Shown one piece after another: positions 1-64,000 of a DNA stretch of 64,000 nucleotides (within the stretch, counting starts at the first letter, position 1; the number at the start of each line of letters is the position of its first letter). The DNA is from an uncultured Pseudomonas sp. (GTDB lineage: Bacteria > Pseudomonadota > Gammaproteobacteria > Pseudomonadales > Pseudomonadaceae). Where the stretch lies: the NCBI GenBank assembly GCA_966210435.1, contig CBIHLF010000024.1, forward strand, positions 8,166 through 72,165. Reading direction: 5' to 3'. Below the pieces are notes generated by a model that did no database searches, had not been told where the DNA came from, and saw only the letters and a program-made list of their open reading frames with translations. Position numbers and translations under genes: made by a program.

Positions 1-760
1 GAGGCAGGTCGGCCTGGTCGAGCAGTTCATCGATGCGCGCGCGGCGGGGCAGCCATTGCGCTTCTGGCATGTCGGCGCGGGCTTCGTGCTCCAGGGCCTT
101 GAGCAGACTGTGCAGTTGCAACTGCGGCTGCACCGACCAGTTCAGCTGGATCAGGCCTTCGAGCAGGTCGTCTTGTTGTTCGTCGCGTAGAAAGCGGTCG
201 GCCAGGTCGAGATCCAGTGCATCACGGGCATTGATGCTGCTGGCGGTCAGGCCGAGAAACAACCCGAGCTTGCCCGGCAGGCGTGCGAGGAACCAACTGC
301 CGCCGACATCCGGATACAGGCCGATATTGATCTCCGGCATGCCCAGACGGCTGCTCGGGGTGACGATACGCACGCTTGCGCCCTGCATCAGGCCCATGCC
401 GCCGCCGAGCACGTGGCCATGGGCCCAGCAGATCAGCGGTTTCGGGTAGGTATGGATGCGGTGGTCTAGGCGGTATTCGTCGGCGAAGAAGCGCCGCGCC
501 AGAGGCGGTACTTCGCCCGGGTGTTCGCGGCATTGCTGGGCCAGTTGCACCACATCGCCGCCAGCGCAGAAGGCTTTGGGGCCGTTGCCACGCAGCAGCA
601 CGCAGGCGATCGAGGGATCCTCTGCCCAGGCTTTGAGTTTGGCGTCCAGCGCCTCGATCATCGGCAGCGACAGGGCGTTCAGGCTTTTCTCGGCATCCAG
701 GCTGGCGACGCCGATGCGCAGGCCGTGCAGGCTATGGTGTTCTTCGAACAGTACGTTCAT
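1..760 (-). CDS. 3-hydroxyisobutyryl-CoA hydrolase-like protein (crotonase superfamily); N-terminal part only, C-terminus lies beyond the window start
   Basis: Absent from the ORF track because it runs off the edge. My minus-strand translation from ATG 758-760 reads MNVLFEEHHSLHGLRIGVASLDAEKSLNALSLPMIEALDAKLKAWAEDPSIACVLLRGNGPKAFCAGGDVV...HGHVLGGGMGLMQGASVRIVTPSSRLGMPEINIGLYPDVGGSWFL. The frame stays open to base 2. It sits in an operon with ECH, ACAD and MMSDH genes. Confidence 0.8.
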   Translation of the reverse strand, partial: MNVLFEEHHSLHGLRIGVASLDAEKSLNALSLPMIEALDAKLKAWAEDPSIACVLLRGNGPKAFCAGGDVVQLAQQCREHPGEVPPLARRFFADEYRLDHRIHTYPKPLICWAHGHVLGGGMGLMQGASVRIVTPSSRLGMPEINIGLYPDVGGSWFLARLPGKLGLFLGLTASSINARDALDLDLADRFLRDEQQDDLLEGLIQLNWSVQPQLQLHSLLKALEHEARADMPEAQWLPRRARIDELLDQADLP

Positions 761-773
761 GGTGCGGGTTCCT

Positions 774-796
774 GGTGCGCACGGCGCACCCTAGGG
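774..796. repeat. REP-type palindromic unit GGTGCGCACGGCGCACCCTAGGG
   Basis: 7-bp stem GGTGCGC/GCGCACC with a 3-nt loop, in the 44-nt gap between two operon genes. Same unit as at 1653-1703 and 52404-52483. Confidence 0.7.
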
Positions 797-804
797 GAGT
801 CGGG

Positions 805-1623
805 TTATTTATTGCGCCACTGCGGTTCGCGCTTTTCCAGAAAGGCGTTGACGCCCTCGCGGGTATCGTCGGCGTCGAACAGGTCGACGAAGCGCTCGCG
901 TTCCTCGCTCAGCCAGGTGTTCGGACTACGCTCGCGAGCGCCCTGAATCAGCGGTTTGATCGTGCGTACCGCCACCGGGCTCTGTCGTGCCACCTTGGCC
1001 GCCAGCAGCAGCGCATGGCCGCGTGCTTCGCCGCTATCCACCACTTGTTCGACCAGGCCGATACGCAGCGCGGTTTCCGCATCCAGGCGTTCGCCGCAAA
1101 GGATCATGCGTTTGGCCCAACCTTCACCGACCAGCCAGGCCAGGTTCTGTGTGCCCCCCGCGCAGGGCAGCAGGCCCACGGTGGCTTCCGGCAGGGCCAT
1201 CTGCGCGTGGCGCTCGGCGATGCGGATGTCACAGGCCAGCGCGCATTCCAGGCCACCGCCCATGGCATAACCGTTGATCGCTGCCATCGATACACCGCGG
1301 AAATCCCGCAGCGCTTCGAAGGCTTCGCCGAAACGCCTGGCCATATCGCGTGCGCGGGCCTTGTCGCCATCGGCGAACAGCTTGAGGTCGGCGCCGGCGC
1401 TGAAGAACTTGCCGCCCTGGCCGGTAATCACCAGGGCGTAGATGTCGTCGTCGCGGTTGAGGTGTTCGAGCAGTTGCTTGAGACCGATCAGCGAGTCGTG
1501 GTCCCAGGTATTGGCCGGCGGCTGGTTGATGGTGATCAGCGCGGTGTGGCCGTGCTTCTCAACGGTGAGCTTGTGGGTCAGGTCGAAGATACCGGGATGG
1601 TAGGGTTCGATGGCGTGGCTCAT
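805..1623 (-). CDS. enoyl-CoA hydratase/isomerase family protein (272 aa)
   Basis: Track ORF 805..1698 trimmed to MSHAIEPYHPGIF (ATG 1621-1623). Crotonase motifs are present: FFSAGADLK, INGYAMGGGLECALACDIRIA. Confidence 0.85.
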   Translation of the reverse strand: MSHAIEPYHPGIFDLTHKLTVEKHGHTALITINQPPANTWDHDSLIGLKQLLEHLNRDDDIYALVITGQGGKFFSAGADLKLFADGDKARARDMARRFGEAFEALRDFRGVSMAAINGYAMGGGLECALACDIRIAERHAQMALPEATVGLLPCAGGTQNLAWLVGEGWAKRMILCGERLDAETALRIGLVEQVVDSGEARGHALLLAAKVARQSPVAVRTIKPLIQGARERSPNTWLSEERERFVDLFDADDTREGVNAFLEKREPQWRNK

Positions 1624-1652
1624 AAGTGTCCTCGTGTCATTGGCTGGGTCGC

Positions 1653-1703
1653 GTAGGGTGCGCTGTGCGCACCGAGGCGAATGGTGCGCATGGCGCACCC
1701 TAC
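1653..1703. repeat. inverted pair of REP units (GTAGGGTGCGCTGTGCGCACC ... GGTGCGCATGGCGCACCCTAC)
   Basis: Two about 21-nt units in opposite orientation, separated by 9 nt. The right unit contains the TAG stop (1700-1702) of the acyl-CoA dehydrogenase gene. Confidence 0.75.
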
Positions 1704-2866
1704 AGTAGGCGATCGAGCATGCCTCCTTGGTCGAGCAGGCGGCGGGCGATGATCACCCGCATGATCTCGTTGGTGCCTTCGAGAATCTGATGCACGCGGC
1801 TGTCGCGTACCCAGCGTTCCAACGGGTAATCATTTAGATAACCGTAGCCGCCATGCAGTTGCAGCGCCTCATTGCACAGGTTGAAACAATGGTCGGTGGC
1901 GAAACGCTTGGCCATGGCGCAGTACAGGCTGGCTTCGCTGTGTTGGTGATCGAGCTTGTGCGCGGCCAGGCGCACCATCTGCCGGCTGGCGGTGAGGTCG
2001 GTGAGCATGTCGGCCAGCTTGAATTGCAGGGACTGGAAATCGCTGAGCGGTTTGCCGAACTGCTTGCGCTCCTCGACGTAGCGCAACGATTGCTCCAGCG
2101 CCGCCTGGGCCGCACCCAGCGAGCAACTGGCGATATTGATACGGCCGCCGTCCAGGCCCTTCATCGCATAAACGAAGCCCTGGCCCTCCGGGCCGATGCG
2201 GTTGCCGGCGGGAATGCGTACGCCTTCGAAGGTGATGGTGCGGGTCGGTTGCGCGCGCCAGCCCATCTTCAGTTCGTTGCGCCCGTATTTGACGCCCTCG
2301 GCGTCGGCCGGTACCAGGAAGCAGGACACGCCCTTGGCGCCGCTGTCCTCGCCGGTGCGCGCCATGACGATCAGCACATCGGTGCTGCCGGCGCCGGAGA
2401 TAAAGCATTTGCTGCCATCGAGCACATAGTCGTCGCCCTCTCGTTTGGCGCGGGTGCGCAGGTGGGCGGCGTCGGAGCCGGCGTCCGGCTCGGTCAGGCA
2501 GTAGGAGGCGAGCAGTTCGCCGCTGACCAGGCGCGGCAACCAGGCGTCTTTCAAGGCCTGGTCGGCGAAGGAGGCGAGCATCCACGACGCCATGTTGTGG
2601 ATGGTGAGGAAGGCCGTGGTGGCGATGCAGCCGGCCGCCAGCTGTTCGAAGATCAGCGAAGCGGACAGCCGGGAAAGCCCCAGGCCACCGTCGTCTTCAT
2701 TGATATACAGGGCCAGGTAGCCCTGCTCGGCGGCGCGCTTGATCACCTCCACCGGGAAATGGTGGTCTCGGTCCCAGTCGGCGGCATGCGGCGCCAGTTC
2801 TCGGCTGGCGAATTGGCGGGCGCTGTCTACCAGCAGGCGTTGTTCATCGCTGAGTTCGAAGTCCAT
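1700..2866 (-). CDS. acyl-CoA dehydrogenase (isobutyryl-CoA dehydrogenase-like, 388 aa)
   Basis: Track ORF. ACAD signatures CLTEPDAGSD and QLHGGYGYLNDYPLERWVRDSRVHQILEGTNEIM. Confidence 0.9.
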   Translation of the reverse strand: MDFELSDEQRLLVDSARQFASRELAPHAADWDRDHHFPVEVIKRAAEQGYLALYINEDDGGLGLSRLSASLIFEQLAAGCIATTAFLTIHNMASWMLASFADQALKDAWLPRLVSGELLASYCLTEPDAGSDAAHLRTRAKREGDDYVLDGSKCFISGAGSTDVLIVMARTGEDSGAKGVSCFLVPADAEGVKYGRNELKMGWRAQPTRTITFEGVRIPAGNRIGPEGQGFVYAMKGLDGGRINIASCSLGAAQAALEQSLRYVEERKQFGKPLSDFQSLQFKLADMLTDLTASRQMVRLAAHKLDHQHSEASLYCAMAKRFATDHCFNLCNEALQLHGGYGYLNDYPLERWVRDSRVHQILEGTNEIMRVIIARRLLDQGGMLDRLL

Positions 2867-2872
2867 AAGTCC

Positions 2873-4120
2873 TCATTGCAGGGTCGGGGGTTGCCCAGCG
2901 GCGCGTCGCTCGGCCTGCCACTGGGCGAGGTCGGGCGAAGTCTGGCTGGCGTCGAGACGGTCGACGATCGCAAAGTAGTCCTGCTTGAGCGGGTCCTTGA
3001 GCACCTCGGCGCGGGTCTTCACTTTGACGACGTAGATCGTCTGCGCGTTTTGATGATCGAAGGCACGCCACTCTTGCGGGTCTTTGAGTAACTGATAGCG
3101 GTGGTTTTCCAGTGCTTTGATCAGGGCTTCACTGTCCAGGCTGTGTGCCCGTTCGGCGGCGTCGGCCCACTGGTAAACGATACTGTAGGCCGATGCGGCG
3201 GAACTCGACGGGTACATCTCATAGCGTTCGCTGAAGGCCTTGACGAAGGCTTCGCCGCGTGCGGACTTTTCCAGGGCCGGTACGCGCCAGGTCCAGGGTT
3301 CGGTGCCGATCACGCCTTCCATCAAGCCAGGGCCGGCCTGCTCGACCATGCTCTGGGTCAGATTCGGCGCGACCACCTGCATGCGCGCGGTCAGTCCGAG
3401 GTCCTTGGCGATGCGCATGGCACGCACCAGGTCCTCGCCAAACAACACCAGCACCAGCACATCGGCCTTGCTCGACGCGGCCTGGGTCAGGGCCTTGGTG
3501 TAGTCGGCCAGGCGCGCGCCGGGGAAGGGTACCTTGGCTCCCGGGTGTTTGCCGGTGTCGCCGCTGTTGGTGGTCTGGCGCAATGAGCTTTCGGTGGTGT
3601 GGCCCCAGGTGTAGTCGGAGGTGACGTAGAAGTAGTTCTTGTTCGGCAGGTTTTTGCTCAGGTACTGGCCGAGGGCGTGGGCGCTCATCCAGGCATTGTT
3701 GCACTCGCGGAACATGTAGCGATGGCCGTCCTTGCCGGTGGTGTCGTTGGAGTAGGTAAGGGTACCGAAGTAGAGCACGCCCAACTCGCCGGCCCGCTTG
3801 CTCGAGGCGATCGCCACCGCGCTGGAGGAACCACCGAACAGCATCGCGGCATTGTCGGCTACCAGCTTGTCGACATTGCGCACTGCTTTTGCCGGTCGCG
3901 AGGCGGTGTCCTTGCTGGCCAGGCGCAGCTTGCGGCCGAGCACGCCGCCCTGGGCGTTCAGTTCGTCGATGGCCAGGATGGCTGCGCGCATCTGGGCGAG
4001 TCCCTCTTCCTTGTACGGGCCGGTGCGCGGGTAGTTGAGCCCGAGGGTGATCGGGTCAGCGGCCTGCGCACAGGCAATAATCCCGGCCCACAGGGCCAGG
4101 GTGGCAGTTAGTCGTTGCAT
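2873..4120 (-). CDS. periplasmic substrate-binding protein, type-1 PBP (Leu/Ile/Val-binding-like ABC SBP family), 415 aa
   Basis: Signal peptide MQRLTATLALWAGIIACAQA. Motifs LGLNYPRTGPYKEEGLAQMRAAILAIDELNAQGGVLGR are typical of LivJ-type SBPs. Paralog of the next gene. Confidence 0.8.
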   Translation of the reverse strand: MQRLTATLALWAGIIACAQAADPITLGLNYPRTGPYKEEGLAQMRAAILAIDELNAQGGVLGRKLRLASKDTASRPAKAVRNVDKLVADNAAMLFGGSSSAVAIASSKRAGELGVLYFGTLTYSNDTTGKDGHRYMFRECNNAWMSAHALGQYLSKNLPNKNYFYVTSDYTWGHTTESSLRQTTNSGDTGKHPGAKVPFPGARLADYTKALTQAASSKADVLVLVLFGEDLVRAMRIAKDLGLTARMQVVAPNLTQSMVEQAGPGLMEGVIGTEPWTWRVPALEKSARGEAFVKAFSERYEMYPSSSAASAYSIVYQWADAAERAHSLDSEALIKALENHRYQLLKDPQEWRAFDHQNAQTIYVVKVKTRAEVLKDPLKQDYFAIVDRLDASQTSPDLAQWQAERRAAGQPPTLQ

Positions 4121-4166
4121 GGCAGCTCTCCTCGTTTTTGTTATGGCTGAGAAGAGTTTTACGCCA

Positions 4167-4200
4167 TTAGACCTATTGTTGAGATCGTCTTTTGGTCTAA
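4167..4200. promoter_or_regulatory. inverted repeat TTAGACC-N20-GGTCTAA in the AT-richer spacer upstream of the first SBP gene
   Basis: Read directly from the sequence. It lies 47-80 nt upstream of the ATG at 4120 (minus strand). No cognate regulator is identified. Confidence 0.25.
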
Positions 4201-4273
4201 CAGGCCCCTCAAAAGCCCTGCATCGTCAGATCCTCCCGGCCGCTACGCCGAGCGTTCAGTACGTTATAAATCC

Positions 4274-5527
4274 TTATTGCAAAGTAATTGGCTGGCCGGC
4301 CGCGCGGCGTTCGGCTTGCCATTCGGCAAGTGGCGGGGCGGCCTGATCGCCGCTCATGCTGTCGACGATTTCGAAATAACCCTGCTTGAATTGGTCCTTC
4401 ATCACCTCGTCGCGCGACTTGACCTTTACGGCGTAGATGGTCTGCACGTTCTGGTGATCGAAGGCGCGCCATTCCTGCTCGCCCTTCAATAGACTATAGC
4501 GGTGGCCTTCCAGGGCTTTGATCAGGGCTTCGCTGGCGAAGCTGTTGGCCCGCCTCGCCGCGTCGGCCCACTGGTAGATAATGCTGTAGGCCGAGGCGGC
4601 GGCGCTGGACGGGTACATTTCATAGCGCTCGATGAAGTTTTTGACGAAGGCCATGCCGGTTGCGGAGTTCTCCAGCTCGGGCACCCGCCAGGTCCAGGAT
4701 TCGGTACCGATCACGCCTTGCATCACGCCGGGGCCGGCATCCTCGATCATGCTCTGGGTCAGATTGGGCACCACGATCTGCATGCGTTTGTTCAGGCCCA
4801 GGTGATGGACGATCCGCATGGCATGCACCATTTCTTCGCCGAACAGGATCAAGGCGAGCACCTCGGCGTCACTTGCCGCAGCCCGGGTCAGCGCGTCCTG
4901 ATAGTCGGACATGTGCGCACCGGGGAAGGGGACTTTGGCGCTGGGGTGAAGGGCTCCGTTGCTGCTGGCAGTGGCCTGGCGCAAGTCGTTCTCGGTGGTC
5001 AGGCCCCAGGTGTTGTTGGAGGTGACATAGAAGTAGCGCTTGTCCGGCAGGTTCTTGCTCAGGTACTGGCCGAGTACGCGGGCGCTCATCGAGGCGCTGT
5101 TGCACTCGCGGAATAGGTAGCGGTGGCCGTCCTTGCCGGTGGTTTCATCGGAGTAGCTCAGGGCGCCGAAGTAGAGCAGGCCGCGTTCCTTGGCCCGCTT
5201 GCCGGCGGCGCTGGAACTGGAGGAACCGCCAGAGCCGCCGAAGAGCATCACCGCGCCTTCGTTGGCCAACTCGTCGACGTTGTGCACGGTTTTTTCCGGG
5301 CGCGATGCGTCGTCCCGACTGGAAAGTCGGAGCGGTCGGCCGAGCACGCCGCCTTGGGCATTCAGCTCGTCGATGGCAAGTAGAGCGCCACGCATCTGTG
5401 CCAATCCCTCTTCCTTATAAGTGCCGGTGTGCGGATAGTTGAGCCCGAGGGTTACGGGATCGGAGGCTTGCGCACACGTGTTAAGCCCTGCCCAGCAGAC
5501 CAAAGTGGCAAGGGTTTTCGATTTCAT
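4274..5527 (-). CDS. periplasmic substrate-binding protein, type-1 PBP, tandem paralog (417 aa)
   Basis: Signal peptide MKSKTLATLVCWAGLNTCAQA. Collinear with 2873..4120 along its whole length, with roughly two thirds of positions identical by eye. The C-terminal tail matches closely (WQAERRAAGQPITLQ versus ...QPPTLQ). Confidence 0.8.
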   Translation of the reverse strand: MKSKTLATLVCWAGLNTCAQASDPVTLGLNYPHTGTYKEEGLAQMRGALLAIDELNAQGGVLGRPLRLSSRDDASRPEKTVHNVDELANEGAVMLFGGSGGSSSSSAAGKRAKERGLLYFGALSYSDETTGKDGHRYLFRECNSASMSARVLGQYLSKNLPDKRYFYVTSNNTWGLTTENDLRQATASSNGALHPSAKVPFPGAHMSDYQDALTRAAASDAEVLALILFGEEMVHAMRIVHHLGLNKRMQIVVPNLTQSMIEDAGPGVMQGVIGTESWTWRVPELENSATGMAFVKNFIERYEMYPSSAAASAYSIIYQWADAARRANSFASEALIKALEGHRYSLLKGEQEWRAFDHQNVQTIYAVKVKSRDEVMKDQFKQGYFEIVDSMSGDQAAPPLAEWQAERRAAGQPITLQ

Positions 5528-5533
5528 AAAAGT

Positions 5534-5561
5534 GCTCCCCGTTGTGGTTGTCGAGGGGAGC
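5534..5561 (-). promoter_or_regulatory. hairpin able to sequester the Shine-Dalgarno site of the second SBP gene
   Basis: The minus-strand RNA reads GCUCCCC-UCGACAACCACAAC-GGGGAGC-ACUUUU-AUG. The 3' arm GGGGAGC is the only SD-like element upstream of ATG 5527. Confidence 0.35.
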
Positions 5562-5757
5562 GCTTGTACGCTGTAACCTATATTCGTCGCATCTCATTTG
5601 TCCCAAAGCTGCGAACCATCGCACTTGCCACGCGCAAGCTTGTACGTTCGTGCCTGACTTGTGTGCGAAAAACGGTTGATTCGATCGTTCTGCCAACCCC
5701 CGGTGGGCGCTGCCGCTAAGCTGAAACGCCGTGCCAGAATTGCTCGCGTGTCTGCTT

Positions 5758-7266
5758 TCATTTCAACTGGATGGTCATGTTCGGCCCTGCCGGCACTGCG
5801 GCGTTGAGCGCATCCTCGTCGAACCAGCGGCTGGTGACCGTCTTGGTTTCGGTGAAGAAGCGCACGCCCTGTTTGCCATAGGCATGCAGATCACCATAGA
5901 ACGAGCCTTTCCAGCCGGTGAAGGAGAAGAACGGCAGGGGCACCGGTACCGGCACGTTGATGCCGACCTGGCCGACTTCAACCGCGTGCTGGTAGTGGCG
6001 CGCCGCGCCGCCCGCTCGGGTAAAGATCGAGGTGCCGTTGCCGTAGGGGCTGGCGTTGACCAGTTCGATCGCCTGCTCCAGGGTCTCGACCTCCATGCAC
6101 ACTAGTACCGGGCCGAAGATTTCCTCGCGGTACAGGCCCATCTTGCTGGTCACCCCGCGGAACAGGGTCGGCCCCAGCCAGTTGCCGTTCGGGTAGCCCT
6201 CGACCGTGCACTGCGAACCATCGAGCAGGCATTCGGCGCCTTCAGCCTTGCCCTCGGCGATCAGGCGCAGCACCCGTTGTTTCGCTTGCTGGCTGATCAG
6301 CGGACCGAAGGCGGCATGGCCATCGGTCCAGTAGCCGGGTTGCAGGTCGGCCATCTGCCCGCGCAATTCCTCGATCCACTGCTTGGACTCGCCGACGAAC
6401 ACCGCCACGCTGATCGCCATGCAGCGCTGCCCGGCGGCACCGCAGCTGGCGCCGACCAGATTGCTCAACACCTGCTGCTTGTTGGCGTCGGGCATGATCA
6501 CCATATGGTTCTTGGCCCCGGCGAAGGCCTGTACGCGCTTCAGGTGGGCGGTGCCGGTGCGGTAGATGTGCTGGCCGACCGGCACCGAACCGACGAAGGA
6601 AATCGCGCGGATATCCGGGTGGGTCAGCAGGCTGTCGACCACCTCGCGGGCGCCGTGCAACACCTGCAGCACGCCCTTGGGCGCGCCGGCTTCGATAAAC
6701 AGCTCGGCCAGGCGGTTCGGCGTCAACGGATCCTGTTCGGACGGCTTGAGGATAAAGGTGTTGCCGGCGGCGATGGCCAGGGGAAACATCCACAGCGGAA
6801 TCATCGCCGGGAAGTTGAACGGGGTGATGCCGACGCATACACCGAGCGGCTGGATCCAGCTGCTGGTGTCGATATCGCGGGCCACGTTTTCCACGGTCTC
6901 GCCCATCATCAGGCTGGCGATATTGCAGGCCTGCTCCACCACCTCTATCCCGCGCCAGACGTCACCCTTGGCGTCGGCCAGGGTCTTGCCGGTTTCCCCA
7001 GCGAGAATTTCCGCCAGCTCGTCATGGTGTTCCTTGAGTAGATGCTGATAACGCAGCATCACCCGTGCCCGCTCGGAAACCGGCACTTCGCGCCAAGTCA
7101 GAAACGCCGTCTTGGCGCTGGCGATCGCCGCCTCGATTTCCTCGGCGGTGGCTTTAGGGGCCAGCGCCAGAACCTCCTGGGTCGCCGGATCGGTGACTTC
7201 GATGAATTCGCGGGCGCGGCTTTCGCGCCACTCGCCATCGATCAACTGGGGGATTGCCTTGGCCAT
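5758..7266 (-). CDS. mmsA: CoA-acylating methylmalonate-semialdehyde dehydrogenase family aldehyde dehydrogenase (502 aa)
   Basis: Track ORF. ALDH motifs [28 protein letters not shown] and GAAGQRCMA, plus the MMSDH-typical C-terminal [28 protein letters not shown]. Confidence 0.85.
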
Positions 7267-7341
7267 TGTGTTCTCCAGGGTGAGCCGCGGGCGGCTTCGG
7301 TGGCTGTTGGTTCAGTGTTATAGCTTCCTCCGAACGCTTTG

Positions 7342-7379
7342 TGGATTGACGATCTTGGCTGCTGGATGGACTATCTTGG
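7342..7379. promoter_or_regulatory. two 17-bp direct repeats, TGGATTGACGATCTTGG and TGGATGGACTATCTTGG, with 21-bp periodicity (candidate AraC-type activator site)
   Basis: 14 of 17 positions are identical. Located in the divergent mmsA-like/AraC intergenic region, 76-113 nt upstream of the mmsA ATG. Confidence 0.4.
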
Positions 7380-7451
7380 GATTCAATCAATGCTAGGAAC
7401 GCGCCTGCGGCTGATCCTGCCCAGCATGCATCCACGCTTATCGGGTGATTC

Positions 7452-8333
7452 ATGGCGGTTGCTGTCGATACTTCAAACTGGCCATTGCCGGTCAACGGCG
7501 TGCGCTTCATCACGCCGCCGAGGCTGCGCCGGCTGTTGATCAAACACCCATTGGCCATGGGCTGTTATCCGCTGGCCCTGGGTTTCTATCCGGACGCGCG
7601 CGGGCATCGCATGGCGCGCCCGCTGCCGGACGATCATCTGCTGATCTACTGCCGCTCGGGCAGAGGCTGGCTGGACACCGCGGATGGACGATTAGCTGTT
7701 GGCGGTGGCGATCTGCTGTTATTGCCCAAGGGGCTCGCCCATGCCTACGGCGCGGATGCGCACAAGCCCTGGACGCTGTACTGGATACATTTCGATGGCG
7801 ACCTGGTGGCTGATTTTCTCCGCCCGCTGGGCAAGGGGCCTTTGTGGCGCATCGGCGTGCAGCCGCGCCTGCTGGCCGAATTCGATGCCTTGCTCAACGT
7901 GCGCAAGCAGGGGCTGAGCCTGCCCCATTTCATCCACGCGGCTCATCAGTTGCAGGCGCTGCTGACCTCGCTGGCGGTGCTGCCGGCGCGGGCCACGCTG
8001 AAATCCGGACGGGTACTGGATGTCGATGCCGTACAGGCGGTGATGCGCGCCCACCTGCATGACAAATTGAATCTCGATGAGCTGGCCGCGCAGTTCAAAC
8101 TGTCGCGTTTTCACTTCGCCAAGACCTATCGGGCGCTAACCGGGCATGCGCCGATCCAGGACTTTATCCAACTGAAGATGGCCCATGCCTGCCGCCTGCT
8201 CGACGAAGGCGAACAGGGCATTCGTCAAGTCGCCGAACAGCTTGGTTACGAGGATGTGTATTACTTCTCGCGACTGTTTAGCAAAGTGGTGGGCATGGCG
8301 CCGAGTCATTATCGGGCGTTGCACCAGGGTTAA
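7452..8333 (+). CDS. AraC/XylS-family transcriptional regulator, divergent from the mmsA-like operon (293 aa)
   Basis: N-terminal cupin-like ligand domain and C-terminal HTH (LNLDELAAQFKLSRFHFAKTYRALTGHAPIQDFIQLKMAHACRLL...YEDVYYFSRLFSKVVGMAPSHYR). Confidence 0.85.
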   Translation: MAVAVDTSNWPLPVNGVRFITPPRLRRLLIKHPLAMGCYPLALGFYPDARGHRMARPLPDDHLLIYCRSGRGWLDTADGRLAVGGGDLLLLPKGLAHAYGADAHKPWTLYWIHFDGDLVADFLRPLGKGPLWRIGVQPRLLAEFDALLNVRKQGLSLPHFIHAAHQLQALLTSLAVLPARATLKSGRVLDVDAVQAVMRAHLHDKLNLDELAAQFKLSRFHFAKTYRALTGHAPIQDFIQLKMAHACRLLDEGEQGIRQVAEQLGYEDVYYFSRLFSKVVGMAPSHYRALHQG

Positions 8334-8397
8334 TGGGGCTGCGAGCGCCTTGAATGTGGGGGCAATTCGAGAGCGCCCGACGCCTACAGAATCGCTC

Positions 8398-8414
8398 CCC
8401 GGATTGCATCCGGG
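8398..8414. terminator. short GC hairpin CCCGGAT-tgc-ATCCGGG between convergent genes (REP-like)
   Basis: 7-bp stem between the AraC gene stop (8333) and the thioesterase stop (8428). No clear U-tract. Confidence 0.35.
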
Positions 8415-8427
8415 CTACTCTGCGGCG

Positions 8428-8841
8428 TTAGACCCTGGCAATGGTCGCCAGGCCGGTTGCGATGATTTTCTCTTCGTTGTCACGCAGGGCGAATACATCG
8501 GCGCGGGCGACGACCTGGCGTTGCCCGGCCTTGATTACCGAGCTGCGGCAGATCAGCTTGTCGCCGATGGCCGGTGCCAGCAGATTGACCTTGTATTCGC
8601 TGGTTACCACGTCGCCGACCAGGCTGGCAGCCGCCCAGGCGCAGGCGCTATCGATCATGAAACCGACCACGGCGCCATGGACGAAGCCATGGTGTTGGGT
8701 CAGTTCCTGACGTGGCAGGACCTCGAGGGCGATGTGTCCGGGGCCGAAGTCGGTGAGCGCAAAGCCGATCATCTGAGCGAATGGCGAGTGTTCCAGCGCT
8801 TGTTCCAGGCGTTCGCGGGTCAAGGCAGTGGGCATGTCCAT
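8428..8841 (-). CDS. PaaI-family hotdog-fold thioesterase (137 aa)
   Basis: Track ORF 8428..9024 trimmed to MDMPTALTRERLEQALEHSPFAQMIGF. The core HGFVHGAVVGFMIDSACAWAA is typical of PaaI/YdiI thioesterases. Confidence 0.75.
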   Translation of the reverse strand: MDMPTALTRERLEQALEHSPFAQMIGFALTDFGPGHIALEVLPRQELTQHHGFVHGAVVGFMIDSACAWAAASLVGDVVTSEYKVNLLAPAIGDKLICRSSVIKAGQRQVVARADVFALRDNEEKIIATGLATIARV

Positions 8842-9001
8842 GGCGTCTCTCCGGCTAGGTGAACGCTCAGTCTTGGTCGCGCCTGGCGTTTCGGCAAATC
8901 CCATCCAGCGGCGTGATGGCCCGCTATCACCTGGCGCCTTGACTTGACCAGGCGCCTTCTCTAGCGTGCCCCGTTCATTCGCTGACCCCGGGAATTCAGG
9001 C

Positions 9002-9697
9002 ATGAGCGCCGCAGACAACGTCAAACTCGAAGCGGGCTGGAAACAGGCCCTGTGCGAAGAATTCGAAAAACCCTATATGAAGGAGTTGGGCGACTTTCTG
9101 CGAAGCGAGAAGGCCGCCGGCAAGGAAATCTATCCGCCGGGCCCATTGATCTTCAATGCGCTGAATTCGACACCGCTGGATCGGGTCAAGGTGGTGGTGA
9201 TCGGCCAGGACCCCTATCACGGCCCCGGCCAGGCCCATGGCCTGTGCTTTTCGGTGCAGCCGGGCGTAGCCACGCCGCCATCGCTCGGCAATATCTACAA
9301 GGAGCTCAAGCGCGACCTGAATATCGATATCGCCGCGCATGGCTGCCTGCAGCACTGGGCCGAGCAGGGTGTGTTGCTGCTCAACACCTCGCTGACCGTG
9401 GAGCGCGGCAATGCCGGCTCCCACGCGGGCAAGGGCTGGCAACTCTTTACCGACAAGGTGATCGAGGTGGTCAGCGAGCACTGCGAGCACCTGGTGTTTC
9501 TGCTCTGGGGCGCCCATGCGCAGGGTAAGGAGCGCCTGATCGACACCAGCAAGCATCTAGCGTTGCGCTCGCCGCATCCCTCGCCGTTGTCGGCGCATCG
9601 CGGCTTTATCGGCAATGGCCACTTCAGCCGCACCAATAAATTCCTCGAGCAGCACGGCATGACGCCGATCGACTGGCGCCTGCCGCCGCTGGATTGA
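9002..9697 (+). CDS. ung: uracil-DNA glycosylase
   Basis: Trimmed to [13 protein letters not shown] (ATG 9002). Family-1 UDG motifs [22 protein letters not shown] and [11 protein letters not shown]. Confidence 0.95.
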
Positions 9698-9703
9698 GTG
9701 CTG

Positions 9704-10072
9704 CTAGCTCATCTTGAAGAACGCCAGCTTATTGCCGTCCGGGTCGCGCACATAAGCGCCGTAGAAGGTCGGCAGGCGCAAGCCCGGCGCGCCTTCATCG
9801 CTGGCACCGAGTTCAAGGGCCTTGGCGTACAGCTGGTCGACCAGTTCGCTGCTATCGGCGGTCAGGGCCACCATATTGCCGTTGCCTTGCTGCGCCACCT
9901 GGCCATCGTAGGGCAGGCAGACGCCGAACATGGGCTGGCCACGGCCGATGCCGAACAGTGCCAGGCGGCCCATGTCGATCACCAGCTTGGCGCCTAACAG
10001 GCCCAGCAGCTCGCCATAGAAGGCCTTGGCCTTGGTCATATCCTGGGTACCGACAGTTGTATAACCGATCAT
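9704..10072 (-). CDS. VOC/glyoxalase-family protein (122 aa)
   Basis: Trimmed to MIGYTTVGTQDMTKAKAFYGELLG. The C-terminal YGAYVRDPDGNKLAFF is typical of the glyoxalase/bleomycin-resistance fold. Confidence 0.75.
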   Translation of the reverse strand: MIGYTTVGTQDMTKAKAFYGELLGLLGAKLVIDMGRLALFGIGRGQPMFGVCLPYDGQVAQQGNGNMVALTADSSELVDQLYAKALELGASDEGAPGLRLPTFYGAYVRDPDGNKLAFFKMS

Positions 10073-10102
10073 TGTGCATGCTCCAGTTGGGATGGTCCGG
10101 CA

Positions 10103-10122
10103 GGCGCCAGTGCACTGGCGCC
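10103..10122. promoter_or_regulatory. perfect 20-bp palindrome GGCGCCAGTGCACTGGCGCC
   Basis: Read directly. It lies 31 nt upstream of the VOC gene ATG (10072, minus strand) and about 100 nt downstream of the lipoprotein gene stop (10226). Confidence 0.35.
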
Positions 10123-10225
10123 GGGGCGACAGCGAGCTTGCTCTATAAGGCTGGTCATTGTCGATGGCGGCGCACGTCGGCAATTGCGCCTGATCAGCGG
10201 CGTTTATGCGGCGGCTCGTTCGCCC

Positions 10226-11089
10226 TCAGTCGGCGGTAGGCGACGCGCAACGCTGTTCGCCGAGATCGTGGCGCAGATCGTTCAGGCGCTCGCTCAGGTG
10301 TTGGCGTTGTTCGCGGTCGGCTGCGACCAGCAGTTGGCTGAGCAGTCTGGCCGTTGCCTGGCGCGCGTTCGTGTAGGCCTGGCGAAAGGTCGCGTCATAG
10401 AAGTTGTCGCGATCCTGCAGCAGGCGGTGCAAGCGTGCGGCGAAGTCCGGGCTGCCGCGCGCCTGCAGCGCGGCGCGCAGCTCGTGTTGCAGGCGCAGGC
10501 GGTTATCCAGCCACAGGCTGTTGTACTCGCCGAGGGTCTCAGCCCAGGCCTTGATGTGGGCTTTCTGGCGATCGTTGAGCCGACCCAGCCAGGGGCGTAG
10601 GCGCTTTTCCAGGCGCTCCTGGCGTTCCTCTATCTGGATCGCCAGGGGCGGATCGAGCAACTTCTCGCGGGCTTCACGGTTGGTTTTTTCGAAGGTGGCG
10701 AACAGCTCGGCGACCTGCTTGTCGTCGAGGGATTGCAGCAGAGCGATGGCGGTCGGCGCGATTTCTCTGCCGATACGGGCAAAGGCGGCATCGATCTCGA
10801 TCAATTGCGCATCCAGTGCCTCTGCGGACGGCTCGGGCTGTTCGATGATGCGCTGGGTGCTTCTCAACCAGTCTAGGTAGTGTGGTAGCTCGCTGCTGCA
10901 GTGCCAGTGCAGGTGAGCATGCAGGCGCGGCTCAAGCCAGGCTTGCTGGTCGCGGTCGAGATCCAGGTAGCTGTCCAGGCGCCAGGGGATCAGCCAGTCG
11001 AGATTGCTATAGACCAGGGCAATGCGGCTGCAGGCTGCCAATGACAGGCCCAGGTACAACGCCAACAGCAGGCAGCGCAGCGGCGTCAT
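10226..11089 (-). CDS. lipoprotein of unknown function (DUF6279-like), 287 aa
   Basis: Trimmed to MTPLRCLLLALYLGLSLAACS (lipobox LAAC). Helical, Arg/Leu-rich. The family assignment comes from memory of the N-terminal motif ALVYSNLDWLIPWRLDSYLDL. Confidence 0.6.
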   Translation of the reverse strand: MTPLRCLLLALYLGLSLAACSRIALVYSNLDWLIPWRLDSYLDLDRDQQAWLEPRLHAHLHWHCSSELPHYLDWLRSTQRIIEQPEPSAEALDAQLIEIDAAFARIGREIAPTAIALLQSLDDKQVAELFATFEKTNREAREKLLDPPLAIQIEERQERLEKRLRPWLGRLNDRQKAHIKAWAETLGEYNSLWLDNRLRLQHELRAALQARGSPDFAARLHRLLQDRDNFYDATFRQAYTNARQATARLLSQLLVAADREQRQHLSERLNDLRHDLGEQRCASPTAD

Positions 11090-11170
11090 GGCGTTTCGTC
11101 CCGGCTGCGCTGGCGATGGTCGCGGGCCGTCGCCTGGGTTCACAGCGCCGAGACGGATAGAGAGGGTGTG

Positions 11171-11195
11171 GGCCAGCACCGCATAGGTGCTGGCC
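11171..11195 (-). terminator. 10-bp GC-rich hairpin GGCCAGCACC-gcata-GGTGCTGGCC just after the DUF4142 gene stop
   Basis: Perfect stem, 10 nt downstream of the stop at 11205. There is no U-tract on the minus strand, so it is only terminator-like. Confidence 0.4.
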
Positions 11196-11204
11196 AAATT
11201 ACTT

Positions 11205-11825
11205 TCAGCTACTGGTCTGCGGGGTGCCGCTGGCGCTCTTTTGTTTACCGCTGCTCTTGTTTTCACTGCTCTGGCGCTGGGGTTCATTCATCTCCTCATC
11301 GTTGCGTTGCTGCTTTTGACCGTGGGCGGCGACCAGCGCCCGGGCCTTCTGCAGATGCTCTTCGAGCGTCGGCAGGGTTTCCTTGGCGAAGGATTTGATC
11401 TCCTGGTCCTGGCCCTGCTGCGCGTAGTTGCGGAACAGCTCGATGGTGTCCTCGTGCGCCTGCACTTGATTGTTGGCGTAGGCCTCATCGAAGGACTCGC
11501 CTTCACGCAGCTTCAGGATCATCGTCTTGGCTTTGGCCATCAGGCTGGCATCGTCGGACATTTCCAAGCCTTTCTGCCTGGCCAGCTGCTTGAGCTTCTG
11601 ATTCGCCGCGCCGTGGTCGTCGATCATCAGCTGGGCGAAATCCTTGACGTCCTGGGACGTACTTTTCTTCAGCGCCATCTTGGCTGCTTCGATCTCCGCC
11701 AGGCCTTTGGCCGAGGCGTCTTCGACGAACTCCTCGGACGATTGCGCCGCCTGGGTCAATGCGGACGTCACGCTGAGGATCAGCGCAAGCACACCGGTAA
11801 AGAAGGCAGATATAAGTCGTTTCAT
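11205..11825 (-). CDS. DUF4142-domain periplasmic protein (206 aa)
   Basis: Trimmed to MKRLISAFFTGVLALILSVTSALTQA (signal peptide). The repeated pattern FVEDASAKGLAEIEAAKMAL...DFAQLMIDDHGAANQKL...FDEAYANNQVQAHEDTIELF is typical of DUF4142. Low-complexity polar C-tail. Confidence 0.65.
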   Translation of the reverse strand: MKRLISAFFTGVLALILSVTSALTQAAQSSEEFVEDASAKGLAEIEAAKMALKKSTSQDVKDFAQLMIDDHGAANQKLKQLARQKGLEMSDDASLMAKAKTMILKLREGESFDEAYANNQVQAHEDTIELFRNYAQQGQDQEIKSFAKETLPTLEEHLQKARALVAAHGQKQQRNDEEMNEPQRQSSENKSSGKQKSASGTPQTSS

Positions 11826-12030
11826 GTTCCATTTCTCCTGGTCTGGGTTACGGCCCTCGGCTGGCGTCGAAAGCGAAACGGTGTGCCAACCAGGCATGAG
11901 CGGCACATAAGGCGCCGGGTGCCGTAATTGCTGTGACTGGCCGCCAAAAGTTTGGGTTCAACCAAATTGGTCGAGCCCGCCGGCACTATCTGCTGGGCGG
12001 GCTGCCGGGCGGGCTGCCGCGCGGGAAGTG

Positions 12031-13065
12031 CTAGCGCTGGGGGCTGGTGCGCTGCCAAAGGCGGAACAGCGGCTCGGCGAGGAACATCACCAGAAACAGG
12101 CGCAATACCTGTAGCGCGGTGACCAGGGCGACCGACAGGTGCAGGGCCTCGGCGGTCAGGCACAACTCGGTGATGCCGCCGGGCATCATGCCGAGCATCA
12201 GGGCGCTGGGGTTTTCCGTCGTCAGCCAGGCGAGACCCTGACCGAGCGCCGCGGCGGCGAGCATGGCCAGCAGGCTGAACAGCAGAATGCGTGCGAGAAA
12301 GCTCGGCGCATTGCGAAAGAAGGCACGGTCGAAGTGGCAACCCAGTGCACTGCCGATCAGCCATTGCCCCACCTGGCCGGCGCCGCTGGGCAAACCGATG
12401 TGCAGATCGAATATGACGCTGGCGACGGCGCAGACCGTCAGTGGGCCGAGCATCCAGGGGTTGGGCTGGCCGAGTCTTTTCCACAGCAGGGCGAGCAGGG
12501 CGCCAGCCGGTAGCAGCACCGCCAGCCATGGCCAGTCGACCGCTGCTGGCGCCGGTGCGGCGACCGCCGGCAGGCTCCAGGCGAACAGTGCGGGAATCAG
12601 CAACACCACCAGCAGCAGGCGCAAACTATGGGCGGCCGCCACCTTGGCGGCTTCGGCATTGTGGCGCAGGGCCAGATTGACCATCTCGCTGGCGCCGCCG
12701 GGCATACTCGCGAAGAATGCGGTGGCGCGGTCGAGCCCGGCCCGACGCAGCAGCACGATGCCGATCAGGCTGAGCAGTAGGGTGCCGAATGCGCCTGCGA
12801 CCACCATGCCGAGGTGGCCGAGCAGCTCGCCCATTACGTCCGTGGTGAAGTGCAGACCAATGGCGCTGGCGACCAGCCATTGTCCGGCTTGGCGCCCACC
12901 CGGGACTTCGCTGACCAGCCAGCCGCTGCAGCGCGCGGCGATCACCGCCAGCAGCGAGCCGATGATCCAGGGCAAGGGCCAGCCAATCAGGCTGGCCAGG
13001 TAGCCGCCGGCCAGGCCGATCAGCGGCGTGGCCAGCCAGCGCGGCACGTTATTCGCTCGCGGCAA
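12031..13065 (-). CDS. AbrB-family (putative ammonia-monooxygenase-like) integral membrane protein (344 aa)
   Basis: Polytopic hydrophobic protein with an internal duplication (GWPLPWIIGSLL... / GQPNPWMLGPLT...). Its start lies 1 nt from the tctA stop. Confidence 0.7.
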   Translation of the reverse strand: MPRANNVPRWLATPLIGLAGGYLASLIGWPLPWIIGSLLAVIAARCSGWLVSEVPGGRQAGQWLVASAIGLHFTTDVMGELLGHLGMVVAGAFGTLLLSLIGIVLLRRAGLDRATAFFASMPGGASEMVNLALRHNAEAAKVAAAHSLRLLLVVLLIPALFAWSLPAVAAPAPAAVDWPWLAVLLPAGALLALLWKRLGQPNPWMLGPLTVCAVASVIFDLHIGLPSGAGQVGQWLIGSALGCHFDRAFFRNAPSFLARILLFSLLAMLAAAALGQGLAWLTTENPSALMLGMMPGGITELCLTAEALHLSVALVTALQVLRLFLVMFLAEPLFRLWQRTSPQR

Positions 13066-13066
13066 T

Positions 13067-14575
13067 TCAGGCGCTGGCCAGCTGTGCGGCGCGGCGCGAA
13101 CGCCACCAGCGCACGCCCGGCAGTGCCAGCATCAGTGCGGTCAGGGCCCACAGGCTCAGGCTGATCGGACTGTGCCAGAGAATCGCCAGGTCGCCGGCGG
13201 AGATCGACAGGGCGCGGCGCAGGTTGTCTTCCATCAGCTCGCCGAGGACGAAGCCGAGGATCAACGCCGACAGCGGGAAATCCAGCTTGCGCAGCAGATA
13301 GCCGAACACCCCGAGGCCCACCATCAGCACCAGGTCGAAGGTGGTGCTGTGCACCGCATAGACGCCGACCATGCTGATCGCGGTGATCGCCGGCACCAGT
13401 ACCCAGTTGGGCACGCTGAGCATGCGGGCGAACAGGCCGACCAGGGGGATGTTCATCACCAGCAGGATCACATTGCCGATAAACAGCGAGGCGATCAGGC
13501 CCCAGACCACATCCGGCTGCTGTTCGAACAACAGTGGTCCGGGGGTGATGTTGTACAGCGTCAATGCGCCGATCATCACCGCAGTGGTGCCGGAACCCGG
13601 TACGCCGAGGGTCAGCATGGGGATCAGCGAGCCGCAGGCCGAGGCGTTGTTCGCCGCTTCCGGTGCCGCCAGACCGCGCAGGTCGCCTTCGCCGAATGTG
13701 CCGTTGGCGCCGGCCATGCGCTTCTCGCTCATGTAGGTCATGGCGCTGGCGATGGTCGCACCGGCGCCGGGCAGGGTGCCGATGACGAACCCGGCGATGG
13801 CGCTGCGCACCATGGTCCAGAAGGTGAAGCAGAATTCCTTGAAGTTGAACAGCAGACGGCCGCTGGCTTTCACCGCCTTCTGTCCGCTGTGGGTTTTTTC
13901 CAGCATCAGCAGCACTTCGCTGACGCTGAAGAAGCCGATCACCACAATCACGAACTGGATGCCGTCGGACAGGCTGACGCTGCCGAAGGTGAAACGGTAC
14001 ACGCCGGTAGTGGAGTCCACGCCGACGGTCGCCAGGGCCAGGCCGATCAGGGCGGCCATCAGGGTTTTCATCGGTTTGTCGCCGACCATGCCGCCGAGGC
14101 AGGCGATGGCGAAGATCATCAGCACGAAATATTCGGCAGGGCCGAAGGCCACCGCCCATTTCGCCAGCAGCGGCGCAAATAGCACCACGCCGCAGGTGGC
14201 GATGATGCTGCCGATAAACGAACTGACCGCCGACAGCGACAGGGCGATACCGGCCTTGCCCTGGCGCGCCAGTGGGTAGCCGTCGAGGGTGGTCATCACC
14301 GCGGCGGCGTCGCCCGGTACGTTGAGCAGGATCGCCGAGATGCGTCCGCCGTACTCGCAGCCGAGGTACACGGCGGCCAGCAGGATCAGGGCGGTTTCCG
14401 GCGGCAGGCCGAGGGCGAAGGCCAGCGGCAGCAGCAGGGCTACGCCGTTGATCGGGCCGAGGCCCGGCAGCAGGCCGACGATGGTGCCGACGAAAGCGCC
14501 AAACAGCGCCACCAGCAGGTTGGCGGGCCGGGTGGCGACATCGAAGCCATGCAGCAAGAAATTAAGGGTTTCCAT
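13067..14575 (-). CDS. tctA: tripartite tricarboxylate transporter large permease
   Basis: Trimmed to METLNFLLHGFDVA. Typical TctA N-terminus GAFVGTIVGLLPGLGPINGVALLLP. About 500 aa and polytopic. Confidence 0.9.
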   Translation of the reverse strand: METLNFLLHGFDVATRPANLLVALFGAFVGTIVGLLPGLGPINGVALLLPLAFALGLPPETALILLAAVYLGCEYGGRISAILLNVPGDAAAVMTTLDGYPLARQGKAGIALSLSAVSSFIGSIIATCGVVLFAPLLAKWAVAFGPAEYFVLMIFAIACLGGMVGDKPMKTLMAALIGLALATVGVDSTTGVYRFTFGSVSLSDGIQFVIVVIGFFSVSEVLLMLEKTHSGQKAVKASGRLLFNFKEFCFTFWTMVRSAIAGFVIGTLPGAGATIASAMTYMSEKRMAGANGTFGEGDLRGLAAPEAANNASACGSLIPMLTLGVPGSGTTAVMIGALTLYNITPGPLLFEQQPDVVWGLIASLFIGNVILLVMNIPLVGLFARMLSVPNWVLVPAITAISMVGVYAVHSTTFDLVLMVGLGVFGYLLRKLDFPLSALILGFVLGELMEDNLRRALSISAGDLAILWHSPISLSLWALTALMLALPGVRWWRSRRAAQLASA

Positions 14576-14576
14576 T

Positions 14577-15020
14577 TCAGCTCTCCACAAAGGCTTCGAA
14601 CAGGCCGAGCGGTAGCGGCACATCCAGCAAATAGTCGAACAACAGATAGAGCAATACGCCCATCAACAGCGCACTGATCGCGCAATGCAGCGGCCGACCG
14701 GCAAACAGCAGGCCCAGAACGAAGGTGGCGAGACTGGTGGCGAGGACGAAACCGAGGGTTTCGAACAGCAGCGCATAGGCCAGCAACGCCAGTACGCAGA
14801 GCCCGGCGCGCATTGCCGCGGCTGTGTTCAGGCGTTGCGCGGAGTGACCGGGTTTGACCACCAGCCAGGCGCTACCCGCGGCCATCAAGCCCAGCAACAG
14901 CAACGGGTAGGCCCGCGGACCCACCGGGTCGTAGGCGAAGGGAGCCTGGAAGCCCCAGGCGAGAACGGCGAGACCGGCGCATAAAAGCAGCCAGCTCGCG
15001 GCAAACAGGCGGACGTACAT
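14577..15020 (-). CDS. tctB: tripartite tricarboxylate transporter small permease
   Basis: 147-aa four-TM protein lying between tctC and tctA. Confidence 0.8.
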   Translation of the reverse strand: MYVRLFAASWLLLCAGLAVLAWGFQAPFAYDPVGPRAYPLLLLGLMAAGSAWLVVKPGHSAQRLNTAAAMRAGLCVLALLAYALLFETLGFVLATSLATFVLGLLFAGRPLHCAISALLMGVLLYLLFDYLLDVPLPLGLFEAFVES

Positions 15021-15074
15021 GACGGATTACCTTGTCGAGGGTCAGGCGGGACCGGGGAGCCGGGCCCGCAGGTA

Positions 15075-15114
15075 GGGTCGCACCGCAATGCAGCCAGCCT
15101 GCACGGTGCGACCC
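15075..15114. repeat. REP-like long hairpin GGGTCGCACCG-N18-CGGTGCGACCC between tctC and tctB
   Basis: 11-bp perfect arms with an inner TGCAG/CTGCA stem. The flanks (GTAGGG... / ...CCCATC) resemble the other REP units. Confidence 0.6.
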
Positions 15115-15129
15115 ATCCCGGGCGGGGTG

Positions 15130-16110
15130 TTACTCCCGCATCAAGCCGAATGCATCAGCCAGCACCTTGTACTCTTCGACCTGCTTGAAGACGAAGTCCT
15201 TGAGCTCGTCGCCGGTCATCGACAACGGCAGCAGGTCACGCTGTTCACGCAGCTTGGCGAAGTCCTCGCTGGCCAGCAGGGTATCGAACTGCTGTTTCCA
15301 CCAGTTGTATTGTTCGTCGCTGACCTCCGGGCCGACATAGAAGCCGCGGATCACCGGCCAGCTGATGTCGTAACCCTGCTCCTTGGCGGTGGGGATATCG
15401 CCGAGTTTGCCTGGCAGGCGCTCGTCGGACAGTACCGCGAGGATGCGCACCTTCTTCGCTTCCAGTTGCGGGGTAACTTCACCAAGGCCGCTGCTGGTCA
15501 CCTGCACGTGGCCGCCGAGCATGGCGGTGAGGGTTTCGCCGCCGCCTTCGAAGGCTACGTAGCGCAGGTTTTTCGGATCGATGCCGGCGAGGCGGGCGAT
15601 CAGCGCGGTCTGCATCCAGTCCTGGCCACCGATGGTGGCGCCGGCGCCGAAGACGATGCTCGACGGGTCCTTCTTCAGCGCTTGCACCAGATCATCGAGG
15701 TTCTGGTAGGGCGAATCGGCGCGCACGGTGATGGCGCCGTAGTCGGTGCCGATACCGGCCAGCCAGCGCACCGCGGTTTCGTCGTAACGACCGAATTTGC
15801 CTTGCGCGAGGTTGAGCAGCGAACCGCTGGAGAACGCGATGATGGTGCCCGGATCGTCGGCACGCTGGGCCACGACCGCGTTATAGGCGACCGCGCCAAC
15901 GCCGCCGGGCATATAGGTGACGCGCATCGGCGATTTCAGCAGGCCGCTGTCTTTCAGGCCGCTTTGCGCCAGTTTGCAGGTCAGGTCGAAGCCACCGCCC
16001 GGCTTGGCCGGGGCAATGCATTCGGGGCGTTTCGGTTCGGCAGCGAGCAATTGGCCGGCGAAGGCCAGGCAGGCGGTGGCCAGGGCGATGCGGGTAAAGG
16101 CAAGTTTCAT
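15130..16110 (-). CDS. tctC: tripartite tricarboxylate transporter substrate-binding protein
   Basis: Trimmed to MKLAFTRIALATACLAFAGQLLA (signal peptide). Bug/TctC family features: PGGGFDLTCK, MPGGVGAVAYN. Confidence 0.9.
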   Translation of the reverse strand: MKLAFTRIALATACLAFAGQLLAAEPKRPECIAPAKPGGGFDLTCKLAQSGLKDSGLLKSPMRVTYMPGGVGAVAYNAVVAQRADDPGTIIAFSSGSLLNLAQGKFGRYDETAVRWLAGIGTDYGAITVRADSPYQNLDDLVQALKKDPSSIVFGAGATIGGQDWMQTALIARLAGIDPKNLRYVAFEGGGETLTAMLGGHVQVTSSGLGEVTPQLEAKKVRILAVLSDERLPGKLGDIPTAKEQGYDISWPVIRGFYVGPEVSDEQYNWWKQQFDTLLASEDFAKLREQRDLLPLSMTGDELKDFVFKQVEEYKVLADAFGLMRE

Positions 16111-16139
16111 GATGGATTCCTCTCGATTGTTATTGTGGG

Positions 16140-17405
16140 TTACCAAACCGGCAGTGTGTAGCCGACGATCACGCGGTTCTCGTCCGCATCGCGGGCGAAG
16201 TCGGAATGAAAGCTGGCGTTGCGCAGGCGTACATAGAGGTTCTTCGCCGGTCCGTTCTGCACTACGTATTTGAACTCGATGTCGCGTTCCCATTCGCCGC
16301 CGTGTTGGTCGCTGCCGGCGATCTCGGCGTCGTCACCGCTGACATAGCGGGTGAGGAAACTCAGGCCGGGTAAACCGAGGCTGGCGAAGTTGTAGTCGTA
16401 ACGGGCCTGCCAGGAGCGTTCGTCGGGGTTGGCGAAGTCGTTGATCTGCACGAAGTTGACCAGGTAGGGATCGCTACCGTCGATATAGGCGTAGCCGGTG
16501 TCGCCGCTCATTTTCTGGTAGGCGAGGGTCAGCTTGTGGCCGCTATGGGCATAGCTGAGCATGCCGTTCAGTGCGCGGTTGTCGACTTTGCCGGCATTCG
16601 CCGCGCCGCTGTCGTCGTTGATCATCAGGCGCAGGTCGGCGGCCAGGGTGCCGCCGGCGAGCGCTTGGGTGGCCAGCAGGTTGAAGAAATTCTGCCGGTA
16701 GATATCGTCCAGCTCGGCATAGAAGTAGCGGCCTTTCAGGTTCTTGCTGAACTGGTAGTCGAAGCCGGCCAGGTCCAGGTGATCAGCCGTCACGCCGCCG
16801 GTGTAACGCCTGTTCTTGCTATTGAGTACCAGGTCTTCGGAGTTGGTCGAGGCGCGGTCGATGACCTTGTCCAGGCGTCCGCCGGTGAAGGTCAGGCCGT
16901 CGAGCTCAGCGGAGGTCAGTAGCCCGCCCTCGAATACCTGTGGCAGCAGACGGCTGTCGCTGGCCTTGACCACTGGCAGTTCGGGGATGTGCGAGCCGTA
17001 GCGGAATTCGGTCTGCGAGGCTTTGATCTTGGCGGTCAGGCCGAGGCGGCCGAAGGTGTCCGGAGTGCCGCCATCATCTTGGACCGGAAACAGGTCGGTG
17101 CCGGTGCGGCCGCCGCCCGAGTCGAACTTGACGCCGAGCAGGCCGAGGGCGTCGAGACCGAATCCGACGGTGCCTTCGGTGTAACCGGACTGGATGTCGA
17201 GCCAGAAACCCTGCCCCCATTCCTCGCGCTTGTTCTGGCTACTGCCTTCACGGAAGTCGCGGTTCAGGTAGATGTTGGTGGTGGTCAGGCTGGCGCTGCT
17301 GTCTTCGACGAAAGCAGCCTGGGCTGCAGGCGCGAGCAATGCCGCGGCGACGGCTAGACTAAGCAGGTGTACAGGCGACAATGCCTGGCGTGAGGCGTCG
17401 AGCAT
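16140..17405 (-). CDS. opdH: OprD-family substrate-specific porin (OpdH-like, tricarboxylate-associated)
   Basis: Trimmed to MLDASRQALSPVHLLSLAVAAALLAPAAQA. OprD-family N-terminus FVEDSSASLTTTNIYLNRDFR. C-terminal aromatic residue (W). Located upstream of tctCBA, as in P. aeruginosa. Confidence 0.85.
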   Translation of the reverse strand: MLDASRQALSPVHLLSLAVAAALLAPAAQAAFVEDSSASLTTTNIYLNRDFREGSSQNKREEWGQGFWLDIQSGYTEGTVGFGLDALGLLGVKFDSGGGRTGTDLFPVQDDGGTPDTFGRLGLTAKIKASQTEFRYGSHIPELPVVKASDSRLLPQVFEGGLLTSAELDGLTFTGGRLDKVIDRASTNSEDLVLNSKNRRYTGGVTADHLDLAGFDYQFSKNLKGRYFYAELDDIYRQNFFNLLATQALAGGTLAADLRLMINDDSGAANAGKVDNRALNGMLSYAHSGHKLTLAYQKMSGDTGYAYIDGSDPYLVNFVQINDFANPDERSWQARYDYNFASLGLPGLSFLTRYVSGDDAEIAGSDQHGGEWERDIEFKYVVQNGPAKNLYVRLRNASFHSDFARDADENRVIVGYTLPVW

Positions 17406-17501
17406 CTGGTGGTCTCCGTTGTTGTTTTTGTCGCGGCTACGCACCACTGCGCCAGCCGCTCGGTCGATGGGTCGAGCCATCTGAAATCGATCCTAGGAGG
17501 T

Positions 17502-17522
17502 CAAGCTTTCACCAAGCTTTCA
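17502..17522. promoter_or_regulatory. tandem direct repeat CAAGCTTTCA-c-CAAGCTTTCA (11-bp period), a candidate TctD (OmpR-family) box
   Basis: Perfect 10-mer duplicated in the opdH/tctD divergent intergenic region, 97-117 nt upstream of the opdH ATG. Confidence 0.4.
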
Positions 17523-17695
17523 GTGCTGAAAAAAAACGCCTGGAGCGTTTTTTGACGTTGCCTGCGCCGGCCCGCAGGGTGTGAGCCTGGGATGGCAGGC
17601 CAGAAAGTTTTTCCCAGGTGCCGGCTTGCCCATTCACAGGGCGCGGCGCGCCTGTACACTGCTCGACGCATTCGAGAGCAAGGTGGGAGATAGCC

Positions 17696-18370
17696 ATGCG
17701 CATTCTGCTGGTCGAGGACCATCCGCAACTGGCCGCGAGCGTGGCCCAGGCGCTAAAAGACACCGGTCTGACGGTGGATGTGCTGCATGACGGGGTGGCC
17801 GCCGATCTGGCGCTGGCCAGCGAGGAGTATGCGTTGGCCATCCTCGATATCGGCTTGCCGCGCCTCGACGGTTTTCAGGTGCTGGCGCGTCTGCGCGAGC
17901 GCGGCAAGACCCTGCCGGTGCTGATGCTCACCGCGCGCGGCGAGGTCAAGGATCGGGTCCATGGCTTGAACCTCGGCGCTGACGACTATCTGGCCAAACC
18001 CTTCGAACTGACCGAATTGGAAGCGCGGGTCAAGGCACTGTTGCGGCGCAGCGTACTTGGTGGCGAGCAGCAGCAGCGTTGCGGCGAGCTGGTCTACGAC
18101 CTGGGCACCCGGCGTTTCAGCGTACAGGGTGCAAGCCTCAGCCTGACTTCGCGCGAACAGGCGGTGCTGGAAGCGATGATCGCCCGACCGGGGCGGGTGA
18201 TGAGCAAGGAGCAGTTGGCGGCGCAGGTGTTCGGCCTCGACGAGGAGGCCAGCGCCGACTCCATCGAGATTTATATCCATCGCCTGCGCAAGAAGCTCGA
18301 AGGCCACGCGGTGCGCATCGTCACCTTTCGCGGCCTGGGTTATTTGCTCGAGGCAGTTGCCGGTGACTGA
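17696..18370 (+). CDS. tctD: OmpR-family response regulator
   Basis: Trimmed to MRILLVEDHPQLAASV. Receiver domain plus winged-helix domain (IEIYIHRLRKKL...VTFRGLGYLL). Confidence 0.9.
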   Translation: MRILLVEDHPQLAASVAQALKDTGLTVDVLHDGVAADLALASEEYALAILDIGLPRLDGFQVLARLRERGKTLPVLMLTARGEVKDRVHGLNLGADDYLAKPFELTELEARVKALLRRSVLGGEQQQRCGELVYDLGTRRFSVQGASLSLTSREQAVLEAMIARPGRVMSKEQLAAQVFGLDEEASADSIEIYIHRLRKKLEGHAVRIVTFRGLGYLLEAVAGD

Positions 18371-19778
18371 GCGCCGAGGGCCGCGGACGGCTGCGCCGGG
18401 CAGCTTGCGTGGGCGGTTACTGCGGCGTCTGGCGCTGTTGCTTGCCCTGCTTTTGCTGGTCGCCAGCCTGAGCGCCTACTGGAGCGCCAGGCGCGCCGCC
18501 GACACCGCCTATGACCGCACCTTGCTGGCCTCCGCGCGGGCAATCGCCGAGGGGCTGTACTCGGACGATGGCAAGCTCAAGGCCAATGTGCCCTATGTCG
18601 CCCTGGACACCTTCGCCTACGACAGTGCCGGGCGCATCTATTACCAGGTGCTCGACCTGCGCGGCGAGCTGGTGTCGGGCTACGAAGACCTGCCCGCGCC
18701 GCCGTCGGGCACGCCGCGCACCGACGATTACCCGGCGCTGGCGCGCTTCTACGATGCCGATTACCACACCCAAGGCGTGCGGGTGGTAAGCCTGCTGCAA
18801 CCGGTTAGCGAACCGCAGCTCAATGGCATCGCCGAGATTCGAGTCGCCGAGACCCTGGGAGCCCGCGAGCGGATGGCGCGCGAGCTGCTCTATGGCACCT
18901 TGTGGCGCATGGGCTTGCTGGCGTTCAGCGCCTTGTTGCTGGTGTGGTTGGCGGTGAGCGCCGCCTTGCGCCCACTGGAGACCTTGAGGCGTACGGTTGC
19001 CAGCAGGGCGAGCGACGATCTGCGGCCACTGCCGGACAGCCAGCTGCCGCGCGAATTGCGCCCGCTGGTGAATGCGCTGAATCAGTTCAATGAGCGTCTG
19101 CATGGCCTGTTCGAGCGCCAGTCGCAATTCATCGCCGATGCCTCTCACGAATTGCGCACGCCCCTGGCCGCGCTCAAGGCGCGGGTCGAGTTGGGCCTGC
19201 GCGCCCAGCAGCCGGCGATCTGGCGCAGCACCCTGGAAGAGGCGGCGCAAAATACCGACAAGCTGACCCATCTGGCCAACCAGCTGTTGTCGCTGGCGCG
19301 TATCGAAAGCGGGGCGCGGGCGATCGCCGAAGGCGGGGCCGAGCGCCTGGACCTCAGTCACCTCACTCAGGAACTGGCGATGGCCCTGGCGCCCTTGGCG
19401 CATTCGCGCGGCGTCGCCCTGGCGCTCGAGGCGGATCAGCCGGTTTGGGTCCGCGGCGAGCCGACCTTGCTCAACGAGCTGCTGTGCAATCTGGTGGACA
19501 ATGCCCTGGCGCATACCCCGGCTGGCGGCAATGTGATCCTGCGTGTATCGCCGGGCGGTGTGCTGGAGGTGCAGGACGACGGGCCGGGCATACCCGAGGA
19601 TGAGCGCGACAAGGTCTTTCAGCGCTTCTACCGCCGCCATGCCGAGGGTACGGGGGCGGGGCTGGGCCTGGCTATCGTTGGCGAGATCTGCCGCGCCCAT
19701 CAGGCGCGGATCCGGCTGGATCACGCGGCGCCGCAAGGCCTGTGGGTGCGGGTGGAGTTCCCCCTGGATGCCGGCTAA
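18357..19778 (+). CDS. tctE: sensor histidine kinase partner of TctD
   Basis: Two TM segments flank a periplasmic domain. H-box FIADASHELRTPLAAL and N/G boxes LVDNALAHTP, DDGPGIP, GAGLGLAIV. The start is uncertain: TTG 18357 or GTG 18363, both overlapping the tctD stop at 18368-18370. Confidence 0.85.
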   Translation: MPVTERRGPRTAAPGSLRGRLLRRLALLLALLLLVASLSAYWSARRAADTAYDRTLLASARAIAEGLYSDDGKLKANVPYVALDTFAYDSAGRIYYQVLDLRGELVSGYEDLPAPPSGTPRTDDYPALARFYDADYHTQGVRVVSLLQPVSEPQLNGIAEIRVAETLGARERMARELLYGTLWRMGLLAFSALLLVWLAVSAALRPLETLRRTVASRASDDLRPLPDSQLPRELRPLVNALNQFNERLHGLFERQSQFIADASHELRTPLAALKARVELGLRAQQPAIWRSTLEEAAQNTDKLTHLANQLLSLARIESGARAIAEGGAERLDLSHLTQELAMALAPLAHSRGVALALEADQPVWVRGEPTLLNELLCNLVDNALAHTPAGGNVILRVSPGGVLEVQDDGPGIPEDERDKVFQRFYRRHAEGTGAGLGLAIVGEICRAHQARIRLDHAAPQGLWVRVEFPLDAG

Positions 19779-19835
19779 AGCCGGCGAGCCCCGCCAGGTT
19801 CAGTGTGGCAGGGCGCTATCGATGGCAGGCCCGGC

Positions 19836-20672
19836 TTATTGCAGCATGCTCATCGCCGCTTCCATGGCCGCGGAAAGGTCTTCGTCGTCATTGAGGTTCT
19901 GGCCCGGGTCGATACCGAGTTTGCCGAACGCCGGGATCGTGCTCCAGTCCAGCTGGGTGTAGGGGTGGGTGCTGCCCAGGTAGCTCTGCAGGGTGGCGAC
20001 CTGAACGATATCCACGTAATCGGCCTTGGCCGAGTCGCGGCTGAAATCCAGGTAGTTGTTCGGCACCATGGCGATCGGTTCGGGGAAATCCCAGGCGCGC
20101 AGAATCTTCTCGCCGATGATCGGGTGAATACGTTCGATGATGTGGTTGAGGCTGATCGAGTCGCGCAGCAGTTCGCCGTGTTCTTCCGCGTAGGTGAGGA
20201 TCGGCAGCACACCGATCATGTGTACCAGCCCGGCGAGTGTGGCCTGATCCGGTAGCAAACGGGTGTAGTGCTTGCAGAGAACGTGGCAAATGCCGGCAAT
20301 TTCGGTACTTTTATTCCAGACTTCGCGCATTTTGCGATCAACTACGTCGGAGGTGGCCTGGAACATCTGTTCCATCGCCAGGCCGGTCGCGAGGTTGCAG
20401 GTGTAATTGATGCCGAGCCGGCTGATAGCCATCTGCAGGTCGGTAATTTCCCTGTTGGTGCGTAGCAGTGGACTGTTCACCACCTTGATGATGCGCGCGG
20501 AGAGCGCCACGTCGTTGCCGATCACCTTGCTCAGATTGGGAATGCTGATATTCGGATCTTCCGCTGCTTCGCGGACTCGAAGGGCAACTTCCGGCAGAGT
20601 GGGTAGGACCAGCTCATCGTTGTCGATGGCCTTGATGAGTTCCTGTTGGACTTTCTCGGCAAGTTGGCTCAT
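19836..20672 (-). CDS. HDOD-domain protein (278 aa)
   Basis: Track ORF. N-terminal LPTLPEVALRVREAAEDPNISIPNLSKVIGNDVALSARIIKVVNSPL is the HDOD signature. Confidence 0.8.
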   Translation of the reverse strand: MSQLAEKVQQELIKAIDNDELVLPTLPEVALRVREAAEDPNISIPNLSKVIGNDVALSARIIKVVNSPLLRTNREITDLQMAISRLGINYTCNLATGLAMEQMFQATSDVVDRKMREVWNKSTEIAGICHVLCKHYTRLLPDQATLAGLVHMIGVLPILTYAEEHGELLRDSISLNHIIERIHPIIGEKILRAWDFPEPIAMVPNNYLDFSRDSAKADYVDIVQVATLQSYLGSTHPYTQLDWSTIPAFGKLGIDPGQNLNDDEDLSAAMEAAMSMLQ

Positions 20673-20713
20673 GCGAATTCTCTTAGGCGTTCAGGCAATC
20701 TAGTAGGAAACGG

Positions 20714-21655
20714 TTAGCGTTGGATTTCCAGGTCACGATCCAATACGTAGGGCAGGTCGAGCAGTTTGAGCGCAAGGCCCTCGGGGCTGGCGAGGTGGAT
20801 TCGCCCGTCGCTGGCTGCATCTTCCTGCAGTACCGCCAATAATTCGATGCCGTTTTCGCTCCGGGCGGCGAGGACCACTTCGCCGACGCTGCTCTCATGT
20901 ACCGGAGAGAATAGCGCGTCCGCGGGGGCAGGTAGGTGATTGGCTTCCAAACTCAGGCGATACAGTCGGCGTTTCAGTTTGCCGAGGTACTGCATGCGCG
21001 CGACTATCTCCTGCCCGGTATAGCAGCCCTTCTTGAAACTCACTGCGCCGAGGGCCTGCAGGTTGAGCATCTGTGGGATGAACAGTTCACGGGTCGCGCC
21101 GAAGACCTGGCCGACGCCGGCACGGACCTGGGCCAGCAACCAGCTGTCGAGCGGGACATGCGGCAGGTGGTTGGTCAGATGTAGATGCAGGCTTTGCGCT
21201 TGAGAGGCGGGCGCCCAGAGTTCGGCGCGGCCATCGCTCAGGCGGGTGGCCAGCAATTCGTTGTGGCGAACCAGGCTGTTGGCGCCTTTTGGCAACTCGA
21301 GACCGAGGCTGCGCAGGGCTTCGTCGCCACCGCTCAGGCCGAAGCGGTGCCAGGCGTTGCTGGCATCGCTGAGCTTGGACTTGCTGAACACCGCGTACTT
21401 TTGCAGCTCGGCGAGTTGTGGTTCGACCAGTTCGCGACTCATGGCCAGGAGGAATGAGTCGTCCATGCCGAGGATACGAAAGCTTGAAAACATGCGGCCT
21501 TTCTGCGTGCAGCGCGCGCCCAGGCTGGAGGTGCTCTCGTTCAGATAGTTGAGGTTGCAGGTCAGCTGGCCTTGAAGGAATTTACCGGCATCGGGGCCTT
21601 GGATGGCAAGAACGCCTTCGTGATCGAGGGAGCAGAAAAACGCGGTATCGGCCAT
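20714..21655 (-). CDS. ygfZ: folate-binding Fe-S cluster repair / tRNA-modification protein YgfZ
   Basis: Track ORF. The motif SFKKGCYTGQEIVARMQYLGKLKRR is the YgfZ KGC[Y/F]xGQE signature. Confidence 0.85.
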   Translation of the reverse strand: MADTAFFCSLDHEGVLAIQGPDAGKFLQGQLTCNLNYLNESTSSLGARCTQKGRMFSSFRILGMDDSFLLAMSRELVEPQLAELQKYAVFSKSKLSDASNAWHRFGLSGGDEALRSLGLELPKGANSLVRHNELLATRLSDGRAELWAPASQAQSLHLHLTNHLPHVPLDSWLLAQVRAGVGQVFGATRELFIPQMLNLQALGAVSFKKGCYTGQEIVARMQYLGKLKRRLYRLSLEANHLPAPADALFSPVHESSVGEVVLAARSENGIELLAVLQEDAASDGRIHLASPEGLALKLLDLPYVLDRDLEIQR

Positions 21656-21806
21656 GGGGTGAGCTATCGCAAACGTAGAGTGAGGACCGCCATGATAGAG
21701 CGCGGCCCTGGGCTTGTCAGCGCTTGCAGTCGGTCAGTTTGCTGGTGGCGATCAACAGCGGCGCTTTTCGCCGTTATACTGCGCGCCTCATTCAAGGAGC
21801 AGCCCC

Positions 21807-22061
21807 ATGGTCGACTCGGTTGAACTCAATCGTCTTTTTTGGCACAGCCGACGCGGCATGCTGGAGCTGGACGTGCTGTTGGTGCCTTTCGTCAAGGAGG
21901 TTTATGCCACCCTGGATGCCGAGGATCGCGAGCGTTACCGCAAACTGCTCGAATGTGAGGATCAGGATATGTTCGGCTGGTTTATGCAACGATCGGAGCC
22001 TGAGGATGCCGATATCAAGCGCATGGTTCAGATGATTCTGGATCGTGTCCAGCCCAAGTGA
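21807..22061 (+). CDS. sdhE: FAD assembly factor SdhE (YgfY/CptB family, 84 aa)
   Basis: Trimmed to [25 protein letters not shown]. The RGxxE motif is present. Confidence 0.85.
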
Positions 22062-22497
22062 AGCCTTCGAATGCCGGTGGCGACCCTCGCCCGGGTTGCT
22101 CACGCTGTATGCGCTGATCCAGCTTCTGGCGCTCTGCAGTCTGTACTGGGTGGAGATTGTCCCCTGGGCTCGTTTTTTCGCTGTGGCGCTGTGCGTGGCC
22201 CATGCCTGCTGGGTCGTGCCGCGGCACCTGCTGTTCAGCGTGCCGGAGGCATACACCGCCTTGCGGCATGGCGCGCAGGGTTGGCAAGTTGGCAGCGCGG
22301 CCTGCGGCTGGCAGTCGATCGAACTGCGTCCGGACAGTCTGGCGTTGCCATTGATAGTCGTGTTGCGTTTTCGCCTGAGCGGGCAGCGGCGCGTTCGTGC
22401 GTTGTGCATCGCCTGTGACGGCTTGCCGCGCGACGTGCATCGCCGCTTGCGGGTACGGCTGAAATTCAGTCGCCGTAGGTGGGGGGCGTCAAAATAG
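22045..22497 (+). CDS. ygfX: YgfX/CptA-family inner-membrane protein (150 aa)
   Basis: GTG start at 22045 overlaps the sdhE end by 17 nt. Two TM helices, then a basic C-terminal domain. Same position and architecture as E. coli ygfX downstream of ygfY. Confidence 0.65.
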
Positions 22498-24082
22498 TAT
22501 CCCGCGCCTGCGGCAGCAGCTGCGGATAGTCCAGGGTGTAGTGCAGGCCTCGGCTTTCGTGGCGCTGCATTGCCGAGCGGATCATCAATTCGGCGACCTG
22601 GGCCAGGTTGCGCAACTCGATCAGGTCGCGGCTGACCTTGTAGTTACTGTAGAACTCGTGGATCTCGTCGAGTAGCAGGCGTACCCGGTGTTCGGCGCGC
22701 TGCAAGCGCTTGTTGGTGCGCACGATGCCGACGTAGTCCCACATGAAGCGCCGTAGTTCATCCCAATTGTGCGCAATGATCACGTCCTCGTCCGAGTCGG
22801 TAACCTGGCTGGTATCCCAGGTCGGTAAGCTGGCGGGCATCGCGACCCGATCCAGTTGCTCGGTGATATCGGCGGCCGCGGCGCGGGCATAAACGAAACA
22901 CTCCAGCAGCGAATTGCTGGCCATGCGGTTGGCGCCATGCAGGCCGGTGAAGCTGGTCTCGCCAATGGCGTACAGGCCCGGTACATCGGTGCGACCGTGT
23001 TGGTCGACCACCACGCCGCCGCAGGTGTAGTGCGCCGCGGGCACCACCGGGATGGGCTGTTTGGTGATGTCGATGCCAAAATCCAGGCAGCGCTCATAAA
23101 CTGTGGGGAAGTGCGACTTGATGAACTCGGCCGGTTTGTGGCTGATGTCGAGGAATACGCAGTCTATACCCAGGCGCTTCATCTCATGATCGATAGCGCG
23201 CGCGACTATATCGCGTGGGGCCAGTTCGGCGCGCTCGTCGAAGCGCGGCATGAAGCGTTCGCCATTAGGCAGCTTGAGCAGCGCGCCTTCGCCACGCAGC
23301 GCCTCGGTGACCAGGAAACTCTTGGCCTGCGGATGGTAAAGGCAGGTCGGGTGGAACTGGTTGAACTCCAGGTTGCCGACCCGGCAGCCGGCACGCCAGG
23401 CCATGGCGATGCCATCGCCGCAAGCGCCGTCGGGGTTGCTGGTATAGAGATAGACCTTGGCCGCGCCGCCGGTGGCGAGAATTACAAAGCGTGCGCGCAG
23501 CGTATCGACCTCGCCGCTGGCGCGATTGAGTACGTACGCGCCCAAGCAGCGCCGGCCTTCCTGGCCCAGTTTGCGCTCGGTGATCAGGTCGACGGCGACG
23601 CGCTGCTCCAGCAGTTCAATGTTGCCGCGCAGTCTTGCCTGTTCGAGCAGTGTGTTGAAAATCGCGGCGCCGGTCGCATCGGCCGCATGGATGATGCGTC
23701 TATGGCTGTGGCCGCCTTCGCGAGTCAGGTGAAATTCGAAGCCGCCATCTTCACGAGCGGTCTGGTCGTCGCGGGTAAAGGGCACCCCCTGGTCGATCAG
23801 CCATTGAATTGCCTCGCGACTATGCTCTACCGTAAAGCGTACTGCCGCTTCACGACACAGGCCACCGCCTGCATTGAGGGTGTCTTCCACATGGGATTCA
23901 ATGGTATCGGTATCGTCCAATACCGCCGCCACGCCGCCCTGGGCCCAATAGGTTGAGCCGTGGGAAAGATCGCCCTTGCTCAGTACGGCGATACGCAGGT
24001 CGCCGGGCAGGGTTAAGGCCAGGGTCAAGCCGGCAGCGCCGCTGCCTATGACCAGAACGTCGTGTTGGTAATGTCGACTCAT
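22466..24082 (-). CDS. nadB: L-aspartate oxidase
   Basis: Trimmed to [19 protein letters not shown]. Motifs [11 protein letters not shown] and RFHPTCLY-like NQFHPTCLY. 538 aa. Confidence 0.95.
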
Positions 24083-24167
24083 GTCCGTATCCGCTGAAAA
24101 CGCGGCTTTAGTATATAGAGAGGGCGGTCTGCACAATAGCGGGTTAATAAACCGTTATGGTGCTGGG

Positions 24168-24193
24168 GAACTTTGTTAGCATTTTGAGTTCTA
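24168..24193 (+). promoter_or_regulatory. AlgU/sigma-E-type promoter (distal): GAACTT-N16-TCTA
   Basis: GAACTT at 24168-24173 and TCTA at 24190-24193. This matches the GAACTT-N16/17-TCtgA consensus of AlgU-dependent promoters. Confidence 0.55.
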
Positions 24194-24382
24194 TAAACTT
24201 CTGTCTGGAGCGTTCTGTGTTGCCGGGGCGATGTGCGGTGGGCTCGAGTCGTATGGGTTGGGGGTCGAGGTCAGAGGTCAGGCGTGTGAAATTATTTGCG
24301 CGGCAAGGGTTCAGGTTCAGTTCGTTGTTGCGTTATCCGAGCAGGGTCGTACGTTATCTGCAGGAAACTTGTTTAGAGGGGA

Positions 24383-24408
24383 GAACTTTTGCGCAAGGTC
24401 CTAGTCTA
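24383..24408 (+). promoter_or_regulatory. AlgU/sigma-E-type promoter (proximal): GAACTT-N16-TCTA
   Basis: GAGAACTTTTGCGCAAGGTCCTAGTCTAC closely resembles the autoregulated P. aeruginosa algU promoter (GAGAACTTTTGCAAGAAGCCCGAGTCTATC, from memory). It lies about 60 nt upstream of the algU ATG. Confidence 0.65.
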
Positions 24409-24468
24409 CTTCAGCAGGCGGTCTGACTGGCTTGCGCGGCACCCCTCCGAACCCTATGAGGAGTGTTC

Positions 24469-25050
24469 ATGTTAACCCAGGAAGAGGATCAGCAACTGGT
24501 CGAGCGCGTGCAGCGTGGCGATAAGCGTGCTTTCGATCTGCTAGTGCTGAAATACCAGCACAAAATTCTCGGGTTGATCGTGCGTTTTGTGCATGACACC
24601 CATGAAGCACAGGATGTGGCGCAGGAAGCCTTCGTCAAGGCGTACCGGGCGTTAGGTAATTTTCGCGGCGACAGCGCTTTTTATACATGGCTATATCGCA
24701 TTGCGATCAATACGGCAAAAAACTATCTGGTTTCGCGTGGTCGGCGTCCACCGGATAGCGATGTAAGCACCGACGATGCGGAGTTCTATGACGGCAATCA
24801 TGCTCTGAAGGATATCGAATCGCCGGAGCGCACGTTATTGCGAGATGAAATCGAAGCCACCGTGCATCGGACCATCGAGCAGTTGCCAGAAGATTTGCGT
24901 ATGGCGCTAACCTTGCGTGAGTTTGATGGTCTTAGTTACGAAGACATCGCGAGTGTCATGCAATGTCCGGTTGGTACCGTGCGATCACGAATTTTTCGAG
25001 CGCGCGAAGCCATTGATAAGTCCCTGCAGCCTTTATTGCAGGAAGCCTAA
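24469..25050 (+). CDS. algU: ECF sigma factor AlgU/RpoE (sigma-E)
   Basis: MLTQEEDQQLVERVQRGDKRAFDLLVLKYQHKILGLIVRFVHD is nearly identical to P. aeruginosa AlgU as I remember it. 193 aa. Confidence 0.95.
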   Translation: MLTQEEDQQLVERVQRGDKRAFDLLVLKYQHKILGLIVRFVHDTHEAQDVAQEAFVKAYRALGNFRGDSAFYTWLYRIAINTAKNYLVSRGRRPPDSDVSTDDAEFYDGNHALKDIESPERTLLRDEIEATVHRTIEQLPEDLRMALTLREFDGLSYEDIASVMQCPVGTVRSRIFRAREAIDKSLQPLLQEA

Positions 25051-25081
25051 GGCAGCGGTGTAAAGCGAGAGAGGAATCGTC

Positions 25082-25675
25082 ATGAGTCGTGAAAACCTAC
25101 AGGAATCGCTGTCCGCGGTTATGGATAACGAGGCGGATGAGTTGGAGTTGCGGCGTGTGCTCAACGCCAGCGATGCATCCGAAGTGCGCGCCACCTGGTC
25201 ACGCTATCAGCTCGCTCGTGCGGCCATCCATAAAGAACTGCTGGAGCCGCGCCTGGATCTCGCCGCCGCCGTTTCCGCAGCGCTTGCCGATGAGGCGGTG
25301 CCCGTCGTGAAGAAGCGTTTTCAGGCGCCTTGGCGCACGCTGGGACGCTTGGCGGTTGCGGCTTCGGTTACGGTCGCCGTATTGGCGGGCGTGCGCTTGT
25401 ACAATCAGGACGAGGTTGCCGGTGCGCAGCAAATGGCTCAGCAGGCTGCGATGCCGAGTCTGGCTATCCCTCAGATGCAGGGGCCGGCGATGTTGGCGGG
25501 CTTCAATGCGGAGCGTGAAAACCTGCCTGCCGGCGCTGCGTCGACACAAGCGCAAGCCGGCTGGCATGAGCTGCGTTTGCCGGCGTACCTGCGTCAGCAC
25601 GCTCAGCAAGCGGCCATGAGTGCGAACGAAAGCGCGTTGCCTTATGCCCGTGCGGCAAGTATGGAAGGCCAGTAA
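25082..25675 (+). CDS. mucA: anti-sigma-E factor MucA
   Basis: RseA-type N-terminus MSRENLQESLSAVMDNEADELELRRVL. Central TM segment. Position after algU. Confidence 0.9.
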   Translation: MSRENLQESLSAVMDNEADELELRRVLNASDASEVRATWSRYQLARAAIHKELLEPRLDLAAAVSAALADEAVPVVKKRFQAPWRTLGRLAVAASVTVAVLAGVRLYNQDEVAGAQQMAQQAAMPSLAIPQMQGPAMLAGFNAERENLPAGAASTQAQAGWHELRLPAYLRQHAQQAAMSANESALPYARAASMEGQ

Positions 25676-25683
25676 GGAGGCGC

Positions 25684-26640
25684 ATGCGCTGCTCTATATT
25701 GTTGACCGCTGTTCTGGCTGTCAGTTGGCTGGCTACGCCGGTTCAGGCCGCCAGTGCCCAGGATTGGCTGCAGCGCTTGGCTGATGCCGAGCGCCAGCAG
25801 AGTTTCCAGGGAACTTTCGTCTATGAGCGCAATGGCAGCTTCTCCACACATAGCGTGCGTCATCGGGTCGAAGAAGATGGTTCCACACGCGAACGATTCT
25901 TGCAGCTCGATGGCTCCGCCCAGGAAATCGTACGAGCCGACGGGCAGGTAAAGTGCGTCAGTGGCGCCTTGGTCGATCAATTGGCCAGTGGCCAGGTCTG
26001 GCCTGCGCGCCAGTTGGATGTCCAGCGACTGATGCAGTGGTACGACTTGCGCTTGGTCGGCGAGTCCCGGGTGGCTGGGCGCAAGACGGTCGTGTTGGCG
26101 CTGCTGCCGCGTGATCAGCATCGCTACGGGATCGAGTTGCACCTTGATCAGCAGACTGGCTTGCCGCTGAAGTCGTTGTTGCTTAACGATAAAGGCCAGT
26201 TGCTCGAGCGTTTTCAGTTCACTCAGTTGGATACCGAGACGATTCCGACTGTCGAGGCCTTGCAGCCCGCCGCTGGCTGCAAGGCGATGCAGACTGCGCC
26301 GAAGCAGGAATTGACCAAATCCGCCTGGCGCTCTGATTGGCTCCCCCCTGGCTTTACATTGAATGCTGTCATCGAACGGCGTAGCCCTGCTTCCGCTGAC
26401 ATGGTCGATGGCCTGGTCTACGGCGACGGCATGGCGCGTTTTTCGGTTTTCCTCGAGCCCCTGCATGGGGCGTTGGTGGAAGACGCCCGTAGCCAGCTGG
26501 GGCCTACTGTCGCGGTGTCGCGGCGTCTTTCTACTTCCGACGGCGATGTGATGGTGACTGTCGTTGGTGAGATTCCGTTGGGAACCGCTGAGCGGGTTGC
26601 CCTCTCCATGCGCGCGGCGGGGGCTCCAGTTTCTCCATGA
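25684..26640 (+). CDS. mucB: sigma-E regulatory protein MucB/RseB
   Basis: Signal peptide. The WLQRLADAERQQSFQGTFVYERNG motif is typical of RseB. Confidence 0.9.
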   Translation: MRCSILLTAVLAVSWLATPVQAASAQDWLQRLADAERQQSFQGTFVYERNGSFSTHSVRHRVEEDGSTRERFLQLDGSAQEIVRADGQVKCVSGALVDQLASGQVWPARQLDVQRLMQWYDLRLVGESRVAGRKTVVLALLPRDQHRYGIELHLDQQTGLPLKSLLLNDKGQLLERFQFTQLDTETIPTVEALQPAAGCKAMQTAPKQELTKSAWRSDWLPPGFTLNAVIERRSPASADMVDGLVYGDGMARFSVFLEPLHGALVEDARSQLGPTVAVSRRLSTSDGDVMVTVVGEIPLGTAERVALSMRAAGAPVSP

Positions 26641-27092
26641 TCGAAGAGCAAGGTCGGGTCATTGCGCTCGAACCAGGTGCGGTCTGGGTTGAAACGTTGC
26701 GCAAGAGCACGTGCTCCAGTTGTTCCGCCAAGGCAGGTTGTGGCCAGGGGGTGCTCGATAAATTGGGGGTCGAGGGGCGCCGAGGTCATGTGCGGGCCTT
26801 ATGCGATCTACAGCTCGAGATTGGCGACGCGGTGGTGATCGGTGTGCGTGAGGATCTGCTAGTGCGGGGGGCTCTACTGGTTTATCTGATACCTCTGCTA
26901 GGGCTGTTTGCCGGTGCGTTATTGGCGCAATGGTTGACCCTGGGCGAGCCGTTGGTCATTGTTGGTGCGGCTTTGGGGTTTCTTCTTTCCTGGATTCTGG
27001 TGCGTTGGCGCAGTGCCCGTAGCGCTGACGACCCAGCGTTGCAGCCCGTGGTTGTGCGGGCTTTGCTGGTGGGGGTTGGTGCAGCAGTTTAA
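26637..27092 (+). CDS. mucC: MucC/RseC-family positive regulator of sigma-E
   Basis: ATGA overlap with mucB. Cys cluster STCSSCSAKAGCGQG followed by two TM helices. Confidence 0.85.
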   Translation: MIEEQGRVIALEPGAVWVETLRKSTCSSCSAKAGCGQGVLDKLGVEGRRGHVRALCDLQLEIGDAVVIGVREDLLVRGALLVYLIPLLGLFAGALLAQWLTLGEPLVIVGAALGFLLSWILVRWRSARSADDPALQPVVVRALLVGVGAAV

Positions 27093-27129
27093 GTTTCTGG
27101 TTGTTCCACAATGGGGAGTAGTAGTGTCG

Positions 27130-28563
27130 ATGCCTAGTCTGAAACGATCTTTTTCCACGTTGCTAACCGTTCTGGTGTTGGGGGTGGCAGCGACCGCCCA
27201 AGCACAATTGCCGGATTTTACCGAGCTGGTCGAGCAGGCCTCGCCTGCGGTGGTGAATATCAGCACGCGGCAGAAGCTGCCGGAGCGTGCGGTATCCAGC
27301 AGTCAGTTAAATATTCCTGATCTGGAAGGTTTGCCACCCATATTCCGTGAGTTCTTCGAGCGCGGAATCCCCCAGGCCCCCCGTAGTCCGGGTGGTGGCG
27401 GTGGTCACCAGCGTGAAGCGCAATCCTTGGGGTCGGGCTTCATTATTTCCGAAGACGGCTATGTGCTGACCAATAACCATGTGATTGCGGATGCCGATGA
27501 AATCATCGTACGTCTGCCCGATCGCAGTGAGCTTGAGGCCAAGCTTGTTGGCACCGATCCACGTAGTGATGTTGCGCTGCTGAAGATCGAGGGCAAGGGG
27601 CTGCCCACGGTCAAGTTGGGCAAGTCCGAAGATTTGAAGGTCGGTGAGTGGGTTCTCGCGATCGGTTCGCCGTTCGGCTTCGATCATTCGGTAACCGCCG
27701 GGATTGTCAGTGCCACGGGGCGCAGTCTGCCGAACGAAAGCTATGTGCCGTTCATCCAGACCGATGTGGCGATCAACCCGGGTAATTCCGGTGGGCCGCT
27801 GTTCAATCTGGAGGGTGAGGTGGTCGGTATCAACTCGCAGATATTCACTCGTTCCGGCGGATTCATGGGGCTTTCTTTCGCCATTCCGATGAGCGTGGCG
27901 CTGGATGTGGCCGATCAACTCAAGGCCAGCGGCAAAGTCAGCCGTGGCTGGCTGGGGGTGGTGATTCAGGAAGTGAACAAGGACCTTGCCGAGTCGTTTG
28001 GTCTCGAGCGGCCGGCTGGTGCGCTGGTGGCGCAGGTGCTGGATGGCGGTCCCGCTGCCAAGGGCGGCTTGATGGTTGGCGATGTGATTCTTAGCCTTGA
28101 TGGCAAGCCGATCATCATGTCGGCCGATCTGCCGCATCTGGTCGGTGTGCTCAAGCCGGGCAGCAAGGCTGAGCTGGATGTTGTCCGCGAAGGCTCGCGT
28201 AAGAAGCTCAAGGTAACTATCGGTGCCTTGCCCGAGGAGGGCCAGGAGCTTGCCGAAATGGCATCGCCCGGGGTCGAGCGCAGCAGCAACCGGTTGGGCG
28301 TTAAGGTCGTCGAGCTGACCGAAGAGCAGAAAAAGGGCTTGGACCTCAAGGGGGGGGTGGTTATCACCGAAGTGCAGGAAGGGCCGGCAATGCTGATCGG
28401 CCTGCGCGCCGGCGATGTGATTACCCATCTGAACAATCAGGCTATCGATTCAGCTAAGACCTTTACCGAGGTTGCTCAGAACCTGCCGAAGAATCGTTCC
28501 GTGTCCATGCGCGTGCTACGCCAGGGCCGTGCGAGCTTTATCACCTTCAAGCTTGCTGAATAA
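27130..28563 (+). CDS. mucD: periplasmic serine endoprotease MucD (DegP/HtrA family)
   Basis: Trimmed to [25 protein letters not shown]. Catalytic-triad motifs NNHV, DVALLK and GNSGGPL. Two PDZ domains. Confidence 0.9.
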
Positions 28564-28580
28564 GCCTTTAGGGCAGTATG

Positions 28581-28608
28581 AAAAAGGGCGATTCAGGTCG
28601 CCCTTTTT
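28581..28608 (+). terminator. bidirectional-type intrinsic terminator after mucD
   Basis: AAAAAGGGCGA-ttcagg-TCGCCCTTTTT: a GC stem flanked by an A5 run and a T5 run, 18 nt after the mucD stop. Confidence 0.8.
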
Positions 28609-28714
28609 CATGTCCGTCAATAAGTGCTTGGGTGACGGGCTGGCTGTCGATCGGGTACAATTTGCGGCTATTTTTGGCGGGCAGCCTGCCTGCGCCTTTT
28701 TCGAGTGCCGATCC

Positions 28715-30514
28715 GTGAGTGACCTGAGTCATATCCGCAACTTTTCTATCATCGCCCACATTGACCACGGCAAGTCCACCTTGGCTGACCGCTTCATCCA
28801 GATGTGCGGTGGTTTGAGCGAGCGCGAAATGGAAGCTCAGGTGCTCGACTCGATGGACCTGGAGCGTGAGCGCGGTATTACCATCAAGGCCCATAGCGTC
28901 ACGCTTTATTACAAGGCGCGTGATGGTAAAACCTATCAGTTGAACTTCATCGATACTCCCGGCCATGTCGACTTCACCTATGAGGTGAGCCGCTCGTTGG
29001 CCGCCTGTGAAGGCGCTTTGCTGGTGGTGGATGCAGGGCAGGGGGTCGAGGCTCAGTCGGTCGCGAACTGTTACACCGCGATCGAGCAAGGGCTCGAAGT
29101 CATGCCGGTCCTGAACAAGATGGATTTGCCACAGGCCGACCCGGACAAGGTCAAGGACGAAATCGAACATATCATCGGCATCGATGCCAGCGATGCAGTG
29201 GCCTGTAGCGCCAAGAGCGGTATGGGCGTGGACGAAGTTCTCGAGCGTCTGGTCGCTGTAATTCCGCCTCCGACCGGCGATATCGAGGCGCCATTACAGG
29301 CGTTGATCATCGACTCCTGGTTCGATAACTACCTTGGCGTGGTGTCGTTGGTGCGCGTGCGTCACGGGCGCATCAAGAAGGGCGACAAGGTTCTGGTCAA
29401 GTCCACCGGCAAGATCCATCAAGTGGACAATGTCGGCGTGTTCAACCCGAAGCTGACCAGCACCCCGGACCTCAAGGCGGGCGAGGTGGGCTTTATCGTT
29501 GCTGGTATCAAGGACATTCATGGTGCGCCCGTGGGCGATACCCTGACTCTGTCGAGCACGCCCGATGTCGACATGCTGCCTGGTTTCAAACGGGTCAAGC
29601 CCCAGGTCTATGCGGGGTTATTCCCTGTCAGTTCCGATGACTTCGAAGATTTTCGCGAGGCGTTGCAAAAACTCACCCTGAACGATGCGGCTTTGCAATA
29701 TGAGCCGGAAAGTTCCGATGCGCTGGGTTTCGGTTTCCGTATCGGCTTCCTCGGTATGCTCCACATGGAGATCATCCAGGAGCGCCTCGAGCGCGAATAC
29801 GATCTGGACCTGATTACCACGGCGCCAACCGTGGTTTTCGAAGTCGTGATGAAGAATGGCGAGATCCTGTATGTCGACAACCCGTCGAAGCTCCCGGATC
29901 TGTCGTCGGTCGAGGATATGCGTGAGCCGATTGTTCGCGCCAATATTCTGGTCCCGCAGGAACACCTGGGCAACGTCATCACCTTGTGCATCGAAAAACG
30001 CGGTGTACAGCGCGATATGCAGTTCCTCAGCAGCCAAGTGCAGGTGTCCTACGACTTGCCGATGAATGAGGTGGTCCTGGACTTTTTCGACCGGCTAAAG
30101 TCTGTCAGCCGTGGCTACGCGTCGCTGGATTACAGCTTTGACCGCTTTCAATCGGCCAATCTGGTCAAGCTCGATGTTCTGATTAATGGTGAAAAAGTCG
30201 ATGCCCTGGCCCTGATCGTGCATCGTGACAAGGCCCACTACAAGGGCCGCGCCCTGACTGAAAAAATGAAGGAACTGATCCCGCGTCAGATGTTTGATGT
30301 GGCGATTCAGGCGGCGATCGGTGGGCAGATTGTCGCCCGCACCACGGTCAAGGCTCTCAGAAAGAACGTGCTGGCCAAGTGTTACGGTGGTGACGTGAGC
30401 CGTAAGCGTAAATTGCTGGAAAAGCAAAAGGCCGGTAAGAAACGGATGAAGCAGGTTGGTAACGTGGAGATTCCACAAGAAGCCTTCCTCGCGGTTCTCA
30501 AGGTGGATGGCTAA
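28715..30514 (+). CDS. lepA: elongation factor 4 (LepA)
   Basis: GTG start at 28715 gives [27 protein letters not shown] and 599 aa, the canonical LepA length. The track ORF begins upstream, inside the terminator region. Confidence 0.95.
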
Positions 30515-30520
30515 GGTTTT

Positions 30521-31402
30521 ATGTCGATTAATTTCCCGTTGTTGCTGGTCGTCGCCGTTGCGCTATGCGGCGCGCTGGCGCTATTCGATTTGATATTTCT
30601 CGCCCCGCGTCGCCGTGCCGCGATTGCCACTTATCAGGGGCAGGTCGAGCAGCCGGACGAGACGGTTGTCGAGCGTCTGAACAAGGAACCGCTGCTGGTT
30701 GAGTATGGCAAGTCGTTCTTCCCGGTACTGGCGATCGTCCTGGTTCTGCGCTCCTTTCTGGTCGAACCCTTCCAGATTCCATCGGGCTCGATGAAGCCGA
30801 CGCTGGCGGTAGGTGATTTTATTCTTGTCAACAAGTTCGCCTACGGCATCCGTTTGCCGGTGCTGGATACCAAGATCATCGACGTAAGTGACCCGCAACG
30901 CGGCGATGTCATGGTCTTCCGCTACCCGAACGACCCGAATATCAACTACATCAAGCGTGTCGTCGGCATTCCTGGCGACCGTGTCGCGGTGGAAGGCAAG
31001 CAGGTTTACATCAATGGTGAAGCGTTGCCCCGGCGCTTCCTCTACGAAGGACTGGACGAGGAAGCCAGGGGCGATCGCAGCTCCGGCGTCTATCCGACTG
31101 CGCGTTATTACACTGAGACGCTGGGCAATGTAGAGCACAGTATTCGCGAGCGCGATCGAGTGCGCGGTTCCGTCCGACGCGAGTGGCTGGTGCCCAAGGG
31201 GCACTACTTCATGATGGGCGACAACCGCGATAACTCGAAAGACAGCCGTTATTGGGAAGATCCAGAGGGGACTCCGCCGGAGTTCTCGGGCATGGTTCCG
31301 GACAAGAATATCGTCGGCAAAGCCTTTGCCGTGTGGATGAGCTGGCCCGATCCGAAATTCAGCCATCTGCCGAATTTCTCCCGTGTCGGTTTGATTCACT
31401 AG
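30521..31402 (+). CDS. lepB: signal peptidase I
   Basis: SGSMKPTL catalytic Ser box, GDNRDNSKDSRYW box, N-terminal TM segments. Confidence 0.95.
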   Translation: MSINFPLLLVVAVALCGALALFDLIFLAPRRRAAIATYQGQVEQPDETVVERLNKEPLLVEYGKSFFPVLAIVLVLRSFLVEPFQIPSGSMKPTLAVGDFILVNKFAYGIRLPVLDTKIIDVSDPQRGDVMVFRYPNDPNINYIKRVVGIPGDRVAVEGKQVYINGEALPRRFLYEGLDEEARGDRSSGVYPTARYYTETLGNVEHSIRERDRVRGSVRREWLVPKGHYFMMGDNRDNSKDSRYWEDPEGTPPEFSGMVPDKNIVGKAFAVWMSWPDPKFSHLPNFSRVGLIH

Positions 31403-31412
31403 GTTTTGCATC

Positions 31413-31445
31413 AGCCTGGCGCTGTTCAATACAGCGCTACAGGCT
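31413..31445 (+). terminator. hairpin after lepB (AGCCTGGCGCTGT-tcaat-ACAGCGCtaCAGGCT) followed by an A/T-rich tract
   Basis: 13 paired bases with a 2-nt bulge, 11 nt after the lepB stop. May attenuate read-through into the rnc-era operon. Confidence 0.5.
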
Positions 31446-31504
31446 ATAAATAATCTTGGGTTTTGCCTGATCGGCATTTATCTCATTGAGAATTGGGGCT
31501 CCAT

Positions 31505-31882
31505 ATGAAATTTGCACGCTCGCAAAAGGGTATGTCGGTTCTGGGCTGGCTGATGGTCTTGGCCTTGGTTGCATTTTTCGCCAGTGCGGCATTCAAGTTG
31601 ATTCCACATTACCTCGACTATATGTCGTTGGAGAAAATCATCACGTCGGTGGAAACCGACGAGTCTCTGGAAATAAATACCGTAGGCGCATTCTATGGTC
31701 ACGTTATCAGGGGGATGGAGGTCAATAGCATCCGTGATTTGAACCCGAAAGATATTCTTGAAGTGAAAATTGAAAACAATGAATTTCGTGCCCACTTGCA
31801 ATATGAGCGGCGTGAGCCTCTGATTAAAAATATCGATCTGGTAGTTAATTTCGATAAAGAATTCCGCGTGCGTATGCCGTGA
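31505..31882 (+). CDS. DUF4845-like small membrane-anchored protein (125 aa)
   Basis: Trimmed to [39 protein letters not shown]. Conserved position between lepB and rnc in pseudomonads. Lower GC than its flanks. Confidence 0.7.
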
Positions 31883-32568
31883 GTGCTTCGTTAGCCCGTC
31901 TCGAACGACGACTCGGTTACACCTTCAAGGACCAGGAACTGATGATCCTGGCCTTGACCCATCGCAGCTTCGCTGGGCGCAATAACGAACGCCTGGAGTT
32001 TCTCGGCGACGCCATTCTCAACTTCGTCGCCGGTGAGGCGCTGTTCGAGCGTTTTCCTCTGGCCCGTGAAGGTCAGCTGTCGCGTCTGCGTGCCCGCCTG
32101 GTCAAGGGGGAGACGCTGGCTATCCTGGCCCGTGGTTTCGACCTGGGCGAATATCTGCGCCTGGGCTCGGGCGAGTTGAAAAGTGGCGGTTTTCGCCGCG
32201 AGTCGATTCTCGCCGATGCCCTGGAGGCGCTGATCGGTGCCATTTACCTGGATGCCGGCATGGAGGCGGCGCGCGAGCGGGTATTGGCCTGGCTAACCAA
32301 TGAGTTGGAGAGCCTGACGCTGGTCGACACCAACAAGGATCCGAAAACCCGTCTGCAGGAGTTTCTGCAATCCCGGGCTTGCGATCTGCCGCGCTACGAG
32401 GTGGTGGATATCCAGGGTGATCCGCATTGCCGGACGTTCGTCGTCGAATGCCAGATCACCTTACTGAACGATAAAACCCTGGGTCAGGGGGCCAGCCGCC
32501 GTATTGCCGAACAGGTCGCGGCGGCGGCTGCCTTGATCGCCCTGGGTGTGGAGAATGGGCATGACTGA
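31879..32568 (+). CDS. rnc: ribonuclease III
   Basis: GTG start overlaps the previous stop. RNase III signature [12 protein letters not shown] plus a dsRBD. Confidence 0.95.
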
Positions 32569-33463
32569 TTCACCTGCAACACGCTGTGGCTATGTCGCCA
32601 TCGTCGGCCGGCCCAACGTGGGCAAGTCGACGCTGCTCAACCATATTCTCGGGCAGAAACTGGCCATTACCTCGCGTAAGCCGCAGACCACCCGGCACAA
32701 CATGCTCGGAATCAAGACCGAGGGAGAGGTCCAGGCGATATATGTCGATACGCCCGGTCTGCACAAGAACAACGAGAAAGCCCTCAACCGCTATATGAAC
32801 AAGAATGCCTCGTCGGCGCTGAAGGATGTCGACGTGGTGATCTTCGTGGTCGACCGCACCCGCTGGACCGATGAGGACCAGATGGTCCTGGAGCGCGTGC
32901 AGTACGTGCAGGGCCCGGTGATTCTGGCGATCAACAAGACCGACCGTATCGAGGATAAAGCGGAGCTGATGCCGCACCTCGAATGGTTGGCGACTCAGCT
33001 GCCGAATGCCGAAATAGTGCCGGTTTCCGCACAACACGGTCATAACCTCGACACCCTGGAAAAACTGGTCGGCGAGCGTTTGCCGGAAGGCGTGCATTTC
33101 TTTCCGGAAGATCAGGTCACCGATCGTTCGAGCCGTTTCTTCGCCGCCGAATTGGTACGCGAGAAGATCATGCGCCAGCTCGGCGCCGAGTTGCCGTACC
33201 AGATCACTGTGGAAATTGAGGAGTTCAAGCGCGATGGGCGCATCCTGCATATCCACGCGCTGATACTGGTTGAGCGTGATGGTCAGAAGAAGATCATTAT
33301 TGGCGAGAAGGGCGAGCGGATCAAACGCATCGGTCAGGAAGCGCGCAAGGACATGGAGGTGATGTTCGACTCCAAGGTCATGCTCAATCTCTGGGTCAAG
33401 GTCAAAGGCGGTTGGTCGGACGACGAGCGCGCCCTGCGCTCGCTGGGCTACGACAATATCTAA
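32561..33463 (+). CDS. era: GTPase Era
   Basis: Trimmed to [28 protein letters not shown]-motifs DTPG and NKTD, plus a KH domain. Overlaps the rnc stop. Confidence 0.95.
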
Positions 33464-33560
33464 AGCAACAGCCGCAGGCGACAAGCCTCCAAGTGGATCG
33501 TGCCGAGTGTCGACGGGGCGGCTGGAACTGGTGCTTTGCTTACCGCTCGAAGCTTGAGGC

Positions 33561-34253
33561 TTGCCGCTGATGTTCGCCTATGTACTGCATAGCCGCGCTT
33601 ACCGCGAAAGTAGTGCGCTGGTCGATTTGCTCACTCCTCAGGGTCGGCTGCGCGCGGTGCTGCGTGGTGCGCGAGGCAAGGCGGGAACCCTGGCGCGGCC
33701 GTTCATCCCCATCGAAGTCGAGCTGCGCGGACGTGGCGAACTGAAGAATATCGGCCGCCTGGAAGCTGCTGGCATTCCCAATCTGCTCAACGCGGAGGCG
33801 CTGTTCAGTGGCCTCTATCTGAACGAACTGCTGATTCGTTTGCTGCCCGCGGAAGACCCGCATCCAGAAATCTTCGAGCACTACGCCATGACCGTCCTGG
33901 CGCTGGCCCAGGGGCGTGCGCTGGAGCCCTTGTTACGTGCTTTCGAATGGCGTTTGCTTGGCGAGTTGGGCTATGGTTTCGCACTCGATCATGATTGCAA
34001 CGGCCAGCCCATCGCCACTCAAGGGCTCTATCGGCTGCAGGTCGATTCAGGTTTACAGCCCGCTGGGCAGTTTCAACCCGGGGTTTTTCAAGGTGCTGAG
34101 TTACTCGCCATGGCCGAGGCCGACTGGGCCTCGCCGGGTGCTCTGGCTGCGGCCAAGCGCTTGATGCGCCAGGCTCTCGCCCCTCATCTAGGCGGCCGAC
34201 CGCTGGTCAGTCGCGAATTGTTCATGACGCTCAAGGAGCCAAACCGTGACTGA
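33561..34253 (+). CDS. recO: DNA repair protein RecO
   Basis: [35 protein letters not shown] is the RecO OB-fold N-terminus. Start is TTG 33561 or ATG 33570; an in-frame stop lies at 33555-33557. Confidence 0.9.
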
Positions 34254-34992
34254 TGCCAATCGTGTGTTGCTGGGTGTGAATATCGACCATGTGGCGACCC
34301 TGCGTCAGGCCCGTGGTACGCGCTATCCCGACCCGGTGAAAGCCGCCCTGGATGCCGAAGAGGCCGGGGCCGATGGCATTACCGTGCACTTGCGTGAGGA
34401 CCGCCGGCATATCCAGGAGCGCGACGTGCGTCTGCTCAAGGAGGTGCTGCAAACGCGGATGAATTTCGAAATGGGCGTTACCGAGGAAATGCTGGCGTTC
34501 GCCGAAAGCATCCGTCCCGAGCACGTTTGCCTGGTACCGGAAACCCGCCAGGAACTGACCACCGAAGGCGGTCTGGATGTCGCCGGGCAGGAAGCGCGGA
34601 TCGCTGCTGCGGTACAGCGGCTGAGTAAGATTGGTTGCGAGGTTTCGCTGTTTATCGATCCGGATGCGCGCCAGATCGAAGCGTCGAAGCGCGTTGGCGC
34701 GCCAGCTATCGAACTGCACACCGGGCGCTACGCCGACGCCCATACGCCGGAAGAAGCGGCGCGGGAGCTGGCGCGAATTAGCGATGGTGTGGCCTGCGGC
34801 CTGGCCCATGGCCTGATCGTCAATGCCGGTCATGGCCTGCACTACCATAACGTCGAGCCGGTGGCGGCGATCGCCGGAATCAATGAGCTGAACATCGGCC
34901 ACGCGCTGGTCGCCCATGCGCTATTCGTCGGCTTCAAACAGGCGGTGGTGGAGATGAAGCAGCTGATAGTCGCGGCGGCCAATCGCGGGTAG
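34246..34992 (+). CDS. pdxJ: pyridoxine 5'-phosphate synthase
   Basis: GTG start. [31 protein letters not shown] and ELHTGRYA motifs. Confidence 0.95.
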
Positions 34993-35003
34993 AGGCCCCA
35001 TGG

Positions 35004-35029
35004 GGTGGATGACGCTGTATTCATCCACC
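35004..35029. repeat. REP-type hairpin GGTGGATGA-cgctgtat-TCATCCACC between convergent pdxJ and cmoB
   Basis: 9-bp stem. A degenerate second copy in opposite orientation follows (GCTGGATGAGGAAAGCGTCAGC ... CCACCCTAC) and contains the cmoB TAG stop at 35075-35077. Confidence 0.6.
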
Positions 35030-35074
35030 ATAGCGCTGGATGAGGAAAGCGTCAGCTACGCGCCCCTATCCACC

Positions 35075-36043
35075 CTACGGCTTGCGCGCCACCAACACGG
35101 CGCGGCTCGGCGCGGGCAGCCCTTCCAGCGTGCGGCTATGGTCGGCCGGGTCGAGAAAGTCCGGCAGCGACTGAAAGCGCATCCACTCGGTGGCGCGTTG
35201 CTCCTCGACCGAGGTGGTATTGACGTCGACGCAGCGCACATCGACGAAGCCGGCGCGACGCAGCCATAGCTCCAGCGCCGGCACCGAGGGCAGGAACCAG
35301 ACGTTGCGCATTTGCGCGTAGCGGTCCTCGGGGATCAGCACCTGTTGGGCGTCGCCTTCGACCACCAGGGTTTCCAGGACGAGTTCACCGTCCTTGACCA
35401 GGCAATCCTTCAGGTCCAGCAGGTGATCGATGGGCGAGCGACGGTGATAGAGCACACCCATGGAAAACACCGTGTCGAAGCCTTGCAGCTTGCCCGGTAA
35501 TTCCTCGAAGGCCAGTGGCAGGTGCCAGGCCGGCAGGTCGGGCAGGTAGTTCTTCATCGCCAGGAATTGGCAGAGGAACAGCCAGTTCGGGTCGATGCCG
35601 ACCACGCTATCGGCACCAGCGCCGAGCATCCGCCACATGTAGTAGCCATTGCCGCAGCCCACATCCAGCACGCGTTTGCCGGTCAGGTCGAGATGGGGCG
35701 CGACGCGCTGCCACTTCCAGTCCGAACGCCACTCGGTATCCACGTGCACGCCAAACAGGCGGAACGGCCCCTTGCGCCAGGGGATCAGGCCGCGCAGGGC
35801 GGTGTCCAGGGCGACGCGGGTCGATGCGTCGCAGGGGCCGGTGAAAGTGAAGGCTTCGAGCAATTCCAGCTGCTCCACTTCCAGCGGCGGCAGCGCCTGG
35901 ACTGCACCATACCAGCGCTGCAGGTCGCCGTGGCCGATCGCCAGTTTGGCGTCGATTTGCCCCGGCAGACCGGCGCACCAGTCCTGCAGCGGGGTGCCGG
36001 CCAACTGCGCTTGTAGGGCGTCCAGATCGAGGCGGCCGATCAT
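35075..36043 (-). CDS. cmoB: tRNA U34 carboxymethyltransferase CmoB
   Basis: Track [25 protein letters not shown] and [15 protein letters not shown] are CmoB motifs. Confidence 0.9.
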
Positions 36044-36783
36044 GGCAAGGCAATCAGCGAGGCGAAGTTAAGGCATTGAAACCAGGGCACCACCTTGCTG
36101 AAGCCGGCGGCCAGCAGACGTTCGCGGTGCTGCTCCAGACTATCCGGCAGCATGACTTTCTCGATTGCACTGCGCTTCTGGGCGATTTCCAGTTCGCTGT
36201 AGCCATTGGCGCGTTTGAAGGCGATGTGTAAATCCCCGAGCAGTTGGTGCTGTTCGTCGTCCTCGAAGCGCAGTTTCTCCGAGAGGATCAGCGCGCCGCC
36301 CGGCAGCAGTGCCTGTCGAATGCGTGCGAGCAATGCCAAACGCTGTTCCGGCTGGATAAATTGCAGGGTGAAGTTCAAGGCCACCAGGGAAGTTGGCTGC
36401 AGCTCCAGGCCAAGGATATCGGCCTCGATCACCTCCACTGGCAACAGCTCCTGGAACATCGAGTCCTGGGCGTGCAGGTACTCGTGGCAGCGCTCGACCA
36501 TGGCCGCCGAGTTGTCGACCGCTATCACCCGACAATCCTCGAGTTGTACATGGCGGCGTAGCGCCTGGGTCACGGCGCCGAGGGAACTGCCCAGGTCGTA
36601 GAGCACGCTATGCGGCTGGGCGAACTGACCGGCCAGCACGCCGATATTTTCGACAATCGTCGGGTAGCCGGGCACCGAGCGTTTGATCATGTCCGGAAAA
36701 ACCCGCACGACGTCCTCGTTGAAGACGAAGTCCGGCACCTGGGGCAGGGGCTGGGCGAACAGGCGGTCGGATTGTTTGGTCAC
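36040..36783 (-). CDS. cmoA: carboxy-S-adenosyl-L-methionine synthase CmoA
   Basis: GTG start at 36781-36783 gives [40 protein letters not shown] and 247 aa, the canonical length. ATGA overlap with cmoB. Confidence 0.9.
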
Positions 36784-36916
36784 GTTGGCGGCGCACGAGT
36801 CGAAGAAGGCCGACGATTTTAACGGGAAAGTCGTTGGGCGACGACTCCTAGTCGCGCTTGGCGTTGCAGGGCGGGCCGAGTGCGCCAGGATCATGCCTGG
36901 CGCCACGCGCTCACAC

Positions 36917-37489
36917 CTACTTCAACTGATCGGAAAGAAACTCCCCCGCGCCCTGTAGCGGACCGAGTGGATTGCGCTTGACCTCGTAGCGGCGAATGTT
37001 CGGCTCGCCGTTGCTGACCTTATGCACCAGTACGTCGTCGACCAGGACGAATACCGCGCGAAAGACCCATCCTTGCAGTTCTCTTTTCTTGCGGAAGTTG
37101 AATATGTCGGCCCAGAAGTTGCCGACCCGTTTGGAGTCGGTCTTGTTGAACTCGAAGGCGTAGCCCACACAACGATCCTTGGCTTCCAGGCAGCGCAACA
37201 GGCCTTCCGGCAGATAATCGATGGGAACGTTCGGTTGCACGAACATCAGGCGTAGATCGATAAACGAGAGCATTTTGCCGTTGCCTTCGGACAGCGGGTC
37301 GAAGCCCAGCGCGAATAGTTCGGAGCGGGTGGTGATGCCCGCTGCTACCTGGGAGTAGCGTATTTCCGCATCGAGATAATCGTCAAAAGGCGATAATGCT
37401 TCTTCACGTTCGCTGGGTAGCAAGCTGCTGCAACCCGATAGCCAAGCCAGCATGAGGAGCAGGCCGACTGCATGCCTAGTGTCCGTCAT
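36917..37489 (-). CDS. lipoprotein of unknown function (190 aa)
   Basis: Trimmed to [22 protein letters not shown] (lipobox LSGC). I recognise no domain. GC looks lower than its neighbours. Confidence 0.6.
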
Positions 37490-37646
37490 GTCATGATCTC
37501 TGAGTCGTGGATGTCTATTCCCTATAGCCCATTTATCGGTCGCCTGCCTGTATGCGTTCGCCAGCGGTCCGCCCGGGCGAACCAATGGACGCCCCTTGAT
37601 GGCATGTGCGCCAGGATGCCTGGAAGATTAGCGGCGCGCTCGGGTG

Positions 37647-38036
37647 TCAGTGCGCCTTGAGTGCACAGTCGAAGGTTTGCGCCGGCGCCACGTCGGTTTC
37701 CCAAGGGCGTTGATAAGTCAGGCGCAGATGGCCCGAGCCCGCGTGCTTGACACTGAAGCGCCAGGTCGAAAGACCGGCGCTGCCGACCAGACCGGCATCT
37801 TCCGGGTTGCTGTAGACCTCGGGGCCGAGACTTTCGAGTACCGTATCGGCGCCATCGCGCAGTACCCAGCGGAAGCCCGTAGTGGGATTGCTGGGCAGCG
37901 TCAGCAGGAGGCTGTCGCCAACGCCAAGGCTTAGCGGGCATTGACTTTGCTTTTGCACAAGTTGGCTACCGGCGTTGTGGGCACAACCGGCCAGTAGCGC
38001 CAGACCGAGCAACGGCAGTACGCGAAGAGTGGTCAT
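37647..38036 (-). CDS. icp: chagasin-family (I42) cysteine-peptidase inhibitor, lipoprotein form (129 aa)
   Basis: Trimmed to MTTLRVLPLLGLALLAGCAH (lipobox). The three chagasin loops are present: NPTTGFRW, GLVGSAG and RPWE. Same position as P. aeruginosa icp (PA0778, from memory). Confidence 0.8.
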   Translation of the reverse strand: MTTLRVLPLLGLALLAGCAHNAGSQLVQKQSQCPLSLGVGDSLLLTLPSNPTTGFRWVLRDGADTVLESLGPEVYSNPEDAGLVGSAGLSTWRFSVKHAGSGHLRLTYQRPWETDVAPAQTFDCALKAH

Positions 38037-38130
38037 CGGTGGGCTCCTTGATCGATGAAGGCTTGCATGGGCGACTTTACCGCGAGCGCCTAGCATAGCC
38101 GCTGTGTGTCCCCGGGCGTAGCGCCTAGGT

Positions 38131-38823
38131 TCAACAGCGCTGCACCCGCTCAATCTGTGCGTCGAGCAGCGGGCCGAACAAGGCGACGCAGTCCTGGGCC
38201 GTGATGCGTGCCTGGGGGGCGTCGATCAAGTCCTCCTGCAGACGTAGCAGCAGGTCGCCTATCGGCAATGATGTCACGAGCCGCTGCAGGCGCTGACAGA
38301 GCAATTGCATCTGCATTTTCAAGCCGGCCGGGCAGCGTCTGTAGTTGGTGGCGCGCAATGCCAGGCCGCGCAGGCGCGCCAGGTCTTCGAGGCTGTGACA
38401 GGCGATGGCCAGCCCTTGCAATTGCGGCCAGGTCGTCAGGCAAAGGTGGTCTTCCAATTGTTCGATGACGATCAGCAGCGCCTCGATCATTTGGCAATGG
38501 GCCTCGAAGTCGGCCGGTTTGCGCCGCAGCTGTGGCCAGTCCTTGTGCAGCGGCGCCAATTGCAGGCTCTCGCCCGGCCAGTTGAGCCAGAGTTTGTCGA
38601 GTTTGCGCGCGAGTGCATTGCGCTGACTGACGCTACCAATGTCCTGCTGGGCTCCGAGGTCACGGTGCATCTGCACCGCTGGCAGCAGTTCGAGGCTGCG
38701 CTGCAGGGTTGTGTATTGCAGGTGGTCGAGGGTGTTTTGGTGCTGGCGTGCCGCGCGCCGGGTCAGCCATTGGCCGAGAATAAACAGCCCCAGGGCCAAG
38801 GCCAGGGCAATGCCGAGTTCCAT
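38131..38823 (-). CDS. membrane-anchored helical Cys-rich protein of unknown function (230 aa)
   Basis: Track ORF. Single N-terminal TM segment (ELGIALALALGLFILGQWL) followed by an all-helical domain with 7 Cys. Only a weak resemblance to the NIT-domain ERG-type repeats (VQMHRDLG, LARLRGLA). Confidence 0.55.
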   Translation of the reverse strand: MELGIALALALGLFILGQWLTRRAARQHQNTLDHLQYTTLQRSLELLPAVQMHRDLGAQQDIGSVSQRNALARKLDKLWLNWPGESLQLAPLHKDWPQLRRKPADFEAHCQMIEALLIVIEQLEDHLCLTTWPQLQGLAIACHSLEDLARLRGLALRATNYRRCPAGLKMQMQLLCQRLQRLVTSLPIGDLLLRLQEDLIDAPQARITAQDCVALFGPLLDAQIERVQRC

Positions 38824-39080
38824 CGAGTGGTTCCTTACACGGATGGGCGTGTACGCTTTGAACGCTCAGTCTTAGCAACTCTCCTGCCAGTTGGCGGATG
38901 CGCATAAATAGGGCGTGTATGACCGGTTGGGGGCAGTGCGTTGCACCGATACAGTGCGCGCACTTTTGGTGATGGCTGCTTTGGTGCATTACTGGCTAAA
39001 TGCCGGCCATTTGTCGTGCGGGCTGCTGTTTTTTGCGGCAAAGAGTTAAAGTTCCCTTACACGAACTTCCGGTTGTCGCC

Positions 39081-39833
39081 ATGCTCAAAGCCCGCCTGCT
39101 GCACCTCGATCACCAGGCCCACGAACACACCCACGATCACCACCAATTGGTGCTGTCGTTGTCCGGGCGCGCGGAATTCGAGGTCAATGGCCGTGGTGGC
39201 GAAGTCTGTCGCATGCGCGCCTGCCTGGTGCCCGGCGATGCCGATCACCAGTTCGCTGGTATCGGCGATAACCGTATGCTGATCGTCGATCTCAACGGGC
39301 AGGGCACCTCCAGCGAAGACCTGGAGCTGCTCACCCATCTGTTCGAAACCCCGCGTTATCCGCAGCTGGATGTGGACTTCCAGCATCTGCTCAGTTATGC
39401 CGGTGCCGAGCTCGAACGCTATGGCAGCGACCCGATGTTGGCGCGTTCTCTGGGCGGGGTGCTGTTGCGGGCCTTACACTTGCGCCTGTTCGGCGAGCAG
39501 GCGCAACGGGCCACCGGGCCGCTCGATCTGGAGCGGCTCGATGCCTTTATCCTGGATAACCTGGCGCGGCGCATCAGCGTCGCCGAGTTGGCGCAGGTCG
39601 CTTGCCTCAGCCCCAGCCACTTTCACGCCCAATTCAAGGACAGCGTCGGCCTGACGCCCCACCAATACCTGCTCAAATCGCGTCTCGATCTGGCCGCGCG
39701 GCTGCTGCGCGAAAGTGCTCTGCCGTTGATTCGTATCGCCGAAGAGTGCGGCTTCTCCAGTCAAAGCGCCCTGACCAATGCGATGCGGCGCTACCTCGGT
39801 CTGACCCCCAAGCGGTTGCGCAGCGCCGATTGA
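39081..39833 (+). CDS. AraC-family transcriptional regulator (candidate proline-utilisation regulator PruR ortholog)
   Basis: Trimmed to MLKARLLHLDHQAHEHTHDHHQLVLSL (cupin-type N-domain). C-terminal AraC HTH (ISVAELAQVACLSPSHFHAQFKDSVGLTPHQYLL...FSSQSALTNAMRRYLGLTP). It follows icp, as pruR (PA0780) does in P. aeruginosa (from memory). Confidence 0.7.
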   Translation: MLKARLLHLDHQAHEHTHDHHQLVLSLSGRAEFEVNGRGGEVCRMRACLVPGDADHQFAGIGDNRMLIVDLNGQGTSSEDLELLTHLFETPRYPQLDVDFQHLLSYAGAELERYGSDPMLARSLGGVLLRALHLRLFGEQAQRATGPLDLERLDAFILDNLARRISVAELAQVACLSPSHFHAQFKDSVGLTPHQYLLKSRLDLAARLLRESALPLIRIAEECGFSSQSALTNAMRRYLGLTPKRLRSAD

Positions 39834-40049
39834 TCGCCTGGCCGGCGTCCCTTCGCGGCGCGGCCGGGTTCCAGTCTGTCTTAGCCGTTTCGCCGCCGGT
39901 TTCTCGTGCCTGGCGGTGGCTGCTTGCCGGTAAAAAAGGTGACCCCAGGCGCACTGCGGACTACTCTGCATGAGATTGAGCGATGAAGTTGCCAGGCTGG
40001 CGAGTCCTTTAATTTGCGGCGCGACTTGCGTCGAATCCGAGCACCAAGC

Positions 40050-40736
40050 ATGACGCAACCATTCAAACCACTGCGCTGGGGCGTTGCTGGCCTCTGTTGG
40101 CTGGTCAGTTCGATGCTTTCGGCGGCCGGTATGCAGGCCGTCCTGGTCGATGCTCAGGGGCAGCCGTTAGCCGATGCGCTGATCACCCTGCGTGGCCCCC
40201 TCGGCGCTGGGGCCGCCGAGCCACCGGCGGTGATGGATCAAGTGGCCCGCCAGTTCCAACCCCGCGTCCTGGCGGTGCACACCGGCAGCGCGGTGAGCTT
40301 TCCCAACAGCGACAATATTCGTCATCACGTCTATACCTTTTCGCCGGCCAAGCGTTTCGAGCTGCGCCTGTATCAAGGCACGCCGAGCGAGCCGGTGATA
40401 TTCGACAAGCCGGGAGTGGTGGTACTGGGCTGCAATATCCATGACTGGATGGTGGGCTACGTTTACGTGACGGACGATCCCTGGTTCGCCGTGGCCGATG
40501 AACAGGGCAGGGTGACCTTCGATGGATTGCCGGCCGGGCGTTACGCGGTCAGCCTGTGGCATCCGCAAGTGCCCGACATGTTGCCGCAGGCGGCCGGCGA
40601 GGTGCAGATCGGCGCGGCCGATCTGCAGCAGCGTTTTACCCTGGGCTTGCGCAGTGCCCCGGCCCCGGTGAGTGGCGAACCTGTCAGCGCGTTTGGCGCT
40701 GCCTTTAAAAAAGCGGCCGACGATGCTGCGCAATAG
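40050..40736 (+). CDS. exported cupredoxin-domain protein with amicyanin-like type-1 Cu ligand set (228 aa)
   Basis: Trimmed to MTQPFKPLRWGVAGLCWLVSSMLSAAG (signal peptide). Core FPNSDNIRHHVYTF ... GCNIHDWM gives the H...C-x2-H-x2-M ligand set, as in amicyanin HCTPHPFM. Ig-like beta segments flank the core. Confidence 0.7.
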   Translation: MTQPFKPLRWGVAGLCWLVSSMLSAAGMQAVLVDAQGQPLADALITLRGPLGAGAAEPPAVMDQVARQFQPRVLAVHTGSAVSFPNSDNIRHHVYTFSPAKRFELRLYQGTPSEPVIFDKPGVVVLGCNIHDWMVGYVYVTDDPWFAVADEQGRVTFDGLPAGRYAVSLWHPQVPDMLPQAAGEVQIGAADLQQRFTLGLRSAPAPVSGEPVSAFGAAFKKAADDAAQ

Positions 40737-43053
40737 CTTTCAGGCGCGTATCGCCATTGTGCTGATCCTGCTGCTGTCGGTGGTGGTCGGTGCGCTGTAC
40801 CTCGCGGTGCAGACGGCGACCAGCGTGGCGGTCCGGAGCCAGGCACGCGAGCAGCTGGAGGTCGGTAGCCTGGTATTTCAGCAACTGCTCGAAGTGCGCG
40901 GTCGGCAACTGCACGATGCGGTGCAGGTGCTCGCCGCCGATTTCGGCTTCAAGGAGGCGGTAGCCAGCGGCGACCACGAGACGATCCGTTCGGCGCTGGC
41001 CAATCACGGCGCCCGCATCAATGCCGACCTGGTACTGATGCTCGGTCTGGACGGCAGCCTGGCGGTCACCACCGATCGGCAGATTCAGGGGCAGACCGCC
41101 CAACGCCTGAGCGCGGAAGTCATGCGGCGACAACGCGAGGGCATGCAGGTTTTCCTGATGCCGATCGACGACAGAATCTATCTGCTGGTGCAAACCACGG
41201 TCAGCGCTCCCCTGCCGATCGCCCGGGTGATGTTGGGGTTCCGCGTGGATGAGGTGTTTGCCGCCGAGCTGCGCGGCTTGACCCACCTCGATCTGACCCT
41301 GGTAGCCAGCCAGGACGGTGTGGCGGATATCTGGATCAGCACCCTCGCCGACGAATCGCGCGCGCAGTTGCAGCGGGACATGGCGGCCGCGGGCGCCCCG
41401 GTCGATACCGCGCAGTTTGCCGACGGTCGTTACCTGGGACAGCGTCTGGTGTTGGCCAGCGGCGACGGCTTCAGCGTGCAGGCGCTGCTGCATAAATCGC
41501 TACGGCAGGCCCAGGAGGCGTTCGCCCCGCTCGATCGAAATATTCTGCTGATTGCTCTGGCCGCCTTGCTGGCCTCCCTCGTCGGCGCCTTGCTGCTGGC
41601 GCGCGGTGTGTCGCAACCGGTGCGGCTCCTGGCCGCGGCTACCGAACGGATCGGTCAGGGCGACTATCAGGCGCCGCTGGAGCTCGATCGCGACGATGAG
41701 TTGGGCAGCTTGGCCAAAGCCTTCCAGGCCATGCAGCAGGGGATTGCCGAACGTGAGCGACAGTTGGCGCATAACGCCCTGCATGATCGTTTGACCGGGT
41801 TACCCAATCGCGCTCTGGCACTCGAACGTCTCGGCACGGCGATCACCGCCCGGCGGCCGTTTGCCTTGCTGTGTCTCGGTGTGGGTAACCTGCGCGCGAT
41901 CAAGGACAGCTACGGCGCCGCTTCTGGCGACCTGGCCGTGCAGCAGCTCGGGCGGCAATTGCAGGGTACCCTGCGGCCTGGCGATAGCCTTGCGCACCTG
42001 CTGCTTGATGAATTCCTCCTGCAGCTCGACGGCTGTGACAGCGATGCCGCGGTGGCCGTGGCCGACCGCATCCTGCGTGCGCTGAGCAAACCGCTGCCGA
42101 TCGGCAATGGCGAGGCGCAACTCGAGTGCCGGGCCGGTATCAGCGCCTACCCGGTCGACGGTGAGACCCCGGACGATCTGCTGCGCCGCGCCGGCATCGC
42201 CATGCAGGATGCCGAGCACCTGCCCGGCCGTCTGCAGGTCTACCAGGAGGGACGTGACGCCGCCCACCAACGGCAGATTCGCCTGATCCGCGACCTCTAC
42301 CGCGCGCCGGAGCGAAGCGAGCTGGTCCTGCATTATCAGCCCAAGCTGGACCTAAAAAACGCCAGGGTGCTGCAGGCTGAGGCGCTGCTGCGCTGGCAAC
42401 ACCCCGAACTGGGGTTGATTTCGCCAGGCGAGTTCATTCCCCTGGCCGAGCGCACGGGAAGCATTCAGCTACTGACGGCGTGGGTCATCGAAGAGGTCTT
42501 GCGGCAGCTGCGCGAATGGGGCTTGCGTGGTCTGCGGGTGCAGGTCTCGCTGAATATTTCCACTGAAGACCTGGTCGACCCGCAACTGCCGGTCCGGGTC
42601 CGGCAGTTGCTGGCGCGTTATCAGGTAGCGCCCGCGCAACTGGTGTTCGAGATCACCGAGAGCGGCGTGATGCTCAACCCAACGGTCGCCCTGCAGGTGC
42701 TGCACGGCTTGCGCGACTGTGGCATCAGCCTTTCGGTGGACGATTTCGGCACTGGCTACTCGTCGCTGACTCAGCTCAAACGCATGCCGGTGCAGGAGTT
42801 GAAGATCGACCAGTCGTTTATTCGCGATCTGGACGACGCCAGCGAGGATTCGGTAATCGTCCGTTCGACCATCGAAATGAGTCACAGCCTGGGCCTCAAG
42901 GTCGTCGCCGAGGGCGTCGAATACCAGCGCAGCCTGTCGCTATTGCAGCATTGGCACTGCGACACCGTCCAGGGCTACCTGATCAGCCGCCCGTTGGCGG
43001 CCAACGCATTCGAGAGCTGGATGGCACAGCCCCTGCGAGAGGTGAACGGATGA
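40723..43053 (+). CDS. inner-membrane signalling protein: TM, periplasmic domain of about 240 aa, TM, HAMP, degenerate GGDEF, EAL (776 aa)
   Basis: Trimmed to MLRNSFQARIAIVLILLLSVVVGALYL (ATG 40723, 14-nt overlap with the previous gene). Second TM ILLIALAALLASLVGALLLA. GGDEF position reads LLDEF, with RPGD five residues upstream. EAL motifs are intact: EALLRW, DDFGTGYSSL, ELKIDQSF, VVAEGVE, QGYLISRP. Confidence 0.85.
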   Translation: MLRNSFQARIAIVLILLLSVVVGALYLAVQTATSVAVRSQAREQLEVGSLVFQQLLEVRGRQLHDAVQVLAADFGFKEAVASGDHETIRSALANHGARINADLVLMLGLDGSLAVTTDRQIQGQTAQRLSAEVMRRQREGMQVFLMPIDDRIYLLVQTTVSAPLPIARVMLGFRVDEVFAAELRGLTHLDLTLVASQDGVADIWISTLADESRAQLQRDMAAAGAPVDTAQFADGRYLGQRLVLASGDGFSVQALLHKSLRQAQEAFAPLDRNILLIALAALLASLVGALLLARGVSQPVRLLAAATERIGQGDYQAPLELDRDDELGSLAKAFQAMQQGIAERERQLAHNALHDRLTGLPNRALALERLGTAITARRPFALLCLGVGNLRAIKDSYGAASGDLAVQQLGRQLQGTLRPGDSLAHLLLDEFLLQLDGCDSDAAVAVADRILRALSKPLPIGNGEAQLECRAGISAYPVDGETPDDLLRRAGIAMQDAEHLPGRLQVYQEGRDAAHQRQIRLIRDLYRAPERSELVLHYQPKLDLKNARVLQAEALLRWQHPELGLISPGEFIPLAERTGSIQLLTAWVIEEVLRQLREWGLRGLRVQVSLNISTEDLVDPQLPVRVRQLLARYQVAPAQLVFEITESGVMLNPTVALQVLHGLRDCGISLSVDDFGTGYSSLTQLKRMPVQELKIDQSFIRDLDDASEDSVIVRSTIEMSHSLGLKVVAEGVEYQRSLSLLQHWHCDTVQGYLISRPLAANAFESWMAQPLREVNG

Positions 43054-43907
43054 TCTATTTGCGCGGCCTCGGCTTGTGTCTGCTTGGCCTCTGGCCGAGC
43101 CTGCTGCTGGCCGATGGGCGTCTGCTCGCCAGCGCTGGTGCGAGCAGCCTTGAGGGCGCCGCAGGTGGCGGAATCACCCCCTGGGCGGTGCTGTCCGGTT
43201 ATGGCGAGCGCGGCGAATGGGGCGCGACGGCGTTCGCCACCCGGGTGGAAACAGGCGATTACCGCCTGGACGCGGCAGGGGTTGCAGCGGCTTTCGATAA
43301 CCGGGTGGAGCTGTCCTATGCACGACAACGCTTCGATCTGGGCAACCTGGCGCGCGGGCTCGACCTTCCGGAAAACAGCCTGAGCCAGGATATATTCGGG
43401 ATCAAGCTACGCTTGTTCGGCGACTTGATCTATGACCGCCTGCTTCAGGTGTCCCTGGGCGTGCAGCACAAGCGGCAGAAGGACTTTCTCATCCCCCGCC
43501 TGGTGGGCGCCCAGCGCAGCGAAGATACCGAGGGCTATCTCAACGCCAGCCGGCTGATCCTCGGCGGCGCCTTCGGTTACAACCTGCTGCTCAACGCCGG
43601 TATGCGCTACAGCCGGGCCAATGAGCTGGGGTTGTTGGGCTTTGGCGGCGATCGTCGCGACCGCCGCTCATTGCTGAAGGAGGGCTCTGCTGCGGTGTTG
43701 TTCAATCCGCGCTGGGCTTTGGGCATGGAATACCGCGAGAAACCCGACAACCTGAACTTTGCCGGCGAAAGCGACTGGGCCGATCTGTTCGTCGGCTATT
43801 TCCCCAATAAGCACCTGGCCGTGGTGCTGGCCTACGCGCGGCTTGGCAGTATCGCCGGGCTGGACAACCAGAACGGCGCCTACCTGTCCGTGCAGGGGAG
43901 TTTCTGA
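43050..43907 (+). CDS. DUF3034-like exported protein, predicted outer-membrane beta-barrel (285 aa)
   Basis: ATGA overlap with the upstream stop. Signal peptide MIYLRGLGLCLLGLWPSLLLA. Alternating hydrophobic strands. C-terminus ...YLSVQGSF, with the terminal Phe typical of OMPs. Confidence 0.65.
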   Translation: MIYLRGLGLCLLGLWPSLLLADGRLLASAGASSLEGAAGGGITPWAVLSGYGERGEWGATAFATRVETGDYRLDAAGVAAAFDNRVELSYARQRFDLGNLARGLDLPENSLSQDIFGIKLRLFGDLIYDRLLQVSLGVQHKRQKDFLIPRLVGAQRSEDTEGYLNASRLILGGAFGYNLLLNAGMRYSRANELGLLGFGGDRRDRRSLLKEGSAAVLFNPRWALGMEYREKPDNLNFAGESDWADLFVGYFPNKHLAVVLAYARLGSIAGLDNQNGAYLSVQGSF

Positions 43908-43909
43908 TC

Positions 43910-44332
43910 ATGCGTATCGCGCTTCTGGCTGCATTGTTGAGCCTGATGGCCTGCGCGCGGGCGCTTCCGCCGCAGGACGACAGCCTGTACCGGGCGCTTG
44001 GCGAGCAGGCCGGGATCACCCGGATCGTCGAAGGCATGCTGCTGAATATCGCCAGGGATAAACGCATCGTCGGTCATTTCGAGAACGTCGATATCGTGCG
44101 TCTGCGCGACAAGCTGGTCGAGCAGTTCTGCGTCGAGGCCGGCGGCCCTTGCACCTACAGCGGTGACAGCATGGAAGAGAGCCACAAGGGCCAGCAGCTC
44201 ACGCCCAGCGACTTCAATGCACTGGTGGAGAATCTGCAGGCGGCAATGAGCGCCGAAGGCATCGCCATGCCCGCGCAAAACCGCTTGCTGGCGCGCCTGG
44301 CGCCGATGCGCGGACAAATCATCGATCGCTAA
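43910..44332 (+). CDS. group-I truncated haemoglobin with lipoprotein signal peptide (140 aa)
   Basis: MRIALLAALLSLMAC (lipobox LMAC). The 2-on-2 globin core SLYRALGEQAGITRIVEGML...GGPCTYSGDSMEESHKGQQLT has a candidate proximal His in the SHKG motif. It starts 2 nt after the previous stop. Confidence 0.75.
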   Translation: MRIALLAALLSLMACARALPPQDDSLYRALGEQAGITRIVEGMLLNIARDKRIVGHFENVDIVRLRDKLVEQFCVEAGGPCTYSGDSMEESHKGQQLTPSDFNALVENLQAAMSAEGIAMPAQNRLLARLAPMRGQIIDR

Positions 44333-44401
44333 TCGAGCCCGCCGGGTGCTATGCCGGCGCCAGCTTGGCGCGTGTGCGCTCAGCAGCGCAGTGGCGGGAA
44401 A

Positions 44402-44617
44402 TCAGGCGCGCTGCATGCCTTGCAGGGCGATCGCTTCGCGCGCCAGGCGCAATTGATCGGCATCCTGGTTCATCCGGTGGATCACATTGAACAGTTGCTG
44501 TTTGAGCAGTTCGTCGCCGATGCGTTCCGCCGCGCGCATTACCGCGATGGCGGCTGCTTCGTTATTGTCGGCGACCAGGTCCAGCGTTTTGCACAGGTTT
44601 CTTGTGGCACGGCTCAC
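44402..44617 (-). CDS. small helical protein of unknown function (about 71 aa)
   Basis: Track ORF 44402..44623. The second in-frame GTG (44615-44617) has an AGGAGG site 7 nt upstream. Same strand as the HDOD gene and about 100 nt downstream of it. No recognisable domain. Confidence 0.45.
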   Translation of the reverse strand: MSRATRNLCKTLDLVADNNEAAAIAVMRAAERIGDELLKQQLFNVIHRMNQDADQLRLAREAIALQGMQRA

Positions 44618-44727
44618 CGGCACACCCTCCTAAAATTCAGTACGCACTTTAGAGCAGCCCTGTTGCGTTTTTGTTGCGCCTTCAGTGGAGCTTGCCGACG
44701 ACTCGCACGTCCCGGTCTAGAGGGTTT

Positions 44728-45600
44728 TCAGCGAAGCGTGTCGGCAATCGCGTGGATGTCTTCGCGATGGTCGACGATCATTCTCAATTCGCCGTTTTCG
44801 CCGATGGAATCCTGCGGTGGAAGCAACTTGCGGTAAGCGGCCAACGCTTGCAGCGGAGGCAAGCCGACATCGATATGGCGTTCTTTCAGGGCGTGGTATA
44901 GCGCCAGATTGACCAGGTCGAGCAGGTCGATACGCGGCCCGCCACTGCATTGCCAGTTGCCGGCCTCGCGGGTCACCTCGATGTATTCGCCGTCCACCGC
45001 CCACTTCTTCAACACGATAATGCCGAGGGACTTGCTGTATTCGCGGCATAGCTTGCCGTACAACTCTGGGTTGGGCGGGGTGCTGGCGTCCCTGAACGCC
45101 GAGAGCACGGCGAGGGTGCCGACTTCGCTGAGCAGGCTGGCGAGCAAGGCGTGCTGCGGCGCCACATGGCCGAGCAGGCGCGCGAGCAGGGCGCTGGTAC
45201 TGGCCTTGAGCACCAGACGGCTCCAGGCTTCGACGAACAGGCGCTTGTGCGCCGGGCTGTGCAGGGTGAACAGGCTCTTGATGCTGTGCACCATGGTAAT
45301 GCGATCGACCTCGCCCATGCCGAGCAGCACGATCACTTCGTTCAGGGTCTTGGGTGCGTGGCTGTGCCGATACAGGGCGCAGGAGGCGTGTTTCATCAGC
45401 AGCGCGCTGAGCGCCGGGTCGCGGCTGATCAGCCGCACCAAGGCGGTCATCGGCACCTGCGCATCGCCCAGGGCGCGGCGAATATCCAGGGTGAGGGTTG
45501 GCAGGCTGGGTAGTTGTTCCTCACCCTGCATCAGCTGTGAAACCACGCGCCGATAGATCGAATATTCCGAAGCTTCGCCAGCCAGGGTGTCCGTGCTCAA
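44728..45600 (-). CDS. HDOD-domain protein (290 aa)
   Basis: TTG start with AGGAG 8 nt upstream. LPSLPTLTLDIRRALGDAQVPMTALVRLISRDPALSALLMKHASCALY is the HDOD signature. Confidence 0.75.
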   Translation of the reverse strand: MSTDTLAGEASEYSIYRRVVSQLMQGEEQLPSLPTLTLDIRRALGDAQVPMTALVRLISRDPALSALLMKHASCALYRHSHAPKTLNEVIVLLGMGEVDRITMVHSIKSLFTLHSPAHKRLFVEAWSRLVLKASTSALLARLLGHVAPQHALLASLLSEVGTLAVLSAFRDASTPPNPELYGKLCREYSKSLGIIVLKKWAVDGEYIEVTREAGNWQCSGGPRIDLLDLVNLALYHALKERHIDVGLPPLQALAAYRKLLPPQDSIGENGELRMIVDHREDIHAIADTLR

Positions 45601-45714
45601 GATTCGTGCTCCTGCCGTTTTTCGACAGTGTAGGCAGCGGTCCGTTACTTGGCCTCGCAGGCGATCAGTGGCAAGCGGTGTCAGCGGGTTTCACAGCCCT
45701 TTTTTAACAGCCTG

Positions 45715-46947
45715 CTAGTGCCTTTTCGCCTTGCGGATACGCAAGGCGATGCCGCCGATGATCGCCAGCGCCGCCGGCCCTAGCACGCTGGCGGCCATTT
45801 CCGGCGAGAACGCGATGCCCAGGCTGTGCAAGCCCTCGACGCCGAGTTTGAACAGGCTGAGCAGGTAGTAGCTGATGGCGATGATCGACAGGCCTTCGAC
45901 CGCCTTCTGGATTTTGATCTGGGTGTTGGCGCGGGTATTGAGGCTGCGCAGGATCTCCGAATTCTGCTCTTCCACCTCGACCTGTACCCGGGTTTGCAGC
46001 AGCTCACCGAGGTTGGCCACGCTCTGCCCCAGGCGTAGCAGGCGTTGTTCGGTTACCGCGCAGTAACGCACCGTGGGTTTGAAGCGCCGCTCGATGAATA
46101 CACCGAGGCGCTGGCAGTCGCCGACATGGCTCTCGCGTAGCTCGGTGATGCGTTCGAATACCAGCTGCGCATAGGCCTCGGTGGCGCTGAAGCGCTGCCG
46201 GTGAATCGCCGTATTGCGCACCAGAGTGGCCGAGAGCAGGGCGATATCGCTGAGCAGCTGTTTGGCATTGCTGTTGCCGGGGTCGGCGTTGCGGTCGGAC
46301 AGTTTCGCCAGTTGCTGGTCATAGGCCTTGAGTTGACGATCCACGGTCTGCGCCACCGGCAGCGTCAGCGAGGCCATCATGCGGTAGGTTTCGATTTCCA
46401 GCAGGCGGCGGATCATCCGCCCGAGGCGGTAGGCGTTGAGCCTTCGGTTGACCAGCAGAAGGCGGTTGCGCCCGTCCTCGCTGAGCTGGAAGTCACTCCA
46501 CACCGTGGCATCGCCGCCACCGATATCCGAACCGGCCGGGTCCTTGAAACCATAGCGGGCGTTGTGTCCTTCCCAGTGTTGTTCCGACTCCACGAGGATC
46601 TGCACGGCGTTGATGATCAGTTGCCGGTAGGGCTCGATCAGCGCCGCCAGAGCCTGCGGCAGGGCTGGCCAGAATTCGCCGTTGGCCTGCTTGGGCAGCA
46701 TCAGCGTCAGGGTGAAGAATTCGGCATGTCGCTCCCACTTCAACGGGCCACCATCCATCTGCACCAGGCCCTGGGCGGTACCGGCGGGCCAGGGCGCTGG
46801 CGCAAGCTCGGCGAGCGCGGCGATCACCGTTTCGCTGACGCTGCTCTGGTCGAGCAAGGCGATATGGAAGACGTGAGCCGGTTCGTTGAAATACAGCGAG
46901 GGGCGGGCATGCAGCTCGTTATGCAGGACGGTTCTGAGTGGGTGCAT
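45715..46947 (-). CDS. DUF3422-family membrane-anchored protein (410 aa)
   Basis: Trimmed to MHPLRTVLHNELHARPSLYFNEPAHVFHIALL, the typical DUF3422 N-terminus as I remember it. Two C-terminal TM helices (LSIIAISYYLLSLF, AALAIIGGIALRI). Confidence 0.65.
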   Translation of the reverse strand: MHPLRTVLHNELHARPSLYFNEPAHVFHIALLDQSSVSETVIAALAELAPAPWPAGTAQGLVQMDGGPLKWERHAEFFTLTLMLPKQANGEFWPALPQALAALIEPYRQLIINAVQILVESEQHWEGHNARYGFKDPAGSDIGGGDATVWSDFQLSEDGRNRLLLVNRRLNAYRLGRMIRRLLEIETYRMMASLTLPVAQTVDRQLKAYDQQLAKLSDRNADPGNSNAKQLLSDIALLSATLVRNTAIHRQRFSATEAYAQLVFERITELRESHVGDCQRLGVFIERRFKPTVRYCAVTEQRLLRLGQSVANLGELLQTRVQVEVEEQNSEILRSLNTRANTQIKIQKAVEGLSIIAISYYLLSLFKLGVEGLHSLGIAFSPEMAASVLGPAALAIIGGIALRIRKAKRH

Positions 46948-47234
46948 ACAAGGGTCTGCGCAGTCGAAGGAATGCTGCAGTGACGTAGCCCGGCGCGCTG
47001 GTGTCACGCCTGATCTACCGTTCGGCAGGTTTCCAATGAATCGTCGCAAGAAGTTCCCGTTACTGGAGGTTTCCGCAAAAACTCCAGAGTTTTCAGCAAG
47101 AAGCTGTCATCGCTCTGCCACTAAATTGAGTCGTTCATGGACGCAGTGCGCAGGTTTTGGCCAGTTTGCAATTGGTCATGCCAGCCAAGCTGCGCTAGAC
47201 CGATAACAATACACTCCACAAGAGGATGGGCGTG

Positions 47235-50200
47235 ATGTTCAAAGCCAGTCACGTCTTGCAGAGCGAGTTCCTTCAGGGGATCTCCGACGCCAAGGCCGCC
47301 GATTTTTTCCCTGTCATCAGTGCTAATTACAGCGTTGACGAGGCAGCCTATCTCACTGAGCTCCTTGAGCTCGCCGATCCCGGTGAAGCCGGCATCGAGG
47401 CTATCCGCCGCGGTGCCCGTACCCTGATTCAGGATGTACGTAGCCGGGACAATGCCGTCGATACCCTCGACGCACTGCTTCGTCAGTACAGCCTCGACAC
47501 CCAGGAAGGGCTGATGCTCATGTGCCTGGCCGAGGCTTTGCTGCGCGTGCCGGACGCCGCCACCGCCGACGCGCTGATCCGCGACAAGCTGAACGCCGCC
47601 GAGTGGGAACGCCACCTCGGCAAGAGCGACAGCGTGCTGGTCAATTTCGCCGCCTGGGGCCTGGTGATGACCGGCAAGGTGGTCGACCCGGAAACCGCCG
47701 ACGGTCGCCCGAAGAACGTCCTCGGCCGTCTGATCCAGCGTTCCGGCGAGCCGGTGATCCGCGCCGCGATGAACCAGGCGATGAAGCTGATGGGCAAGCA
47801 GTTCGTGCTCGGCCGCAACATCGCCGAAGCGCTGAAGAATGGCCGCCCGGAACGCGAAAAGGGCTACACCTATTCCTTCGATATGCTTGGCGAAGCGGCT
47901 CTTACACAAGCTGATGCTGAGAAGTACATGGCCGACTACCGCAAGGCCATCGACACCGTCGGTGCCGAAGGGCAGGTCGGACCGGGGCCTAAGCCGTCGA
48001 TCTCGATCAAGCTGTCCGCACTGCACCCGCGTTACGAAGTGGCCCAGCGCGAGCGCGTATTGACCGAGCTGTTCGCCAACGTGCTGGAACTGGCCGTGCG
48101 GGCGCGCAAGCTGGGCGTGGGCATCTCGGTGGATGCCGAAGAAGCCGATCGCCTCGAGCTGTCGCTGGAGCTCTATGAAAAGCTGATGCGCGATCCGGCC
48201 CTCAAGGGCTGGGGCGAGTTCGGCCTGGTGGTACAGGCGTATTCCAAGCGCTGCCTGCCGGTGCTGGTTTGGCTGACCCTGCTGGGCAAGGAACTCGGCG
48301 AGAAGATGCCGCTGCGCCTGGTCAAGGGCGCCTACTGGGACACCGAGATCAAGCAGTGCCAGGTCCAGGGCCTGGACGGCTACCCGGTATTCACCCGCAA
48401 GGAAGGTACCGATACCTCTTATTTGGCCTGTGCACGCTTCCTGCTGTCGGAGTTCACCCGCGGGGTGATCTACCCGCAGTTCGCCAGCCACAACGCCCAC
48501 ACCGTCAGCTGCATCCTGGCGATCGCCGCCGAGCAGAAGCAGCCGCGCGATTTCGAATTCCAGCGCCTGCACGGCATGGGCGACGCGCTGTACGACACCG
48601 TTCTGGAAAAGCACCGCAAGACAGTACGCATCTATGCCCCGGTCGGCGCGCACAAGGACTTGCTGCCGTATCTGGTGCGCCGCCTGCTGGAAAACGGCGC
48701 GAACTCCTCGTTCGTGCACCAGTTGGTCGACCCGAACACGCCAATCGAGTCGCTGCTCGACCATCCGGTGACCCAGCTGCGTGCTTGCAGAACCCTCGGC
48801 AACGACAAAATTCCTCTCCCACCTGCGCTGTTCGGCAGTGCGCGGAAAAATTCTCAGGGCCTAAACATGAATATTCAGCAGACCTGGGCCGAGCTCGAGC
48901 TCGCCTATAAGCCGCAACTTTCCCGTCAGTGGCAAGCCGCCCCGGTGATCAACGGCGAGAAACTCGCCGGCACCGCGCAGGAAGTACGTTGCCCCTACGA
49001 GCTGAGCAAGGTAGTCGGCAGCGCCCAGTTCGCCACTGCCGCCCAGGCGGCCGAAGCCCTGAACGTACTGCACGCGGCCTGGCCACGCTGGAACGCCACC
49101 GCCATCGACAGCCGCGCGAGCATCTTCGAGCGCCTGGCCGACCTGCTCGAAGCCAACCGCGCCGAGCTGATGGCGCTGTGCACGGTGGAAGCCGGCAAGT
49201 CCATGCAGGACGGTATCGACGAAGTGCGCGAGGCGGTGGATTTCTGCCGTTACTACGCCCAGCAGGCGCGCCTGCGTCTGGGCCGCGAAGAACTGCAAGG
49301 GCCGACCGGCGAGCGCAACGAGCTGTTCCATGAAGGCCGTGGCATTTTCGTCTGCATCAGTCCCTGGAACTTCCCGCTGGCGATCTACCTGGGGCAGATC
49401 ACCGCCGCCCTGGTCGCCGGCAACTGCGTACTGGCCAAGCCAGCCGAGCAGACCAGCCTGATCGCCGCGCGCGCTCTTGAACTGATGTTCGAAGCCGGCC
49501 TGCCGAAGGATGTCATCGCCTTCCTGCCGGGCGACGGCGCCACCCTGGGCGGGGTGTTCTGCCGCGATGCCCGCGTCGCCGGGGTGTGCTTCACCGGCTC
49601 CACCGACACCGCGCGGATCATCAACCGCCAACTGGCCGAGAAGGCCGGCCCGATCGCCGCGCTGATCGCCGAAACCGGCGGGCAGAACGCGATGATCGTC
49701 GACTCCACCGCGCTGCCTGAGCAAGTGGTCAAGGATGCCGTGCAATCGGCCTTCACCAGCGCCGGCCAGCGTTGCTCGGCCCTGCGCGTGCTCTACGTGC
49801 AGAGCGATATCGCAGAACGCGTGCTGGACCTTCTCAAGGGCGCCATGGCCGAGCTGAAGGTCGGCCCGACCCACCTGCGTGAAAGCGATGTCGGCCCGGT
49901 AATCGACGCCGAAGCCAAGGCCGGCCTCGAAGCACACATCGCCCAGCTCAAGGGCGAGGGCAAGCTGATCGCCGAAACCGCTCTGCCGGCCGGCCTGGAT
50001 GGCCACTTCGTCGCCCCGGTGGCATTCGAGATCGCTGGCATCGCCGAGCTGCAGAAAGAGAACTTCGGCCCCATTCTGCACATCGTGCGCTTCGAAGCCC
50101 GCGATCTTGAGCAGGTGGTTGCCGCGATCAACGGTACCGGGTACGGTCTGACCCTCGGCGTACACAGCCGCAACGAAGAAACCGCCGCGCGCATCGAAGC

Positions 50201-50411
50201 ACTGGCGCGGGTCGGCAACCTCTATGTCAACCGCAACCAGATCGGCGCCGTGGTCGGCGTGCAACCGTTCGGCGGCTGCGGCCTGTCCGGCACCGGGCCG
50301 AAAGCCGGTGGTCCGAGCTACCTGCTGCGTTTCGTCAACGAACGCACTACCTCGGTCAACACCACTGCGGTGGGCGGCAACGCCTCGCTGCTGTCGCTGG
50401 GCGACGAGTAA
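47235..50411 (+). CDS. putA: bifunctional proline dehydrogenase / L-glutamate-gamma-semialdehyde dehydrogenase PutA (no RHH DNA-binding domain)
   Basis: Start set to MFKASHVL (ATG 47235, AGAGGA 8 nt upstream). PRODH barrel followed by an ALDH domain (FNFPLAIYLGQITAALVAGN, ETGGQNAMIVD, GQRCSALR). About 1058 aa, the P. aeruginosa type. Confidence 0.95.
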   Translation: MFKASHVLQSEFLQGISDAKAADFFPVISANYSVDEAAYLTELLELADPGEAGIEAIRRGARTLIQDVRSRDNAVDTLDALLRQYSLDTQEGLMLMCLAEALLRVPDAATADALIRDKLNAAEWERHLGKSDSVLVNFAAWGLVMTGKVVDPETADGRPKNVLGRLIQRSGEPVIRAAMNQAMKLMGKQFVLGRNIAEALKNGRPEREKGYTYSFDMLGEAALTQADAEKYMADYRKAIDTVGAEGQVGPGPKPSISIKLSALHPRYEVAQRERVLTELFANVLELAVRARKLGVGISVDAEEADRLELSLELYEKLMRDPALKGWGEFGLVVQAYSKRCLPVLVWLTLLGKELGEKMPLRLVKGAYWDTEIKQCQVQGLDGYPVFTRKEGTDTSYLACARFLLSEFTRGVIYPQFASHNAHTVSCILAIAAEQKQPRDFEFQRLHGMGDALYDTVLEKHRKTVRIYAPVGAHKDLLPYLVRRLLENGANSSFVHQLVDPNTPIESLLDHPVTQLRACRTLGNDKIPLPPALFGSARKNSQGLNMNIQQTWAELELAYKPQLSRQWQAAPVINGEKLAGTAQEVRCPYELSKVVGSAQFATAAQAAEALNVLHAAWPRWNATAIDSRASIFERLADLLEANRAELMALCTVEAGKSMQDGIDEVREAVDFCRYYAQQARLRLGREELQGPTGERNELFHEGRGIFVCISPWNFPLAIYLGQITAALVAGNCVLAKPAEQTSLIAARALELMFEAGLPKDVIAFLPGDGATLGGVFCRDARVAGVCFTGSTDTARIINRQLAEKAGPIAALIAETGGQNAMIVDSTALPEQVVKDAVQSAFTSAGQRCSALRVLYVQSDIAERVLDLLKGAMAELKVGPTHLRESDVGPVIDAEAKAGLEAHIAQLKGEGKLIAETALPAGLDGHFVAPVAFEIAGIAELQKENFGPILHIVRFEARDLEQVVAAINGTGYGLTLGVHSRNEETAARIEALARVGNLYVNRNQIGAVVGVQPFGGCGLSGTGPKAGGPSYLLRFVNERTTSVNTTAVGGNASLLSLGDE

Positions 50412-50421
50412 CAGTTACAAG

Positions 50422-50459
50422 CGGGCAGCGGTCTTCGGACTGCTGCCCGTTGTTGTTTT
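50422..50459 (+). terminator. intrinsic terminator after putA
   Basis: CGGGCAGCGGTC-UUCG-GACUGCUGCCCG: a 12-bp stem with one G-U pair and a UUCG tetraloop, followed by TTGTTGTTTT. It begins 11 nt after the putA stop. Confidence 0.85.
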
Positions 50460-50651
50460 GGGGTGCTTGTCACTCCGAATAGGTAGGGCGGCTTTTCCAG
50501 GATGCGGGTATTGGGCGGGGTCTCAAACGCCGGGTTTCTGGGATGCGGCACTACCGAGATGGAGCGTTCGCCACGCGGACCTGCATCGCCAACATTGGTT
50601 TCGGGTGCGTGCCCGTTGCTTAAATAACAACAAACGAAAGGGGCATCCTCA

Positions 50652-52139
50652 GTGAATGCTAGTACTCCCATGCTTGTCACCTTCGTGGTGTACATTGCAG
50701 CGATGGTGCTGATAGGCCTATTCGCCTACATGCGTACCAAAAATCTTTCCGACTACATCCTCGGCGGCCGCAGTCTCGGCAGCTTCGTTACCGCGCTGTC
50801 CGCTGGCGCCTCTGATATGAGCGGTTGGTTGCTGATGGGCTTGCCCGGCGCCGTGTACATGTCCGGTCTGTCGGAAGCCTGGATTGCCATCGGCCTGATC
50901 GTCGGTGCCTATCTGAATTGGCTGCTGGTTGCCGGCCGTCTGCGTGTGCAGACCGAGCACAACGGCAACGCCCTGACCCTGCCGGACTACTTCACCCACC
51001 GTTTCGAAGATAACAGCCGGGTGCTGCGTATCTTCTCGGCCCTGGTGATTCTGGTGTTCTTCACCATTTACTGTGCTTCGGGCATAGTCGCTGGCGCACG
51101 TCTGTTCGAAAGCACCTTCGGCCTGTCCTACGGCACAGCGCTCTGGGCTGGTGCTGCGGCGACCATCATCTACACCTTTATTGGTGGTTTCCTGGCGGTG
51201 AGCTGGACCGACACCGTACAGGCCACGCTGATGATCTTCGCCCTGATCTTCACCCCCATCGCGGTGCTGATCGCCACTGGTGGCGCGGACACCACATTCG
51301 CCGCCATCGAGCTGCAGGACCCAACCAATTTCGACATGCTCAAGGGCGCTACCTTCATCGGGGTGATCTCGCTGATGGCCTGGGGGCTGGGCTATTTTGG
51401 TCAGCCGCACATCCTGGCGCGTTTCATGGCCGCTGACTCGGCAAAATCGATACCGGCGGCTCGCCGTATTTCCATGACCTGGATGATCCTGACCTTGGTT
51501 GGTGCGGTGACCGTCGGCTTCTTCGGCATCGCCTATTTTTCCGCCAACCCGACGCTTGCCGGCGCCGTAACGGAAAATCCGGAGCGGGTCTTCATCGAAC
51601 TAGCCAAGCTGCTGTTCAACCCGTGGATCGCCGGCATTCTGCTGTCCGCCATTCTCGCTGCGGTAATGAGCACGCTGAGCTGCCAACTGCTGGTGTGTTC
51701 CAGCGCCTTGACCGAAGACTTCTATAAAGCCTTCCTGCGCAAGGATGCCTCGCAAAACGAGCTGGTCTGGGTCGGTCGCGGCATGGTGCTGCTGATCGCT
51801 CTGGTTGCCATCTTCCTGGCTGCTAACCCGGAAAACCGCGTGCTGGGCCTGGTGTCCTATGCCTGGGCTGGGTTCGGTGCTGCCTTCGGTCCCGTGGTAA
51901 TCCTTTCGCTGATCTGGAAGGGCATGACCCGCAACGGCGCGCTGGCCGGCATGCTGATCGGCGCGGTCACCGTAATTCTGTGGAAGAACTTCTTCGGCTG
52001 GACCGGTCTGTACGAAATCATTCCCGGCTTCATCCTGGCCACGATCGGCATTCTGATCTTCAGCCGCGTCGGCAACGCACCGAGCGCCTCGATGATCAAG
52101 CGCTTCGAAGAAGCCGAAAAGGAATACCAAACGGTCTGA
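50652..52139 (+). CDS. putP: sodium/proline symporter
   Basis: GTG start. The N-terminus STPMLVTFVVYIAAMVLIG...DYILGGRSLGSFVTALSAGASDMSGWLLMGLPGAVY is nearly identical to E. coli PutP as I remember it. Confidence 0.95.
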   Translation: MNASTPMLVTFVVYIAAMVLIGLFAYMRTKNLSDYILGGRSLGSFVTALSAGASDMSGWLLMGLPGAVYMSGLSEAWIAIGLIVGAYLNWLLVAGRLRVQTEHNGNALTLPDYFTHRFEDNSRVLRIFSALVILVFFTIYCASGIVAGARLFESTFGLSYGTALWAGAAATIIYTFIGGFLAVSWTDTVQATLMIFALIFTPIAVLIATGGADTTFAAIELQDPTNFDMLKGATFIGVISLMAWGLGYFGQPHILARFMAADSAKSIPAARRISMTWMILTLVGAVTVGFFGIAYFSANPTLAGAVTENPERVFIELAKLLFNPWIAGILLSAILAAVMSTLSCQLLVCSSALTEDFYKAFLRKDASQNELVWVGRGMVLLIALVAIFLAANPENRVLGLVSYAWAGFGAAFGPVVILSLIWKGMTRNGALAGMLIGAVTVILWKNFFGWTGLYEIIPGFILATIGILIFSRVGNAPSASMIKRFEEAEKEYQTV

Positions 52140-52297
52140 TTACCTGGCGTGAACTGCGGTAGCTGGCCAGGTCGGTCGGTTACCGCACATGACTCATTCA
52201 CCCTGCCCGCAGCTGGTCGTCTGAGGGTAGGCATCGCCAGCCGGAATTTATTGCTGATGCCCGGCTGAGCGACTCTCCCACGACCCGATAGGGCTTC

Positions 52298-52336
52298 GCC
52301 GATCCATACCTACGGGTATCGGATCGGCTTTTTTTT
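52298..52336 (+). terminator. intrinsic terminator about 160 nt downstream of putP
   Basis: GCCGATCCATACC-tac-GGGTATCGGATCGGC (13 bp with one bulge), followed by T8. Confidence 0.8.
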
Positions 52337-52403
52337 GCGGCGTATCCATTGCGCGTTGCCTCGGCCAACTGGGCAAGGCTGACATTGCTTGCAGGTAGCA
52401 ATG

Positions 52404-52483
52404 GGTAGGATGCGCCGTGCGCACCGGGAATCGTCGCTGGTTCAAGTTCTCGCGCATGTGCTGGTGCGCGCGGCGCACCCTAT
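52404..52483. repeat. inverted pair of REP units (GGTAGGATGCGCCGTGCGCACC ... GGTGCGCGCGGCGCACCCTAT)
   Basis: Same unit family as at 774 and 1653. The two copies are separated by 37 nt, in the putP / dadA-like convergent spacer. Confidence 0.7.
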
Positions 52484-52570
52484 GGGGTTGGTTCCCGACA
52501 TGTAAGCGCCGATACCAGAACGCACTACCAAGTATCGCCATTCTGCCTGGATGAAACCCACTGAGCCGCT

Positions 52571-53851
52571 TCAGAACCGCTCGACCCGGTACGGCTGCGG
52601 GTCGATGGTCGGCGTGGTCCCGGTCATCAGGTCGACCACCAGTTCCGCGCTGATCGCCGCCTGGGTCAGACCCAGATGTTGATTGCCGAAGGCGAACAGC
52701 AGCCGGGCGTGTTGCGGGTGACGGTCGATCACCGGCAGCGAGTCGGGCAGGGTGGGGCGGTGGCCCATCCACTCGCGGCAGCTCAGCGCTGGATCTGCGA
52801 GCGCCGGGACAAGGGCCTGGCTGTGGTGGCGCAAAGTCTTGAAGCGGCGCGCAATTGGCTTCAGGTGCAGGCCGCCGAGTTCGGTAAAGCCCACCGCGCG
52901 CAGGCCGGAATCCAGCGGGCTGAGGACGAAGCGGCGCTCGGCCGAGCCGATCGGCCGATTCAGGCTGATGGCCGGGCTGTCGATGCTGATGTGATAGCCG
53001 CGCTCGGCTTCCAGCGGCACCTCGATCCCCGTGCCTTGCAGCAGCACCTTGCTCCAGGCGCCGGTACAGATCACCGCCTGATCGAAGCGCAAGGTGGCGC
53101 CCGCGGTCTTCAGCTCTACCTGCTGGGGATCCGCCGAGATGCTTTCGACGGCCTGTTGCACGAACTGGCCGCCACGGGCTTCGAACGCGGCGAATAGCAG
53201 GCGGCAGAGCTGATAGGGTTCGCGTACCTGGCAGGCATCGGGGAAGTACAGCGCATGGCTGAGCGTACCGGCCAGCGCCGGCTCCAGTTGGACCAGGCGT
53301 GTGGCGTCGATCAGCTCGCAACGTACGCCCCATTGCTGCAGATAGCGGGCATGGGCCTTGGCGTCCTCCAGGCGAGCGGCCGATTCCCACACCAGCAGGT
53401 AACCGGAATTGCACAGTTGCTCGCTCGCGCCTATATCGGCCAGGCAGCGCTGCCATGCCGGCAGCGCCGCCCGATTGAGCTGACGCAGCCCTGCACTTGA
53501 GCGCTCGACCTGGCTGGGGCGGGCGGCGGCGATAAAGCGCAGCAGCCAGGGCAAACTGCGGTGCAAGTAGCCCAGCGGCAGCGCCAGGGGGCCATGTGGG
53601 TCGAGCAGCATGGCCAGCGCGCCGCGCAGGGTCTTGCCGCTGGACAGCGGGTCGATCAGCTCGGTGGCCAGGTAGCCGGCATTGCCGAACGAGGCGCCTC
53701 GGCCCGGCGCATCGCGGTCGAGCAGGGTCACCCGGTAACCCTTGCGCTGGGCCTGCAGGGCGGTACACAGGCCGACCACCCCGGCACCGACTACGGCAAC
53801 GCTCTGGACGGCGCTCGTGCCATTGATCGCGGGCGGGGAGGTAGCGGTCAT
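52571..53851 (-). CDS. FAD-dependent oxidoreductase of the D-amino-acid dehydrogenase (DadA/DAO) family (426 aa)
   Basis: Trimmed to MTATSPPAINGTSAVQSVAVVGAGVVGLCTALQAQRKGYRVTLLDR (Rossmann GxGxxG motif). C-terminal FAFGNQHLGLTQAAISAELV is typical of the DAO family. Confidence 0.8.
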   Translation of the reverse strand: MTATSPPAINGTSAVQSVAVVGAGVVGLCTALQAQRKGYRVTLLDRDAPGRGASFGNAGYLATELIDPLSSGKTLRGALAMLLDPHGPLALPLGYLHRSLPWLLRFIAAARPSQVERSSAGLRQLNRAALPAWQRCLADIGASEQLCNSGYLLVWESAARLEDAKAHARYLQQWGVRCELIDATRLVQLEPALAGTLSHALYFPDACQVREPYQLCRLLFAAFEARGGQFVQQAVESISADPQQVELKTAGATLRFDQAVICTGAWSKVLLQGTGIEVPLEAERGYHISIDSPAISLNRPIGSAERRFVLSPLDSGLRAVGFTELGGLHLKPIARRFKTLRHHSQALVPALADPALSCREWMGHRPTLPDSLPVIDRHPQHARLLFAFGNQHLGLTQAAISAELVVDLMTGTTPTIDPQPYRVERF

Positions 53852-53912
53852 GCGCGGGACTCCGAAAGATGAGCGACGGCTGTGCTCATCGTCTTGTATG
53901 GGTGTTCGCTGG

Positions 53913-53941
53913 AATAAAAGAGGCACCCGGGCGGAGTGCCT
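53913..53941 (-). terminator. intrinsic terminator after the OCD-family gene
   Basis: The minus-strand RNA reads AGGCAC-UCCGCCCGG-GUGCCU-CUUUUAUU, 16 nt after the stop at 53957. Confidence 0.5.
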
Positions 53942-53956
53942 AAGCGGTTGCTCTTT

Positions 53957-54913
53957 TCAGCCTTGATTGCGGAACGCGAGAATCGCCGCGGCGAGGTCTT
54001 CGCGCGAGTCGCCAACCGACTTGAACAGGGTCACCGCCTGCTCGGCGTCGGCCAGGGCGGCGCGGCCGGCGTGCTGGCCGCGGCACAGCTCGGTAAGTTC
54101 GGCGAGGATCTTGTCGGCGTCGATCGCCCCTTCGCTGATCGGAATGAGCAGGTCGCCAGTCTCGCTCAGCGCACCGGCGCGGGTATCGACGAACAGCGCA
54201 CAACGCTGCATGGCGGTGTTATCGGTCTCGCGCATGCTCGGGGTGAAACTGCCGACCAGATCGAGGTGCGCGCCGGGCTTGAGCCAGTCGCCGTATATCA
54301 GCGGTTCGCTGGCCATGGTCGCGCAACTGATGATGTCGGCTGTGCCGGCGGCCTCGCGCAAGCCATCGACGCGGCAGACCCGGGCATCGATACCGCAGGC
54401 CGTAAGCTCGGCCACCAACGCCGCCGAAGTCGCCTCGTTGCGATCCCACACCTGAACGGTCTGGATCGGCCGCACGCTCATATGCGCGGGGATCAGCCGG
54501 CGGCTCATGCGTCCGGCACCGACCATCAGCAGGCTGCTGGCATCGGCGCGGGAGAGAAAACGCGAGGCCAGTGCCGAGGCGGCAGCGGTGCGCCGGGCGG
54601 TCAGCTCGTTGCCGTCCAGCAGGGCCAGGGGGCGACCGGTCTTGCCACAGCTGAGCATGTAATGGCTGCTCAACCCCGGCAGGTTGCGCGCATTGTTGCC
54701 GGGGAACACGTTGACCTGCTTGACCCCGAGGTACTCGCCTTCGATCCAGGCGGGCATCAGCAACAGGGTGGCTGCTGGCTCGCCGGGAACCTCGATCGTA
54801 TGGTGGTGGCGGACCGGCGATCGCACATCCTCGCGGGCGAAGATATCTCTCAGCGCGTCGATCAAACTGTCCCACGGCAGGGCGTTTTGTACCTGATCGG
54901 CATTCAGTTGCAT
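53957..54913 (-). CDS. ornithine cyclodeaminase / mu-crystallin family protein (318 aa)
   Basis: Track ORF. OCD-family features: NVFPGN, TARRTAAASALASRFL, LLMVGAGRMS. Confidence 0.8.
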   Translation of the reverse strand: MQLNADQVQNALPWDSLIDALRDIFAREDVRSPVRHHHTIEVPGEPAATLLLMPAWIEGEYLGVKQVNVFPGNNARNLPGLSSHYMLSCGKTGRPLALLDGNELTARRTAAASALASRFLSRADASSLLMVGAGRMSRRLIPAHMSVRPIQTVQVWDRNEATSAALVAELTACGIDARVCRVDGLREAAGTADIISCATMASEPLIYGDWLKPGAHLDLVGSFTPSMRETDNTAMQRCALFVDTRAGALSETGDLLIPISEGAIDADKILAELTELCRGQHAGRAALADAEQAVTLFKSVGDSREDLAAAILAFRNQG

Positions 54914-55037
54914 GGCGGCTTTTCCCGTAGCTAAGGTGCTTTAAATCCTATCCACTCCCTGATCGTTTGCCATTGACCCAGGCGCTGGAGTTATATACTC
55001 AGGCTATGAAATTTCATGCTCCTACCGGAGGCCTGGC

Positions 55038-55841
55038 GTGATCAACAATAGCCAGGCCCGACGCAACCTGATCGCACGGCAGCGCGGCGAACATTGTCAC
55101 GACTACGCGCAGGTGCTGATTGGCTGGCGCGGGCGGATGGACTGCGCGTTCAGCGACAGCGAGGGGCGTTTGGCCAGCGGCATCGCCGCCTTGGTGCCGG
55201 CTTCGGCCAGCCACCTATATGCCGGCCTCAGTGAAGAAAGCGAGCTGTTGGTGATCGACGTGGCGCTGAACGATCCCTATATCGGCGCGCTGGAGCAGGC
55301 CTGCGACCTCAAGTTTAGCGAGACGCTGTTCCAGCGCCCGGAATTCATCACCCTGGATGCCGCCGCGATGCCTTTGCTGGATTTCGCCGCCGGGCAGCTG
55401 CAGCGTGGTGCGCAGCGGGACAGTGCCCTGATCAACTACCAGTTGGTGTCGCTGTTCATGACCCAGCTGGTCCAGCGCTATTCATCGGTTCCAGCGTTAC
55501 CCGCGGATTCGCGATTGGCGCTCGCCGAACTCAATCGACTGATCGACCGGCGTCTCGCCGAGCCACCTTGCAACGGCGACCTGGCCGCGGCGCTGAACCT
55601 CAGCGAAAGCCATTTCAATTTCCTGTTCCAGCGCAGCTTCGCCATGACCCCGCAGCAATACGTGATGGGTCGGCGCATGCAGCGGGCGCAATACCTCTTG
55701 CTCAACAGCGCAATGTCGCTGGCGGCGGTGGCCGATGAGGTCGGCTTTGCCGATGCATCGAGCTTTTCCCGGGCCTACAAGAGTCGTTTCAAGCAGACTC
55801 CCGGCGCCACCCGTAACGCCCGGCAGCTGAACCTGGATTAG
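55038..55841 (+). CDS. AraC-family transcriptional regulator, divergent from the OCD gene (267 aa)
   Basis: GTG start with GGAGG 6 nt upstream. C-terminal HTH LAAALNLSESHFNFLFQRSFAMTPQQYVMGRRMQRAQYLL...FADASSFSRAYKSRFKQTP. Confidence 0.85.
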   Translation: MINNSQARRNLIARQRGEHCHDYAQVLIGWRGRMDCAFSDSEGRLASGIAALVPASASHLYAGLSEESELLVIDVALNDPYIGALEQACDLKFSETLFQRPEFITLDAAAMPLLDFAAGQLQRGAQRDSALINYQLVSLFMTQLVQRYSSVPALPADSRLALAELNRLIDRRLAEPPCNGDLAAALNLSESHFNFLFQRSFAMTPQQYVMGRRMQRAQYLLLNSAMSLAAVADEVGFADASSFSRAYKSRFKQTPGATRNARQLNLD

Positions 55842-55913
55842 CCCGCCATGGGCTCCGAGCCAGCTACTCTGGTGCGTCGATCGTCTGAAAGCATGATCAG
55901 AAAAGCGCCGGAA

Positions 55914-56711
55914 TCAGTTGGGCATCAGACGCGCTACATCGATGCGCCGCCAGCGTGCTTCGGCCAGGCTGTACAAGGCGAACGCCAATAAGCCAAGACC
56001 AATGGTCAGCAATAGCCAGGTGCCTGCGGGCATGCTCTGCAGTGCTTGCAGGACTTGCTTGAGCCCCGGGGGATCGGTCGGTTGGTAATTGTGCGCGCCG
56101 GAGAATAACAGCGCCGCGATGATCAAAAAGGCGCATCCGCGGGTCAACAGGCCAATGCGGGAAATGGGGCGAACCCAGCGCATGATCCGCTCATCGGCTT
56201 GAAAATAGCGCTGGAAATTGGCCCTCCAGGCTTTGATCAAGTGCGCCAGGCCGACGCCCAAGGGCACCAGCGCCATCGCCTGTACCAGCAAGTTGGCATA
56301 TTCCCAGCCCAGCATTCGCTGCAGGCTGTCCTTGCCGCCCTCGCTTGCGCTATCGGACAGGGTGATCAGCAGGCTCAGGGCGAATAGCGCCAGAAGCCCA
56401 TGCACCACTGCGCTGCCGATCAGCCCGGCGCGAATCAGCAAGCCCTTGGCATCGCCGCCATGACCATCGGTATCGCCGATGGCCTGGGTCAGGCGCCAGG
56501 CACTGAAGGAAAACAACCCGAGCGAGATGATCAACAGCAGCACCTCACCGAAGCTTTCGCCAAGAATCTTGCGCATCGCCCCTTCGCTATCGACCGCCTG
56601 GCCCGCACCCAGGGCGGCACTGATGGCGAAGAAGCCGACAATCACATACACGGCTCCACGCGCCGCATAACCACTGCGTGCCAGCCACGTAACAGCACGA
56701 TTAACCGTCAT
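55914..56711 (-). CDS. DUF1206-domain membrane protein (265 aa)
   Basis: Trimmed to MTVNRAVTWLARSGYAARGAVYVIVGFFAI. Three repeats of a paired-TM unit (ARGAVYVIVG / IRAGLIGSAVVHG / LLTRGCAFLIIA). Confidence 0.7.
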   Translation of the reverse strand: MTVNRAVTWLARSGYAARGAVYVIVGFFAISAALGAGQAVDSEGAMRKILGESFGEVLLLIISLGLFSFSAWRLTQAIGDTDGHGGDAKGLLIRAGLIGSAVVHGLLALFALSLLITLSDSASEGGKDSLQRMLGWEYANLLVQAMALVPLGVGLAHLIKAWRANFQRYFQADERIMRWVRPISRIGLLTRGCAFLIIAALLFSGAHNYQPTDPPGLKQVLQALQSMPAGTWLLLTIGLGLLAFALYSLAEARWRRIDVARLMPN

Positions 56712-56855
56712 TGCAAGGCCCTCGTTATGGTTGTTGTAGGTATAGGGATAGAGGCGCAAGCGCATACGGGAGTTCAGGTAGCCGGCCAATGGCGGGGGGC
56801 AGTGGCGGTGCAGCGCTTTCTCGCGCGCTCTGGCATCCTGCAGAAAAAACCAGGG

Positions 56856-57734
56856 ATGTCCGTTATGAACACCAACCCAAGTCCGGTCCAGGTGCCGCTG
56901 CTACTCGGCATGATGCGCCTGCACGATTATCCCGAGCTGGCCACGCCGCAGACGCTGTTGGCTTTTATCGAGCGCTGTGTGGAGCGCGGGTTGCATGCCT
57001 TCGACCACGCCAATATCTACGGCCTGGGCAGCTGCGAAGCGCGTTTCGGCGACGCCTTGCGCCTCAGGCCGCAATTGCGCGGGCAGCTGCAGTTGATCAG
57101 CAAGGCCGATATTGTCCTGGCCCCGCAGGATGTTTCACGTTGGCAGGTCAAACACTACGACAGCAGCGCGGCGCACCTGCGCGATTCGCTCGATGCGTCG
57201 CTCAAGCGTCTTGGGGTCGAGCGCCTGGACGGCTTTCTGCTGCACCGCCCCGACCCGCTGATGCAGGCCGAGGAAACCATTCGCGTGCTGCAGGACATGC
57301 TCGACAGCGGCAAGGTCGGCTGGCTCGGCGTGTCCAACTTCCTGCCGTTGCAGTGGCAGCAGCTGGCGCGCGAGTTACCGCTGCGTTGTAACCAGATCGA
57401 GCTGTCGCTGCTGGCCCAGGACGCGGCCTGGGATGGCCAGTTGCAGGCACTGCAGGGCGCCGGTTTGCAGGCGCTGGCCTGGTCGCCGTTCGCCGGCGGA
57501 GCCTTTCCGGTGGCCTTGCAGCAAGCGTTGGAGACGGTTGCCGACACGCTCGGCGCCACTGCCGATCAGGTTGCGCTGGCCTGGTTGCGGCGCTTGCCCG
57601 GCGAGCCCGTGCCGATCATCGGCAGCTTGCGCTGGTCGCGTATCGAAAATGCCCTGGCGGGGGCGCAGCTGCATTTGGATGCGCCGACCTGGTTCCATCT
57701 GGCCCAGGTCGCGCGCGGCCACGAAGCGCCCTAA
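56856..57734 (+). CDS. aldo/keto reductase family oxidoreductase (about 292 aa)
   Basis: The track ORF 56400..57734 has a long spurious N-extension. The start is ATG 56856 (MSVMNTNP) or ATG 56865. AKR motifs FDHANIYG, LDGFLLHRPD, LGVSNF. Confidence 0.75.
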   Translation: MSVMNTNPSPVQVPLLLGMMRLHDYPELATPQTLLAFIERCVERGLHAFDHANIYGLGSCEARFGDALRLRPQLRGQLQLISKADIVLAPQDVSRWQVKHYDSSAAHLRDSLDASLKRLGVERLDGFLLHRPDPLMQAEETIRVLQDMLDSGKVGWLGVSNFLPLQWQQLARELPLRCNQIELSLLAQDAAWDGQLQALQGAGLQALAWSPFAGGAFPVALQQALETVADTLGATADQVALAWLRRLPGEPVPIIGSLRWSRIENALAGAQLHLDAPTWFHLAQVARGHEAP

Positions 57735-57741
57735 ACGCCTG

Positions 57742-58719
57742 TTAATGGCGGCGTAAACCCAGCACGCCGAGACCGACCACCAGCGCCGCGACCACCCCGA
57801 CTGCGAGCAAGGGACGGGTGGTTCTCGCCCTTTCCGCGCGCCAGCCGCCATCCACGCGTCGCTCGGCGTGCGCCGGCTCGAACAGGTTGCCGGATGACGG
57901 GTCGCAGGTTTGTGCCCGGCGTATCGCTTCGCCGGTCAGCTTGCCCGACAACCGTTCGAAATGCGGCACGAGAAAGTGCATCAGCCGCAGCAGCGAGGCG
58001 CTGGCGCCGACGGTGACCGTCGGTTTCGGGTGCAAGGCCAGACGCACCATGGCCTCGGCCACTTCGCGCGGGTCGATCACCGGTGGCGGTGGAGCCATCC
58101 TGTGACCACTGTAATTACCGCTGTCGCGAAAGCCCGGGGTATCGACCACCGCCGGGTAGATATCGCACACATGGATGCCCGGCCAGTCGGTCAGCTCGCC
58201 GCGTAGCGCCTCGGTGAAACCGCGCAGCCCATATTTCGCCGCGGAATAGGCACTGGCGAAGGGTTGCGCCACCCAACTGCCGACCGACAGGGTATTGATC
58301 AGCACGCCGCAGCCCTGGGCCTTGAAGTAGGGCATGACGCCGTGGGCGCCGCGCAGATAGCCGAGCAGGTCGGTCTGGATCACCTGTTCGTGGGCACGCA
58401 ACGGCGTCTTGTCGAAACTGCCCAGGGCGCCGACGCCGGCGTTATTGATCCACACGTCGATTCGCCCTTCGCCGAAGTCGGCGGCGGCCTCGACCAGATC
58501 CAGCACCGCCTGGTTATCGGTCACATCGGTCGGTACCGCCGTGGCGTCGGCGCCCTGCTGCATGCATTCGGCGACCACCTGATCGAGGGCGTCGGCGTCG
58601 CGCGCCGCCAATACCAGCTTCGCACCCCGTTGGGCAAAAGCGTTGGCGGCCGCGCGACCGATGCCGCTGGATGCGCCGGTCACCACCACCAGCGCGCCTT
58701 GCAGTGATTCCATCGTCAT
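57742..58719 (-). CDS. SDR-family oxidoreductase with C-terminal membrane anchor (325 aa)
   Basis: TGASSGIGRA cofactor motif and the YSAAKYGLRG catalytic motif. C-terminal hydrophobic LLAVGVVAALVVGLGVLGL. GAGGAGG SD site 8 nt upstream. Confidence 0.8.
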   Translation of the reverse strand: MTMESLQGALVVVTGASSGIGRAAANAFAQRGAKLVLAARDADALDQVVAECMQQGADATAVPTDVTDNQAVLDLVEAAADFGEGRIDVWINNAGVGALGSFDKTPLRAHEQVIQTDLLGYLRGAHGVMPYFKAQGCGVLINTLSVGSWVAQPFASAYSAAKYGLRGFTEALRGELTDWPGIHVCDIYPAVVDTPGFRDSGNYSGHRMAPPPPVIDPREVAEAMVRLALHPKPTVTVGASASLLRLMHFLVPHFERLSGKLTGEAIRRAQTCDPSSGNLFEPAHAERRVDGGWRAERARTTRPLLAVGVVAALVVGLGVLGLRRH

Positions 58720-58837
58720 TTCCGTTCCTCCTCAGGAAGTCTGATCAAAAAGGCTGAACATTCCATTCGGTGGACCATGGCGATGGCGGATTAATTCGGG
58801 CGAAGCGCTGGATGAACCGGCGCCGCGACAAGCCCTC

Positions 58838-60070
58838 TCAGTGCAACGGGCTGGCCGGGTAGTGGCGACGGCGGGTAGCCTGCATCTGCGCCTGCTTATC
58901 CAGGCGTGCGGTAATTTCCTCCAGCGTCGCCAGCAACGGCCGTTGACCGTGCAACATGGGCTTCAGGCGGGTCTGGAACAGCGCCCAGAAGCGTTTCATC
59001 TCCGGCAGGTCGGGCATGATTTCACCGCGGGCGGCGGAGTTGTAGGTGTGGGCGATCAACGGGTCCTGTTGCAGGGTTTGCAGCAGTTGCAGATTGGCCA
59101 CCGCGCCGAGCGGCTTGTCGGCATCGATGCTGCGCAGCCCGTCGGCGCTGGTCAGGTAATCCTCGAGAAAGCGCTGGGCCTGCTGCTTGTTGGGACTATG
59201 CGCATTGATCGCCGCCGCGACTATGCCGACAAAGGGTTTGCCCGGCTGCTCGGCGCTGATGCCGGGCACGTAGTCGATGGCGAAGCGGATATTCGCGGCG
59301 CGCAGCTCGTTCCACACCCAGGGGCCATTGATGATCATGCCCACCTCGCCGGCCTTGAAGCCGTTCATCATGCTCTCGTAGCTCGCATCGCGCGCCAGTA
59401 CGCCGCTGTCGAGCAGGCTGCGGATCTGCTCGAAACCGGCAATGGCGCCGGCATTGGCGATGCCCGAGTCGGCGAGATCATATAGACCGTCGCGTTTGTT
59501 CAGGCTGTAGCCGCCGCTGCCGGCGATCAGTGGCCAGGAGAAGTACAGGTTGCTGTAATCCCATTCGATGGCGCGCTTGCCCCGGGCGCGCAGACGGCGA
59601 TCCAGTTCGATCACCTCGGCCCAAGTGTGCGGCGGCTCCGGCACCAGGTCCTGGTTGTAGATCAGGCTGACCACTTCGGTGGACAGCGGGTAGCCATAGA
59701 TGCGTTTGGCCACGCTTACCGCTTCCCAGGCGAACGCGGGAGCACGTTGCAAGGCCTCCTGGCCGGGCGTGACGCTGGCGAGCAGGCCGGCATTGATCCA
59801 GGAACCGAAGCGGTCATGGGCGAAAATCACGATATCCGGACCTTTGGCGGTGCCGGCTTGGCGGTCGTAGCGAGCAGCCAAGTCTTCCGGGGTGGCGACC
59901 TTAACCAGGATGCCTGTGTCGGCCTGGAAGCGTTTACCGACCTCGGCAATGCCGTTGAAGCCCTTGTCCTGGCTGACCCAGACCAACAGCGTGTCGCGTT
60001 CGAAAGCCCAGGCGGAGCCGCTCAGGCAGAACAGCAGCGACAGGGCCCCGGCCTTTAGCAAAGCGTTCAT
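58838..60070 (-). CDS. malE: maltose/maltodextrin-binding periplasmic protein (MalE-like SBP, 410 aa)
   Basis: Trimmed to MNALLKAGALSLLFCLSGSAWA. LVWVSQDKGFNGIAEVGKRFQADTGILVKV...GPDIVIFAHDRFG parallels the E. coli MalE N-terminus ([31 protein letters not shown]...GPDIIFWAHDRFG, from memory). Confidence 0.8.
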   Translation of the reverse strand: MNALLKAGALSLLFCLSGSAWAFERDTLLVWVSQDKGFNGIAEVGKRFQADTGILVKVATPEDLAARYDRQAGTAKGPDIVIFAHDRFGSWINAGLLASVTPGQEALQRAPAFAWEAVSVAKRIYGYPLSTEVVSLIYNQDLVPEPPHTWAEVIELDRRLRARGKRAIEWDYSNLYFSWPLIAGSGGYSLNKRDGLYDLADSGIANAGAIAGFEQIRSLLDSGVLARDASYESMMNGFKAGEVGMIINGPWVWNELRAANIRFAIDYVPGISAEQPGKPFVGIVAAAINAHSPNKQQAQRFLEDYLTSADGLRSIDADKPLGAVANLQLLQTLQQDPLIAHTYNSAARGEIMPDLPEMKRFWALFQTRLKPMLHGQRPLLATLEEITARLDKQAQMQATRRRHYPASPLH

Positions 60071-60106
60071 ATATAGGTTCTCGCAATGACAGGCCGGCAT
60101 GAGCTG

Positions 60107-60139
60107 CCTCACCCCCGGAAGAGGGGGCCGGGGGTGAGG
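60107..60139. promoter_or_regulatory. perfect 12-bp inverted repeat CCTCACCCCCGG-N9-CCGGGGGTGAGG between malM and malE
   Basis: Read directly. Each arm read 5'-3' contains GGGGGTGAGG, a 9/10 match to the E. coli MalT box GGGGA(T/G)GAGG. It lies 37-69 nt upstream of the malE ATG. Confidence 0.4.
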
Positions 60140-60190
60140 GCAGCGTTGCCGGCTTTGGTAGATGGCGAAAGAGCGTCGCCAGCCCAACCA

Positions 60191-61111
60191 TCACTTGATC
60201 TGAATACGCTCAAGCAGATAAGCCTTGGCGCTCAGGTCGCCGACCCGCTCGGCTTCGTCGGCCAGGCGCAGGGCGCGCGACAGGTCCTGGCTCGCCAATG
60301 CCGCGTCTATGCCCTGGCGGTAATAAGCCTGGGTTTCCGGCAGCACGGCGGGCGCCGGCACCGAGGGCACGGTGTTGCCCATGGTCTGGCCGATGCTGTA
60401 GGGCGGCACATAGGTGTTGGCGGTTTGCCCGGCGATCTTGTCTTCGATCAGCACCATCTTCAGCACGCCCACCGGCGCGTGCTTGACCACCGGGTCGGGA
60501 ATATTCGGTGGCTGGTTACCCAGGGCGCGGGCATAGGCCTTGGCCGGGTGTTCGATCACGGTCTGGCCGCTCATCTGCTCGGCCGAGCTGTACAGCACCA
60601 GGTAGTGCTCATTGCCGGGGTTGTCTTTATACAGACGGTCGACGCGCAGACGGGCGTCGAGGCTGTCGCTTTTCAGGCCGGCGGCCGGGGCGTAGACGAA
60701 GTCCTCCGCGCCGAGCAGGCGGGTGACCCGGTACTGGCTGTCGAGCAGCATGGCGTTGGGCGCCAGCACCGTATCGCCGGCCTGGCTGTACAGGCGGATC
60801 TCGAAGGATTTGCTGTCGGCAGGCAACTGAAAGGCGCGGAAGAAACTCTTGCCGCTATCGAATTCGAACGCTGGGGCATTCTCGTCAATTAGCACCTCGC
60901 CGCTGAAGTCGGCGCCGATGCGGGTAAAGGGCAGGTCGCGCAGGTTGGCGCAGCAGGAGGGCGCGATATCCAGGCGATGCTGCGCTTGGCTAACCGACGC
61001 CTGCAGCGGCGCCGGGCTGGCATTCAGTGCATCGAAGCGGCGTAACGGTTCGCTGGCGCAACCGGCGAGCATCAGGCCGAGCAGGCACAGGGAAAGTTTG
61101 TATGGCGTCAT
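60191..61111 (-). CDS. malM: MalM-family periplasmic (lipo)protein (306 aa)
   Basis: Trimmed to MTPYKLSLCLLGLMLAGCAS. Located immediately downstream of lamB, as in the E. coli malK-lamB-malM operon. The family call rests on position and overall features. Confidence 0.65.
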   Translation of the reverse strand: MTPYKLSLCLLGLMLAGCASEPLRRFDALNASPAPLQASVSQAQHRLDIAPSCCANLRDLPFTRIGADFSGEVLIDENAPAFEFDSGKSFFRAFQLPADSKSFEIRLYSQAGDTVLAPNAMLLDSQYRVTRLLGAEDFVYAPAAGLKSDSLDARLRVDRLYKDNPGNEHYLVLYSSAEQMSGQTVIEHPAKAYARALGNQPPNIPDPVVKHAPVGVLKMVLIEDKIAGQTANTYVPPYSIGQTMGNTVPSVPAPAVLPETQAYYRQGIDAALASQDLSRALRLADEAERVGDLSAKAYLLERIQIK

Positions 61112-61248
61112 GGTGACCTCGTTGGGCTCGTATGGAAAAGGCCCCGGCCGGAGCAGGCCGGGGTGAAAGCCCACAGGAGCAGCGTGGAAGTTGCGTTGTA
61201 TCGATGCGGCGTCAGGAACCTCAACTGGCTCCTAGACGCCGCAACCGA

Positions 61249-62550
<1,302 letters not shown>

Positions 62551-62694
62551 TCAGGGCGCTGCCAGCCGAACCCTTGGTGGCCGTACGGTGGGGAAGCCAT
62601 TCCGAGGTCAGCGCTGCACGAAGAGTGGAGATCGGCGCTTTTCGCCACATCCTCCCAGCTATGTTTTTTCGAGGCGGAGCCTTGGGGCGTAGTC

Positions 62695-62704
62695 GGGGAG
62701 GAGG
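62695..62704 (+). promoter_or_regulatory. exact MalT-box consensus GGGGAGGAGG in the lamB/amyP divergent intergenic region
   Basis: 10/10 match to GGGGA(T/G)GAGG. Weaker copies: minus strand at about 62647-62656 (TGGGAGGATG, 8/10) and plus strand at 62764-62773 (GGGGAGGTAT, 7/10). Confidence 0.4.
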
Positions 62705-62938
62705 GCCGAGCTCTGGCCGGCAAGCGCGTTACGCCTGGCCACTACGCCTGTAAAAAAAGCTTTGGGGAGGTATTGCGCGGCGGCGTGGGGGGGCAGGCTG
62801 CAAGGGTCGGCGCATGCGCCGCAGTGGCCTCGTCATCCAGGGGGAAACACGCCGTAAGTCGAGCGCAGCAGCTTTTCAACGGTCTGATCACCCGCAGTCG
62901 GATGCTCTCAACAACAATTACAAGAGTGGAGCGACACG

Positions 62939-64000
62939 ATGAAAAACCTGTTCAAACCTGCCCGCCTGGCATTGGCGGTTTCTTCCCTGCTGTTCACCCT
63001 GGGCGCCGCCCAGGCCGCCGACCTGGCCGGCAAAAGCCCGGCCGGCGTGCGTTATCACGGCGGCGACGAAATCATCCTGCAGGGCTTTCACTGGAACGTG
63101 GTGCGCGAAGCGCCGAACAATTGGTACAACACCTTGCGCGACATGGCGCCGACCATCGCCGCCGATGGCTTCAGCGCAATCTGGATGCCGGTACCCTGGC
63201 GCGATTTCTCCAGCTGGAGCGACGGCGCCAACTCCGGCGGTGGCGAAGGCTATTTCTGGCACGACTTCAACAAGAACGGCCGCTACGGCAGCGATGCCCA
63301 GCTCAAACAGGCCGCTGGCGCCTTGAACAATGCCCAGGTCAAGGTGCTCTACGACGTGGTGCCCAACCATATGAACCGCGGTTACCCGGACAAGGAAATC
63401 AACCTGCCGGCCGGCCAGGGCATGTGGCGCAACGACTGCGCCGACCCCGGCAACTACCCCAATGACTGCGACGACGGCGACCGCTTTATCGGTGGCGATG
63501 CCGACCTCAATACCGGCAACCCGCAGGTCTATGGGATGTTCCGCGACGAGTTCGCCAACCTGCGCAACAACTACGGCGCCGGCGGTTTGCGTTTCGACTT
63601 CGTCCGCGGCTACGCCGGCGAGCGGGTCGACAGCTGGATGAGTGCGGCCAACGACGATGCCTTCTGCGTTGGCGAGTTGTGGAAGGCGCCGGGCGAATAC
63701 CCGAGCTGGGATTGGCGCAGCGGCGCCAGCTGGCAGCAGGTGCTCAAGGACTGGTCGGACCGCGCCAAGTGCCCGATCTTCGACTTCGCCCTCAAGGAAC
63801 GCATGCAGAACGGTTCCATCGCCGACTGGAAAAACGGCCTCAACGGCAACCCCGATGCGCGCTGGCGCGAGGTGGCGGTGACCTTCGTCGACAACCACGA
63901 CACCGGCTATTCGCCAGGGCAGAACGGCGGGCAGCATCATTGGCCGTTGGCCGATGGGCTGATCAAACAGGCCTATGCCTACATCCTCTCCAGCCCCGGT
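62939..64000 (+). CDS. amyP: glucan 1,4-alpha-maltotetraohydrolase (maltotetraose-forming exo-amylase, GH13); 5' part only, continues beyond the window end
   Basis: Not in the ORF track because it runs off the edge. My translation from ATG 62939 reads MKNLFKPARLALAVSSLLFTLGAAQAADLAGKSPAGVRYHGGDEIILQGFHWNVVREAPNNWYNTLRDMAPTIAADGFSAIWMPVPWRDFSSWSDG...VKVLYDVVPNHMNRGYPDKEINLPAGQG...GGLRFDFVRGYA...FCVGELWK...VTFVDNHDTGYSPGQNGGQHHW. This closely matches the P. stutzeri/saccharophila G4-amylase sequence as I remember it. Confidence 0.9.
   Translation, partial: MKNLFKPARLALAVSSLLFTLGAAQAADLAGKSPAGVRYHGGDEIILQGFHWNVVREAPNNWYNTLRDMAPTIAADGFSAIWMPVPWRDFSSWSDGANSGGGEGYFWHDFNKNGRYGSDAQLKQAAGALNNAQVKVLYDVVPNHMNRGYPDKEINLPAGQGMWRNDCADPGNYPNDCDDGDRFIGGDADLNTGNPQVYGMFRDEFANLRNNYGAGGLRFDFVRGYAGERVDSWMSAANDDAFCVGELWKAPGEYPSWDWRSGASWQQVLKDWSDRAKCPIFDFALKERMQNGSIADWKNGLNGNPDARWREVAVTFVDNHDTGYSPGQNGGQHHWPLADGLIKQAYAYILSSPG

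Follow-up and report, generated by a model that had tools for sequence, protein, structure and literature searches.

A conserved four-gene cluster of Pseudomonas encoding a predicted exported globin, a cupredoxin, an outer membrane barrel, and a c-di-GMP phosphodiesterase: a putative envelope sensory module

Organization of the gene cluster

The window analyzed here is a 64,000-nt stretch of an uncultured Pseudomonas sp. (contig CBIHLF010000024.1 of assembly GCA_966210435.1, positions 8,166 to 72,165 of the forward strand). Within it, four plus-strand genes, whose products are named p1 to p4, are packed into positions 40050 to 44332 (Table 1). Genes 1 and 2 overlap by 14 nt (40723 to 40736), the stop codon of gene 2 and the start codon of gene 3 are fused in the sequence ATGA (43050 to 43053), and genes 3 and 4 are separated by 2 nt. 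A preliminary description of the locus had given these fused junctions; their coordinates were exact, and they recur in about 75 orthologous loci. Furthermore, genes predicted independently for identical metagenome contigs yielded the same products of 228, 776, 285, and 140 aa.

TABLE 1 Coordinates of genes, domains, and motifs in the window
Feature	Position	Strand	Details
Candidate operon promoter	39939..39967	+	GTGACC, 17-nt spacer, TACTCT; ~85-110 nt upstream of gene 1 ATG
Gene 1 (p1)	40050..40736	+	228 aa; stop TAG 40734-40736
Gene 2 (p2)	40723..43053	+	776 aa; ATG at 40723
p2 dCache_3	40837-41358	+	Pfam, 28.8 bits vs cut-off 25.7
p2 HAMP	41593-41745	+	Pfam
p2 degenerate GGDEF	41776-42219	+	Pfam
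p2 intact EAL	42289-42993	+	PF00563, E 1e-75
Gene 3 (p3)	43050..43907	+	285 aa; stop TGA 43905-43907
Gene 4 (p4)	43910..44332	+	140 aa; ATG at 43910
p4 lipobox LMAC, Cys15	43952-43954	+	Lipoprotein signal
p4 proximal His92 (F8)	44183-44185	+	Predicted heme-binding residue

The junctions were surveyed in 78 loci that carry all four genes, two of which are identical to the window. Genes 1 and 2 overlap in 75 of them, genes 2 and 3 are spaced by -4 to +5 nt in 69, and genes 3 and 4 by -1 to +2 nt in 74. Since the junctions are fused in about 95% of these loci, the packing goes beyond chance. In the window, a scan of the operon found no terminator-like site inside it. A single p1-p2-p3-p4 operon appears to be the best explanation of this arrangement.

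A generic sigma-70 scan upstream of the operon gave no match. The motif [CG]TGA[ACT]-N16-18-CTAnnCT, located 83 to 122 nt upstream of the p1 start, occurs in 34 of the 83 distinct regions upstream of orthologous operons, compared with 0.16 in shuffles, and its copy in the window may serve as the operon promoter. Upstream of the operon, neither an Anr/Dnr nor a sigma-54 site was found that could link its transcription to O2 or NO.

Predicted products of the four genes

The p1 protein consists of a Sec signal peptide (approximately residues 1 to 26), a cupredoxin within a CarboxypepD_reg-like beta-sandwich, and a C-terminal basic amphipathic helix. Nothing in Pfam scored above cut-off: cupredoxin models fell short, and the CarboxypepD_reg match was weak. 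A phmmer search of the PDB gave weak alignments to the C-terminal cupredoxin domain of NirK and to pseudoazurin. The AF2 model (pLDDT 77) matched amicyanin, pseudoazurin, and plastocyanin in Foldseek with probability 1.0 and target-normalized TM-scores of 0.52 to 0.70, so that the modeled fold corresponds to a cupredoxin Greek key. The predicted type-1 Cu ligands H92, C128, H131, and M134 align with His53, Cys92, His95, and Met98 of amicyanin, and the C-x2-H-x2-M loop has the amicyanin length. This His-Cys-His-Met set is invariant in 33 Pseudomonas sequences and 10 distant homologs. We conclude that p1 is probably a soluble periplasmic type-1 copper protein, its copper loading being predicted from the ligand set. 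Databases name it "methylamine utilization protein" or "plastocyanin"; the former name is not backed, since linkage to methylamine dehydrogenase genes is absent.

The p2 protein comprises a transmembrane helix, a periplasmic domain of approximately 240 aa (dCache_3-like), a second transmembrane helix, HAMP, GGDEF, and EAL. NCBIfam returned partial matches to phosphodiesterases of the DibA, DosP, and HmsP types. In the window, the GGDEF site reads HLLLDEF, with LGVGN at the expected DxD, and the A-site is degenerate in 86 of 86 aligned p2 sequences, while the RxxD I-site is mostly kept. The EAL, N, ExxE, DDFGTG, KxD, EGVE, and QGY motifs are all present in the window p2 and are conserved in nearly all of the 86 sequences. 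Because the GGDEF domain is dead and the EAL domain intact, p2 is predicted to act as a phosphodiesterase only; a role as a diguanylate cyclase was rejected on the grounds of the degenerate active site and metal-binding Asp residues. The degenerate domain probably binds nucleotides in a regulatory role. The periplasmic domain lacks any conserved Cys, His, or Met hinting at direct metal sensing, a composition that would fit protein or small-molecule binding and is not diagnostic of it.

The p3 protein belongs to DUF3034 (PF11231; Pfam E 1e-108), a family of 791 clusters at 50% identity. It has a signal peptide, a conserved Gly-rich N-terminal segment (approximately residues 22 to 50), many invariant charged residues, and a C-terminal Phe (...QGSF). 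The AF2 model (pLDDT 81.5) contains 12 strands, and the top Foldseek matches, with probability 1.0, are FapF, OmpG, NanC, Omp33, and a COG4313 channel. p3 is thus predicted to be a 12-strand outer membrane beta-barrel.

The p4 protein matches Bac_globin (Pfam PF01152) with 46.8 bits (cut-off 21; E 4e-12), and its best PDB matches are Mycobacterium tuberculosis HbN (E 1e-12), GlbN, and other group-1 truncated hemoglobins (trHbs). By family model and nearest solved relatives, it is predicted to be a group-1 trHb, and it would bind heme b. His F8 and Phe CD1 are present in 92 of 92 aligned sequences. The distal pocket of the window p4 is apolar (Met B9, Leu B10, Leu E7, Leu E11, and Leu G8), and TyrB10 and GlnE11 are missing from all 92 sequences, which have Leu, Met, Ile, or Val at B10 and Leu, Ile, or Phe at E11. 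This consistent replacement marks p4 as a divergent subclade with an apolar pocket and not as a typical trHbN. It also speaks against O2 binding or NO dioxygenation of the classical globin type, in which these residues stabilize O2, and favors NO or redox sensing.

Cys74 and Cys81 of p4 occur in 91 of 92 aligned sequences and are lost together in the remaining one; they likely form a periplasmic disulfide. A lipobox is found in 87 of 91 distinct p4 sequences, and the other four have a type-I signal peptide. Together, the covariation of the Cys pair, the lipobox, and the signal peptides point to a periplasmic location.

In line with these data, the preliminary description was borne out for all four products: a cupredoxin with a complete type-1 Cu set, a membrane protein with a periplasmic domain, HAMP, degenerate GGDEF, and EAL, a barrel ending in Phe, and a lipobox followed by a 2-on-2 globin. 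Its prediction that the three accessory proteins are exported is likewise supported by N-terminal signal sequences in every aligned homolog.

Conservation and gene neighborhoods

Among 80 species-level Pseudomonas loci, 71 retain the order p1-p2-p3-p4. Of the remaining nine, most are truncated where the contig ends, and one represents a genuine variant. The flanks of the Pseudomonas loci differ, being AraC/putA-linked, putA-upstream, or neither. The same four-gene order was detected in Marinobacter and in several unrelated metagenomic gammaproteobacteria. Co-occurrence of the four families beyond close relatives had been set beforehand as a test that could overturn the proposed module, and these loci uphold the proposal.

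Outside Pseudomonas, all 11 loci have DUF3034 next to a globin with an export signal, as does every lineage sampled. A cupredoxin and a Cache/HAMP membrane protein lie beside the pair in 10 of these loci (9 of 10 contexts). The output of the membrane protein varies: it is degenerate GGDEF-EAL in six loci and a HAMP-Ser/Thr kinase in two, and an output domain is missing in two. The Rhodanobacter-type loci have a Cache-type protein without an output domain. Their p1, a lipoprotein, carries an Ala/Pro-rich linker of approximately 110 aa, which can span the periplasm and thus fits a go-between role. Variation in the output (EAL, Ser/Thr kinase, or none) is what one would expect if a sensory input module could be combined with different outputs, and c-di-GMP is therefore one output among several.

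The invariant core of the module is the pair of DUF3034 and globin. Dokdonella has only this pair at the locus, and in one Pseudomonas metagenome-assembled genome, the pair lies behind an unrelated membrane GGDEF cyclase and is not accompanied by the cupredoxin. These cases indicate a function of the pair that does not strictly depend on p1 or p2. A literature search found no paper describing this four-gene system. Since the four genes occur together across distant bacteria, they probably encode an uncharacterized envelope sensor.

A putative extracytoplasmic sensory module and alternative explanations

We propose that the operon encodes an envelope-spanning, extracytoplasmic heme/copper sensory module that feeds a modular transducer, with NO as the likeliest ligand, and we give this reading a probability of roughly 55%. 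In the proposed mechanism, a lipid anchor would hold p4 at the periplasmic face of the outer membrane, beside p3, and a small ligand or oxidant would alter the ligation or redox state of the p4 heme. NO is the likeliest ligand because the pocket has no hydrogen bond donor to stabilize O2, as in NO-selective H-NOX and cytochrome c'. The cupredoxin would then dock on p4 or exchange electrons with it, and p2 in the inner membrane would sense the state of the cupredoxin through its periplasmic Cache domain. Finally, HAMP would relay the signal, so that the phosphodiesterase activity of p2 is switched and the c-di-GMP level changes. We infer this function from sequence, folds, and co-occurrence, and with it the protein contacts, the ligand, the cofactor loading, and the direction of regulation; it builds on the gene structure, the motifs, the predicted export signals, and the interchangeable outputs. 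The preliminary description had suggested a redox, O2, NO, or copper input module controlling c-di-GMP. The co-occurrence data support the sensor module itself, but the restriction to c-di-GMP does not hold, and a classical O2 globin is disfavored.

Several points count against the sensor reading. The DUF3034-globin pair also occurs without p1 and p2, no Anr/Dnr or sigma-54 site was found upstream of the operon, and the periplasmic domain of p2 shows no conserved residues suggestive of direct metal sensing. A freely diffusing gas such as NO needs no dedicated outer membrane barrel, leaving p3 without an obvious place, and a Sec-exported p4 would have to pick up noncovalent heme in the periplasm. 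Cytochrome b562 acquires noncovalent heme in this compartment.

The operon could instead serve periplasmic detoxification, in which the globin consumes peroxides or, as a dioxygenase or reductase, NO, its ferric heme is reduced again by the cupredoxin, and the barrel moves substrate or product (such as nitrite or nitrate); the phosphodiesterase would merely be coexpressed, with its Cache domain sensing something else. The nearest solved relatives of p4, M. tuberculosis HbN among them, are indeed group-1 trHbs that dioxygenate NO, and type-1 Cu proteins lend themselves to donating single electrons. Many of the carriers (Stutzerimonas, Marinobacter, Rhodanobacter, and Dokdonella) are members of genera known for denitrification, and the DUF3034-globin pair can stand alone. 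However, HbN uses TyrB10 and GlnE11 to stabilize bound O2 for NO dioxygenation, and precisely these residues are replaced throughout the p4 clade. Moreover, the neighborhoods examined encode no reductase that could feed the cupredoxin, and a plain enzyme would hardly explain why 10 of 11 non-Pseudomonas loci also have a Cache-type transducer, whose output takes three different forms. We therefore regard detoxification as rather unlikely. Copper sensing or handling, with p1 binding periplasmic Cu and reporting to the Cache domain, the barrel acting as a Cu or metal channel like the 12-strand PcoB/CopB, and the globin as an accessory redox partner, seems improbable to us. The invariant Cu ligands of p1, the small 12-strand barrel with its many invariant charged residues, and the part that periplasmic cupredoxin-like proteins such as CopI play in copper resistance speak for it. 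On the other hand, a His-Cys-His-Met set with an amicyanin-length loop is typical of electron-transfer blue copper and not of a Met/His-rich trafficking site, neither p1 nor p3 contains a Met/His-rich segment, PcoB is absent from the best 50 structural matches of p3, and the neighborhoods examined contain no cop, cus, or cue genes. Copper handling would also leave the strictly conserved heme globin without a role.

The least probable explanation is an outer membrane redox or heme device, either an electron relay that connects an extracellular donor or acceptor with the cupredoxin by way of barrel and heme protein, or a heme-handling pair of barrel and heme-binding lipoprotein, with the sensor monitoring flux. 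The Cyc2-rusticyanin chain of Acidithiobacillus has the same component list (outer membrane barrel, heme protein, and periplasmic cupredoxin), and the barrel is never parted from the globin in the lineages sampled. Yet a 12-strand barrel is too narrow for a 120-aa globin or for heme (fused Cyc2 has 16 strands and MtrB 26), p4 is a lipoprotein of its own with one predicted b-type heme, and in the neighborhoods examined the cluster is not linked to genes for a TonB-dependent receptor, a heme ABC transporter, or cytochromes.

Comparison with known systems

The p1 protein shares its predicted fold and Cu ligands, including the loop length, with amicyanin, pseudoazurin, and plastocyanin, but differs from them in its extra beta-sandwich and terminal helix, and its gene is linked to neither methylamine dehydrogenase nor nitrite reductase genes. 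Similarly, p4 keeps His F8, Phe CD1, the GGP motif, and the 2-on-2 length of group-1 trHbs (HbN and those of Paramecium, Chlamydomonas, and Shewanella benthica), whereas its clade is set apart by the aliphatic B10, the Leu, Ile, or Phe at E11, the lipoprotein or Sec signal, the Cys pair, and the obligate DUF3034 neighbor.

Heme proteins that control c-di-GMP enzymes are known from several systems. Globin-coupled sensors and DosC/DosP are cytoplasmic 3-on-3 sensor globins or heme-PAS domains fused to the enzyme. A gas-dependent control of c-di-GMP synthesis or hydrolysis by a heme protein is proposed here as well, but p4 is a separate truncated globin that is predicted to be exported, and an established sensor role is not known for any globin of the T family. 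H-NOX/HaCE and NosP are cytoplasmic heme NO sensors controlling c-di-GMP enzymes, and H-NOX of facultative aerobes is NO selective through a distal pocket without a hydrogen bond donor. They resemble the present module in this pocket property and in a stand-alone heme protein gene beside a c-di-GMP enzyme or kinase. p4 does not belong to them: it is a globin of unrelated fold, predicted to be lipidated and exported, with a cupredoxin and a barrel encoded beside it, and its signal would pass through a Cache domain in the periplasm.

The closest architectural parallel is YfiBNR (TpbB) of Pseudomonas aeruginosa and Escherichia coli, in which one operon encodes the Pal/OmpA-like lipoprotein YfiB, the periplasmic YfiR with a fold of its own, and the active cyclase YfiN, and in which the envelope or redox state controls c-di-GMP. 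No component is homologous: Pfam and NCBIfam gave no match to YfiB or YfiR, and p2 scored 86.5 bits against DgcN/YfiN (cut-off 325). In place of the YfiBNR components, the operon described here encodes a heme globin, a blue-copper cupredoxin, and an EAL phosphodiesterase with a dead GGDEF domain, and it adds a dedicated outer membrane barrel as a fourth part. What the two systems have in common is architecture alone, namely, an outer membrane lipoprotein, a soluble periplasmic protein, and an inner membrane HAMP c-di-GMP enzyme with a periplasmic sensor.

Four coupled genes inherited as a unit

According to the preliminary description, four same-strand ORFs are joined by fused boundaries. Coordinates and junctions were confirmed in the window: genes 1 and 2 overlap by 14 nt, genes 2 and 3 are fused through ATGA at 43050-43053, and a 2-nt gap separates genes 3 and 4. 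Furthermore, gene callers returned the same four products (228, 776, 285, and 140 aa) on metagenome contigs identical to the window, and a terminator scan of the window found no terminator-like site inside the four-gene block.

In a scan of one genome per species with a six-sequence alignment of DUF3034, the family of product 3, at least 532 species-level genomes were found to encode a relative. We compared the best 80 of these at least 532 loci, nearly all of them labelled Pseudomonas or genera recently split off. Carriers among the best 80 include P. anguilliseptica, Stutzerimonas, Aquipseudomonas, Ectopseudomonas, and Phytopseudomonas, together with P. syringae, P. cichorii, P. gingeri, and species of the P. 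fluorescens group. All four genes were present in the same order in 71 of the 80 loci, and most of the remaining nine are truncated at the end of a contig. In the loci holding all four genes, genes 1 and 2 overlap (75 of 78), genes 2 and 3 lie -4 to +5 nt apart (69 of 78), and genes 3 and 4 lie -1 to +2 nt apart (74 of 78). The flanks vary: araC-type gene upstream and HDOD/putA downstream, putA upstream, or neither. These conservation data rule out chance adjacency of the four genes. The neighbouring AraC gene was rejected as a module member because it accompanies the operon only in lineages in which the operon lies near putA (proline utilisation) genes.

In one Pseudomonas MAG (L036), DUF3034 and the globin gene are located 254 nt downstream of an unrelated diguanylate cyclase that crosses the membrane several times and has an intact GGEEF site, and this locus contains neither cupredoxin nor phosphodiesterase. 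P. lactucae (L076) harbors a second phosphodiesterase resembling product 2 (54% identity). A record labelled Janthinobacterium sp. (L058) contains a Pseudomonas-like copy of the whole operon, with a DUF3034 protein 76% identical to that of the window; possible reasons are mislabelling or contamination of the record, or horizontal transfer of the operon.

Features of the operon, its surroundings, and selected related loci
Feature	Sequence	Coordinates	Strand	Remarks
Inhibitor_I42 (chagasin-like) lipoprotein gene; 230-aa gene without Pfam match	window	37647-38153; 38131-38823	-	upstream of AraC regulator
AraC regulator gene	window	39081-39833		rejected as module member
Candidate promoter motif	window	39939-39967	+	conserved in 34 of 83 distinct orthologous upstream regions (L005-L084 among the loci compared)
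Gene 1 (228 aa)	window	40050-40736	+	stop TAG at 40734-40736
Gene 2 (776 aa)	window	40723-43053	+	start ATG at 40723
Gene 3 (285 aa)	window	43050-43907	+	stop TGA at 43905-43907
Gene 4 (140 aa)	window	43910-44332	+	start ATG at 43910
ORF (73 aa)	window	44402-44623	-	between operon and HDOD gene; 71-aa gene call on identical contigs (L001-L004); no Pfam match
HDOD-domain protein gene	window	44728-45600	-	convergent with operon
DUF3422 protein gene	window	45715-46947	-	after HDOD gene, before putA (47226-50411)
DUF3034 and globin genes behind diguanylate cyclase	L036	6517-9281
Second phosphodiesterase gene	L076	2433-4736		directly upstream of gene 1
Rhodanobacter-type loci	L088; L092	9550-11537; 9080-11052		order: DUF3034, globin, product 1 homologue, Cache-like protein
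Product 1 homologue and Ser/Thr kinase cluster	L090	3242-7668	-	adjoins DUF3034 and globin; Porin_5-like gene follows
Product 1 homologue and Ser/Thr kinase cluster	L095	9372-12753	+	adjoins DUF3034 and globin

Properties of the four products

The products had been described as a cupredoxin with a complete type-1 copper ligand set, a transmembrane (TM) sensor of the order TM-periplasmic domain-TM-HAMP-GGDEF-EAL with a degenerate GGDEF site, a predicted outer-membrane barrel, and a truncated globin with a lipobox. All four predictions are supported by the analyses below.

For product 1, no Pfam family scored above the cut-off. A PDB sequence search matched pseudoazurin and the C-terminal cupredoxin domain of NirK weakly, in alignments that include C-x2-H-x2-M, and the AlphaFold model (33 homologues as input; pLDDT 77) matched amicyanin, pseudoazurin, and plastocyanin at a Foldseek probability of 1.0. 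The predicted type-1 copper ligands H92, C128, H131, and M134 do not vary among 33 Pseudomonas sequences or among ten distant homologues; in the latter, each lines up with one of the four copper-binding residues of amicyanin. The predicted cupredoxin is embedded in an extra beta-sandwich (weak CarboxypepD_reg match), and a basic amphipathic helix spanning residues 215-227 forms the C-terminus. In almost all of the full-length homologues in the alignment, the N-terminus is a Sec-type signal sequence. Databases name the family "methylamine utilization protein" or "plastocyanin"; no methylamine genes were found in the neighbourhood of the operon, and the former label is without support from gene context.

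In product 2, the periplasmic domain of about 240 aa, residues 30-270, is dCache_3-like and had no significant match in the PDB sequence search. The active site (A-site) of its GGDEF domain is degenerate in all 86 aligned sequences (LLDEF in the window; IGDEF, VADEF, and VNDEM elsewhere). Across this alignment the DxD metal site is lost, the RxxD I-site is mostly kept, and all EAL catalytic motifs are conserved in nearly all sequences. Since the A-site is degenerate and the EAL motifs are conserved, product 2 is predicted to be a phosphodiesterase with a regulatory pseudo-cyclase domain.

Product 3 belongs to DUF3034 (Pfam, E 1e-108) and had no significant match in the PDB sequence search. It has an N-terminal signal peptide and Phe as the last residue. 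AlphaFold, given 48 diverse sequences, predicted a 12-strand barrel (pLDDT 81.5), and the closest structures found by Foldseek were the outer-membrane proteins FapF, OmpG, NanC, Omp33, and the COG4313 channel. Within the family, conservation peaks in a Gly-rich segment near the N-terminus (about residues 22-50); the model gives this segment low confidence, and it could serve as a plug or for docking.

Product 4 matched Bac_globin (Pfam), and among solved structures it is closest to group-1 truncated haemoglobins, for example M. tuberculosis HbN. Throughout 92 aligned sequences, neither the proximal His F8 nor Phe CD1 varies. Position B10 is occupied by Leu, Met, Ile, or Val and never by the near-universal Tyr, and E11 by Leu, Ile, or Phe and never by Gln; E7 and G8 are likewise apolar. 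In a pocket without a hydrogen-bond donor, a His-ligated haem is a poor binder of O2 and a good binder of NO or CO, as seen in periplasmic cytochrome c' and in H-NOX proteins of facultative aerobes. Lys E10 as sixth haem ligand, as in Chlamydomonas THB1, was ruled out because E10 varies outside Pseudomonas. Of 91 distinct sequences, 87 have a lipobox, most often L-x-[AG]-C-A-Q-Q, and the remaining four have a type-I signal peptide. Furthermore, a cysteine pair (..qfC..GGPC..) is present in 91 of the 92 sequences and the single exception lacks both residues; this joint retention or loss is a disulfide pattern and points to an oxidising, periplasmic location. At the sequence level, we define here a clade of predicted exported truncated haemoglobins without the canonical distal residues.

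Promoter and neighbouring genes

A promoter-like motif, GTGA(A/T)CTT-N13-G(G/A)CTA..CT, is located 83-122 nt upstream of gene 1 in 34 of 83 distinct upstream regions, compared to 0.16 in shuffles. The GAACTT-type -35 element is reminiscent of ECF/AlgU-type promoters, and such a candidate promoter would suit an envelope function. The orthologous upstream regions contain no conserved Anr/Dnr (FNR-type) box or sigma-54 promoter; a generic sigma-70 scan found no promoter, and Rfam revealed no RNA element.

In about 14 Pseudomonas loci, the next gene downstream of the operon encodes an HDOD homologue, and another is three genes away from the kinase cluster of L090. The HDOD gene may be a looser functional associate of the operon. 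An Inhibitor_I42 gene is also found near the operon in locus L091.

Conservation beyond Pseudomonas

Co-occurrence outside close relatives had been set as a test of the module. Indeed, all four families are clustered in Marinobacter and in metagenomic contigs. A profile search with contig look-ups yielded eleven non-Pseudomonas loci in ten distinct genomic contexts, and their ORFs were searched with the window proteins. The exported globin adjoins DUF3034 in all eleven loci, and a product 1 homologue and a Cache/HAMP membrane protein adjoin in ten; only Dokdonella lacks both. Six of these membrane proteins have the degenerate GGDEF-EAL output: that of Marinobacter, one from a Tara Oceans marine contig, and four from further metagenome or MAG contigs. 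In L090 and L095 the membrane protein is a HAMP-Ser/Thr kinase of ~865 aa with a Cache-like periplasmic domain. That the three accessory proteins recur with a kinase output suggests that DUF3034, globin, and product 1 form a general sensing cassette. In Rhodanobacter-type loci, the Cache-like membrane protein (354 aa) has no output domain and only weak CHASE4, dCache_1, and Salyut matches, and product 1 is a lipoprotein with an Ala/Pro-rich linker of ~110 aa.

Discussion

The Cache/HAMP protein, with its interchangeable outputs, stays with the same three exported proteins, and we therefore read the set as a sensory input module. More speculatively, the barrel, the exported truncated haemoglobin with its apolar pocket, and the type-1 copper protein may represent a new class of extracytoplasmic haem-copper receptor, in which NO or another ligand or oxidant would be sensed at the outer membrane and relayed by electron transfer or partner switching to Cache transducers with interchangeable outputs. 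We hold this tentatively, at a probability of about 35%. For the sensory module itself, we infer the following steps beyond export and co-inheritance of the proteins. Product 4 would be anchored in the outer membrane beside the barrel and would shift its haem ligation or redox state upon encountering a small ligand or oxidant, and NO would be the leading candidate ligand because the pocket is apolar. Product 1 would couple to the globin through electron transfer or docking. The Cache domain of product 2 would then read the state of product 1, and HAMP would switch EAL activity. The ~110-aa linker of the Rhodanobacter product 1, which would span the periplasm, fits such a go-between role.

The sensor reading has weak points: the barrel/globin pair can occur without products 1 and 2, a gas needs no outer-membrane channel, and no site for an O2- or NO-responsive regulator was found upstream of the operon. 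A sensor also presupposes haem b loading in the periplasm, which we assume. The main rival is a periplasmic system in which NO or peroxide is detoxified and the cupredoxin serves as reductant; the missing TyrB10 and GlnE11 weaken it, as does the transducer that constantly accompanies the set. A module for copper sensing or handling is possible but fits poorly, since product 1 has an electron-transfer type of ligand set, there are neither Met/His-rich motifs nor cop genes, and such a module would leave the conserved globin without a role. With its 12 strands, the barrel makes a Cyc2-rusticyanin-like electron conduit or a haem-handling pair unlikely.

If the receptor reading is true, a truncated haemoglobin would for the first time be assigned a sensory role and DUF3034 a function, and the many Pseudomonas lineages carrying the operon would gain a missing NO-to-c-di-GMP input. 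Known inputs are few compared to the many c-di-GMP enzymes, and perception of NO and redox state for biofilm dispersal in Pseudomonas is only partly resolved. With two metalloproteins amenable to spectroscopy, the operon offers a concrete candidate that can be tested, and a role is also proposed for the uncharacterised DUF3034 family. The operon spans plant-associated (P. syringae, P. cichorii) and soil, aquatic, and marine lineages (P. fluorescens group, Stutzerimonas, Marinobacter).

Full-text literature searches turned up no account of this operon, of what DUF3034 does, or of truncated haemoglobins that are exported and paired with a barrel; "DUF3034" in a retron paper stands among mentions of DUF3037 and is unrelated to the present system. 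Haem-based control and envelope partner-switch control of c-di-GMP are already known; for the present composition and location, no precedent emerged from these searches. The window operon has no component homologous to YfiBNR, but the layout is alike: in YfiBNR, too, an outer-membrane lipoprotein, a soluble periplasmic protein, and an inner-membrane c-di-GMP enzyme are encoded in one operon.
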